From Thalia democratica (lineage: Eukaryota), in the NCBI GenBank assembly GCA_965202585.1, contig OZ241830.1, forward strand, positions 26,412,001 to 26,476,000: 64,000 bases of DNA. Reading direction: 5' to 3'. A program made the translations under genes and the position numbers. The notes under the pieces were generated by a model. That model was given only the letters and a program-made list of their open reading frames with translations. It did no database searches and was not told the DNA's origin. Below are positions 1 through 64,000 of the stretch, one piece after another; the first letter of the stretch is position 1; every line of letters begins with the position of its first letter.

Positions 1-534
1 ATGATAAAAAAAAAATGTTTTAAAAGTTTTATTTTAATTTTATACTTTTAATGAAATAACTCTAAAGCCACTGACTAAAACTTAAGATTTATTAGTAAAA
101 CAAAAGTTACAATATGACAACAAATAAAACAGTTTAAATGTTATAATGTTTCTTAGCTTTTGTTAACTAAATAATCTAAACAGTTTTGTGATGTCAAAAA
201 TACTAAGTAACTAAACTACATTAATTTTTGACTTTTTGCCTTCAAATTATAAAAACAAAGAAACAATAAGTACAAATTAAAAATCTATCTTAAAACAATT
301 ACACAGCATAAGTATATGCTATTATACCTTTTATGTTATTATCCTTTAAAATTAAGTACTATTAAGTATAATGTCTTTACTTTCTTATTCATATGTGTAA
401 AATTCCTTATAAAATTGTATAAATTTATAATATTTTGAAAGTATATTTATAAAACAAAATATAATGACATTACAACATTCCTTACATGCACACTGATAAA
501 AAATTCCGTTTTTTAGTTTATATATAAATATAAA

Positions 535-2030
535 GTAAAACGTTTTGTGTTTAACATAGGTGCCTTTAGTTCTAAGGTGTGTTGCTTTAAGCTAAATTCA
601 AACATTTTAATTTTTAAATTTTCTTTGTCTTACTAAATTACTATGGTTAATAATTTGTAAAAAAATATTTTTTTTTTATTACTTTTATAGTTATTTATTA
701 GTATAAATGTTTTACTTTTAAAAGTGTTTCGATTCATTGATGATACGTTGTTATGATTTTTATTTATTTACTTATAATTTACTTAAGTTTATTTAATTAT
801 AACGATAATTGAAAATTATGCCTGCACATTATGTTTCAATATTATCTACTTTTGTCTTATACCATTTTGTAAACTATTTACATAATTTTTAAACTATATA
901 TTTTAAAAGTAAAATCTAATCGTGTTTAAAAATGTATATGAAGATTTAATTTAAATTAGTATATGTGTAATCTGATTTTCTTTCTTTATTCAAAACAACG
1001 ATTAATTTTAGTTGGATTAGTGTATTATGAGTTAAGCATTTAAATATCAGTGTGTCTAGTTTGTATAAATTTTGTAACTTATAAGTTAAATAATAAAATA
1101 TATTTATATCCCGAAAAATAAAAATCTTTTATAAGGCATACTAAAAAAAACATACTAAAAAAACTATTAGTAACCTTTGTTTTACTTTTATAGAAAGGAT
1201 CGTTGCATAAATATGCGCAACGTCGCGTCATATAATCAATAAAAACGTTTTTAACTTTTAAAGAATTTGCTTTTTTACAAGACTGAACATGCAGTGATCA
1301 AACTAAAATGTTTTCCGTTTAATAAGTAACTGTTTTTGTGTGTTTTCTAGTCTAATGTTTTTAAAGTATTATAGGTACAACTAAGTACATAAGATCTAAT
1401 GAAAAATTTATGAACAAAGCGTACTTTAAAGTTAATAAATATGTATGTAGGATCGATCCATATCTTTTTTTTTTTGTTGATTAATTACATTTAATAGAAC
1501 TAATTAAATAAAGTGTTAGCTAATAAAACTTAAGGTTGATATTCTTTTTAATTTAAAACATTTTTTATATTTAGAAAACATGTTTTTGGCTAGATATTTA
1601 TTAATATTTAAACATTTGGCATATCTTTAAAAAACTAAAAGATAACTTAAAATATTTAAACAAAAACCACAATCAACCTTAAAATATTATTCATTATTTT
1701 GTTCATTGTAAAATCAATTTGAAATATTTTAGAATTTTTCTAAACCGTTTATAAACCGTTTATAAGTTTGCGAAATCCATTAAAAGGTTTACTTATATTT
1801 AAATTTATAATACTTATGCCTTCCATGGTTAACCTAAAGAAGATATATTGGTAAGTTACAGTCTAGACTCTAGAAAATAAAAATCATCATGCATTCTTTA
1901 GGTTATTTTTACTAGAAATAATCCTAATATTTTTCGCTAGCTAGTTTTATTTATTCAAACTTGTCTTGCTACTTTTTAAAAACTAACTTAATTAGTTATC
2001 TACATTTAACTAAAGTATATTAAGTACTAT
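535..2030 (+). repeat. Old non-coding segmental duplication, copy A
   Basis: Shares collinear blocks with 6310-7620 (direct) and 11950-13350 (inverted). Examples: gcataaatatgcgcaacgtc (1205) vs gcataaatttgcgcaacgtc (6752); ccacaatcaacct in A and B; ggtgcctttagttctaaggtgtgtt (~560) vs the reverse complement of aacacgccttaagactagaggcacc (~13290). Boundaries are approximate. Confidence 0.8.
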
Positions 2031-3929
2031 GAAATTCCTGCAAATCCTCAGTAGTTTAGTTAATTTGTTTAGTTGTAAAAGTTGTAGCTTTTAATCATTA
2101 AAATAATTGCTTTGACATGTTTGTCTAAAATATTCTTCTTATATTTTAAAAAACTTTAACGGAAAACTAGTTTTATTAAGTCAAAAAATGTATCTTTATT
2201 AAATTTAAAAACACTTTTAATATTTCTAACCTGCCAAAAAAGATGATTAAACTTCCTTATCCACATATTGGTAGAACTTTAGGAGTGGTCCTTAAGAAAC
2301 TGACAAAGAAAAATTTTCTATGGTAGTACTTGTGTCTTTACATATGTTTACAATTTTGCACACCTTGATATATTGTTAAATGTTTTTGAAATTATAAAAG
2401 TATATTTAAATTATATCATTTAGCGTCATTGGTAATCTTTGTTTTTCGATAATGCAGCGATGATTAATAAAAACAGAAATGAGTTATTGAAAAAAGTAAT
2501 GCCTTATAAAAACTATATCGCGTTTTTAATCTATATAGTTTTCAATTTTAAATAGAAAACAAGTCACAATGAAACTGCACAAAAAATAGCACTAAAAGGT
2601 GTTATCCAATTTTTTTGACAAAAGCTAATCACTAACGAATAGAAATTCATATGTGACAAAATAGTCCTTTGAAAAAAAATATTTTACAATAAAGCTATAA
2701 CTTATGAAATTTTAATTTGTTACACTAAAGTTTTTTCAAAGTGTTTAGTACTTAAAATACTCCAATATTTAGTTTTTAACCTTTTAAGTTTTTAAATTTA
2801 AAGTATCTAATAAAAATAATAATGAAATTAGAGTTTTGTATTTTCTTTTAATATATGAACAGTTTTGGTTGTTTTATTTTTTTTACTTAAGCTAAAATTT
2901 TAAACTACATCAAACATGCAATTTTAGCATACCATGGGAAATGTTTTAATAAATAAAAATTTAACACACCTTAAAACAATAAAACGCGTTTAAACATTAA
3001 TTACAATTTAAAAATAGTATGCTTTGTTGTCGTACATTACTAAAATAACTACTAAATAAAGCTTACTTCTATTTTTTCAAAAAGTTATCTACCAATGATT
3101 TATTAGTTACATAGTTTGTGATTGTTTTTTTTATAGCTTATCTAATAACTTAATATTCGTTGCTTTTTTTAACAAAATACTTAATCATTTAAAAGAAAAA
3201 TAGGGTGATTTTAAGTATGTTTTTATATAAACAATAATGTAATTATTTGTCTTTACTATAAAGAAAATGCTAAATTCACAGAGCTAAGAGCTTATAGATA
3301 CAATAATAAAGCTACAAACTTTTCTATTTTCTAACAGGTTTCAGTAGTAAAACATTATGACCTTATCAAATATTAATAAAAGAGTAAAAAAAATATATAA
3401 AAAAAGAACATTTTTTTTAAGTTAGCTGTTTACTTTTTGATGTATCTATATAGGTATATTAAAAAATAAAAGAGTATAATTTAAACTAAAAACAGATTCA
3501 GGCAAAATTTAAAAAACTTATAAATTATGATTATTGATTGATTGTTTTATGCGACATTAAATCAAACTTATGAAGCATAATAAATTTTTGAATGATTAAT
3601 TTATATATTTATAATTTTTTTCTACTATTGTGTTGTTTTATACATATTTCAAAAAGTTTGAAAACGTTAAAGTTTTTAACTTTAAGAAAGCATTACAAAC
3701 TAAAATCGTTATTTCTAAAAGTACAAAAAAATCATATGCTCCTAAACCTTTTAATCGCTGTGAAAAAAGTTTTAAAAATAGTTAAATTTTTTGCTAGCTA
3801 GATTACCATTTCAGCATTATTGTTAATAAAAATTGCTGGTTTTATGATTTTTCTTTGATTTAGAATACATTTAAACTTCTTACGAAACGATAAAATACTA
3901 ATTATACTCTTTAAATTTCATTAGTGAAT

Positions 3930-3971
3930 GACAAAAAAAGCATTCAAAAAATTTTTTTTAAAGATCTGGTG
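3930..3971 (+). pseudogene. Short remnant homologous to the decayed three-finger-like ORF at 15225-15723
   Basis: gacaaaaaaagcattcaaaaaattttttttaaagatctggtg aligns with the minus-strand gacaaaaaatacgctgaaaaagtttcgtcgaaggatctggtg at ~15570-15612. It lies ~2.7 kb downstream of the anchor motif of duplication copy A. Confidence 0.25.
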
Positions 3972-6309
3972 AATAAAACCAAATATAACTTGCCAAAATG
4001 TTTGAAATTAATTAAAAATAATAATTGTTAGCAAAAACAGTTATTTAACTAATATGATCTGTACATTTCGCTTGTATAGTTTTAGTTTAAGCAACAAATC
4101 TAATTTATAAGCTTATCATTTGTTTATTTCAAATGTTATAAGGATTATTAGATCGATAACTTTAATAAAAATTATTCTTAGCAAAAAAAAATATTTCAAA
4201 ATTTAGTACAGATTTCAGAAACAGTTTAAGCTTTTAACTTTTTTTCTATGCGTTTAAAAATCCACAAAGGAGTTTATGCAACTAGTTATTCTTTTCAAAA
4301 GTATTTACCGATAACGAAATATTTCTACAAAAACGGCAATAAATACATAATTTGTATATATGTGAACGCATTTGTGTAATACATTTGTGGTATAATTTAA
4401 GCATTACTTTATTTATAATAAATCTTACTTCTTTAAAAGTTTTTCACGTTTTAACATGACCACTGAAATGAATTCGAGTAGAACCTCCTCTGTTGTATTG
4501 AAACTCATTTCAAACTAAGTTCAGATTTTTCTTAAATATATTACAAAAAGTTAACCTTTTGGCATTAATTAACTAGTTGTTTAACATTTGTATAAATTGT
4601 TTTTTTTTAATTGTTTTTTTTATGTGTTTTCGTTTCCTTATAAATTGTAATCAATCATTTTTAAAAAAAACAAAATATCAATAAAGTATAAATTACTTCT
4701 ATAAGTGTAATAGATATGACAAAACCAATATAATTACGTGTGTATTTTAGAAACCAAACAGTAAACATGCTTTAAGATTAGATAATTAAATAACACTATG
4801 TAAAGAGTAATTCATATCGTTTTATAAACATTTATATTATTTGAACAGATTTAAAGTATAATAAAGCATAATCATAAGTGAAGATGATTTTGCTTTCAAA
4901 CCACCTAAAACTATTAACGTAAAACTTACTTTGACTTTATGGTTTATTTCGATAGCAAAGTTTTGATTTTTCAAAAAACTTTCGGCAGATAAATGAATAT
5001 TCAATTTTTTAAACATTTTATCTACTTAATAAAAGTTCGCAGTTTGGAGCTCTTTAGTATATATTTATATTCTTATTAAAAAAATACATAGAAGGTAAAA
5101 AAATAAATTTTTGCTTAGTCGTCGTTACCTTAATTTTGGTTTTTTGGTGTCAGTGGTTACTATGGAAAATGACAAATAAACAGAAAATAAGTTTCATAAA
5201 AACCCTTTGCACGAAATAATTTTCATAAAGAACTATTAGTGGTAGTAAAATATATTTTAACTACTAGCGTACAAGTTGAAAAAAAAAAACAATTTAATAA
5301 AAAATATAGTTTACATCATTTTTTAAGTAAACAAGAATAAAAAACTACATAATATAAGAGCAATAAATGACGTTAGAACTTTAAATAAGTTTAATTAAAC
5401 AGTTAAAATATTTTAATATTTTAAGTAAACAGTTATTAATTTTCACCATGAGTGTACCAACAGTTATTTCACTAAATAAATTTATTAATCAGTTTTAACA
5501 TTGTTTTGTACTTTAAGTTTTTTCTGTAAAGTGTAATGAGAAGGCTAATTATTATTTTTGTAAAGTAATTTACTACATATCTATATTATTAAACACATAA
5601 CAGTGTGTAAAAAACATGAACTCAGGTTTATGTAATGTTATTTAACATACCTTATTTCAAACTTAAATAGCATAATCTTTCGTCTAAAAATAAACATTAC
5701 TGTAATTTTTGGTGACTCTTTCTAATTTATTAAATTTACAAATTATGATTGATATGCTTTTAGTTCTTAAAAACTTACATAACGACATAATTCGATCAGT
5801 TCGACTTAAACATATTTAAATTTAATCTAACTGAACCATAAAAATGTAAATATTTTAAGTTGATCGGTTTATTTTAAACTTACAAAAAAAACTTTCAAAG
5901 CTTGTTATTTTCATTAAAGTAAATTTATCAACATACTACAGTAGTAATTTCATTTCCATTTGTGTATTTTTAACTGGAAAAACTAAAAACAAACTTTGTT
6001 GAACTTAAAAAAAAATGTTTCTAAAATAGCCGAGTTTTGTTAAAACCTAATCAAATCCAAAACAAAAAAACTTAAATTTTAATATATAAAAAACTAAAAC
6101 AATTAGTCACTAAAACTTTTTTTTTGTTTTAGTGATAAAAGGAGATCAGATTTGTGCATTAGATAGTATATAATATTGCTTGACTGAAGCTTGACCACTT
6201 AATTACAAAATACCGTTATTAATATTCTAAATGATAAGCATTAAAGATATATGATTTTTGAATTTTATACTTAGCTAGAACCTATAAGTTACATATATGT
6301 TTATTCAAC

Positions 6310-7620
6310 GTTGTGTATCATGAGCTTAGCTTGTAAACATCACTTATTTAGTTTATATCAAGTCTGTTAGGATTTTAAATGTAAAATAAAATATTTTTTT
6401 TTTTCGAAAAAGAAAAAGCTTTATGGTCATAATGAAAAAAACATACTAGAACTGCTACTGGTGAAGTATATTTATTTTTGGAAGGAGTCAAATATGCACG
6501 AAGGGACACATTTGCACAAAGAGTCACTAATGCACTAAGAGACATTTTTGCACAAAGACACTTTTGCACGGCGTCAATTTTGTACAAAAGGTTAATTTTG
6601 GACGAACACACTTTTGCATGAAGACAATTTTTTTTACACGGGATGAAATTTTTTTTTTTTTCTTTTTTAAATAATTTTGATTTTTTTAGTATAATTTTTA
6701 TTATTACTGTTACCCCTATCCGTACCCATTTATTTTATGGAAAATTTTCTAGCATAAATTTGCGCAACGTCGTATAATCGGTATAAACATTTTAAACTTT
6801 TTTATAAAATTCTTTTTTATTAGACTGAACATGTATTAAGAAAGTAAAATTTTCAATGTTTATTAACTAAGTATTAATAAACTAAAGAACTCGAATTTTT
6901 CTAATTTTTAACTGTTTAAATGGCAATCAATTAAACATATAAAGCGTGATTTCTTGTTTAATGTTTTTTAATAATCATAAGTACAGCTAAGCATGTAAGT
7001 TCTAAACAAAACTTTGTTAACACAACGTACTTAACAAGTTAATCAATATTAACATAAGGTTGATGCCTATATATTTTTTTATTTTGAAACACCTTAAGTT
7101 TGTCACTAGCTAAATAAACTATAAGTGAATTACACTTAAATTTTATATTTGTTTGAATAAAATATTATTTTTTAATGTTTAGATAACACGTATTTTAGCT
7201 TGAACTAGAAAAATCCTTTTAAAATTGTAATATTTTAGCATACAATTAAAAATATTTATAAACGTTACCACAATCAACCTGAAACATACGGTCTGATGTT
7301 TGTAAAATTAATCTGAAAGTATTTTAATTCAATTACAACCGTTACTAAATCTTCTTTAAGTTTGTAAAATCAATTAAAAGGTTTACTTATAATTAAGTTT
7401 ATGGTACTATTGCCTTTCATGGTTAGCCTAAGGTAGATATCTCGATAATTAAAATGTAGATAATACAAACTGTTATGTAAGTTTTGAAAGTTTTTTTATT
7501 AAAAAATCTTAATACTTCACCCTTTTTAATTTTAGTAATACTAAAACTTGGCTTTATACTGTAAAGAAATCACCTAAACTATTTGTCCACATTTAACTTA
7601 AGTACATTGTTATAAAATTG
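6310..7620 (+). repeat. Old non-coding segmental duplication, copy B (interrupted by an insertion at 6484-6727)
   Basis: Collinear with copy A on both sides of the insertion. Examples: tgtatcatgagcttagc vs tgtattatgagttaagc; aaaaaaacatacta in both; ttaaaaggtttacttata in both. Confidence 0.8.
6484..6727. mobile_element. Small inserted element with ~19-20-bp tandem subrepeats (consensus gacacttttgcacgaa..), a T-rich tract and a tacccctatccgtaccc end
   Basis: About 8 degenerate ..ttttgcac.. units. Absent from the homologous site of copies A and C. Flanked by near-direct repeats atttatttttggaa (6470-6483) and atttattttatggaa (6728-6742). The family is not identified. Confidence 0.6.
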
Positions 7621-8349
7621 TGAGTTCTCTAACTTGTACTATATTTTTATAAGCTTTTTTTTTGTAGTTAAGGTAATGTTTAAAAGTTAATATATCATAG
7701 ATTATTGTTTTTCTTATAGGTTATTTACGTTAAAATGTCAGTAAAGATGTTTGCTAATAAGTTTGTGGTTATCATCTAGAAAAAAAAAGCATAAACTGTT
7801 TTACTCATTTATTAATCATAGTACTGTTACAAAGCATGTTTAAATAATGAAAATGATACATTGTAAAAAAAAATGTGGTTTTTAATTGTGCGTTTAAATT
7901 GATGTTCTGTTAGCTAACATCTATATTGATAATCTGTTATTTAAAATCACAACAGTGTTATAAAACGAACAGTTCATAAAATTAGAGTATCTTTTTATGC
8001 TGAACCAAAATAATTTTAAGTATAAATGTTTTGAGCATCAACGTTTTTGCTTTTCAAATTTAACGATTTATTGGTGATTTTCATTATCTTACCTCACAAC
8101 AGTTTAAGTTGTATGATTTTTTCATTTAATTTTCAGTTAAAATTTACAATTTTTAATAATTTATACCAAAAATTGTAAACAACTTATACATAGATTTTTA
8201 TAATATAAGCTTATGAATTTGTATTACTGTTAATCTGTTATATACTGTTGTTGTTTTGTTTTTGTTAATTACTTCTTTGCTTTTTCAGTTCAATACTTGT
8301 AAATAACTGATTTTATAGATTTATATTGTTTATTGAACGTTAAAAAAAG

Positions 8350-8430
8350 GTAACCTGGTGTACAAAGGAACCTTTCGGTTATCGAGTCGTACACCACACA
8401 TTAACAAAGTTTCTTACGAGCTATTGCACA
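8350..8430 (+). pseudogene. Remnant homologous to the decayed three-finger-like ORF at 15225-15723
   Basis: Exact 15-mer gttatcgagtcgtac (8378-8392) is the reverse complement of 15537-15551. ctggtgta (8355-8362) also matches 15569-15576. Translates LVY..(frameshift)..YRVV, as in the 15.5-kb ORF. Confidence 0.35.
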
Positions 8431-9617
8431 TAGTTCTTTTTGTCATTTAATAAATCTTTAGTAATAAAACAAACAGTTAAACGAAATGAAAAATGAAAGA
8501 AAACAAAACTAAACGAAAATTAACTTAATTTTGTGTTTAAAATGTAATTTGAATCTTGTTTGGTAATATCAGAACTAAAATACATATATAACTTTAAATT
8601 ATCTTTAAAAAGGAGATAAACATCACTAGAAACAAACGTGTGAATACTTGAATTATAGGTTACAACCTTCTTAAAGAAAGTAAAATGCAGTACGCTAAAA
8701 TGTTTTTACGAAAATATTTTGTAAGTATTTTGTGCTAAAAAGATTATTTTTAATTTATATAATAATTTAACTTGAACAGTGAAAATAGTTTACATTTCAA
8801 TCGTTATACAAACTGATGTGAATTTTTTCTAAGATTTAAAAAAAAAATATTTTTACAATAACTGAACTTAACTTATAAAAAAATAATTTTTAGATAAAAA
8901 ATATTCAACATAAGCTTGATATACTTCTTCTGATTCTTTTTTAGATTTTTTTGTTGCTTTTATAATATAACTAATCCTTTTATAATTTAACTATTAAACA
9001 ACATTAAAAAAACAAAGAAAAATATTTTTAAGCTTTTTTTTACTTTACATAAGTTTTTACTAGGAACATTACTTTATACTAAACAAAGTATATTTAGCTA
9101 TAAATACAATTAAAAAAAAAGTATCAAAGTTTCAGTTAAAATAATTTCTTATTTTATTTACATCTTTAAAACTTGTTTTCTCCTAATTAAAATTATACAA
9201 AACATATACATGTTCATTTTCAAGGTGTGTTAGTATTTTGTTCTACTATTTTATCTTAAAACCGGTTTTTATTTAATTAGTTTTTTTATTTAATGCGTAA
9301 ATGCCTTAATAGGAAGATTTTGTGGTGTTAAACAGCAACAAAAAGTATAAAATTCATATAAATTCAGAGGTTAATACTATTAAATTGAAAAAGCAACTAA
9401 GTGCTAAGTCTATCAAAGTAAAAACAAACTTAAAGGTAAACTAAAATTAACTTTAATGTTCAAAAGTACTTTAGTAAGTTTCTCACAACAAAAAATGTAT
9501 TTAAAATATATTGCAAAAAACATAAACATTATAAATTTAACTAGTAGTAAATACTTGTTCTAAATAGTACAATTCAAGTTTTAATTCTAACTATACACAG
9601 ACTTTTGCTTAAGCTAT

Positions 9618-9915
9618 GGAGCAATAATTTTAATCATCACAGCAATCAATGTACTTTTAGTTTATGTCAATTTATAATGATTTGTATAACCAGTAATTTT
9701 TTTCTTTGAAAAATCTAATAAGTATTATACTAAATCATATTTGTAACCTTTTACTTAGATTAGGAAAACAAATTATGCGCAATAAACATATGTTTTGAAA
9801 TTTTCTTGCTTAATGAATGTACGATATTTCAACGATAATTAGTATTTTTGCTAAAATTGCTCGTAAAAATATTAAAACTCATTAAAAAATCAATTTAATC
9901 AGCAACAAAAACCGA
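9618..9915 (-). pseudogene. Decayed three-finger (Ly6/uPAR-like) gene remnant
   Basis: Minus strand reads K-Y-I-D-C-C-D-D-*-N-Y-C-S at 9656-9618. It shares tacattgattg with the 15.3-kb copy, and has a ttttgtt (F-C) block ~260 bp upstream, compared with ~240 bp in that copy. Contains stops and frameshifts. Confidence 0.35.
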
Positions 9916-11949
9916 TTTTAGTATATAAATAATTTCTGTCTTATCGTTTTTAATTAAATCTGAAGCTTATTGATTGAAGATACTGTTATATGTGTCTTGT
10001 AGTATATATTATTAATTTTAATAAAAATTGAAATGAAGCTATAAGAAAAAGCTAAAAAATTACTGATGTTTTATTTTATTTTTTAATTTTAATACTTTAT
10101 TATTTTAACAAACTAGGCTGAAAAAAAAAATCTTTTAATTTAACGAGAAGTAGTAAAAAAACTTGAACTGAACAGTTTATTCTATATATACAGTATAAAA
10201 TATTTTAACAATTCTAAAACAAATATTTACAACTATAAACAAGTAGTATTTATGGTTAGATTCGTAAATTAGTAGCAAAATATATTTAAGCTTAACTTAT
10301 ATTTTATATAATATTTTATGTTTTAAATTATTTTATAGATTGTAAAACATAGTACAATATTTTTTTTTCCCCAATGACAACTAATAGTTTAAAAATCACG
10401 AAGCGTTGATACAAAGAAACGCTTTAAAAAACTATACAATGAAATAAATTACCGAAAGTAATATAGTTACTGATATGCAACATAATTAATATTTCGTAGA
10501 CATAAACACAACTTTTAGAGTTAATTTCAGTAGTAAATTTAAGTAAATTATTTCGTTTCAATTTTCATATATTTCAAATTAGTTTAATTAATACTAAAAT
10601 TAAGTTATTATGGAAAAAATTAAAAGTAGTTTGTTAGACTAAATATACTAGTCTCTTAAAACATTATAGTTTAAAAAAAATTCAAAATACTAATAGAATC
10701 ACTCGAATTAATTGACAATAATTGTTGAGTGAACAACATTTTACAAATTTATCTAAACATGTATACATAAAAGTACCTACTAGTTCAAAATAATTAATGA
10801 AAAAAATATTAATACTCAGAAGATTGACATAACACATAGAAAAATACAAGCTTATGATATGAAAATTAGCTAATATTTTTATTCAAAGAATACTACTATA
10901 ACATATAAAACCTAAATGAGTAAACGTTAATTTTTTTTGTTATGTTCAGTCAAAACGGTTTGCATAACCAATCGTACGCTTTTGTGTAAATCAAATAAGT
11001 AGCAAATTAGATTTACATTTATAAATTATGGTAAAATATATAATGCGCAATTTATGGTTAAAGTTTTCTTGGTTTTGGCTTATAAATTACTTTTACTTTT
11101 TAAAACTATAGCGATTTTAGAATAACAGAATATCATTTCGGATCTTAATTAATATCATTTTAATTTTATAACATAATTAAAAACTGTATTTTTGTTCATT
11201 ACCCAATTAAAAATTATTTGTGATATTTTAAATAACATCCACACACTTAAGAGCAAACACCAAGTTTTATTCTTAACTGAAACGAAATATAAAAGAATAC
11301 AAAAGCTTAAAAACCTCAATAAACATGTGCTTAATAAAATATGCAGTTTGTATTTTTACTTTCGCGTAATGCAGCATTTAGGTTACAAAGTTTGAAAATT
11401 AAAAAAACTAACAGAAAAAATGGTTGATTTGCAAGCTTATAAAACTAAAAAAAGGTCAAAGCAAACTAATGATAAAAAAATACTTTTATTGTTTTAACAT
11501 ATAAATTTTTTATTAAGTTATGTATTTGTTACTGACCAGTTTAAACTATAATACATATGTTCACCCATAAACACTAAACAATTGATAAAATATGTAGTTG
11601 AAATTATTTCAAGTACAAAAGACTTTATACATAACAGTAAAAAACATATTTAAACGAACTAAATTTTTTGTCAGCATAAATGCGCTTCCTTAAAGCTAAG
11701 CTGTCAGGAATATGTATGGAAATTAAATTTGTAAGTGTTAATTTTGATGCAGTTTTATTGTGACTGAATAGTTTATATTTCCTATCTAGATGTTTAAAAA
11801 AATATTTCTTACTTAAATTTATATCTTATAAGTAATAATTTAATTATCGAAATAAATGAAATCCAATTAAGCTAGTTTAAATCCATTTTAATATAAGCTT
11901 TTAAAAAAGTGTTAAGCTTTGTATAGAGGTGTGCCACATTGTATACATA

Positions 11950-13350
11950 TGTAAAAACTCGAGTACTACCATAAACCATTTTTCTTTGCTAAAGACTAAA
12001 GCCCGTTCAAAGCCATACAACTAAGTATATAAGAAGGATTAAAGATCTAATTTGGTCATTTTAAAATATTTGAAATGCTTTTACTCTTTTTTGATCTGTT
12101 TAAAATAGTTTGCTGTAAAGTATAAAATTGTTCTCTACAAAACATGATCAATAGAACTTATATTTTAAGGCTGATTGTGGTTACGTGGTAAAATTTCTTT
12201 AATACACATAATTTTAAACTTAGTATATTCGATATCAAATATCAAAATTTTTATAGCGTATATAAATTTCTAGCGAAGCAGCATGCTATCTAAAAATAAA
12301 CATGGTGACAGTGTCTACCAAAACGTAACGAATTTAAGTTTTATTCACTAACAAATTATTGACTCAATATATATTTACTGTGATTTAGTCTCAAAAAAGA
12401 TTATAGACATCAACCTTAAATACATACTAATTAACTTGTGGAGAACGTTGATTTTATAAAATTTGATTAGAACTTACGTACTTAGCTGTACTTACTATGA
12501 GTTTATGACAATATACTATAAGTAACGCTCTACTCATTAGATAATGATTGCCGAAAAATATAAAACTATAATCTCTTAAAAGGAACTAAACTTAATTATT
12601 AAACAGTATAGATTATGTCTAACTACTATATGTTTATTCTGGTAAAAAACTATTTTCTAAGAAAGTTCAAAATGCTTAAGCAGATTATACGACATTGCGC
12701 AAATTTATGCAATTTTAATTTTTAGAAAATATAAATACGTCCTTAAAAATCTTTCTAGTATGGTTTTTCAAATATGACTACAACCTTTTTTTTTTGCAAG
12801 TAAAGTATATTTTATCATTTACATTTAGAAAACTTTACAAACTTAATATACACTAGACACACTGGTATTTACAAGCTTAGTTCATAATAAAATAAGCTAA
12901 ATTTTGTATTCAAAAAATAAAGAAATATATAACAGCAGGAATTGAAAATTATAAATCATATTAAAGTTAAAGATACATCTTTAAACACGCTTATTTAATA
13001 CATTTAAAATCCATGTTTTTGAAATTATGTGATAATTCACAGCAAGATATAAGATAAACTGTAGCTATTTGTATAAACTAATGTGTAGGTATCATTTTTA
13101 GTAAGCTATTTGTCTGAATTGTGGTAAAGTCAAACTACATAATTTACACAGCATTTTATTATTTAATTAAAATACAGTCAAACTTGTTTTAAGGTAACAA
13201 AAATAAAGAAACGTGATTATTACTTATACTAACTTTGCTAAAACATAAAAAAATTTGAGTAATTAAAATATTTAAATTGAAATTAAGAACAACACGCCTT
13301 AAGACTAGAGGCACCAATAATAAACATAAAGTTTTTATTTTCATTACAAA
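11950..13350 (-). repeat. Old non-coding segmental duplication, copy C (inverted)
   Basis: The reverse complement matches A and B in order. Examples: gcataaatttgcgcaatgtcgtataatc (~12683-12710); aagtacagctaagtacgtaagttcta; ccacaatcagccttaaaata; cagtgtgtctagt. Confidence 0.8.
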
Positions 13351-15224
13351 ATTTTGATTATTTTAGTAATAAATAAAATGAAATGGTGTTTTTGTTTATC
13401 AATGTGTATCTAAGATAAGATTAAATACTAATTTTAAACATTGCAAAAAGTTAAACTGACAAACAAGTAAGGCTAGAAATTAAAAAATGTACTAATCAAA
13501 TTAAATTTAGACAGTTCTAACTATTTTTTCTAAACTACAGCTTATCATTATTTTTTAAATTAGAGCAAAACTTTATTCTTTAATTTGTATGAAATCCACG
13601 TGAAATAAAATAGTTTATTTTGTATTAGTAAAGTAGTTTGTAATTGATGGAACAAAACGTGTTTTTTGGCATATTCTACTTCTTACTTAAAAAACGACAA
13701 GTTTAAAATACATAAATCAAGTATTCCTTCATATATTTTAGCCTAAATACTTTTAAGTCTACAGTATACTGCCGGATGATTTCGCTTCTTCGATAACTTT
13801 GTGTTAAAAATCCAGTTGTTTTAATTTTAATATTGAAAAGTAGTTTTACTTGAAAATAGGTGATGAAAAACACCACAAATTGAGTTTCTGTTTGTCTTGC
13901 CATCAGGTTTAGTTTAAAAAGATAAAACGTTTAAAATTAAAATACAAAATATTTTTGAAATAAATAACGTAAGAACAATACGAGCTAAAAAAACAAAAAC
14001 TATAAGTTTTAGTATTTAAGTCTAAACCTAGTTAACGCGCATTGAAAAACATAACAGTCTGCGGAAAATATGGTTCATTCCTGTCTATATTTAAGGTTTT
14101 AGCTTTTAAAAAACTAAAAACAGTTAATTGTTATCACGATTATTTATAAGTTATTAATTTGTTAGAAAAAGATAGTTTTTTATGATAAACTGACGTATTA
14201 CTAATTATAAAAACGTTTTTACTATTGTGAGTGCTACACATAAAAATATATAACTTTCACAATTTTTTTATGGCAAATATTTACGTTAAACAAACTACAC
14301 ACAACAAGAAAAATTTGTAAGATACTGCTTGACATGCCTCAAAGCAAAACGTTGTTTAAAAAGTGTATAACAAGTTAAATTTTTATGGTTAACCTTACAT
14401 TGTAATTAGCTTATAATTAAGTAACTATAGTAAAGTTGAAATAAAAAATTAAATTACCAAGCAAATACTAGGAACAAATGCGAAAACATATTAATTGGAT
14501 TATTTTTTACAAGTACTATATAGTAAACCAATCATTAATACTATAAAGGCTGCACCGCAACCTATATAACGTTTTTGGATTTGGCTAAATTTATTATAAA
14601 AATTATTTTTGGGACAGATCACTTTAAAAAAGCCCCTAAACTTAGAAATGTTTTACCAGAAATACTCTTAAGACTAGATAAAAAGCAAAGATCATTGTAT
14701 AAGGACTAAAGCTTTAAAGGTTAAATAGAAAGAATTTAAAAGACCATTTCAGTCTTTTCAGGTATAACTAAACTACAAAGATAAGTTGTTTATAGACAAA
14801 ATGTTTAGTTGTGATGATAACATTTTAATTAGACAAAATTACTATAACTGTAGTTTTAATTACTTTATATTTAAATATAATTTACGAAGTTGATAGAAAA
14901 ATCTAACAGTTTAGGATTTTAAATAGAAACATTTTTAATTTATGCTTGTAAAATTATTTTTTATTGTTTAATAAAGGATATACAATTGTTTATTTTACTT
15001 TAGCTGTTAAACTTTCAATTTCAAATTTGTTTTTTACCATAAAAAACTTCTGACCTTTTTCACAATTCAAAAGTTAAAACACTTTGTTGTTTCTAATAAG
15101 CAAATAACCTATTTTTATATATAATTAGTAACAGAACAATATAAGCCATTTGCTTTTAATAAGCAATGTACTTCTAAAAGTTTCTTTGATATTTATATTA
15201 GGTGTAAATAATTATTTTATTAAT

Positions 15225-15723
15225 CTAAATAACATCAAATATTGTGATTAAAGAATGATATTCAAAGGTATTGAAAAAGTTGCAATACATAATCAATTAG
15301 CGACAATCAATGTATACAGAATTTTCTCTTTAACGTATATTATGGTTTAATTAGCCATTATTTTTCAGCTTAAATTTTTACGTTATAAGGATTTAATACA
15401 TACCGAATGCATTTATAAATTGTTTAGTTAGGTATAACATGCGGGAATAAAAGCTTAAAAGAGCTAGGTATTATATCAGTTTTTAAAAATTAACTTATCC
15501 TGTAACTATTCTGGACATGACATTAAACTGTTTTGAGTACGACTCGATAACAAAAAGATTCTTTTTCATACACCAGATCCTTCGACGAAACTTTTTCAGC
15601 GTATTTTTTGTCGTAATAAATATTATTTCCATAAAGACTTTTACACTGAAGAACTTTTTTTAGGCAAAAAAATTGTGCTGCAAATACAAAGCTGGCTATC
15701 ATTTTGGAAAAATTTCGAAACAA
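15225..15723 (-). pseudogene. Decayed three-finger (Ly6/uPAR-like) gene, second subfamily
   Basis: ORF MFRNFSKMIASFVFAAQFFCLKKVLQC...ESFCYRVV has a hydrophobic leader and an LQC start. It is followed after stops and a frameshift by VYIDCR*LIMYCN-FFNTFEYHSLITIFDVI*, a decayed CC-x5-CN terminus. Total size is about that of a Ly6 gene. Confidence 0.4.
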
Positions 15724-16735
15724 TAATTAAAGCCAAATTTTTATGAGAAGGCCTTATGTAATTATAAACTCAGCTTAAAGTTAGAACTAAATAAAATGTA
15801 AATTTATTTTTTGCATTTTTATGTATGTTTTACTTACGCGTAGTGTTTTTTATATTTCATACAACGGTCATACCTACTAGTTAAAAATTATCTCTAGTTT
15901 TCATTCACCTTATTTTACTTAAAACCTCTTAAAAACAGTTCAAATTTTTTAATTTTAGTGTTTTGGAAGATGAATAGATAAATATTTCAAAAAATTTATA
16001 ACTAAGTATCTAAATGTTCAATGTAAGTAAAAATAGTTATTAAACGTTTTTAACATAATAACAAACTTTATTATATTTTCTTCATGACTCTTAAATAGTG
16101 CAAAGTAAACTAAAATAAAAAAGTATTTTATATTAATATTTTTTTTAATTAAAAACTAATATGTAAAAAATTTGTTTTTATTAAAAAAATATAAATATTT
16201 AATTTTAGAAAAACTATGGTAATAAAAGATAATACCATAACAAAACTGTGATTTAAAACTAAATAAAATATTTTTTCTTATATTAAAGCTACTTTTTTTT
16301 ACTCTACTTTATAACACTAAAAAGTTTTACTTTTAAAACTTTTACTTTACAAAAAAAAATAACACAATTTTTGTACTTTAAGCTCCGCAATAAACCACAT
16401 TAAACAAAATTGCAACTTACCTGTTTTTTATGTAAAGTTAAGTGCTAGCGATGCTCAATTTCGAAAATATTTAAAGAAATTTATTAAAATAACATTTTTA
16501 TTAAAAACTCTATAGCACCTTGTTAATACGTAATACTTATTGTGAAAATTAAAAGTGGTTCTTTAGTTAGTAATAAGTTTATAATAACTACAAGCGTATT
16601 TATTATTTATTTAATAATAATTGTATATAAACAGTTTTCGTGTAAATGGAGAAAAAATATGAACCAACTTTAAAGCGAGTTTTTCTTTGTTTTTTTTTAT
16701 CCTAATTCAGCATTTAGAATTTAATTACATTAATT

Positions 16736-17112
16736 ATGTTTTTAGGCTTCATTTTTGCAGTTCTTCTAGTTTTAATTGCTACGAATACAAAATTACGGAA
16801 CATTCTCTGAAGCATTAATTGTAATTTGTACAGAACTTTTCTACAATAGCAACCTGTAAAAATAATGATATTCGAAGTTGCGGAGATCAAGAAGTTTGCA
16901 AAGTAGTGGGTCGTAATTATAAAGGTTTTTGTAAAGAGCAAGGAACTTCTAAACAAGTAAAATAATGCATGAAATTTACAATAAATTGCTGTAAAAAGGA
17001 CTTTTGCAATCCTTATATTATGATTCTGAACTCTAAAGCTTGTAAATACATTACAATTAAACCCGACCTACTTAATAACGAAACTGGAGTTTTTGAATTC
17101 GACTATGAATAA
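16736..17112 (+). pseudogene. Ly6/uPAR three-finger pseudogene, same family as the three intact genes at 48-60 kb
   Basis: One frame reads FCSSSSFNCYEYKITEHSLKH*L*FVQNFSTIATCKNNDIRSCGDQEVCKVVGRNYKGFCKEQGTSKQVK*CMKFTINCCKKDFCN. This matches FCSS, CYE, CGDQxxC, GT and KFTIxCCxxDxCN of the intact genes. Three in-frame TAA stops; the ATG at 16736 is out of frame with the domain. Confidence 0.85.
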
Positions 17113-17549
17113 AACTTCACATATATAAAAATAAATTGTTTAAAGTATAAGCATATAAAAAGTAATAATATAATATATATAACATATAATAAATTAATTG
17201 TTATAGTATAACTTAATAGTATAATTAGGAAATAAATTATTCTTTTTCTCATTAAGACTTAAATGTTTACTTTAGCAATAAATGCACAAGTTATTAAGTT
17301 TTTGCAATAAGTAATTACTAGATTATTAGTGTTGTTTATGTTATCGCATTTTTAATAAACTCGGTTTTTACAAACTGATTACTACTACTAATTCAATTCA
17401 ATTTAGATCACGGAAAACTTTTAGTTATACAGTGACAGTTTAACATTTTTTAATCGACGAGTCGGATCTCCACTCCAAGGTAAGGATGCTGACCCCTACT
17501 CTATGAATTTGATTATTATTGTTTAGTTTTCATAAAAATAGCTTACCTT

Positions 17550-17800
17550 ATTTTTAACATAGTTAATTTATATTAAATATAGTACCTAGTTTTAGAGCTT
17601 ACTTCTTACAGCTAACTTTAAGTTTTTTCAGCAAAAAATAGATATCAAGTTTTTGTATCTTTTAGACATACTTTATTTAAATATCTACACTTCAAATGTC
17701 AATCAAATTCTATGATCAAACATAAAACAAATTAAAAAGTTATTTAATTTTATAAAGTTCTGATTATATTGCGTAAATAAAAAAAAATCAAGAAAATGTT
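17550..17800 (-). repeat. Possible fourth, more decayed copy of the A/B/C duplication (inverted)
   Basis: tagagcttacttcttacagctaactt resembles tagaacttacgtacttagctgtactt of copy C. aaagttctgattatattgcgtaaat resembles aaagttc..gattatacgacattgcgcaaat. Order and spacing are the same. Confidence 0.35.
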
Positions 17801-19208
17801 TATGTTTGGTATGGTAATGGTTTTAAAGTAAAATTAATAATTTTATTCAAAAATTCTTTCAATTATGAAATTTATTTAGAGCTTTAAATTTAGTTTGCGG
17901 AAGTTATAAAATAAGCTTTAAAATATTACAGTCCTAAAATATTTTGGTAATGATTTATAAATGTTTACAAAGAAGCTTAAACTTAAATGAATGTAGTGTA
18001 ATGAAACAATATATTTGTGAACTCACATAGCATAGTATTTAAGCTAAAAATAAAATTCTAAAGATCTTTGTGGTTTTTGGCGACTTTTTTCAATTTAGTA
18101 CATAAACAAAGTATTATTAATATGCTTGTAGTTCCTAAAAGCTTGCATAACAGTTCTAATTAGATTACTTCGTCTTAAACATGATTGATTTGAATTAAGT
18201 GTAGCATTTTAATATTTTGAATTTATCGGTTTATTGTAAAGCACAACTGTGATAAAAATTGTTAACTGTCAATAACTTTAGTATTTTAAATTATCTACAT
18301 AAAAAATAAGTTTGCTTGAATATACAATAAAAAGAAGGTTTTTTTTTCTCAAAAATAACATATTTTTTTAATATATGTTTCTTAGAATATAAATTAGTAG
18401 TAAATTTTATTTATATGTGTTCTGATTAAAAAGTATTAAAAAAAAACACTTGCAAAACTTAAAAAACTCAATTATAAGAATAAAAATTAATAAAAAGCCG
18501 AGTTTCGTTTAAAATTTTACCATAACGCAATACTTTTGTCATTAGGAAAAATTAAATTTAAAACTTATAATTAAACATTTTATATCTATAATGAAAACTA
18601 CAGTCTCTCTTAAAGTATTTTTTGCTTAAAGTATTAATTTACTTGGTTAGAAAAAAAAGTAAAATTTGAATTTTTTTATTTCTTTAGGCTGTTTATACAA
18701 TGACACAACAAAATGTTAAAAAAAAAAGAAAAAAATAGTGCAAGAAATGACTGTGAAGACAATTAAAAATTATATATAATTTTTAAATTTTTAAGGACAG
18801 GATATAATGTTAAGTTTTAGTGTTTATAAAATAAAAGCATTAACTTAATAGCTTAAGGCTCATTTATATCAAACTAAGTCGCTATTTCCTTTTTAAAGTT
18901 TATTCTTGAAAAAAGATGGCAATAGTTTTCAAAAAAGATTACATAAAACCAAACGAGATTATAGCTCCGAATTTTAAACTACAATAAATACTTAATAAGG
19001 TGAACTTTGTTTAAATTCACATATAGTTTTATTTAATATTTTTTTTGTATTAAGTCATCAATATATATTTTTATAAAACGTTCTTCAAACATGATTCGGT
19101 ATAACTTAAAAGCAGACATAAAAGAGAAGTTATTTAATAAACACATGCTTTAGACTTACCAAACTTTAAACCATACTTTTTATATTAAAACATAAATTTG
19201 CAGGGAGT

Positions 19209-20040
19209 GACATGTTTTAGGTTTTGTAACTAAGTTTTAATTCAACTAATGTGTTAACAAAAAGGTTGAAGTTTTACCACTGAACAAAACATTGCTATTT
19301 GAATTACCTAACATAATAAATTTTTTAGTCATATATACTTTTGAATTATAGTTTTATAAAAGACTTAAAAATTTACAAAATTCACATAAAAAAACAACAT
19401 TTTAGGCAACTTTTATGTAAGTATTCCATAAGCTAAATTTTTAAATTAATTATTTATATCTGATGTGTTAATGTTATTGAAACTTATTTATTATATTTAT
19501 AAAAACATGTTTAGTATTTAAACATATATATTGTTTTAGTTAGTGTTTCATAAAAAAAATATGATATCTGAATGTTATTCTAGTTTAGTTTATAAAAACA
19601 TAGCTTTTTTAAATGAATAAAAACAAGTAGAACATAAACCAAGAATTGATAAGTCATTTCATAATATACTTAAAGAAAATATTTTGAGTATTAATATAAC
19701 AAACAGAAGAGAATACTATGTAAACTAAAATATTAGTATGGCCATGCTGTTAATAATCAAAAATTTAAAAAACAAAAAGTAATGTTTAAAGTAATTTAAG
19801 TAAAACATAATTAAGTACTAAACAGAAAACAAAAACTTTTTAAATAAAACTATGTTCGAAAAAATGATTAATGTATTTTGTTTTATAAATTATAAACTAA
19901 AACTTTAAGTTTTACGAATTAATTATTAGGGTTAACATGTTTTTTTTTTGTGTTTTAATTAAGTTTTAATTCAACTAATGAGTTAATGAAATTACTGAAG
20001 TTTAACCACTAACAATAATTACCGTATTTAATTATCTTGA
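19209..20040 (+). repeat. Pair of ~100-bp diverged direct repeats (19209-19312 and 19934-20040)
   Basis: Both contain acatgttt...aagttttaattcaactaatg.gttaa...tgaagttt.accact; spacing ~725 bp. Confidence 0.7.
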
Positions 20041-20930
20041 ATGTTAAGATTAAAATTGATAAAATATTTTGTGTTTTAAATTAATATGAGGGTTACCAAT
20101 TTCTTTACATTTCGAGAACAATTTACGCAAGTAATTGCAGTTAGGGATCGAAGCTTATAAACGAATATAGTACATTATAATATTTGATGTTACTGTAGTT
20201 TGACATCTTCAATTAATTTTGTTTTAATTAAAGGTTTATAATATTTTGAAGTATCTTTTGTTTCAAGTAGTTTTTTAAAGGTAATATATTCACTTAGAAA
20301 GATGACAAAAAACAGTTTTATTAATCTATTTTTTTATGACAGTTAGTCTGAAAAAGTTAACTTTTAGATTAAAACATTGCAAAAGTTTAATAAAACTTAT
20401 AACAATACATATATAAAGTCAAAATTACTCATTAAAAACGTTAGGCTAATCATAAATACTAAAATTAATTAAAAAAAACTACATTTTTTTATAAAGTTGA
20501 GTTTAAAATAAGTTACAATTCTATTCTTAATTCTTAGGACAGGGACACAAACTATCATAAAAGTGCGAGCGTGAACTATCAATATAGTGAGATATATATA
20601 TTCAAGTAAAATCAACGCTGAAATAGATAAAAAATTGTAACAGAAATCGTGAAAGTTTTATTAATGAAAAATTTTCTATAAGTATGAACTGATATGACAA
20701 CTTTAATTTTTATGTCATAACTATTGAGTAAAACTCTTAACATTGTACAAATAACAGCTTAATTTTTAAACATGATTCTAACAAACAATTCTTATTTTTA
20801 AGCAAACTTTATTCATTTAAGATAATTAAAAAAAAGTTGGGTCAAAACTTTAGTGCCACAAATCTAAAGACTTGCATTTTATGACAAAATTTGTGAATTT
20901 TGAGGTTTTTGTGTCTCGTTTTGCAATAAC

Positions 20931-21170
20931 AGTTGTCAGAGTTTTAACTTTTGGAACTTGAATCGTCAGATTTCATATTATGAGTATATTATAGTATAAT
21001 ATTTCATATTCGTTGCATAAGAGTTGCCTAGTTTTAATTGTTGAACCTCAAGTTGTCGGAGTTTGAATTGTCGGAATTTGAGTTGGCCGAATTCGAGTTG
21101 TCGGAGTTTGATTTGTCCAAATTTGAACTGTCGGAATTTGATTTGTCAGAATTTGAATAGTTGTGCATCC
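20931..21170. repeat. 15-bp minisatellite (consensus agttgtcggaatttg), ~15 units in register
   Basis: Seven clear units at 21051-21155 and three degenerate units at 20931-20975, exactly 8x15 bp upstream. Ends in ttgtgcatcc. Confidence 0.85.
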
Positions 21171-24100
21171 TTGTAAAAAAGAAATTTAACTTTTCTTTTT
21201 TTTATTTTTTAATCTGTTTTTAAGTTTTAAACAACTTCGACTTGACCAAGGAAAAATGCTTTTTATCTATTAGTAAAACAAAACAAACATGAGGACCCTA
21301 GAAAAAATCTACATTTTATCCTCTAATAAGCTTTTTAAGCAAGATAGGTTTAAATAAATTCTAAAACAAAATCTTTAAATTAAGTAAATTATATTTTTGT
21401 TTTTGATAATAACAAAAAAAGACATAAAATACTGGAGCTATTTTTTATAATATATTTTGATAGAGTTCTACTTTATTGTTGTTCATTTCATTAGTCATCT
21501 TTAAATTACGAAACATGAAAAACTACTTTGTTTAGTTTTTATTAAAGCGCAAATGCGTTTTAAATTTTTGCTTAAATAGTAAGTATCTTTGAAGATTTAC
21601 TTACCTTACTTGTTTAAGTTTTTACTAGTTGATGAAATACCGTTACATGTTATAACACTAACTTATACAAATTTGTCATAAACTTGAGTGATGAAAAGTA
21701 TTCGAGTAACACAACTAACTTTTAAGGTGTTCTTAATAATAAGTTGGTTAACACAAGTTGCGTTTTTTTTTAATTTGAAAAGAGATTTAACAAGTAAAGA
21801 AATCAAAAAAAATATTACAAAGGTAATAATGGTATCGACGCATTTAGGTATTTATTAAAAAGCAACTTCATTCTAGTTATTAGACGTAGTAAGCTGATTT
21901 TTAGTTTTCAATCATAATAGAAACAATAAATTGCATATGGTTTGGTTTAGTTTGCTTAGTGTAACTTACATGTTTTGTTAACGGTTTACATTAAAAAAAC
22001 ACCCATTAAAGTGAAAAAATAAGTAAAAGTAGAAAAACTACGTTATAAAAGATATTAAATTGTAGCTTTTCTGACGTTTTATAAGTGTTTTCATTAAGCT
22101 TACAGATTAATATATCTTTACACTATCTGAAATGAATAGATTAAATAATATCAAAATAAAAACATGATCTTGTTATGATTACGTACTTAAAACTTACATT
22201 TTCTTAGACAGTACCAAATTAAAACTTGTATGCTAAATTTAAATCAAGTAAGTTCAACTATATGTCACATAATCATTATCTACTTTAGAGGTTATGTCTA
22301 GAACTTGAAAGTAATAAACACATACTATTTCTTACTTTACAAATGTATTTTAGTTGTTCGGATTATTAAAACTTTTTATATTTTAACAAAACCTAAATTT
22401 GTAGAATGTCAGTTATTTTTTGATACTATATGGGTTTTTAGAGTTAATACTTAAGCAGTAATAAACGTTTCTTCTGCTGATGAGTTTTTTTAAACGTTCG
22501 TTTTTATAGCTTTAGCTAAAGTATAAAAACTAAAATTGTGTTTTTAATTAAGTTTTTTGAATCTGAATGTTTTTTGTTTTTTTTAAGAAAATAAAAAAAT
22601 TAGTGTTTAAAAAAGTTTTAGCTGTTTGACTGCCAAATTATGTAACATCTAGATTTAGTAAATTTCGTATGTGTTTAAAAAGTATTAAAAATATTTATTT
22701 TATTATTACTTAACTTCTATTATTATAAGTTTTTTATGTTTAGCTAAGCTAAAACAACAAAATTTTGTCTACTTTAATTACTTGTACTTTGAAAATTTAT
22801 AAACAATAATGTCTTTAAATACGTTGTTACATATGTTTTTATGTTTGTTCTATTAATTACAAGTTTTCTTAAAAATTAAACTATAAAACCAGCAAACTTA
22901 AAAACTACATATATTTTTAACCTTAAAGTATTTTGATATATTAACTAAACATGTACGATTTTTTTCAATTTAAGAGCAAGCTTTTTTAAGTAACCTGAAG
23001 CCAGATTAAGTGTAAATTAATGTTATATGTAAAAACATAATATTTTTTTATAACCAGTTCTTAATAAATATAATAAAAAGAAAAGTTCATTAGAACAGAT
23101 TTCACAAAAAAGTTAAAACTTAATTTTACTGAACAAACAACACATTATACATTGCTACAATTTATGTTATAAAATACGTGAGATTAAATAGTACATGATA
23201 AAAATGACATTTGTCAAGTATGATGATTTGTACATTAAAGTAAAAAGACTACTATAAGGACCGTGTAAATATTTGTGTATAAAAACTGTTAAATTTTCTT
23301 CAACAGTTTTTACAATAAACAAATAATAAGTGTTTTAAATAAAACTTTCAACTTTATAAATCTATTCCAATAATATTTCAAATAAATTGAGCGTGACGTA
23401 CAAATTAAACTGTGTACATTATATATACAGTAAAGGCATTGATAAAATACATACTTTAAGAGGTAAGCACTTGTGTACTACACGAACTAAACCTTGAAAA
23501 AAAGTGGAATTGAAGTTTTTCTATAAACGATTTTTTCATGATATCTTTTAAAAAAAATATCAACAAAACATGATCTTAGCTTAATCATGCGTTTATGAAT
23601 TAAATGCGTATTAATTCTTGTAACTTTAATAAAAACTAGAATAGACACTTTTATTAAAAGTAGTTAGATATTAGGTTAGATAAAATATTAAACTTGAACA
23701 AAAATTTTAAGGTACGCACTTTACGAAAGATGAAAAAGTTTGTCTAGTTTCAAATTGGTTACCTTATTGATGTCCCTGCTGTATTAATCTTACTTATAAT
23801 TAAAAGCTCTCGTTTCAATGTATGTAGAGCTAGCTCCACCTTTGTTTGGCTACTTAAATTCATGAATTTTTAAGAATGACATTTTGTAAAGTTTTTACAT
23901 AAGAAATAAGTTTTACATAATCTATTATAACTTGATAACCAATTTTGTTGTTATCGTTCTTTTTTTTCGTTCTCCAGGTCCACGGATTAGTTATTTTGAG
24001 CGGTTTTTAGGTCGTTCATTAAGCAATAAAGTATAAGTTATAATTAGAAATTATTGTTATAGTAATAATCTTAGTTTGTTTTGTATTTTTAAAACAATTT

Positions 24101-27100
24101 TTTTAGCTAATTAAAGTCTTTCTTCTTTAATTGTAGTTTATAACCTTTAAACTAAGCAAAATCAAAATAAAAGTATGTTTGAAACAAAAATATATTACAA
24201 AACTAAAACGATTTACTTTGATTTAGTTGTGACAATTTAATACAGTAAAGAGTACAGCCAACTCTTTACTCTTTTTTATTTTTAATTCATTATTAATTAT
24301 GAAGATATATTCAAAACTTAAACCGTAAAGCTAATTTGCCTCAACCGTTGCTAAATACAAACTTTTTCATGCAGTTATGAACATAGCTTTATTAAATCCA
24401 GTGGCTCAAAATATTTACGTTTTGCTATTACTGATGAAAGACTAGACAAATGACGATCCAAGTTTAGAAATCATTTAGCTTACAATCGACTGTTATAAAA
24501 AAACTGTGGTGACAGCTTTGGCCATTGACACAATTTAATATGATAGCATCTTAAAAAAATTAGTTTTTGATGAATGTAAAGTTAAATAAAATAACTAATT
24601 ATTTAACAGTAGCTTACCTAATGTCTGCTGTTCATTTCTAAATTTTAAAACGATTACGCGCATTTTTGTTGTAACATTAACACCTGCGCGAAACAACTTT
24701 AAGGCAAATGTTGAAACTATTAGCACAGATGAGCTACCGTTGCACAATTACAATTATTATGTACAGTATGTTGCAATGAGACATGATTTTGAAAAAAAAT
24801 ACTCGCAAGTATTTTATGCTTCGGCACTGTTATTATTTACAATGTGATATGTTAAATAGAAAACTTTTAAGCATTTAACTTGATAAAAGGTTTTAAGATT
24901 TTTGATTTTGTCCAACAATTTTGTCCTTACGATAAAACTTTGTTAAAATGTAGTCTTTCGAAAAGCTCTATCTAAAGGTCGCACTTATTTTATAAAAAAG
25001 AAAATAAACTGATTTTTAGTAATTTATAGGAAAATTTGAACTAAGATTTTGTAACAGTTATTTTCTTAATGATATCAGTGCTTTGTATAAATAGAAAATA
25101 TAGTTCCAACTGTTAACTGAAAATGGGTATTGTAATATAGTTTAATTTCGTAAAACTTTTATTATTTTTAATTTTTGTTAGGTATATTTTTCTGTATTGA
25201 ATTTTTTTATCTGACTTTTTACTATATCTCGTGAACAACTAAGTTAAATACTCTTTTGTTAACGTCATAATTAAAACGAGTGCAATGCAAGCTGTTTTTC
25301 GAATTAGTTTTATTTATAAGACCTTTGTTTTGCAACAACATTAAAGTGAAGGTCTTTTTTAATAAAAACTTAAAACTTTTCTGACACTTTCATTAAAGTG
25401 TAAAGGCGTTGTCTCTAATATCTATTTATTCAAATTTAAATGTAAAGTAGCTTTGTAGTGGCAGTAGCGAGTACGACTTGCCCGATCTTTATCTCGCTAA
25501 AACGCTGTTTGGTGAAGTTATTTGATTTTGTTCTATGTAAATTAAATTTTGAGGGAGTAGCGTGCAAAATGCACATCACAGTTTTTACGTAATGCACAAA
25601 AATACATTTTGAAACAACTGTTTTGAAGTTAAAAGTCCACTGTTTTCAAAAAGTATCGTAAGTTTGATTGTGTAATATATACAAAAAGAGTAACATTTAA
25701 TTTTTGTTCATCGAATCGTAAGTTACACAACAAGTAAAAAATAAACTAAATAAAAATAAACACTTTTTTTATTTGATTTTATGATTGAGACTAATCTTAT
25801 ATAAAAACTTCTTTTAAATCAAATGCTATAAAGGTTTACCATTTATAAAAAATGATTTAATGAAAAAGTTCGTCTTCACAAAAATAAAAAGTTTTGAATG
25901 CAAAGCAAGTTACATATCATGTTAAACTAAATTTTCTAAGTACTTACATGATACTTTATCTTTAAAATTTTACTCAAACAAACAGAAAACAAAATCTAAG
26001 TGGTTTTCCTTAAAAAACTTTCCGTACAAGAATTCGAACTAACTTTTCTTATTTTATTTAGTCGTAAAGCTTTTTTTAAGGCAGTTTTGATATTAATCAT
26101 AACTATTTACATGTTATAAATGTTTCTGTATTAATGTTACCACCCAAACACAATTAAACAGCCGAGCACAAAAATGCTTGAGGCTAATGTTGATAAATGT
26201 GTTTTGTATACTGCAAGTAGCTAGATGTGTGTTAAAACATTAATCACAAACAATTCATCGTGTATTAAAAATCTTACTCAATCTGATGAGCTCAAATAGA
26301 AAAATAGTTATTATTTTCTAACTAAGAAAATTTTAAACTAAAGACAAAGAATACTAGGAACTTCTACGGCTATCTAAGTATTCGAAAAATTCTGTTTAAA
26401 CTTAAATACTTTACAAGACTTTTTGTACTTAATATATAGCAGAGCGTAATAAAAAGTACGACTTATTCTAATCTTTACATAGGTTAAATCAAAAATTTTT
26501 ACATTAAAAGTGTATAAATGACACGATTAGAAATAAAATATTAGTTTTTAATTAAATAAACAAAATCAAAATTTTTATCTATGAGTGTTTTTGACATATA
26601 AGTTTTTTCAAAAACGAAGTATAAAGTATAAAAAGGGTTCTTTAACTGACAGTAAAAGTCATTTTAATACTTTAAACTAGGTGTAAAAAAACTTAAGGTT
26701 TTACTAAAGCATTTAAAACAAAACTTTTATCTACTAAAAATTTATCTACTGTTATGAATTTTTTTTAAAAACTTCGTAAAAGTAATTTTTTTCACAGTTT
26801 TTGTATAAGTAATTTATGATTAGTTGTAGAACAAAAAAAAAGTTGCTTATATTTTTAGTATTTTTTTAATACACTTTAGGGAAAAAAGAATCCTATTATT
26901 TAAATATCTACGAGTTTTTTTTTATTAACATGTAACACTAGCTACACAAGAAGTTAACTTCTACAGAAAACAATACAAGTTAAGTCAAGTACTTTTACAA
27001 AAAGTTCAGACTTTTTTCGAAAAGTCTTATATTCAAGCAACATGTAAAAACTTGTTTTGTATAAAAAGGCATTACAAATTGACTAAAACCTTGTTAAGAT

Positions 27101-27829
27101 AAAGATTTGTGGCAAGAATGACATTACATCTCGTGCTTTTAAACATATAGCTGTTGGTTTTAAATTTATATCGATGTATATATATATACACATGTATTTA
27201 TTTGTTTTATTAAACTTAATAACTTTTTATTAACTGACAGTTATAGCCGGCTTTAGGTGTTTATGTCTCTGTATGGTTTTCTTTTTGACAGCTAAATTGC
27301 ATTTTAGTTTATAATACTTCAATCCAAACTTTTAATAATTTAAATTAGATCAAAAACATTTTAAATCAAAACTTAAGTCATCTACAAGTTTAGTTTTCAC
27401 TTCGAGTTTAAAAAAAACTTTTTAATTAACTATTGGGTTTATATTAAAGGCTTTTACGATACTTTTTTATACTTAATTTCAGGATGAAAAAAGCAGTTAT
27501 TTTATTTTATGATATTTGTGATAGTTTTTAGTGACAATAGAGTCAGGTAATTTACATAACTACTAGCTATTTCATGTAATTGAAATTTTTTATTGTGTAG
27601 CTAATTACATTAGTAAGTAATTACTGCGAGATACCACATAATCTAACAACTAATATTTTTGTGCCAAACGTCCAAAAGTCGAAAATTCAAGCCACATACG
27701 GTTTTACACTAAATTACTAAAGTCTAACTAAATAAAGACGAAAACCGGATGAAGATCTTCAAGAACAACATCGTGTGTAATTTTAAAAAATGGGTGTGGG
27801 CTCCGAACTAATATGTATTCATAAAAACT

Positions 27830-28190
27830 AACGTTCATCAACGTCTCCGATACTTTCTAGAAACTTTAGGCGCGAAACCGCCCGTAGAGCTAACCGACAA
27901 ACATCACACGCGTGCCTCGCAATACACATACCTCTCTCACATCTCTCGCGGTCTCTCTCGAAATCTTTTACCGCCTCCCTCCCTATTTTCAACGGTTCTG
28001 TCGAAACCTCTCTCCTTTCTGTTTCTCCGCTTGCTCCTCTGACGTGCGCGCACCGGATTCTTCTGTCTCTGGTAGGTGTGCCGGCTCGTACGAGGCCCCG
28101 TGTCGCGGTAGCTCCGGGCGAATTCAGCGCGGGTATATATCCGGCCGAATGCAGGACCGAAACACAAAGCGACACTTGGTTCGGTGGAAG
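27830..28190 (+). promoter_or_regulatory. GC/CpG-rich promoter of the TSR gene, with a putative short non-coding first exon
   Basis: Isolated GC-rich island with CT-repeat (GAGA-like) tracts, TGACGT (~28040) and a TATA-like tatatat (28134-28140). A donor ggaag|gtaggc lies at 28190/28191. An acceptor ccacatag| at 28679 sits 3 nt before the signal-peptide ATG. Confidence 0.55.
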
Positions 28191-28682
28191 GTAGGCGAAA
28201 TTAAACGGGCTTTAGAATTTTTTTCTGAAGGACTTTGTGAAAGTAAAAGAGGGGAGATGGGTTAAAGAAATTAATTTTCGATGGTTTAGGAGTTTAATGA
28301 AAATTTTTAGGATGCTTTATATAGCAAATTAATCACAATCAAATCATTAAACTACAGTTTTAAATTAGACGGGTGTTCAAAGTTTACAATAAAGTTCTAG
28401 AAAGTTTAAAAAATAAAGATGGGTTGAAGGGAATATAGGGTTTTAGAAATATAGCGTTTTTGAAATTATTAAAAAAAATTATCGAATCTTATGACATAAC
28501 AGATATAAAAGTAAAAGTGTAACTTTTTTCAAAGCTGTTTTTTTTATGATTTAAAGAAAAATTAAAGGTTGTTTTGTGCAAGAAATCGTTATAAACAAAT
28601 TTTTACCAGTTAAAAAATGTTTCAGGTTCTTAAGATATTTTTTATATTTAAGACCTTATTCTGTACTACCTCCACATAGAAG

Positions 28683-28737
28683 ATGAGCAGACTTTCTATA
28701 TGCCTTCTTCTGGCATACCTTGCACTACAAACGCTCG
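28683..28737 (+). CDS. TSR gene coding exon 1: signal peptide MSRLSICLLLAYLALQTL(A)
   Basis: ATG, basic residue, hydrophobic core; donor g|gttagt in phase 1, matching the next exon. Predicted cleavage is before CDEP. Confidence 0.8.
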
Positions 28738-31700
28738 GTTAGTTGATTTTTTTTTTTGTAGTTTTAAACGTATGTAAGTAAAAATAACAGTAAGTAAAGT
28801 TATAATTAGATTACTTGAATTCGATGCTATCAGTAATAACCCGATTTTTTTGTAAAATTCTGTATATATATATATATGATTTTGTGTGGTATGAATATAA
28901 AACAAAAGATATAGATAATATTTACTGTATATGGTTCTCATTAAGCTTATAAAGATAATTTTGACCGAATAAACTAAAGTTTTTTTTAAAGTAAAATAAT
29001 AGTTTTTACACATGTTTTGTAAAACATTATATTAACTTAAACTATACACTATATTGCAATTTTATTAATACTTATTCAAGCTAAACAAAGTGTATATTTC
29101 ATCGTTAAACCCAACGACCGTAATTTATTTCATATAATGTTACTGGCATGTAAGATTAAAACGTCGTAAACATCTTAATATCTGCATTTTCAAGCAAGTA
29201 GGGTTTGCAAAGTGTCCAAGTAATTGCATAAACAAAGTGTAATTTGCCGGTTTAACAAATTAAGTCGTCCCCAGTCGCCGAAACAGGAGATATATGCCTA
29301 CCAGGCAGCTATTCAGATGATTATTTTATTAAGTAAGCTTGTTAAACGGAAATATATTGAATGTAAACTTCCAAGTTTGGATAAAATGTGTATAAATTTT
29401 ACGTAAACTTGGTCATTAAGATGTTATTTTGTTGTAGTGATGAGTTTTTACGTTATTTTAATCACTTACACATCTTAAAATTTGTTTAACAAGGATGTAT
29501 AATAAAAAAGCCGTTTAAAAATGTTGAAGTTTTATAGTATTAATTCGTAACGATATTAACTTTTATTAGTGTCATAATGGTAGATAATAATGTAAAATTT
29601 GCATCAGCTTTTGTCAAATCTTATGTTTTATTACAGAAAAACTTTTAAACATATTGTTCAAAAATAGAATATTTTAGCAGCAAAATATCTTATTAAGAAT
29701 GTTTTGAACAATTTTAACCAAGTTTAAATTACTTAATTGAAAACAAATACGTTTACTAATATACGTTTTGAAATGTTTTATAACAAGAACTTATCATAAG
29801 CAAAGATAACACCTGCGTCTAACATTTAATTTAATATTTTATTTGTATAATGATTTATATCTAATTCTTGTCTGTAATGAAAAACGCAAGCAAATATGCG
29901 TAATCCGGTAGCTGTAGACGGATTAAAAACGCTCGGGGCTACATATCAATGCTGATTGTTTTGATCAACAACAAAGTGCTGTCACCAGTACCGGCCGCGA
30001 TATCGCCAATAGTTAAGCCGTGTATTGAAAGTTGCGCAATTCAATGCACTTACTCGCGTGTCAACGTAAAACTGTTCCGCCCTTTTCAACGGGTGTTCAA
30101 ATTTTCGTGGTTTTGTTTAGACATTTATTTTTTTTAATGTGCTACCAGTTGCTAATTCCATGTAATAAGGCATTTTAGTGCAAAATTATTCTAAGTTTGT
30201 AAAAACGTCTTTTACGGAATTAAAAAACTATAATCTTTTGATTGTCTCAATATAATACATAAGCATAAATTCAAAGTTTTTCGTTAAAAAGAACAAAATA
30301 GTTTTGAAAAGTACTAGGATTATCTTATATAGTATGCAGTTAATACTACTATAAACGGCAATAAAGAGTTAAACTTAACGTTTAGCTTGTTCAATAACTA
30401 GAGTGCCTTCATAAGTGCTTCAAAACAGAGAACAATTTTATTCACGGTTGTGATTTATTTATCGCAGAATTGAGTTAATGTATGTATTCAGTTTATGTTA
30501 AGCCTAATTTTACAGATTAAATGTTATAAAAATACTTGAGTCAAAAATTAATTTATCGTTCTATATTGTTGTGAAATATAAAATAATATATTTGTACGCT
30601 AACTATATGAAAAGGAGAGCAAGTATACACAATTGTTTTAACGTTGGTAGAGTTTTTCTTCTAGAAAAAACTAAAAATATTGTTCAGTTTTTAACATAGT
30701 GCGTTACTTCTGATATTAATGTTCAAAAACGCTGACAACACGACAATATTCAAACAGCTTGCGACGAGCCGTGCAGATCCACACTGCCCACATCGAGATG
30801 CTTCACCCGCGCACTGAACGGCGACATGGTTTGCGTGTGTCCCTACGATCAGCTCCTCACTAACGCCGGCACTTGCATACGTTAGTAGTTCAACTTCTGT
30901 TGTTGGTCTTTGAATATTAAATATAAAGGTAAAAGCTTAATTCATTTTTTCAAGATTTAGTTTAAAATAAATTACTTTCCTATAAATACTAAGTTGTTTT
31001 CTACTGAACAACTAAATCATTAGAATGTACTTAACACTATCATTTCCTATCAAGCATACAAAGCTTTTTATAATACTTTTTGTTTTAACCACTTGAAACA
31101 GCTCACTTAAGTCACTTTACAGCGCGATCGATCTACGTACTGTCGATGAACAGAGGATGCCCCAGGTGCCCTGCTAACTCGCAGTGCGCCACCAACTCTG
31201 GAAGGTTCTGGTGCGTCTGCGAACCCGGATTCTTCTCAAGAAACGGAGTTTGCAATCGTAAGTACATATTATATATATAAATAACAACCGAAAGCTTTTT
31301 TAAATTGTTTCATTTATGAGATAATCGAGCTCACCAAATCATCAGAAAAGCTTTTGTTTATATGTATATATACACATGTAGATACATTTATTTACTTTTA
31401 ATATCTTTTTGATATAAAAGTTTTTAAAAGTTGCTTATAAAACAAAGCGTTTTGAATATCAACGTTGATATTTTAAATTAAATTACACTTGTTTTGTCTG
31501 TTTGTGATAAGAAATTTTATCGTAATAAAGTTTTGAACTAAGTAAACAATGTAAAAAAGTAAAAAAGTAAAAATCAGTAAACGTTAAAATGTAGTTTGCA
31601 CCACCAACATATACGTTTTAATAAAAAGTTAAATTTGTGCAGCAATTGTTGCGATGCCGGTCACCTTTCCCCCCGCAACCGCCGCCCCAACAGCCGCACC

Positions 31701-34700
31701 AGCCACCCAGACCCCAGTAACTGCCGCCCCAGCAACTGCCGCCCCTGTGCCAAGAGGTTTGTTTGAATCTTTTTATCATTTCAGCTGACTTGTTACATTT
31801 ATAATATTTTGCGTTTGAGCTAGCTACTTGCTAAATAAATATAACAGTAAGTTATCTTTTTATGAAAAAAGATCTATTTTGATCCCAAGAAAGCAATCAT
31901 TTAAAATAACTAAATTGAATGGTTTCTTACTTGTTTTTCGGCATGTTTTATGAAAATAGTTTTTCTGTGCGAAAAATTATGATACCCAAACTTTAAATTT
32001 TACATTTATTTTAGTTTAAACTATTTTTTAGGGAAATAAACTGAGATGTTTTTTTATAAAAAGGGCGTGATAAACAATTTATACTAAAAAGTACATGAAG
32101 AGTAATACTTTTAAAACAAATTAGACAAATGTGTGTTGAGCATGTTTTATTTAATTGATACAACAAAAAATAAGATAAAGACAGCCATTTTTCTCAGAAA
32201 ACATGCAACCAAGAAAAACCAAAAACCATTTAAATATGCAACTAACACTTTTCAAAGCTTGTAAACGATTGCTTTTTTTAATTACTTTTACATTTAACGT
32301 CGGCTAACACACAAATGTAGCTAACAAACTTCCATTGTAATTCGAGCTGCACCCATCGAACCGCAAGTTTTGTTACGCGGCAGTAGCAGTGTTAGGCTGC
32401 TTACAATTTAATGCGCGGTCACAGTTTGAGTATTAAATTAAAAACTGGGTGTGCTGCGTACTTAGCAATACATGCACACCGCTGAGCGTTCATGTAAACC
32501 GCTGGTAAGTTCTTCAAATTTTTTCAAGTTTAATGGATACAAAGGTTCGTTTTTCATAAGCATTTAACCGTCGACTTATGAATAAACTTAATTTGTTCGG
32601 TGCTGAAATTCTTTGCAGGTTAATTTTTTCTCGAAAACCGCGCAAGTGTGTTAGCTCGCGATAAAAAACTGAAATATACTAATTTTGCGGTTGACACGGA
32701 CATTAAGCAAATTATAGAAAAATAAACAGCACCTGTTCGTATTGTGCATTGTTCGCCACTTAATAGAAAATCATTGACTAAAAATTTCTTGTTCTAAAAC
32801 TTCTGGTTAGGTAATACAATCGTTTGTTTAAGATATTTTTATAACTGCTCCATGAACATTTTTGTAGGCATTACATCACAGTTAAAATTAAGAATATAGT
32901 ATTCAGAGCTAAATGATTTGCATATTTTAAAAATTTAGTATTTTATATATATTGTTAGACAAAGGTTTTAATAAGTGTGACATATCATAATTAAATGATA
33001 GAGGGTGATATAATCAAGTTTTACAGTAATAAATAAAAGCTAACTAAGCTAATGTTAATTTTAAATTCTATGCTGTAGATAGAGTTATCACCAATCATAA
33101 CCAGTCAAGTATATTTTCTATTGTTATCTTATTCAAATTAAATCTCTAATGGTTTTCATTTAATCATGAAAAAAATGGTGAAAATTTTACTGCTTAATTG
33201 TGTCATAATACAGACAGAATAATTTTATTTGGTTATCAACTTTTTTAAATGATAACAGAATGTCCAGTCAAGTAGCAAAAATTCTGTTTAAACTTATAAT
33301 TTTGATGAGAAAAATTAGTTAGCTAAAAGCAATTTAAATTTGTTACAGAAAATTAACTTTTAGAAAGTCTTTCAAGAAATAATGCCTTAAACGGTAAACA
33401 TAACTCCATAAATTAACAAAGCAATGGTGCTTATTTGTCTTAGTTAAAGTTGTAAAGGCCTTTTTCTTCCAAATGACCTTTTTCATCAATACTTCATGTG
33501 AACTCAGAGTTTATGAAAACAAATTTAAATTTAATAGGTCCGTTTAAGTTTATCGCTTCCGTATGCACTCAATAATTTTAACTGGTAGAAAAACATCAAA
33601 GGTGTATTATTTAGAACTTTATGTACTCTTTGAAGGTATTTTAGATCGGCAGTTAGATTCTGCAGTGATTACTGTTTGAATAAGTTTGATATTAGATAAG
33701 ATCAAAGCCGTTTAACTAAATTGATTTGTACAAAACAAACCTGAGAATTTTTGGTAGCTTATATTTTTAGATTCTAAGGTAGCTTAAACAGGTTTTTACG
33801 ATTTTTAAAAATATCTATCTTATTCGATGGCAGTTGTTTTAGAAGTGGCATTTTACATTAAAACTAATGTTATTAACATTTAAACGCATAATAAACTACT
33901 TATGTTATATTTATGTAGGTAAACAGTAAAGGCTAAACACTTTTTTATAAATAACATTTTCTAGAAATAGAGAAGTTCAAACAAAAAAACTTATTTTATG
34001 AAGAGTGCACCTAATAAAATGCGATTACTTTCAAACATATAAAACAGTTTGTGATATAAGTATTTTACTGATTTATAAACTTACCTTGTATACATTTAAA
34101 TATCGTTGTAAAAAAAGTATCTACTATAGATTACATAGGAATAACTGAATAAAAGGAAAACTTTTAAAGAAAGTAGATTAGTTTATTAAATATATTTTTA
34201 AAACAAGCAACATGTACTTCTTATAACAAATATGTGCGTATTTTATAACGTATTAAGAAAAACTTATAATAGTTTTTTAAACATGTGAAATTAACAAACA
34301 CCCCTCACACAGCGCCGGTGTACAGCGAGTGGGAGATGGGACCCTGCAGCGTCACCTGCGGCATGGGGTCCAGGTACGACACCAGGCGGTGCCTCCAGGG
34401 ATACTGCAACCAGGCGCTGATCCGCGCCGTCATCTGCGACCTGCCCGCGTGCGTCGTCTACTCGCCGTGGAGGATCGGCACCTGCAGCGTGACTTGCGGC
34501 GAGGGCGTCGTCACCGACGTCAGGACCTGCCTGCAGGGATCGTGCACCGAGGACCTGGTGAGGACTTCGGCGTGCGTGAGGTATGCCTGCGAGGTGTACG
34601 GGCCGTGGGTGGCCGGCACGTGCAGCGCGGAGTGCGGCCTCGGCAAGCAGGTCGACATGAGGCAGTGCCTGTCCGGAACCTGCACGCAAGATTTGACCAG

Positions 34701-37700
34701 GACCGTGCCGTGCGAGGGAACCAACTGCGCCGTTCTCGGCGACTGGGTCATCGGAGAATGCAGCGTCACCTGCGGGGCCGGAACCAGGGTCGACAGGAGA
34801 AGGTGCTTGCAGGGCAACTGCGTGGGCGACCTGATGAGGGAGGTGGCGTGCGAGAACGACGCCTGTGTCGTCTACGGCGAGTGGGAGATCGGAACGTGCA
34901 GCGTGGCTTGCGGAACCGGCGTGAGGATCGACGTTAGACGGTGCTTGCAGGGAATGTGCACGGAAGCGCTTGTAAGGGAGGTTAGCTGCGACGGGCCCGT
35001 TTGCGTGGTCTACGGCGACTGGGTAGAAGGAGCATGCAGCGTCACTTGCGGCAATGGAGTGAGGGTCGCTACAAGAGAGTGCCTTCAGGGAGTCTGCACC
35101 GAGGCCCTGGTCAAGTCAATGGACTGCAAGATGGAAGCTTGCTCGATGGTGAGCGAGTGGGAGATTGGAACCTGTAGCGTGGAGTGCGGCAGCGGCATCA
35201 GGGTCGACACCAGGGTTTGCATCCAAGGAAACTGCATGGAAGATTTGGTTAGAACCACGCCGTGCGAGATGCCGGCCTGCATCGAGTACGGCCGTTGGGT
35301 GGAAGGTCGCTGCAGCGTGTCGTGCGGTCTCGGCATCAGGATCGACACCAGGGAGTGCCTCACCGGCATGTGCACCGGCGACATGGCCAGATCTATGACG
35401 TGCGAGCTTGCCGCCTGCCCCGTCTACAGCGAGTGGGTGATCGGAACTTGCTGCTCGGCTTGCGGCGGCGGCACCAGGGTCGACACCAGAGAGTGCCTTT
35501 CGGGCGACTGCAGGGAGCCGCTGGTGAGGAAGGTGGACTGCAACCAGCAGGCGTGCGAGAAGTACAGCGACTGGGTCGTCGGGCCCTGCAGCGCCACTTG
35601 CGGCATGGGTACCCAGGTGGAGAGCAGGACCTGCGAAGCTGGAGACTGCACCGAGGAGCTTTTCAGAACAAGAGTTTGCACTGCTGACGTTGAAGTTTGC
35701 GTTGCGTACGGCGAATGGAAGTTGGGAATGTGCAGCGCCGCATGCGGACCCGGTCAGAGAATCGACTTTAGGGACTGCCTCTCCGGAAGCTGCGACAACA
35801 CCATGCTCTCCAGAACCGTACCCTGTACCGGAGCGATCGAAGTTTGCGTGGTATACAGCAAGTGGGAGATTGGAACTTGCAGCGCGTCGTGCGGAGTAGG
35901 CGAGAGAATCGACAGGAGGGTGTGCCTGTCCGGTGTTTGCACCGAGGACCTGATCAGAGTACAGAGGTGCGACAGCGGCGTCGAGTGCGTTGTTTACGGC
36001 CCGTGGGTGCTCGGAAGCTGCAGCTCGTCGTGCGGCAACGCCGGAATGAGGGTCGACACCAGGGAGTGCTTGTCCGGAATCTGCACAGGGGACTTGACCA
36101 GGGTGGAGCAGTGCGCGCAGGGAGTCTGCGTCGAGTACGGCGACTGGCAGTTGGGAGTGTGCAGCGTCTCGTGCGGCAACGGAGTTCAGATCGACAGGAG
36201 GCAGTGCAAGATCAACTGCTACGGCAAGTCGGCCGGCACCGCCGAGTGCTCGCAAGCCGCATGCACCGAGTCCCTCGAAAGAAGCTCGGTCTGCTCCATG
36301 GGCGACTGCGGTCCCATCTATGCTGATTGGGTCATGGGACGTTGCAGCGTCACTTGCGGCACAGGCGTCAGAACCGACACCAGGTCGTGCGTCAGAGGCA
36401 TGTGCACCCCAGAGTCGAGAACAGTCACTTGCGTCGAGATGCCGTGCCCGCCCTGCGCCCCCGTCGAACCCGTCTACGGTCCTTGGGTTATCGGAATGTG
36501 CAGCGCAGAGTACGGAACCGGCGTGCAGTTCGACACCAGAGAGTGCTTGGAAGGCGACTGCGACGAGGCATTGCTCGTGAGGGAGGTGCCCTGCGAAGGT
36601 AAAGTTTGTCCTTCGTACGGCCCATGGGTGATCGGCGTCTGCAGCGTGAGTTGCGGCTCAGGAGTTGTCGTCGAAACCAGAGAGTGCATTAGAGGCGACT
36701 GCGTGCTGCCATTGCGAAGATCGAGCCCTTGCGAGCAGCCAGCCTGCCCCCAACTCGGTCCGTGGAAGGCCGGAAAGTGCAGCGTAACATGCGGAACCGG
36801 TGTGATGGTCTACAACAGGGATTGCATGAACGGCGTGTGCGACGGACCACTAATAAAATCCGAACCTTGCAATACTGGAGTCGAGTGCGTCGTCTACGGT
36901 CCGTGGGTGAAGGGCCAGTGCAGCTGCACTTGCGGAGGCGGAGTCAGGACCGACACGAGAGAGTGCTTGTCTGGATTTTGCACCGAGCCACTCACTCAAG
37001 AAATTCCCTGCGAGTCCAAGCCCTGCATGGAAGTCGGACCCTGGACCATCGGTATTTGCAGCGCGGCTTGCGGATCCGGAACCAGAACTGACACAAGAAT
37101 GTGCATCACTGGACCGTGCGACGTACCTCTGACGAGAGAATCGCCTTGCCAGGCCGAGCCTTGCCCCATGTACAGCGATTGGGTCATTGGAATGTGCAGC
37201 TCCAGCTGCGGCGGCGGATACAGAGTCGACACCAGGACTTGTCTGCAAGGCAGATGCACTGATGCTCTTGAGCGAAGGCAGGTCTGCGAAATGGCACCGT
37301 GCGTGAAGTACAGCGACTGGGAGGTTGGAGTTTGCAGCGCCACCTGCGGTTCGGGCGTTAGAGTCGACAGGAGAGTGTGCTTGTCCGGCTACTGCACCGA
37401 GCCTCTGATGCGAACTGAGGCGTGCACATCGGTGCCTTGCCCCGTAGTGAGCGACTGGGTCGTTGGAAGGTGCAGTGTCACTTGCGGCGAGGGAGTCAGG
37501 GTCGACATGAGATCTTGCATTCAGGGAGCTTGCACTGGAGCCATGGAAAGATCAACGCCCTGCTACGAAGTTGCTTGCGTCGTGTACGGCCCATGGGTTG
37601 AAGGACCTTGCATAAAGAGCTGCAGCGGCAGCACAAGAGTCGACACGAGAGAGTGCTTGTCAGGCGCTTGCACCGAGCCCCTTCAGAAAACCGTTCCTTG

Positions 37701-40700
37701 CGAGCAACAGATGACCTGCGTCAACTACAGCAAGTGGAAGATCGGCACCTGTAGTGCCTCTTGCGGATCAGGCGTGAGAGTCGACACCAGAGAGTGCCTT
37801 TCTGGTTTCTGCACCGAATCTCTTAGGAGAGAAGAACCTTGCGCGGCCGAACCTTGCACTGTTTACGGCGAGTGGGAGATCGGTTCGTGCGGCGTCACAT
37901 GCGGCGAAGGCATCAGAGTCGATTTCAGATCCTGCCTGCAAGGAAAGTGCACAGAGAACTTGATGAGAACCGTATCTTGCACGACTCCCCCATGCGTCGT
38001 CTACAGCGCGTGGATGATCGGAGCTTGCAGCGTAACCTGCGGCGAAGGTCAGAGAGTCGACACCAGGATGTGCTTGGCCGGCGCTTGCACCGATTCTTTG
38101 GAAAGAATTACCCCTTGCGGCGGACGCGAGTGCACAGTTTACGGCGAGTGGGTAATCGGCATGTGCAGTGCCACCTGCGGAGACGGTTTTAGGATGGACA
38201 CAAGGGCCTGCCTTGCGGGTGTGTGCACGGAACCTCTCGAGAGAACTTCATCGTGCAACAGGAGAGACTGTGTGAAGTACAGCGACTGGGTGATCGGCAT
38301 GTGTAGTGTCACCTGCGGCTCCGGTTTGAGATACGATTCGAGAGAGTGTTTGTCAGGATTCTGCACTGAGGACTTGTCAAGAGCAGTGCCTTGTGACCAA
38401 CCAGCTTGTGTAGTGTACAGCCAATGGACACTAGGAGAGTGTAGTGCTTCATGCGGAACAGGAATGAGACTTGATACAAGAAGATGTCTTTCTGGTTTCT
38501 GTACAGAAGATCTTACTAGGTCAGCTCCTTGTGATTCTGGTGTAGAATGTGTAGTTTACGGTCAATGGATGATAGGAACATGTAGTGCAACTTGTGGGGC
38601 AGGAATAAGAGTCGACAGAAGAATGTGCTTAGCTGGTGTTTGTACTGAAGCTCTGGAAAGACAAAGCCCTTGTGAAGCTCCTGCTTGTGTAGTGTACAGC
38701 GATTGGACAATGGGAAAATGTAGCGCTTCATGCGGAACAGGAGTAAGATTCGATACTAGAAGATGTGTTTCCGGTGTCTGTACTGAAGATCTCTTTAGAA
38801 CATCTCCTTGTGATTCTGGGGTAGTATGTACAGTCTACGGCGAATGGATGATTGGAACGTGTAGTTCCACTTGTGGTGCAGGAATAAGAGTCGACAGAAG
38901 AATGTGCTTGGCTGGTGTATGTACTGAAGCTCTTGAAAGATCAATTTCTTGCGATAGTCCCGCATGTGTAGTGTACAGCGAATGGGAAATAGGAGTATGT
39001 TCTGCTTCCTGTGGAACAGGTTTTAGACGGGATAGTAGAAAATGTCTTTCCGGTGTCTGCACTGAAGATCTCTTTAGAACATCTCCTTGTGATTCCGGGG
39101 TAGTATGTACAGTCTACGGCGATTGGATGATTGGAACATGTAGTGTCAGTTGCGGTGCAGGAGTGAGAGTCGACAGAAGAATGTGCTTGGCTGGTGTCTG
39201 TACTGAAGCTCTTGAAAGATCAATTCCTTGCGACGGTCCCGAATGTGTAGTGTACAGCCAATGGGAAATAGGAGTATGTTCTGCTTCCTGTGGAACAGGT
39301 TTTAGACGGGATAGTAGAAAATGTCTTTCCGGTGTCTGCACTGAAGATCTCTTTAGAACATCTCCTTGTGATTCCGGGGTAGTATGTACAGTCTACGGCG
39401 AATGGATGATTGGAACATGTAGTGTTAGTTGCGGTGCAGGAGTTCAAGTCGACAGAAGAATGTGCCTGGCTGGTGTCTGTACTGAAGCTCTTGAAAGAAC
39501 AAGCCCTTGTCAACGACCCGCTTGCATTGTCTACAGTGAATGGGTTGTCGGAACATGTAGCGCTACTTGCGGAACTGGAGTAATAGTTGAAAGAAGAAGG
39601 TGTCTTTCTGGTACGTGCACTGAAGACCTCATGAGAACTAGTCCTTGTGACTCAGGTGTAGAATGTGTAGTCTACGGACAATGGATGATTGGAACATGTA
39701 GTGTCAGTTGCGGTGCAGGAGTACAAGTTGACAGAAGAATGTGCCTGGCTGGTGTCTGTACTGAAGCTCTTGAAAGAACAAGCCCTTGTGAACGACCCGC
39801 TTGCATCGTCTACAGTGAATGGGTTGTCGGAACATGTAGCGCTACTTGCGGAACTGGAGTAGTAGTTGAAAGAAGAAGGTGTCTTTCTGGTAGGTGTACT
39901 GAAGACCTCATGAGAACTAATCCTTGTGACTCAGGTGTAGAATGTGTAGTCTACGGCCAATGGATGATTGGATCATGTAGTGCTACTTGCGGTGCAGGAG
40001 TACAAGTTGACAGAAGAATGTGCTTGGCTGGTGTTTGCACTGAAGCTCTTGAAAGACAAAGCCCTTGTGAACGACCTGCTTGTGTTGTCTACGGTCAATG
40101 GGTTATTGGATCTTGCAGCGCTACTTGCGGAACTGGAGTAAGAGTTGATACAAGACAATGTCTTGCTGGTACGTGCACTGAAGACCTTATTAGATCTTCT
40201 CCTTGTGAAGGACCAGTCTGTGTTGTCTACAGCGATTGGACCATTGGAGCATGCAGTGCTACTTGCGGTTCCGGAGTCCGAACCGACACAAGAACATGTG
40301 TTCAAGGTTTCTGCACCGACGACCTCATCAGAATGAGCTCTTGCGAGGCAGAGCTCTGCCCGGTCTACTCCGACTGGATGATCGGATCTTGCAGCGTCAC
40401 TTGTGGCGAAGGAACAAGAATGGACAGAAGACTCTGCTTGCAGGGAACTTGCACCGAAGACCTTATGAGATCAGTACCTTGCGTCAACGACGAGTGCGTA
40501 GTGTACAGCAGATGGACTATCGGATCATGCAGCGCTACTTGCGGTCAAGGGCTGCGCATGGACACTAGAACGTGCGTACAAGGAAGGTGTACCGAAGCCT
40601 TGCAAAGGTCGGTTCCATGCAACAGCGGAAGGGTTTGCGTCGTCTACGGCGAGTGGATGATCGGAACCTGCGACGCTTCGTGCGGCTCGGGAACCAGGGT

Positions 40701-43381
40701 CGACACCAGAGTGTGCCTTGCCGGTGTCTGCACCGAAGCTCTCGAAAGGGCTGTACCTTGCGAAAGCGGAGTTGTCTGCACCGTCTACAGCGATTGGATG
40801 ATCGGATCTTGCAGCGCTACTTGCGGCGCCGGACAAAGGGTCGACCGCAGGCAGTGCGTTGCGGGAACTTGCACCGAACCGTTGGTCAGAACTAGAGACT
40901 GCGACAGCGGCGTCACCTGCATCGTCTACGGAGAGTGGATGATTGGTGCTTGCAGCGCAACTTGTGGAACCGGAATGAGGGTCGACAGGAGGCAGTGCTT
41001 GCAAGGTTTCTGCACTGAAGACCTCGTGAGAACTAGCCCGTGCAACAGCGGTGTCGAGTGCGTCGAGTACGGAAACTGGGTGATGGGATCTTGCAGCGCG
41101 ACCTGCGGAACCGGTGTCAGGGTCGACAGCAGACAGTGCCTGTCAGGAGTGTGCACCGAAGACCTCATGAGATCGTCTCCTTGCGACAGCGGCGTGCAAT
41201 GTGTCGTCTACGGCCCGTGGGTCGTCGGTTCGTGCAGCGCCACTTGCGGATCGGGAGTCAGGGTCGACACCAGAAGGTGCATGCAAGGAAACTGCATGGA
41301 GAGCCTCCAGAGGTCGATTCCTTGCGACAGCGGCGTCACCTGCGTTGTGTACGGCGAGTGGGTAATTGGAGAATGCAGCGCGTCGTGCGGAACTGGAATG
41401 AGGGTCGACCAGAGGGCTTGCCTCGCCGGCATGTGCACCGAAGACCTCACTAGATCACTGCCTTGCAACAGCGGTGTCGAGTGCGTCAGGTACGGAGACT
41501 GGGTCATCGGAACTTGCAGCGCCACCTGCGGCGCCGGAGTCAGAGTCGACCAGAGGGCTTGCTTGGCCGGCATTTGCACCGAAGACTTGGCCAGGTCCAC
41601 CCCTTGCCAGGCGACCGAGTACTGCACCACCTACAGCGAGTGGCTCCTCGGAACTTGCAGCGCCTCGTGCGGAAGCGGCACCAGGACCGACAGGAGGGTG
41701 TGCGTCTCCGGAACGTGCACCGAGTCCCTGGTAAGAACCCAACCGTGCGACAGCGGGAGGGCTTGCCAGGTGCAGGTCGTCATGAGCGAGTGGGTAGCGG
41801 GAACTTGCAGCGCAACGTGCGGCGAGGGCATGCGCGTTGACCAGAGGATGTGCATGCAGGGAGCTTGCACCGAGCCGATGACGAGGACGGTGCCATGCCA
41901 GGTGAGGGAGTGCATGAGAGCTGCCGTGTACGGGGAGTGGACCATGGAAAGCTGCAGTGTGAGCTGCGGAGTCGGTGAGAGGATACAGAGGAGGGCGTGC
42001 CTGGAGGGAATGTGCATGCAGGAGCTCGTCAGGAAGGTGCCATGCGACACCGGCGTCGCTTGCAGAACAGAAGGTTAGCGTTAAGCAAAAATAAACGACT
42101 TGATCTTATATTAATTAATATTTATAAACTATTTGTAAGCAAGTAAAGTTCGTGTCTTTGTTGAAAATTTTTCGAGATGTGTTAGGTTTGTTTTAAAGTA
42201 AAACTCAAGGAAAATATTTTGTAAAAACATATATACTAGCTTTAAATCAGGATGTAATACTTTCTTACTGTACTCAAGCTTTTAAAACTTCAAAAGTTTG
42301 ACGAAAACTTAGGTAGGTTAAAATTATCAAACAACTTTATTGTTAACGTTTTTTATAAAAACTCACCAAATTTTGGTGAGACGCAAAAAATTAGGTATAC
42401 AAAGTTTTTGAATACATTTATAAACATTTATAGCAATAAGAAAACATCATAGTCAAATAAAAAAAAAATTGAAACACAATTTTTTTTTTTTTCACAGTCA
42501 CCTGCCAGATTCCTGACTTGCGCTCGCTGAACATGGTCAGCCCCGAGAACAGGGTTTTCACCCAAGGGGATTCCCTTGTGCTCAACTGCGGCTTCGGCTA
42601 CGAGATGTCCGGCTTCAACGTCATCACCTGCCAGGGCAACGGCATGTTCACAGAAGTCAAGGCCACCTGCGTACAAAGTTAGCTTTTTTGTGTACTAGAG
42701 TTTTTGACTTAGGGCGGTTTCTAAAACAGGATTTCTAAAAATCGTTTTCATAATTGCCCACTTGGCAGAAACTGGAAAATAATCACGCGTTTTTAACACA
42801 TATTGCCTTTTTACTTTGTTTACCCATTTAATTTACTGCCCCTTATTAGTTGTAATAGTTGTTAGTCCCGATAGAGAATATCGCCCACGTTTAGAAACCC
42901 TGCTTTTAAAATATTTCTTATAAATAAAAGATATACGTTTTTAGATGTATTCAACAAAAAATTGTAAATATAACTTACATAATATCTTCAAACTCAAGGC
43001 CTTAAGCCGTCTTGGAAATTATTCAATTGACAAAAGTACGTAGATCAATAAAAAGTTTTTTGACAGAGTAGCATGTTAGTTTGTATAATAATATTATAAA
43101 ATATAAAAATATAAAAATCAATTTCAGTTAGAATAAAATATACAAGTCAATAATTACTTATATCTTAGAAAAATACCAACTAGTAATAAAAAGCTTATAA
43201 AATTAATGACAAAGTTTAATTTGTATTGCAAATTCTTAAGCTAAAAAACTGTAACACAAGTACGTAACTATAAAAATATTTTTATTACGATTGAAAAATA
43301 ACAAGCGTTAAGCTAAACAAAACCATTGTTGCAGGTTACGGCGGGTTGAGAAGCTACCTAGGAAGATGGAGAGAGGCTTAG
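28683..43381 (+). CDS. Giant secreted TSR-repeat protein, 2804 aa. join(28683-28737,30758-30880,31123-31257,31643-31756,34313-42073,42498-42677,43335-43381)
   Basis: All six introns are GT-AG and phase 1. The joined length of 8415 nt gives one open frame from MSRLSICLLLAYLALQTLA to ...YLGRWREA*. Domains: signal peptide, 2 EGF-like, PTA linker, 55 TSR-like, 1 CCP. Confidence 0.85.
30758..30880 (+). CDS. TSR gene coding exon 2: EGF-like module CDEPCRSTLPTSRCFTRALNGDMVCVCPYDQLLTNAGTCI
   Basis: GC-rich 123-bp exon, caaacag|...|gttagt, phase 1-1, six Cys with a C-x-C. Confidence 0.85.
31123..31257 (+). CDS. TSR gene coding exon 3: EGF-like module ..GCPRCPANSQCATNSGRFWCVCEPGFFSRNGVCN
   Basis: 135-bp exon, ctttacag|...|gtaagt, phase 1-1, EGF signature CxCxPGF...GxC. 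Confidence 0.9.
31643..31756 (+). CDS. TSR gene coding exon 4: Pro/Thr/Ala-rich mucin-like linker
   Basis: 114-bp exon, tttgtgcag|...|gtttgt, phase 1-1. Reads IVAMPVTFPPATAAPTAAPATQTPVTAAPATAAPVPR. Confidence 0.85.
34313..42073 (+). CDS. TSR gene coding exon 5: 55 tandem ~46-aa thrombospondin type-1-like repeats
   Basis: Uninterrupted 7761-bp frame. Unit consensus VYxxWxxGxCSxTCGxGxRxDxRxCxxGxCTExLxRxxPCxxxxC. Acceptor cctcacacag| at 34312; donor gaag|gttagc at 42073. Confidence 0.95.
38410..40083 (+). repeat. Intragenic higher-order repeat: 6 x 279 bp (a 47+46-aa TSR dimer, repeats 30-41)
   Basis: Near-identical strings recur at exactly 279 bp: aatgggaaataggagtatgt at 38981 and 39260; tgggttgtcggaacatgtag at 39541 and 39820. 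Confidence 0.9.
42498..42677 (+). CDS. TSR gene coding exon 6: sushi/CCP domain
   Basis: 180-bp phase 1-1 exon after a poly-T acceptor. TCQIP...G...LNCGFGYEMSGFNVITCQGNGMF.....TC has four Cys in the CCP pattern. Confidence 0.9.
42727..42902. mobile_element. hAT-like MITE (176 bp) in the last intron
   Basis: Terminal inverted repeats caggatttctaaa / tttagaaaccctg match at 12 of 13 positions. The 8-bp flanks ttctaaaa / cttttaaa could be a decayed target-site duplication. Confidence 0.5.
43335..43381 (+). CDS. TSR gene terminal coding exon (S)YGGLRSYLGRWREA*
   Basis: Acceptor ttgttgcag|, phase 1, locally GC-rich, TAG stop, AATAAA 130 bp downstream. Confidence 0.7.
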
Positions 43382-43510
43382 TGTGCGTTAGCATGGTGAA
43401 ATTGAAATAGTGCAAATTTTTTTTTTAATTTCTGTTTTCTAGCAACTTAAACTGCGAAAATTTATTACTTGTGTTTGCTTTTCATTAATTTTTAACGTGT
43501 TTGAATTTTG

Positions 43511-43516
43511 AATAAA
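43511..43516 (+). terminator. Putative polyadenylation signal of the TSR gene
   Basis: First AATAAA after the stop codon. Weak evidence in AT-rich DNA. Confidence 0.4.
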
Positions 43517-46500
43517 CTGTAACTAAAACAACTGGTCGAGTATTATTTATACATTAGAAATTGGAAATTTATATTAGCAATTTAGAAGTAGACCTGTTTA
43601 GTGAAATAATATGTACATACTTTTTCTCGTTAAACATTTTGAGGAATAATTAAAAATTAAATTTGACGAAAGCAAAAAGTATTAAGTAAGTTTTTATATT
43701 AAAGGTTAAAAACAAAAGAATTTTAAAGAAATTTTTTTTTTTATAAAAAAAAAAGACATCATCAGGCAAAAACAAGTTTTACTAATTAACTTTTAGTCCT
43801 TGAAACTTTTTATGACAATTTTGTTACTCAAAAAAACATGATATTCAAAAAGTGAAAGTAGGTTTTAAATTAATCTACGGTAGAAATATTTTAGCTAATT
43901 TATATTAAGCTATCACCCATTTCTAATAGTAAGTATTGAAAGCAAGTTTTTAATTACCTTAAAAGTCCAAACTAAATTTCATAATGTGCTGCTTTATACT
44001 TAAATATGCAATTGTGATTTATGCACGGTGTGTATTAGTTATGGCCTAATATAAAAGCAGCTAAGTTATGAAAAACTGTAGTTTAAAACCTCTTTACTCT
44101 CTATCATGATTGCTATAATTTTAAATTTTAATATATTATTTTGTATGGCAGTACTTTAGTGCAAAATTTAAGTCTTTGAATTAAAAACTTTAATAAAGTT
44201 AACTACATATATAATAAAACATGTTTTAAAGTATTATAATATTATTTTTTTTAACTTTAGTTTTAATACCCATTTTTGAACTTACATATTAACTACAATA
44301 GTAACTTGTAGAACAATTTTAACCTTCAATGGCACACTCTGTTTAAGTACTTAGGCTGGTAATTACAGAAACTGCTTTATTGCGCGTTAGAAATATACTT
44401 TAATAGACCAGTTTTAATTAAATGGAAGTTAGTATTCAAAAAGTTTTGCAAGTAAAAATGTTCATTAATTCTTTTTATGTTTTTTAATTTAACTTTCTGT
44501 AAAATAACATTCTTTTTAAACATAACAGTCACCCTTTTCAAACTATTCTTTTTACATCTAAACTTGTTGACTTTAAGTTTTACTCGATTTTAATTTCTTA
44601 TGTCAGTTTGAAATCTCAATATCCTTTAAAAGTCTTTGAAAAGTCTAAGAAACTTTTTAATAAAAAAACAAAACAAATAAATCTAACACCTATGAATATA
44701 ATTTAAATCTTTTTTTAACCGCACATTAATGTAAGCGTGCGAAGCAATATTTAATAACTTTTACATATTGTTAATCTGACTTTGAAAGACTTACCAAACA
44801 GGATTTATGATTTTAAGTAATGTTGATATTTATCTTTGCAATATAAATGCGATTACCGATATCAAAGTTAAATCAACATGTTAAAAGTTGTTTAAGTTTT
44901 CTGATAAATGGCTTAAATTTGTTTTAATTAAATTCTAAGGTTTACAGTACTCAACTTTATAAAACTAATTAAACTTTTACAAATAAAGTTTGATGCTTAA
45001 CTTTTAAATAGATAGTAGAAAAATGTAGTCTTAAAAAAAAGTATTTAGTTTGATTGTTTTAAGTTTAAATATTACTACTCTTTTGAAACAAAATTATTTA
45101 CAAAAAGATATTTAAACTCTTTTATTTCTTTTTATTTATCGTTTTCTTTTAGATTTATAATTACATAATAGTAACCTTTTGGTTGCTGATTGTTATAAGA
45201 GCTATTTTTAAAGAGTTTTTCTTTTATGAATCAGTTATAAGTTTTATCAAAACAGAACTTTCTGAAAATTTTCTACACTTTAAAACGTATTCAACACAGT
45301 TAAAAGGTTTAATCAAAATCTATTTAAAACATAATTTAATGTATAATTTTTTAATGAAATTTATACAAAGGGTTCACTAAAAACTATAGTTTTTATTCTA
45401 AGATATTAATAAAACATTTAATGTCGATCTGTATATATAGACAAATATTAAAATACAATTTTTATGAGTTTTTAAAAGATTGCTTAATACATAAGTATAT
45501 ATAGAGTTGGTGTGACAGAAGGTATTTATACTTTTAATTTAAAAAAGTAATATTGTCAATGTTAAGGTTTTTTTTAAATAAACAAGTTCATAAAAACCAC
45601 TAAAAGAAATATTAAATTTAGTCATTGTAGTCGATTTAGTGGTTTAAATGTCTCATAAAAACCGGAAATACCTCATATAACTTAACTTAAATAGAATAAA
45701 TAGTTTATTGTGATTTGTAATTGTTGATTTATGTCTACGATAATCTTTTTATGGTAATGTTGGTTATAGGGCTTTATTAAATCCATTTTTGAAGTAAACA
45801 CTCTAGGTACAATGTTGTTTTTATTGATTAAAAAAAAGTCAGTAATAAAAAGAACAGTTAGTATTTATTATTTTTGGCGAAGCCATGGCTGAGCCTTAAC
45901 TTAGTGAAACTATATTTTTCTAAACAGATCTTACTTAACTGTGTTATTAATTTAGTACCACTAAATAAAAAGTAGGACATGTTGCACAATATGAGTTATT
46001 TTATAATATGATGTTGAGTGTATTAATTTTTTTTTAAAGCTTTTAGTTTTTGCTATGTAGAATAAAGTTGAATATTTACAAAATTTCTTGAAACAAGCTT
46101 TCATTTATTTTTTAAAATGTGTTAATTAGTCTCAAACGGCAACTAAATACAAAAGTTAAATTCTAATTCTAATTATTATGATCTGCTTTATATAATAAGT
46201 GATAAGTAAATGTGTATATTTACAAGAGTAGTACTTTACGGTCTTAGACTATGACTTAAATAAACATAAAAACTTGAGGGAAATGCTAGACTTGGTAAGT
46301 TCAAAAATTTTATACATTTTTTATAGCAGGTTGAGAAAATTAAAAACGAAGAGTGGCAAGTAAATTGTTATATAAAGTAAAAAAACACTTTTGGTACTAT
46401 GATTTCTTGAAAATTAATGATTAAAGCACTGGTTATGCTGTAATAACTATAGTTTTTTTACGAGTCAATTTATTAAAAATTTTCACTAATTTTAAAGCTC

Positions 46501-48173
46501 GTTAACTAATTTTAGCAAATGCTTTTAAAACCTTCATAAAGATTTTCAATTGTAATAAAACCAAACAATCGATTCAAAGCAATAGTCGATTAATTTAAAA
46601 ACAACCAATGAAATACGGATCATTCAATTAGAATGGTGCTTATTCCCTTTAATAAGCCGTATTTATCTTCTAAGTAGTTTAATAGTATTTTTCCCCTGAC
46701 AGTCAAAATAAAACTTTGGTTTAGCCAGACAAAGAATTTACAACTAATATTCTCTAAATAAATTTAATGCACAAGAGTATAGTACCATAAAAAAAATCTG
46801 ATTTAAATGCTTTTTTAAAGTACCATGAAAAACTTAAAATTGACTGAAATATTTTTTTTTACATAAGTTGCAGTTGATATGCTGCATTAATGATACATAA
46901 TGTACTTTTGTCCCCAAATAGTTTAAAGTATAGTACATATTTCTACATTTGAAAGAAAAATTAAACCTTAGTTTTTGTTTGCATAATCATGTTTAAAAAG
47001 TGAGAAGAATGCTATAGTAATTTTTAAATAACAAACACTACCTAAATCTTAAAATCAAATAATTTTGTACTATCTACCACTAATTATACTTTTTGTTTTT
47101 AATTAACACCCTCAGAATGACAACCATAATGCTTTATCTTTGTAACTTACTGAATTACTAAATATAATAAAAAACTATATATCAAACTTTTAAAAACATG
47201 CATACATTTTTACGAGATATACGGTTAAAATGTTAAATATACACAAATATATTACTAAATACTAACTTATGTATAAATATATTACTAGTTTTTAACTATA
47301 GTTTTTAATTATTAATTTGATTAAGTTTCGAAAATACAATACTATAAACAAAACTTTATACAAATAAAAAGTAACAACACACTTATTGAAAATAAAGGAA
47401 AACTAGAAACTGTCTATTTGTTTTTAGAAATTACAACAAAAACAATTAAAAAGCTATATAAATTGAAAAGTTATAATTTATTTTTGAATTTGAATTGATG
47501 AAACATATCGAAACATTGGTACAAGTTATATAAAATATTTTATAAAGAAGGGTCTACACTTTTGGTTACCAGTTAAACAAGTCACATAGTTAAAACTGAG
47601 TTTGTTTATTTATTGCATAAAATATTTATGATCCAAAAAATACTTTAGTTGAAAATATTTCATTTACATTAAACTAGTTTTTGTCGAAGTACTTTTAATG
47701 ATGTTCAAAACACTTGAAAAATTTAGAAACAAACATAGTGCAATGTTCTGTCTTAAATCAAAATCGTTTGTGATACTATACTATACGATTCAAACGACAA
47801 GATTTAAAATCAAATAAATTTTCTCGCTTAATTATGGCTTAAATTAGTCTAAAACATAGAAACTGTTAGCTATGTTAGCTTTTCTAGATCTAAATAAACA
47901 TGTATACAGTTACAAAGTATATACAACTTTGTTATACAAACTAGTGCGTAGCTAATAAAGTAAAACGAGCTGTTATAACTTTTTACTACTTTTAAAATAT
48001 TTTCTTTACTTTAACGTCGAAAAACGTAGGAAAATAATAATCTCTTTACATGCTTATACTATTAAAAAAGTACAACTATCAAAAAACGCTGTGTTATTAA
48101 ATGTTTGCTTTAAGTCAAATTTAAAACTTTATTGTTACTTATATAAAATACAACGGTCCAGTATGATATAAAA

Positions 48174-48611
48174 CTAAGTTTGAAAACTAGTAAAAGACAA
48201 ATTCAATAATACACTAATGTAAAATAAAGAGTTTAAACTAATTTTGTTTATTACTTTGATTGAACTTAAGCTATTTTCAAAGTTGCACAAATCTGTGTCG
48301 CAACAAGTGATTGTGAATTTCACGTTACTCAATCCTTGATAGCCATGTTCGTAGGTTCCTGGTTTCGTACAGTACATGGAATCCCTGCAACCTTTTGATG
48401 TACAAAAATCTTGATCCCCGCACGTGAAGTATGGAACTGCACCGTTTACAATTGTAGCAGTTGCACAGAAGTCCGAGAATTCCGGTTCGCATTCTTCAAT
48501 GGTTACATTTGATGGAGAAATATCTACATCTCTAAACTCATAGCACTTTAAACCGACACAATTAACAAACAAGTAGCTCGAACAAAATATGACAGTTAGT
48601 GAAAATCTCAT
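48174..48611 (-). CDS. Ly6/uPAR three-finger protein 1, 145 aa, signal peptide and probable GPI anchor
   Basis: Intronless ORF: hydrophobic leader, LKCYE start, 10 Cys, CCDTDLCN end, hydrophobic C-terminal tail. Confidence 0.92.
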   Translation of the reverse strand: MRFSLTVIFCSSYLFVNCVGLKCYEFRDVDISPSNVTIEECEPEFSDFCATATIVNGAVPYFTCGDQDFCTSKGCRDSMYCTKPGTYEHGYQGLSNVKFTITCCDTDLCNFENSLSSIKVINKISLNSLFYISVLLNLSFTSFQT

Positions 48612-48637
48612 GTTGCATTTAAATTATATGAGGAGAC

Positions 48638-48652
48638 TTCGGCGCTACTTAA
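48638..48652 (-). promoter_or_regulatory. Conserved 15-bp motif TTAAGTAGCGCCGAA upstream of Ly6 gene 1
   Basis: Identical in all three paralogs (48638, 54996, 59649), 24-32 nt from the ATG, in otherwise diverged flanks. Confidence 0.6.
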
Positions 48653-49873
48653 AAAGTTTATCTCTTTTTTATAGATTTTTTTTTGCTTATACAAACCGAT
48701 TAAAAAACAATCGGTTTGTATTACTTCCTTTGTTTGGTGACTTTCATGATATTCAAAATTTTAAACAAAAGCACCTAAACTTCTAATTTGCGCACAAAAT
48801 TAAAACATGAAGTTATATGATAATAACCCTAACACACATTTTACAATTAATTTTCCTTTATGAAACTAATTAGTGTTTATGGTGTGATAAATTGGGTTTT
48901 TGCATTATGAATTATTATTGCTGTACGATTAATTTTGACTACGATTTACTACAAAAGAAAATAAGAAGTTACTAAGGTCAATGATTAAATATAAATCATA
49001 GGAATCATATAGTAAATAAAATTTAAAAACTTAATTTGTTGTCACAAGCTATAAAATATTGTTGTTATTTACGAAGACTTATTGTATAAAAGCTTTAAAT
49101 ATTAAAAGTGTTTTCAAAAACCTTATCGGCAGTCAGTTTAAATGTTTCGTTTCTCCTTAAGATACCATTTATTGAAAAATTATTTCTAGTAAGACATCAG
49201 CTTAAAATTATTAATGATGAAGATTTACTTTATTATTCAGATTGTAGTTAAGATTTACCTTAAGCTTGACGTTAACTTTATCTAAATAAATAATCTTCGT
49301 TGTACTACAGAAATCACCAAAGTGCTTCCCCCGGGACACATGCGACAGAAACTTCGTTATACAAATGAAATGAAACAAAAAATAACTTGTGTAATTTCTA
49401 TATTTTTGCTTCAAGGATTGGTATCCTTGTTTCGTTCACTTTTACATACAAAAGTATTAACTTAATAGCATTGATTAAAAAAACATCAATGTTAGTATTA
49501 CAAAATGTTGCATCATAGTAATAAAGAAAAACTTAAACTATTTAATTTCTTTTAAACCATTAATAATCTGAAAACAATCCCTAATAAAAAAAGAACTGAA
49601 AACATTAGCAGTTAAGAAAGTTTAAGATAAATATCAAAGTAAAAAGACAACTAACTTTTTGTTGTAAACACTTTTTGGCTTATTATCATTTCATTATAAT
49701 ATTATCATTATTATTAGCTCGCATGCGGAAAGTTCTAACTTGCTCATTTTCAATCTAAAACTTTCATGTCTTTAAATTTGTAGGAAGAGTAGTTTACTTG
49801 GCAAAATAAAAATATTACAAAGAAAAAGTTGCAGCATAAATCTATCAAGGCTCGGCTCTGGAATACCTTAGTG

Positions 49874-50010
49874 CAAGGGTTGGAAAACTGCGTTACGCGG
49901 GCTAACTGCAGTCCGCGAGCACGTTTTTTTTTAGATTGAATGTGACCCGTGAAATAAAAGCCTGCGACCCGCGAGCATGGAAACGTGGCCCGCTGAACGA
50001 AACTTTACTA
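49874..50010. mobile_element. Degenerate hAT-type terminus
   Basis: caagggttggaaaactgcgttacgcgggc..gtccgcg..gacccg..gacccgcg..ggcccgc resembles the CAGGG..CAAAC terminus plus repeated GGCCCGC subterminal motifs typical of hAT elements. Confidence 0.55.
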
Positions 50011-50195
50011 TAACTTGATTTTAACATGATGTTTTTTTTTGACTTTTTGCTGTAAATTGATTGGTTTCATTTGTAGTTCCTGTATAGCATTTAAATTTTT
50101 TTTTTCGTACATAGCGTTAATAAGTTTTACTGTTTAGGCTGGAAAATTAGAAAAAGACTGATTAGCATTCTAACAGTGTTTTTTCTCATTTAAAT

Positions 50196-50440
50196 CAAGG
50201 TTTCCTAAAATGGGCCAGACCAGACATGTTAAAAAGCTCTGCTTTGTTTACCCGAGCGTGAAATTACTAACTTAAAACAAACCAAAGTTTATACGCTTCA
50301 TTGCTGAATTACCATAGTAACTATTAGCATTTTACCAACTCTGGGCCAGACCACCCCCATAGGTACCATTTCAGAAATTTAGTGGGCCATAAGCTGCAAA
50401 AATGCCAAAAAAGGGTCGTGAGTAGTAAAGGAACAATAGT
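50196..50440. mobile_element. Second degenerate hAT-like fragment
   Basis: Begins caaggtttcctaaaatgggcc; tgggccagacca occurs twice (50211, 50342); gggtcgtgag lies near the right end. No intact TIR pair. Confidence 0.3.
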
Positions 50441-53400
50441 GGGGCTGTAAAGTCATAACTTAAAATTTTAACAAGATATCTTAAAGTTAACGGTAAAAAG
50501 CAAAAAAAAATAATAAACAACTTGAGTGTATTTAAGGGTAGTTTTAAAACTTACACTAGATATTCTAAAGTTGATATAAGTCTTAGATGTGTATAAGGAA
50601 ATTTTTAAAATTCATATTGATAAGAAATGTGTGATTAAACGTTAAAAGAACGCTAAAATGAGAAAACACTTGTTTATTGGTAGACATAGAAGTTAAACAA
50701 CTTCAATATTTTCCATTAACATTATGTTAATTACAAACTTTTACAAGCTTGAAAAATCGTTAAACTTTAATAATTTAGGTCATTATAGGTTAATGAACTG
50801 AACGATTGAATTTAAACTGTTTATTAAAACTACTTTATGGTTTTTGATGCTTTGCACATCGACAAAAACACTTGTCTAGAAAAAAAATAGTACACGTAAA
50901 GTAATACATAATCAAATATAGTACATAACTTTATTATGAACAAATTTTCTTAATCAAAAAACATGTCTAAGTTTAATCGATAGAAAAACCATTTCTATAA
51001 AACATAGGTTTTTAAAAGGTATGACATTAGTCTTAAAATTGATTATTTTAAGCAAAAAAAAAATACTTCTAAAATGTAATTACTAGTTTAGGGAAATAAA
51101 CTTGGGTGTGGTAGGTCTTTAATTAAGCTTAATATTAAAATGTAGTTATACACACTTTAGTCGTAATCCGTACAACCTATGGTTTCCCTTTTCAGAATAT
51201 CGTTTAATATACAATGATACAACTAATTTATTAGGTTTTTTGATTAAAGCCCTTCTATTAATCTTGATTTGTGGTCATGAACAACTGTCAATTTATCTAA
51301 ATTTAAACATATTTTCCTAAATATCTTATAATCCATTTCTTTTAGCTAACATGCTGCTGCAATTTAGACTAGAGTTAAAACATTTACAGATGAAATTTCA
51401 TCTACATGTATATATTCCTACAGTGTAAAGCGGTATATACTAAATTTGAAATAAAACTTTATATCTTCCATATACCTTGTAAGTACGCATTTTAATGTAT
51501 TTATAAGTAGCTTAGTTTTAACTGCTATTCTTAGCATTAGTTTTTGTTAAACATATTTCAATTTAAACGAAATTAGCACGTAGTCGTTCAAGCAATTAAA
51601 ATTTTTGTTGTGTATGCTGTGATCAATACTTTCAATATATAAATGTATTTAATAAATTTTGTAAAACACAGTAGTGAACTTTTGATTAAACTAAACAAAT
51701 TGAAATTATTTTTCTATATACAATCCAAGATCGTTACAGCATGTGATTTTAATTGACTCACAAAAGTTTGAATGCACTTAAACGATTTTGTGCATTACAG
51801 TGCAGATTTAAGTAACTTTATAATAAGTCGTATGAAAATATAATCTTACACGAGTCTATTTAAGATATGTGGACAACTATTGACTAAAACTCTAAACTCA
51901 GTTCATCTATGAGCTTTATTGCTGCAGAAACAAACTGTTTTAAGTATTTAAAAAAACTTAACCTCGGAAAAAGACTGTAATTAATGAATAAAAATAATGC
52001 TTTACAACTAATAAATTAAGGACTTTAAAATTTAAAAAGAATCCAGCTAAATTCGAAATCATACAGTTATACGTTTTAAAGTTTTAATTTTACGAATTAA
52101 CTGGTACGTTTTATCTAATACAGAACTTTCTACCACTTAATCACATTTTAAAGTGATATTAAACAATTTTTAATTATTTTTCTATTAATTCATTTAAATC
52201 ATGACTTAATGTATACTTCTGCTTACAAAAAGTTCATAAAGTTTTCACTAATGGCTTTAGCTTTTGTGTTACAGTACTGCTAAAATCATCCAAATTCGGT
52301 CTGTATAAACAGACAAAGAACAATCAACACTTTTAATTTGTTTTTCAAAGTTCGTTTAATACACAATAATAGTTAAAGTTGATGTGACAATTTTTTTTTC
52401 TTTTTATTAGCAACTATATAAAAACAACAAAAAATCAGCAGTTAGTTAATAAAATTTTGATTTGATAGTTTAAAAAACTCATAAAAGCAGGAATTACTGA
52501 AAAAAGTATTATTTACATTAAATAAGTCTAGAAACATGCTGTAAATTTAATTGATTTATATGTTTCTACGACAATCTTATAGTAATTTAGAAGGTTTAAA
52601 AAGTACATTTTCATTATTTATGTTTTAATACACTTTAAATAAATCGTTTAAATCTATTGTTAAGTAAAATCATGAAAAATTTATTCAATTTTGTTTTTAG
52701 ATGCGTAATATCAAATAACAACCAAAACATAAACATTTTAATACTAATTATTTTACGTTTGATCTGGTTTATATAATAAGTGACAAGTAGATGTAATAGT
52801 TACAAAAACTACTTAAATGTATTTTAGAATTAAGATACGAGTTTAAAGTTCTAGACGTGGTAATTTTTAAATAAAGAAAACATAGTTTATGTCATAAACA
52901 CGCATAGTAAGTAAATTATCATAGAAATAAACTATGGTCTTATATGGTTCCTCTAACTTTTGAAAGTTTATGAGTAATGATTCGGTTTGTTTTCATATGA
53001 ATTATATTTCAACAAAGTAATTAGTTTTTTACTATTTTTAAAAATTTCATTATCATTTAAAATCAAACTCTAGTTTAGAAAAACAAACAATTTATTTTAT
53101 TCAGTTAAGTTTAATGCAAATATTGTCACACGAAAAAAAAAATTAAAGATTCAAATACGCTTACAAAGTACTATAAAAAATTATTAAGATAACTAAAATA
53201 CTGTTTTTACATTATAAAGGTGTTGCAATTGAAAAAATTTCTAAGTATACTTTCTTTTAATCTCTGTATTTGTTCTACATTTGAAATATAAAACAATCCT
53301 TTGTTTTTATTTTGAAGTAGTATGTTGAAAATGTGAACAAAATACTGTATTAATTCTTCAATAACTAACACTATCTAAGCTTAATACTCAAATTCTCTCG

Positions 53401-54549
53401 TGGTAAATTCAGTTAAATGTCCTGGACAAGACGTTAAAAGGTATCCAAGTGGTGTGCGACTTGATAACCGAAATTATTTTTCGTGCACCAGATCTTAGGA
53501 CCAAACATTTTGAGTGCTTTTATTTGTTATTTAATAAACAATTATGTTTTTTTTAGTTAAGACCATCAGAATGGCTGAATAAGTAATAATAATTAAACAA
53601 GTAAACAGCAGACCTTCAAAAATGTGCATTAGTGTTTACAGAATTTGTGCGGATAAAACATTAAATAAACATTTTACTAAAAATTTGTTTTTAAAAGAAC
53701 ATAATTTTCAACATTGTTAAATCTCAAAGTTACGATAACTTTGCAAATTGAAAACAAATAAAAAACGTAAACATTTGTCTAATTTTTTAAAAAATTACAC
53801 TAGAAGCAGCTGAAAGATACATAAGACTTAAAAAGTTATAAATTGTTCCTGAAATTTATATAATGTAGTTAATCGAACATTGGTGGCCTTGGTACGAAAA
53901 AGAAAACATAAACTTTTATAAAGAAGTATCAAAACTTTTGATCAACAGTTTTATAAGCCACGTATGTGAAACTGTGTTTGTTTATTTATTGGTAAACATT
54001 TTAGATGCATTTTAGTTAAAAAAATTTTTTTAAGTTTGAATTATACTTTGAATGTGTATTCTTGTTATGTTTCGAAGTACTTAATAAATTTTAACAAAAT
54101 ATAGTGCAACGAACATTCTTATATTTTGAACTTTTATAATACTTTTAAAAGCAAAATTTAAAATCAAGTAGTTTTACTCGATTAATTATCGTGTAGTATA
54201 ATCAATAAAAACAAAAGTTTTAAAGTATCTTTGTTTAGTTTTTCAACGAAAAGCAAGTTGCAAAATTCTGAATCTAAATAAATCTGTTCATAGTTATGAA
54301 ATGTTTATCGGATTATGAATACAAACTACACGTAGCTAATAAAGCAGAAAAAACTATTATAACTTTTTACTACTTTTTAAATGTATTTTTATTACTTTAT
54401 CATCTAATAAGTAATCTCTTTACCTGCTTGTACTGTTAATAAACTACAATACTTAACATAAACTGTTTTATTTCGTGTTTTAAATCAGGTTTAAACGTTT
54501 TTGTTGATTGTAGGAAAATAAATTGGTCAGTATTTAAATAAAACTATAT

Positions 54550-54972
54550 TTACAAATAAGTTAAATAGAAATAAACTAAAACACACATGTATAACAAAGA
54601 ACTGAAACCAATCCTGTTCAAAGTTTTTGCTGAACTTTCGACGTTGCACAAATCTGTATCACAACAAGTGATTGTGAATTTCACGTTTTGATATCCAAGA
54701 TAACTATGTTCGTAGGTTCCTGGTTTTGTACAAAACATGGAATCAATACAACCTTTTGATGTACAGAACTCCTCATCTCCACACGTTTGATATGGAACTT
54801 CGCCGTTTCTGATAGTAGAAGTAGCGCAGAAATACGAGGAATCCGATATACATTCTTCTATCGTTAAGTTTAATGGATATAAATCTATGTTGCTGGCTTC
54901 ATAGCACTTCAAACCGGCACAACTTACAAGTAAGCAGCTTGAACAAAATGTGAGAACTACTAAGAATTTCAT
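54550..54972 (-). CDS. Ly6/uPAR three-finger protein 2, 140 aa, signal peptide and probable GPI anchor
   Basis: Intronless paralog with the same Cys spacing as gene 1, CCDTDLCN, and hydrophobic tail FSSLLYMCVLVYFYLTYL. Confidence 0.93.
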   Translation of the reverse strand: MKFLVVLTFCSSCLLVSCAGLKCYEASNIDLYPLNLTIEECISDSSYFCATSTIRNGEVPYQTCGDEEFCTSKGCIDSMFCTKPGTYEHSYLGYQNVKFTITCCDTDLCNVESSAKTLNRIGFSSLLYMCVLVYFYLTYL

Positions 54973-54995
54973 GTTGCACTAAAGTTTAAACTAGT

Positions 54996-55010
54996 TTCGG
55001 CGCTACTTAA
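54996..55010 (-). promoter_or_regulatory. Conserved 15-bp motif TTAAGTAGCGCCGAA upstream of Ly6 gene 2
   Basis: Identical to the motifs at 48638 and 59649. Confidence 0.6.
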
Positions 55011-57622
55011 GCAGTTTCATCCCTTTTTTTTAATAATAGCTTTTTGCGTATAAAAACCAATTGAAAAATAATCAATTTGCATTACATCCTCGTTTTGTGA
55101 AGCTTATTTTCAGGAATTTAAAACATTAACATATAACCTTATAATTTGTGTATAAAATAATTTGAATTTAAAAAAGCTATATGTTAATGTTGTCATATAT
55201 ATTATTTATTTTCATCAAATTATTAAATTAGTGTTTATGGTTTGTAGTTGGCGTTTTGTTATATTTCCAACATTTTTTTAAAACTTTTTTGCGATTTAGG
55301 TAAAGGTTTTTTAAGACTGTTATTGTTTTGAATTACAACGGTTATTCCAGTATGCACGATTTTCAAATCGAGACAATTAAGACAGGGTTAGCATCCGAAT
55401 AACTTAAAGTACTTTTACTAGCAACAAAACAACTGTTCTACTGTAAAATAAAAATTGTTAAATTAAATATACATAAAAGTTAAAAATAAAGAAACTATTT
55501 GATTTAGAATTTGGTTAAAATAAAAAAAAAATCATTAAATTGCATTTTTGCAAAATTATATTAAAAAACTTTTAACAAGTTTAGTAAAAACTTATATTTT
55601 AAAAATAACAAGGCTTGGCATAACTTAAGTTCACCTGTTTTGAAGTGTGTATGTTTTTTTTTTCATTCAATCAGTTATGAGGTTTTGCTGATCTTGGAAA
55701 ATAAATTGAACATATGTAGTAGCTCAACATAAGTATATTAGATTTGAATAATTTGCATAGCAGTAGCTTAGTAACAATTTGTTTCATTAAATTTATGGCA
55801 GTTTTTTTATGAAATTTTTTAAAACATGTATCTTTACTATAATTCTATATGTAATGGATGCGGTCTATGATTGTTTTTAGCCGTTGAGATACAGAGAAAA
55901 ACGGTTTTAGGGAAAACTTATCAACTTGATGTTTAAAATTTTAGCGTATATTTGTTTTAAGATGAACTAGGAAATACTTCATGATCATTTAAAATATACT
56001 CGCTAGCCGAATTTTACCTGCAGTTCGTATGTTGTCCACCTTTATTCTATAATTAAGTTGATTGAACTGAAAATTTGTAAACAAGAAACGTTTATATAGC
56101 TTCAGTAAATTATTAAATTTAACATAATTGTAAGTTAAAAACGGACAACATACGACCTATTGTTTGGACCCATCTCGCTAAGCAGAAACCTTTGGTGTGG
56201 TATTTAGTTTTAATTTTGAGAACAAGCTTTAAAAGAAAAAAAAAATTTTTTAACAAATGGGCTTTTCAAATGCGCTATTAATAAGATCTTTTGTACGTGA
56301 TAGTAATTAGAAAATAATAATTTCTATAATTAGTGTTAGAAATTTACATCAATATATCCGGCCCGTGGAATTTTTGGTAAACTTCTATGACAAACTTGTA
56401 TTGAAAGTGTTATTTCCTTATAAAAATCACGTAATTTTCTGATAATTTCCTTGAAATTGCATAACTTAATCGAAATTGCTTGAAAATACTTTTTTACTAG
56501 ATTTCACTTTTACATTTCATTATGCAATAATCTGGATAGATATTAGGTTTTTACTAAATTTAAATTCAGAGTAAAAGGTTTTATATAATTAGTAACATGC
56601 CAATTAATTAAAGCAAGCGCTTGTAAAAATTTTAACGTAGCATAAATTGTTATGAAATAAAACTAAACAATCGTTTCAAAGATCAAATTTTCAATTAAAT
56701 ACGGCTTTTTCAAATAAAATGATGATTGTAAAACTTAAATAAGCCGTATTTGTTTCCTTTACAAGTTATTTTTCCCTATTGGCCTCAAACTCTCCAAACT
56801 CTGGTTTTATTGAACTAGTTACAAATAATACATTTTAAAACATTTAAATTAACTACACATAATGGACTATGTTATGATACAATAAACATAATTTGAATTT
56901 AACTTTGAAATACTTTATTACGTTTGCAAAGTATAACAGATACTATATAGTACAAAAATGAATTTTAAAAACATTATATTTAGCTAGAAACTATATATTT
57001 TTTAATTTTTCAAGCTAAATTATTTAAAACATGTTAGATACCACTATTTTTTAACAAAAATGTTGGTATAGTAAAAAAAAACTATAGCAAGTTTTTAATA
57101 ACACTATCGAAACTTCAACTTTAAAATACTTTGTTATAGATAGTATTTTTTTTTTTTTTTTGTAAACATCATCAAAATAAATACTTTAATGTTTTATCTT
57201 TGTAACTTACTGTAATCAAACTAGTAGATATCAAACCTTAAAAATTAATCATTTATTATTACAATAGTATGAGCACATAAAAATTTAAGTTTATATTTAA
57301 TTTTTTATTAGGCTTAGTCGTTCTTTTTATCCATATTAAGGTCAAATAGATAACAAGTTCAATTTGTTAGTAAGTAAAAATTGAAAATAAAGCAGATGTA
57401 GTAATTGTTTGTGCTACTTAAAAAGTTATAACGGAAATAATTAAAAATAGAATGTTAAACTTATACCTACTTTTTAAAATGGGTAGGTGTCAGAAACTCA
57501 AACGTCAATTTCGCGCGCAAACTTATCAAAAATTGATCAGAAAAGTCCAATTTGAAAACGATTAGTAAACTATTTTAAATTTATTTGAAACCAACGTTTT
57601 ACGAAAAACTAATTTATAACAG

Positions 57623-57680
57623 CTCGTGCAAAATTATTACAAATTGTAACGGTTAAAGTTCGTGCAAAAGTGACGTTCCG
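57623..57680. repeat. Inverted remnant of the ~20-bp subrepeat family seen at 6484-6727
   Basis: ctcgtgcaaaatt and ttcgtgcaaaagtgac (reverse complement gtcacttttgcacgaa). Confidence 0.4.
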
Positions 57681-59188
57681 TGCTTTCGATACACACAGTG
57701 AGCCCGCAACTGGAAATAGAAAAAACAAAATAGATAATCTCTTTGAAAATGTGCGGATAGAAAGCCAAAGTTATAGCGCATATAGTGCTGCAAACTAAAC
57801 AATTTCATCTACAACATAAATTATATTAGTTTGTTTTTTTGTTTTGTACGTGATAGCAATTAGTAACATGTGGCACGAAGTTGCTTTAAGGGTTTTTGAT
57901 CAGTTAAAAATTTGTTGCCTTTTAAAATAAATATATATTAAAAAACGACTTTAACATTAAAGTATCTTATTACTTTTCATTATTGAAAAATATTTTAACT
58001 AACTGTCAAATAAAAAATAAAAAATTAAAATTGAAAAAAAATATTGTTGAAATTTTTTTTTTTATTTTTAATAATATTCTAGTAAACTTTTTAAAATAAA
58101 AGTATCTGGCACGAGCAAATTTTATATATGACAATGTTTTTTAAATCGTTAGATTTAGTAGATTAAAAAATAATAGAACATGGTCCTCTTATGCCAGGAA
58201 ACACTTTTATTTACTAGATTTTAAGAAACACTCTAAAAATTATTAGCCAAAAAATGTTCCAAAAACACTCTATTGAATCTATTTTAAAATTTTGTTAAAA
58301 AAATTTAAAAAAACAGTATTAAGAGTTATTTTTTATCACTAAAATTTAATATTTTATTTCTTATAAACATCTACAAACTGTTAAAAGCAAAAATAATTAA
58401 AATATATGTTTAATTTGCTTTATTTGTATTTCTAAAACAAAGGTATTTATGATAAAAAATGCATAGAGCAAACACATTTTATAAGAGCTACTACGTAAAG
58501 TTTAACAATTTTTATTTTTTAAGAACTTTCTCTGTTTTTTTTTGAAAATTCAACAGTCACAAACTTAGACTATTATAAAATCAAATACTATCAAATACTT
58601 TCAATTATAGATTATTAAGAAAATTTGTTTACTGTGTGACTTGTTTCCCTTTAAAAATAATGAAACGTATCAAAACATTAGTATACAATATTAAAGGAAA
58701 CTATTCAATAGATATGCCTAAATTTAAGATTTTGAAATAAATAATTTACTAAGTTGAAATTATGATCGTTTATTTATTGCTTCATATTTATTAAAACATA
58801 CTTGTATAAAATTGAAACATCAACAATACGTGTGAAAAACAAACTTAAAGTCAAAAACATCTGCTCAACTTATTCTAACATAGTTTGTTGAATGAAAATA
58901 AAAGTTTTTTGAGTATTTGAGTTTAATCTTTTAAAGTCATGAAAAATTTTAAAAATTCACCTCGCTATGCATACAAAGTTTCAATCTGCTAAAATCTAAA
59001 TTAGTATAATGTTATTTTTTACCGGTTATATAACTATAAACTTTTGTATTGATTGAAAACTTGTTTATTAAATCTTTAACTGCTCTACTCATATTGTTAT
59101 AGAATATTTTAATGTCAGGTACTTTGAAGTTGTTTTAATAAATTGTTATTGATGTTCTTAAATGACCAGTTGAAAAGCAAAAACAAGT

Positions 59189-59617
59189 TTAAAATATAAC
59201 AAAATACGAACAAAGAAAAAGACTCATGTAAAAAAAACAGCTGAAACGAATTTTGTTAAGAGTTATTGCTGAACTTGGAATATTTTCATCGTTGCACAAA
59301 TCCGTGTCGCAGCAAGTCATCGTGAACTTCACGTTGTCCTTTCTGAGGTAGTCGCGTTCGTAGGTGCCCGGTTCCCTGCAGTAGTCGGTGTTGTAGCAGC
59401 GTTTCGTCCTGCAAAACTCCTGGTCCCCGCACGTGTACTTTGGCACTTCGCCGTTCCTGAATGTGGCAGTTACACAAAAGTCCATGTAAGGGTAGCTGCA
59501 TTCTTCGATGGTTTCATTCGATTCGAACCCTATGTTTCTGCCTTCGTAGCATCTTAAACCGGCACAACTGACAAATAAGCAGCTCGAGCAAAATGTGAGA
59601 ATTACTAAGAAGTTCAT
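59189..59617 (-). CDS. Ly6/uPAR three-finger protein 3, 142 aa, signal peptide and probable GPI anchor
   Basis: Intronless paralog: LRCYE start, 10 Cys, CCDTDLCN, hydrophobic tail, GC-rich codons in the domain. Confidence 0.93.
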   Translation of the reverse strand: MNFLVILTFCSSCLFVSCAGLRCYEGRNIGFESNETIEECSYPYMDFCVTATFRNGEVPKYTCGDQEFCRTKRCYNTDYCREPGTYERDYLRKDNVKFTMTCCDTDLCNDENIPSSAITLNKIRFSCFFYMSLFLCSYFVIF

Positions 59618-59648
59618 GTTGCACTCAAGTTTAATTGTATGAAAAGAT

Positions 59649-59663
59649 TTCGGCGCTACTTAA
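59649..59663 (-). promoter_or_regulatory. Conserved 15-bp motif TTAAGTAGCGCCGAA upstream of Ly6 gene 3
   Basis: Identical to the motifs at 48638 and 54996. Confidence 0.6.
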
Positions 59664-60833
59664 GCAGTTTTAACCCTTTTTCATTATTTTAGCTTCTTGC
59701 GTATAAAAACCAATAGAAAAAGCAATCAATTTGTATTACATCCTTGTTATGTGAAGGTTGTTTTCAGGAATTTTAAACGAAAGCATATAACTATATAATT
59801 TACCTATGAAATAAATTGAATTAAAAAAGTTTCGTGAAAATGTTTTAATAAAAATTTTACTTGTTTTTATTATTAAACTACTTAATTAGTGCATATGGTT
59901 TGAATTTAGCGTTTTGATGTATTTCCAAATACTAATTAGTAAAATTTTTTGACGTCTTAGGACTATTTTTGTTTAGAATTAAAACAGTTACTTAAGTATG
60001 CAGGTTTCTTAAATCTAGACCCATTAAAACAGGGTTATAATCCGATTTACATTAAATACTTTTATTGGCAAAAAAACAAAAGTTCTATCTTAAAACAAAA
60101 ATGGTTAAATTAGATATACAGAGAAAACATAAAGAAAGAAACTGTTTTGATAAGACTTAGAGCACATTTAAAAATTTAAAAAGTAGTATGAAACTGTTTT
60201 GTAACAAACTTAACAAGTTAAGTACAACATTATATTAAAAAAAAAATTCTTGCATGTAAATTTTACCCTCGATAAGCAATAAAAATTTAGTAGACCTTTG
60301 TGTAGTAATCGTTAATTATAAAAAGCAAGCTTGAAATGTTTGTTTGTTGGGACTAAAAACTAAGTACAGTAAACCGCACTTCCTAGGTACGAACTGCCGG
60401 CACTTTTTAGCCGAAAAAACGAAGTGCAACAAACCTAAAAGCAATAATTCAAACAAATTATGTACAAAAGAAGTTTCATCGTATTAAATTTAATAAAGTA
60501 AAAACTAAAAGAGCTAGAAAATAATTTATGACCGTACAAATAGAACAATACCAATATTTAAAATAAACATTTTATAAATTATTTATTTAATTACTAAAAA
60601 AAAACTAATAGTGCAATTTAAGTTTGCGTAGCCAATTAATTAAACAACGTAATGAAAAGACTTAAAAAGTCATACAAAATTTAGATTAAAAAAAAACAGT
60701 GTACATAATTGACATTTACACACCCTACGATTGTCACATAAATGTAAAAATAATATTAAAACTAATAAAAGTGTTAAGCACTATTTCTTAAGTTCATTAC
60801 TGCCAGCATTGACTACAAAAACCTCAATCTACT

Positions 60834-62801
60834 ATGAGCACCAGCAGTAAGCACCAATTTGTCCTTTAAACTTGTGTTTTCAAACTTTTATTAAAGAAAT
60901 TATAAAAACATATGTCTTTGAATGAAACAAATATGTTGTGTATACATTATAAATCACAAATTGACGACTCTTTATAGGATTTATTTTATTAAGACTCGTC
61001 TAATTATTGAGGAGTTGATAAATTAGTTATAGCTTCTTGTGGTGCAATATTACTACATAATTCTTTATTTCCTTGTCACAATTTTCGGTTTGCCACAAAT
61101 AGTTTTTAATATTTCTAATCTATTCTATTTGCAAACGACAAAATATAATTTATTTTTTCAGGTTATAATGCAGATAGAATGCAAAAACCATGTTCCACAT
61201 TGTAAATATATTTAATTTAACGGCATTTTAACAAAAATGTTTGACAGTGTATATCAAACTTAGTACATTTTAAGTTCAAATAAATAACATGGCACAAGAT
61301 TTAAGATTATAACATTAATTTTTTTCTAACTGAACTATATTTTCTAAAATAGTAATAATTTTTATATACTTTAGTTGACGAAGTATTTAAAAAAAACTTT
61401 TTTTTTAAACTACATTCATATTTAACAAAAAAAAAAGTAACAGTTTTATATTTTCTACGATCTATTTATAAATTAGATAGTTTTACCAATACGAACTGGT
61501 ATTTGTTGACTATTTACCCTTATATTTTACTACCCAAGAATAGTTTAGCTATTATGTACATTATTTTGTCACAAACTCGAAACAAAACATATTGCCTAAA
61601 TATATATAAGTGTAGTTTAATAAGTCGTAAAAGGTACAGCCTAAAATTGACACTGTTAATTAGGGTATTTTTAGGCTTAATTTTTCTTGGCTACAATTTT
61701 GTACCATACTGTATTTCGTTAATTTAAAAATTACGACATACACGTGCAAACTAAAGTAAAAAAGTTGATTAAGAACATGCAAGCAAAGTTTTAATTAAAT
61801 GTAGAAAATAACTTTATATACAAGTAGGTAAATCTACATTAGCTAAACATTGTTCCAAGTTCAAAATCATGATCTAAAGTTTTACCTCTAATTAATTAAC
61901 TAGGTATCGATATGAAGGGCCCTTAAAAAAACTATCAACAAATTTAATTAATTATTTGAAAGAAGTAGATTTTTGTCCTAAAGTTAGTTTCGGAACATTG
62001 TTTAACGTTCAAAACAAAAACGTAAAAACCAGTAAAACTAGTTACTTTAAATAACAAGTAGCTTTATCATATAATTGGAAAGTTGTATTTGCTTTAATTT
62101 CATTGCGTTTTCGGTTTTCATCAAAATTTGGCTGTCATTAAACGCTAAATTAGTATCTAATAAAACTAATCTTTAAGTTATTAATAAGACAATAATACGA
62201 GCAGATTTTATTTATATTTATAAAGATACAAAAATTACGAAGTGTATTACAATGGAAAACTTATATTAAGTATAATACAGTTAATAAGAAATAATAAAAC
62301 AAAATATTAGTAGTTTAACTGTTTGAGTGCATTAAATAAAACAGCTGATGCAACAACAAACATTAAAAAAATTGTAAGTTATCAAAATACTGCCATAGAA
62401 AACATAAAAAACTTACATAACTATAATGATGCGTATCCGGATCATATCTTAAAACAACAACAAATACAGTCTTAGATTAAAACATTACATTTTTTTACTC
62501 TTAATCATTTAACAGAACTTTTAAATAGATGTTTATATTGTTCTTGAAAGCACCAAAAATTATTAAAGTATAAAACTAGTTCAACGTTTACAAATGAACA
62601 AACAAGTAAACATAAACGTTTCATAGATATTATTAGACAGGTTGTTGATTGTTTTGTTGTTCTTTTTTGTCATTTATTAGTTGTTTTTGACCTGCCAGAC
62701 AACGTGAATACTATCTATCTACTACTATTGAAGTTGAGAACGGTTTTCTTCTCCAGGATCGTTAAAACGTTCGTGCAGAGTTACTTCCCGTTAATTCCGT
62801 G
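60834..62801 (+). CDS. Tentative 5' exons (60834-60846, 61162-61201, 62757-62801) of an SLC26-like anion transporter; would continue beyond the window
   Basis: Three phase-compatible GT-AG exons give MSTSSYNADRMQKPCSTLIVKTFVQSYFPLIP(W). The C-S-x4-K-x2-V-x-S-x-F-P-x3-W spacing resembles the SLC26 segment preceding WLPxY. No following exon was found in the window. Confidence 0.3.
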
Positions 62802-63177
62802 GTTTGCATTGTTTAATCATACGATTTAAAAAGAGTATCAGTTAGTTTAAACTTTATTATGTCATGCATTTTTTTAAAAAGTTAATATATATCTTTTTTA
62901 ACTATAGATATATGTGAGTCAAAAGTTGATTAAAAATATCAACTTAAGCTCGCAAGAAGACAAAACCAAAATTACACACTTTAGTGAACAAATTATCTGT
63001 TTAAAGTGTTCGAATACAATTTATATTCTGATTAAAAGTTCTTTCAAAACTTGAAAATAAGCTTTCACAAATGAACATAAATCAACAGTTATTCTATATA
63101 AGGCAATAAACTTAATATAACTCATTTACTATTTTATTTAGGTTGACAATACTTATTTCAAACTTAAATCACCAAAC

Positions 63178-63283
63178 CTGGATAGATAATCCTTTTGGTA
63201 GAAATGAATTAAAACGCGTAATCAGCTCTGGGTGACGTTGAAAAAGTAGTAAGACCTGCTTGTACAACTCAATGTCGCTAATC
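63178..63283 (-). pseudogene. SIN3: Sin3-like PAH-domain exon (second half of PAH1)
   Basis: Reads ISDIELYKQVLLLFQRHPELITRFNSFLPKGLSIQ(V). About 15 of 31 residues are identical to Sin3 PAH1 as recalled ([31 protein letters not shown]). Acceptor ttattgaag|, donor cag|gtttgg. Called a pseudogene because the upstream exon is disrupted. Confidence 0.65.
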
Positions 63284-63744
63284 CTTCAATAAATTAATTT
63301 GGGTTATTTTACTGCAAATATCATAACTATAAGTTTTTTAATAAGCAAAAAATTTTTGAATACTGACAGAATTTGTTAAAATTGTGACTTAAAAAGTTTT
63401 AAATAACTTTCTTGAGGAAACAAAGTCATTACAAAAAGGTTTTAAAACTTTATAAAACTAGTTTTTGAAATACTGTACGTAAATTATAGTGATTCATCTG
63501 TTTAAACTTGTTCATTAATACACAAGTGGTTCTTTAAAAGTTGTTTAAACTTAAACTAATTTTATTAATTTTAAATTTCTCAAAAATTTATTAAGTTAAA
63601 ATCAGTTTATTTGGGCAAATTTTATTTAAATTATTAAATTTAACTTTTTTGTACGTTTACTTTTTTACATTTTTTCATTTAAAATAATTAAAATATGAAA
63701 TTATCATTTCCAATATTATAAATCTAATAGTATAATTATTTTAC

Positions 63745-63848
63745 TTTTCTAACTTTTTTATTAAAAACTTCCGCGTAGTCTTTATATATTCAGGTCTTGA
63801 ACGAAACGCATTTATTACTTAATTCCCATAAATTACACCACAGTTGAA
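63745..63848 (-). pseudogene. Disrupted Sin3-like PAH exon (first half of PAH1)
   Basis: After acceptor ttcatttgacag| it reads FNCGVIYGN*VINAFRSRPE, then after a 1-nt slip IYKDYAEVFNK. This aligns with [31 protein letters not shown]. It has an in-frame TAA at the conserved Gln; the 104-nt length gives the phase 2 needed by the next exon. Confidence 0.45.
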
Positions 63849-64000
63849 CTGTCAAATGAACAGTTAATCCAGCAAAAGTGGTACACTTATACTTACTTTT
63901 AGACATGCTAACAAATAAAAAATCTTTAAAGCCTTGAAATAGTTATTTTGAACAAACTGTTTTGTGAAGAAAATAACTAGTTTTGAAATATCAAAAAGCT

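Follow-up and report, generated by a model that had tools for sequence, protein, structure and literature searches.

Giant arrays of TSR modules are common in marine invertebrate genomes, where they are usually named automatically as "SCO-spondin-like" or "hemicentin", and protein searches found them widespread among marine invertebrates. To our knowledge almost none of these giant arrays has a known role. The TSR fold itself is common to vertebrate SCO-spondin, thrombospondins, ADAMTS/papilin, hemicentin and properdin, which have fewer TSRs, each together with defining non-TSR domains that are missing from the protein considered here. Hemicentin, for example, consists of an N-terminal VWA domain, a long Ig array, six TSRs, G2F, EGF modules and a fibulin-type C-terminus. 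A preliminary description of the present locus held that the familiar TSR-rich proteins combine fewer TSRs with other domains; as a general premise this is not supported by comparison with invertebrate proteins. HyTSR1 of Hydra, expressed in granular mucous gland cells, has 48 TSRs and no further domain (PMC4820225), and the H2Y3E3 protein of Ciona, a protein of Lingula and "SCO-spondin-like" proteins of bivalves carry about 40-50 TSR cores. A euglenid transcript has about 90.

Here we describe a gene of Thalia democratica that encodes 55 tandem TSRs between EGF-like and sushi modules. The window analysed is a stretch of 64,000 nucleotides, and all coordinates are positions within it.

Gene structure and transcription

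The gene was rebuilt independently of the preliminary description and consists of seven exons on the + strand (28683-43381). The 8415-nt coding sequence translates to 2804 residues with a single terminal stop, so that the phase-consistent 2804-aa model lacking a transmembrane segment proposed earlier is confirmed. All introns run GT..AG and a sequence check gave phase 1-1 for each internal exon. The 5' UTR (28624..28682) reaches to the start of the transcript contig, the first piece of which covers 28624-28736. This contig, from RNA dataset X6, begins 2 nt upstream of an acceptor-like tttcag|G, and hence an additional upstream exon or a spliced leader at the 5' end is possible. Exon 1 (28683..28737) contains the ATG and the signal peptide MSRLSICLLLAYLALQTL(A) and ends in phase 1 with the donor GTTAGT; its joint to exon 2, 28736/7 to 30757/8, is present in the X6 contig. 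The two EGF-like modules are encoded by exon 2 (30758..30880), which was defined by X6 joints and its cysteine pattern, and by exon 3 (31123..31257), the joints of which are found in both X6 and X9. Exon 4 (31643..31756), also delimited by RNA joints, encodes a mucin-like Pro/Thr/Ala linker of 38 aa, and exon 5 (34313..42073; 7761 nt, donor GTTAGC) encodes the entire TSR array. The single sushi/CCP domain lies in exon 6 (42498..42677), which was identified by Pfam and follows a polypyrimidine tract of 16 Ts with a CAG. Exon 7 (43335..43381), placed by phase and splice signals, encodes the tail (S)YGGLRSYLGRWREA and the TAG stop. Retention of intron 6 would give a protein ending ...CVQS* at 42682. 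An AATAAA at 43511..43516 is, judged by its sequence, the likely polyadenylation signal.

RNA from the same organism (X6) contained a 4805-nt spliced contig of depth 260 that joins exons 1-2-3-4-5 with zero mismatches and exactly at the predicted splice sites, and that collapses inside the repeats. The earlier proposal that all of these exons are joined thus stands on RNA for exons 1 to 5, whereas we infer the exon 5-6 and 6-7 joints from splice signals, phase, the GC3-rich frame of the sushi exon and the share of sequence words found in X6. That share, 0.08 of the words sampled from 42100-46000, agrees weakly with the expectation for exon 6, exon 7 and a 3' UTR. In the JGI metagenome contigs scanned neither the exact exon 5-6 junction pattern nor the sushi peptide was present. 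The exon 3-4 joint was also found in marine metatranscriptome contigs that are 90-95% alike and have depths of about 290-600, depth being a poor measure of abundance. The exon 4 linker varies among related marine transcripts, with a 22-letter replacement in X9/X10 and PVTAAP-type loose ends in X5 transcripts. The locus is an intact, transcribed seven-exon gene.

Three GC-rich islands (27801-28250, 29901-30100 and 32301-32450) were considered as extra exons and rejected, as they had neither an in-phase open frame nor exon-level X6 coverage; when they were examined as RNA genes no tRNA was detected, and Rfam gave no match even with the threshold relaxed to E 0.1. Two non-coding islands aside, the gene span contained no other coding-like GC islands. 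Antisense ORFs of up to 379 aa within exon 5 were discounted as arising secondarily from the periodic, GC-rich sequence of the coding strand.

The predicted protein and its end modules

The protein is composed, in order, of a signal peptide, two EGF-like modules, the Pro/Thr/Ala linker, 55 TSRs, a sushi domain and a 15-aa tail. The mature form would have 2785 residues, a mass of 297 kDa, a pI of about 5 and 350 cysteines. The signal peptide, MSRLSICLLLAYLALQTLA, is the sole hydrophobic stretch, no membrane segment was found and the C-terminal tail is short, basic and hydrophilic. These features support a predicted secreted protein that lacks a membrane anchor.

Both EGF-like modules have the six-Cys CxC pattern and are encoded by phase 1-1 exons. 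The first (C-x3-C-x8-C-x10-C-x-C-x13-C) gave no significant Pfam match (TIL, E 0.13) and is EGF-like by cysteine spacing only. The second matched EGF_MSP1_1 (E 5.5e-5, 23.5 bits, below the cut-off of 27) as well as EGF_3, EGF_CA and others (E 5e-5 to 0.02), all under the gathering score. No Pfam family matched the exon 4 linker. The sushi domain (PF00084) scored 31.9 bits, above the cut-off of 20.7, over the full-length profile (1-56) and has four Cys; in our reading of the sequence its usual conserved Trp is apparently replaced by Phe. Taken with the TSR data below, the domain, fold and hydrophobicity results support the earlier view of a very long secreted, disulfide-rich TSR array with distinct small end modules.

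A reduced TSR unit

The 55 units make up 2587 of the 2785 mature residues, a count that depends on assembly of the repetitive exon. Most are 46-47 aa long, with a few irregular units of up to 61 aa. Exactly six Cys are found in 50 of the 55; the exceptions are units 9, 15 and 19 with seven, unit 14 with eight, in which a loop of 15 aa is inserted, and unit 16 with five. When 49 three-unit windows were aligned W, R and G were invariant and the six Cys positions were conserved, one of these, in one unit position, being nearly invariant. The unit has a single Trp, not the WxxWxxW ladder, and its C3-C4 hairpin is four residues long.

Membership in the TSR superfamily is nevertheless clear. Pfam TSP_1 (PF00090) matched 27 stretches of exon 5 at E 8.3e-150 and 487 bits (cut-off 21.6) and no other family matched this exon. 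A sequence-profile search of the PDB matched TSP-1, properdin, F-spondin and TRAP. An AlphaFold (AF2) model of three units (pLDDT 93.7) has the canonical three-strand TSR fold and is elongated. Foldseek matched it to properdin and to TSR2-3 of TSP-1 with probability 1.0, and it superimposed on BAI1 TSR3 with an rmsd of 1.7 A and a TM score of 0.75. The POFUT2 consensus C-x-x-S/T-C-x-x-G is kept in 46 of the 55 units, and hence the array would probably be O-fucosylated during folding in the ER. None of the 55 units has a WxxW/C-mannosylation motif, which marks a reduced TSR variant and leaves superfamily membership unaffected. The array has one N-glycosylation sequon.

Probable growth of the array

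Units 30-41 form a young block (38413..40086) within exon 5 in which a super-repeat of two units (279 nt) occurs six times, and unit 42 is related to them. Alternate units of the block are 82-99% identical in DNA, with GC3 of 0.19-0.37. The array would have grown through unequal crossing-over inside exon 5, the 279-nt two-unit block being a still-young product of that growth. Comparison of the copies gave dN/dS values of 0.16-0.55, which point to purifying selection on the young copies.

Comparison with known TSR proteins

Homologues were sought in word-indexed searches of 5.8 billion clusters, each made with a different third of the array, and in an exhaustive phmmer search of 1.84 billion representatives. 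Among the matches listed for two array regions in the cluster search none had the EGF-EGF...TSR55...sushi layout, and the phmmer search gave no long relative above 40% identity. The matches listed share TSRs alone, their identity in long alignments reaching at most 40%, and none combines EGF, TSR and sushi modules.

The top match in every search was H2Y3E3 of the tunicate Ciona intestinalis (P0001; E 7e-189, 1.4e-187 by phmmer and 4.6e-161), a 2642-aa fragment without an N-terminus. About 49 TSR cores were counted in it, and Pfam recognised no further domain. It is 30-38% identical to the Thalia array but is built of canonical WxxW units (48 WxxW motifs), with cores about 52 aa apart. The entry is uncharacterised and was named "Hemicentin-1" automatically. 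HyTSR1 (Q2MCN4 / AM182484; P0007, 3023 aa; E 9e-97 and 2e-96) is likewise giant and almost all TSR. However, this cnidarian protein is only 27-28% identical, with the likeness confined to the TSR fold, its core motifs are about 57 aa apart versus 46-47 here, and EGF and sushi caps are absent from it.

Other tunicate proteins also have runs of short TSRs. "SCO-spondin-like" proteins of Clavelina, Styela, Ciona and Phallusia (P0004, P0005, P0010, P0011, P0030, P0031 and P0077) have short TSRs of about 47-48 aa with a short C3-C4 loop (CxNGPGC), and some have sushi or EGF-type modules. They differ in combining 14-24 TSRs with a serine-protease (trypsin) domain, joined in P0005 by VWA, and their units scored at most 36 bits with the Thalia unit profile, versus 56-77 bits for the best environmental fragments of the same type. 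Units of the Thalia type were found only in short marine fragments (P0167, P0170, P0143 and others), for which look-ups gave no context; P0167 has the source "merc" and accession ERR1719376.

We also looked for the domains that define the familiar TSR families. SCO-spondin was rejected because Pfam found no EMI, VWD, TIL, LDLa or CTCK domain in exon 5 and the caps, and hemicentin because no exon matched VWA, Ig or G2F. The exons likewise lack the TSPN, vWC, type 3 repeats and TSPC of thrombospondins and the reprolysin protease, disintegrin, spacer, Kunitz and PLAC domains of ADAMTS/papilin. We therefore class the protein neither with the signalling thrombospondins nor with the ADAMTS-type enzymes. 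With its signal peptide and 55 tandem TSRs that form nearly all of the chain it belongs with HyTSR1 to the giant all-TSR secreted proteins, taken as those with 40 or more such units, which are a design class rather than a proven orthology group.

The architecture had been called unfamiliar. This holds in part, for the 46-47-aa unit and for the caps, which no annotated match in either library shares, but not for the array, since arrays of 45-50 or more TSRs were already known. Given the arrays of Hydra, Ciona, Lingula and bivalves, neither array size nor rod design is new, and lineage specificity is confined to the short unit and to these particular caps.

Possible roles of the protein

Because TSRs arranged head-to-tail would form elongated, disulfide-stiffened segments, we expect the product to be a thin rod or filament, a few hundred nanometres long, whose binding modules differ between the two ends. 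It would be one member of a family of giant TSR-array proteins that has expanded in this lineage. The preliminary description put forward a fibre, adhesive, mucus net or extracellular coat as candidate roles. By analogy we tentatively favour, at somewhat short of an even chance, the view that the protein is a bulk component, structural or serving as a spacer, of a secreted extracellular material, for instance feeding mucus or some other matrix. The contig depths given above would fit an abundant RNA, and HyTSR1 is a product of granular mucous gland cells in Hydra (PMC4820225). In Oikopleura the endostyle cells show strong expression of lectins, of a vWF-like gene and of a "sco-spondin", a pattern taken by the authors as mucus secretion (bioRxiv 10.64898/2026.03.31.715263). 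That "sco-spondin" and the Styela "hemicentin" have automatic names and may not be TSR-array proteins of the Thalia type. Two observations count against a structural role. The usual modules of gel and fibre polymerisation (VWD, CTCK, ZP and C8/TIL) are absent, and whereas classical TSRs have a basic glycosaminoglycan-binding face, the Thalia protein is net acidic.

The main alternative, though rather unlikely, is a soluble pattern-recognition or agglutinating immune factor, in which the array would bind microbes or particles, much as properdin does, and the sushi domain would act as a complement-type interaction module. Sushi is a complement control module, and the TSRs of properdin are, with those of TSP-1, the best structural matches, although the resemblance to properdin amounts to no more than the TSR fold that both have. 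In the nearest named ascidian matches (P0005 and P0004) short TSR arrays are combined with sushi, VWA and trypsin domains, a layout that resembles complement factor B or MASP. A TSR-MACPF protein of the Ciona gut membrane, Ci-MACPF1, has 10 TSRs (PMC6109156), and a microbe-binding role has been proposed for the cnidarian rhamnospondins (PMC4820225). However, effector domains such as a lectin, MACPF or protease domain are absent from the Thalia protein, its 55 near-uniform units resemble a spacer or rod more than a diversified recognition surface, and selection on the young copies is purifying, not diversifying.

The evidence for a secreted rod applies equally to an extracellular coat other than feeding mucus, such as the tunic, an adhesive or an investment of eggs or sperm. 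TSR-bearing astacins are reported on ascidian sperm (PMC6353882), and the Oikopleura house protein oik23 has two TSR and two CCP domains (PMC3390340). Neither the sperm astacins nor oik23 has a long array, however, and no specific pointer leads to gametes or tunic; we regard such a coat as improbable.

SCO-spondin is a giant secreted TSR-rich fibre protein and many relatives of the Thalia protein are auto-annotated "SCO-spondin-like", which would suggest a neural-tube protein, either Reissner-fibre material or an axon-guidance cue. This is very improbable, as the domain content disfavours it (EMI, VWD, TIL, LDLa and CTCK are missing) and the best identities are 25-40% and involve TSRs only. 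Finally, an artefact (misjoined exons of separate genes, a pseudogene or a mis-assembled repeat) might be suspected from the inferred 3' joints and the collapse of the X6 contig in repeats, but is most improbable given a 7761-nt open frame in a genome of 22-25% GC, RNA that joins exons 1-5 without mismatches, agreement of all exon phases and purifying selection on the copies.

Significance of the locus

The discovery is modest in that the modules are all known, comparable arrays have been published and the function is a guess. The protein represents a lineage-specific version of a protein kind that is already known, if little studied, and what is particular to it is the 46-47-aa one-Trp unit together with the EGF and sushi caps. 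A bolder extension of the structural reading, which we consider quite unlikely, is that this and further TSR-array proteins are the main fibre-formers of the secreted mesh (mucus net or similar) of a pelagic filter-feeder. If so, one of the ocean's major particle filters would be made of O-fucosylated minimal-TSR rods instead of mucins, and the abundance of these transcripts in open-ocean metatranscriptomes would make sense. The locus provides an RNA-supported example of a giant TSR array that would still be growing, with its gene structure complete and its minimal TSR of 46 aa modelled at high confidence. It is suited to structural study of TSR rods and to tests of whether such proteins build the mucus or matrix of tunicates.

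A seven-exon gene with one giant exon

The GC content of the window in 2-kb bins is 20-33% throughout, but rises to 48-59% at 34-42 kb. This GC-rich stretch is a single open frame (34273-42078, + strand) with small GC-rich islands both upstream and downstream. By reading the islands together with splice signals we built a seven-exon model on the + strand: exon 1 (28683-28737) provides the ATG and signal peptide, exon 2 (30758-30880) and exon 3 (31123-31257) encode EGF-like modules 1 and 2, exon 4 (31643-31756) a Pro/Thr/Ala linker, exon 5 (34313-42073) 55 TSR units, exon 6 (42498-42677) a sushi domain, and exon 7 (43335-43381) a 15-aa tail followed by the stop. All introns are GT..AG and all internal exons are phase 1-1. 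The spliced coding sequence of 8415 nt encodes 2804 aa with one stop, which is terminal. This independent reconstruction gave exons, coding sequence and protein identical to those of the phase-consistent 2804-aa model in the preliminary description.

Transcript evidence

X6, a sequencing run from Thalia democratica, contained every word sampled from the giant exon versus only 8% of those from the adjoining 3.9 kb, and hence was taken to be an RNA data set. A single X6 contig (4805 nt, depth ~260) aligned over 28600-34500 with zero mismatches and was spliced at the predicted sites (28736/7 to 30757/8, 30880 to 31123, 31257 to 31643 and 31754/6 to 34311/3; GT..AG at four of four). Over this RNA-tested part, exons 1-5, the exon joining proposed in the preliminary description holds and the gene model is base-accurate. 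The exon 3-4 joint was also present in marine metatranscriptome contigs 90-95% alike (from sets X9, X10 and X5), and thus the gene is also expressed by close relatives in open-sea samples.

We infer the exon 5-6 and 6-7 joints from a strong exon 6 acceptor (16 T, then CAG), phase, the high GC3 of the sushi frame, and the share of 0.08 of flanking words in X6, which is about that expected from exon 6, exon 7 and the 3' UTR. JGI contigs scanned for the exon junction and for the sushi peptide gave zero matches. Retention of intron 5 or 6 would soon bring translation to a stop, at the TAG at 42076 or 42680, a few residues on; therefore, only the sushi cap or the 14-15-aa tail hinges on the 3' joints.

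The X6 contig begins at 28624, with three unaligned letters ahead and a consensus acceptor (tttcag followed by G) 2 nt further downstream (28620-28626). This start could reflect a further 5' exon or trans-splicing of a spliced leader. A 450-bp island of 50-60% GC (27801-28250), open on both strands and without match in Rfam and tRNA searches, lies some 400 bp ahead of the transcript start; it may represent a promoter, a repeat or a non-coding exon further upstream. Within intron 4 a weak GC island (32225-32603), which has no reading frame in phase with the gene, is covered by two 151-nt X6 pieces (depth 3) and a single X9 piece; these could derive from precursor RNA before splicing or from a small element distinct from the gene.

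The array consists of reduced TSRs

TSP_1 was the only Pfam family found on the giant exon (E 8.3e-150). Delimiting units by a motif anchor along the exon gave 55, nearly all of 46-47 aa and 50 of them with exactly six cysteines, the majority consensus being VYGxWxIGxCSATCGxGxRVDxRxCLxGxCTExLxRxxPCxxxxCV. When 49 three-unit windows were aligned, the W, R, G and all six Cys columns were invariant, except that one Cys and one Gly were nearly so at one unit position each. AlphaFold on this alignment gave a pLDDT of 93.7. Foldseek with the predicted structure returned the TSRs of properdin and thrombospondin-1 (probability 1.0), a PDB sequence-profile search agreed on TSR identity, and the single-domain fit to BAI1 TSR3 was 1.7 A. 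Pfam, AlphaFold on three repeats and Foldseek all bear out the TSR identity first called from sequence alone. The unit is a reduced TSR with one Trp (WxxW in 0 of 55) and a C3-C4 spacing of only four residues. The POFUT2 acceptor CxxS/TCxxG is retained in 46 of the 55.

Five irregular units (9, 14, 15, 16 and 19; model residues 513-1048) are grouped within the N-terminal third of the array. A seventh Cys is present in three of them, the second Cys is missing from another (CSAEYG), and the fifth carries an insert of 15 aa with two additional Cys. These odd cysteines could form inter-domain or inter-chain disulfides.

Units 30-41 are six copies of a 279-nt two-unit super-repeat, within which alternate units share 82-99% DNA identity; older units have 52-75% identity to their best-matching unit. 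Values of dN/dS among the super-repeat copies were 0.16-0.55, indicating that the units are constrained at the protein level. As the array fills a single symmetric exon and includes a block that is still young, it was presumably expanded by unequal crossing-over inside the exon.

GC3 along the giant exon (34315-42072) is 0.91 at the 5' end, declines to ~0.65, falls sharply to 0.23-0.32 over the super-repeat block and then rises to 0.83 at the 3' end. The steps, at ~38365 and ~40165, coincide within one exon with repeat age: codons of the young block are AT-rich and genome-typical, and GC3 is high in the older units, which have diverged. The exon also contains long ORFs on the antisense strand and in other frames (up to 379 aa, such as 35116-36255 on the - strand), rich in Ala, Gly, Arg and Ser. 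They lack independent support as genes and most likely arise from the periodicity and high GC content of the coding strand.

End modules and the mature protein

The sushi domain scored above the Pfam threshold (31.9 vs 20.7 bits), EGF-like module 2 was sub-threshold, and module 1 is EGF-like by cysteine spacing only. The 3' end of the linker (31714-31756, at the exon 4/5 joint) has 22 different letters in X9 and X10 marine transcripts, and in an X5 transcript the linker continues into more PVTAAP-like repeats; thus linker sequence, and probably length, differs among close relatives. The mature protein has 2785 aa, 297 kDa, a pI of ~5 and 350 Cys. The signal peptide is the sole hydrophobic segment of the 2804-aa model, in accord with the earlier reading of a secreted protein, and given the hydrophilic tail there is no sign of a membrane segment or a GPI signal. 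Overall, the gene product is secreted, acidic and rich in cysteine, with 55 TSR folds in a chain between small end modules.

Neighboring genes

Three tandem single-exon genes on the - strand (48174-48611, 54550-54972 and 59189-59617) encode proteins of 140-145 aa, each with a signal peptide, a ten-Cys three-finger pattern of Ly6/uPAR type ending in CCDTDLCN, and a hydrophobic C-terminus of GPI-signal type. Pfam UPAR_LY6 scored 24.2 bits (cut-off 24.8) for 48174-48611 and was weaker for the other two.

Relatives and possible role

Three large protein searches found similarity at the TSR level only, with an excess of tunicate proteins among the best matches. Each time the top match was Ciona H2Y3E3 (2642 aa), which has a comparable array of ~49 TSR cores but only 30-38% identity. 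Lower matches were a Lingula protein, Oikopleura TSR+VWA proteins, Clavelina and Styela TSR+sushi/trypsin proteins, HyTSR1 of Hydra, and many bivalve and cnidarian 'SCO-spondin-like' proteins. The best scores of the unit profile were 56-77 bits, in six unnamed marine fragments, all short, followed by 42-52 bits in three more proteins; one of the fragments (P0167) is catalogued under run ERR1719376. All other proteins examined gave <=40 bits, and the nearest tunicate relative, the Clavelina protein P0005, <=36 bits. HyTSR1, which granular mucous gland cells express, has 48 TSRs without other domains (PMC4820225), whereas the present protein adds EGF and sushi caps to its 55.

The analogy with HyTSR1 leads us to favor, tentatively, a role in secreted mucus or matrix, as a structural component or spacer. 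The array would be O-fucosylated in the ER and the protein would form an extended rod, a few hundred nanometres long. A further lead toward mucus is strong 'sco-spondin' expression in Oikopleura endostyle cells, interpreted as mucus secretion (bioRxiv 10.64898/2026.03.31.715263). Counting against this reading, the protein lacks known polymerisation domains. The main competitor, a soluble factor for recognition or agglutination resembling properdin or the rhamnospondins, seems appreciably less likely, and a component of another coat is more doubtful again. Domain content speaks against a SCO-spondin or Reissner-fibre role, which is thus very improbable, and that the gene is an artefact is scarcely credible.

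The preliminary description had considered the architecture unfamiliar, on the premise that known proteins have fewer TSRs. That premise fails because proteins of 45-50 TSRs, such as HyTSR1, are already published; neither rod design nor TSR count is new. The combination of EGF, TSR and sushi domains does stand apart, being absent among the matches listed. Given its short single-Trp unit, its EGF and sushi caps and the finding of no annotated orthologue, the gene is a lineage-specific variant within the known class of giant TSR-array proteins.
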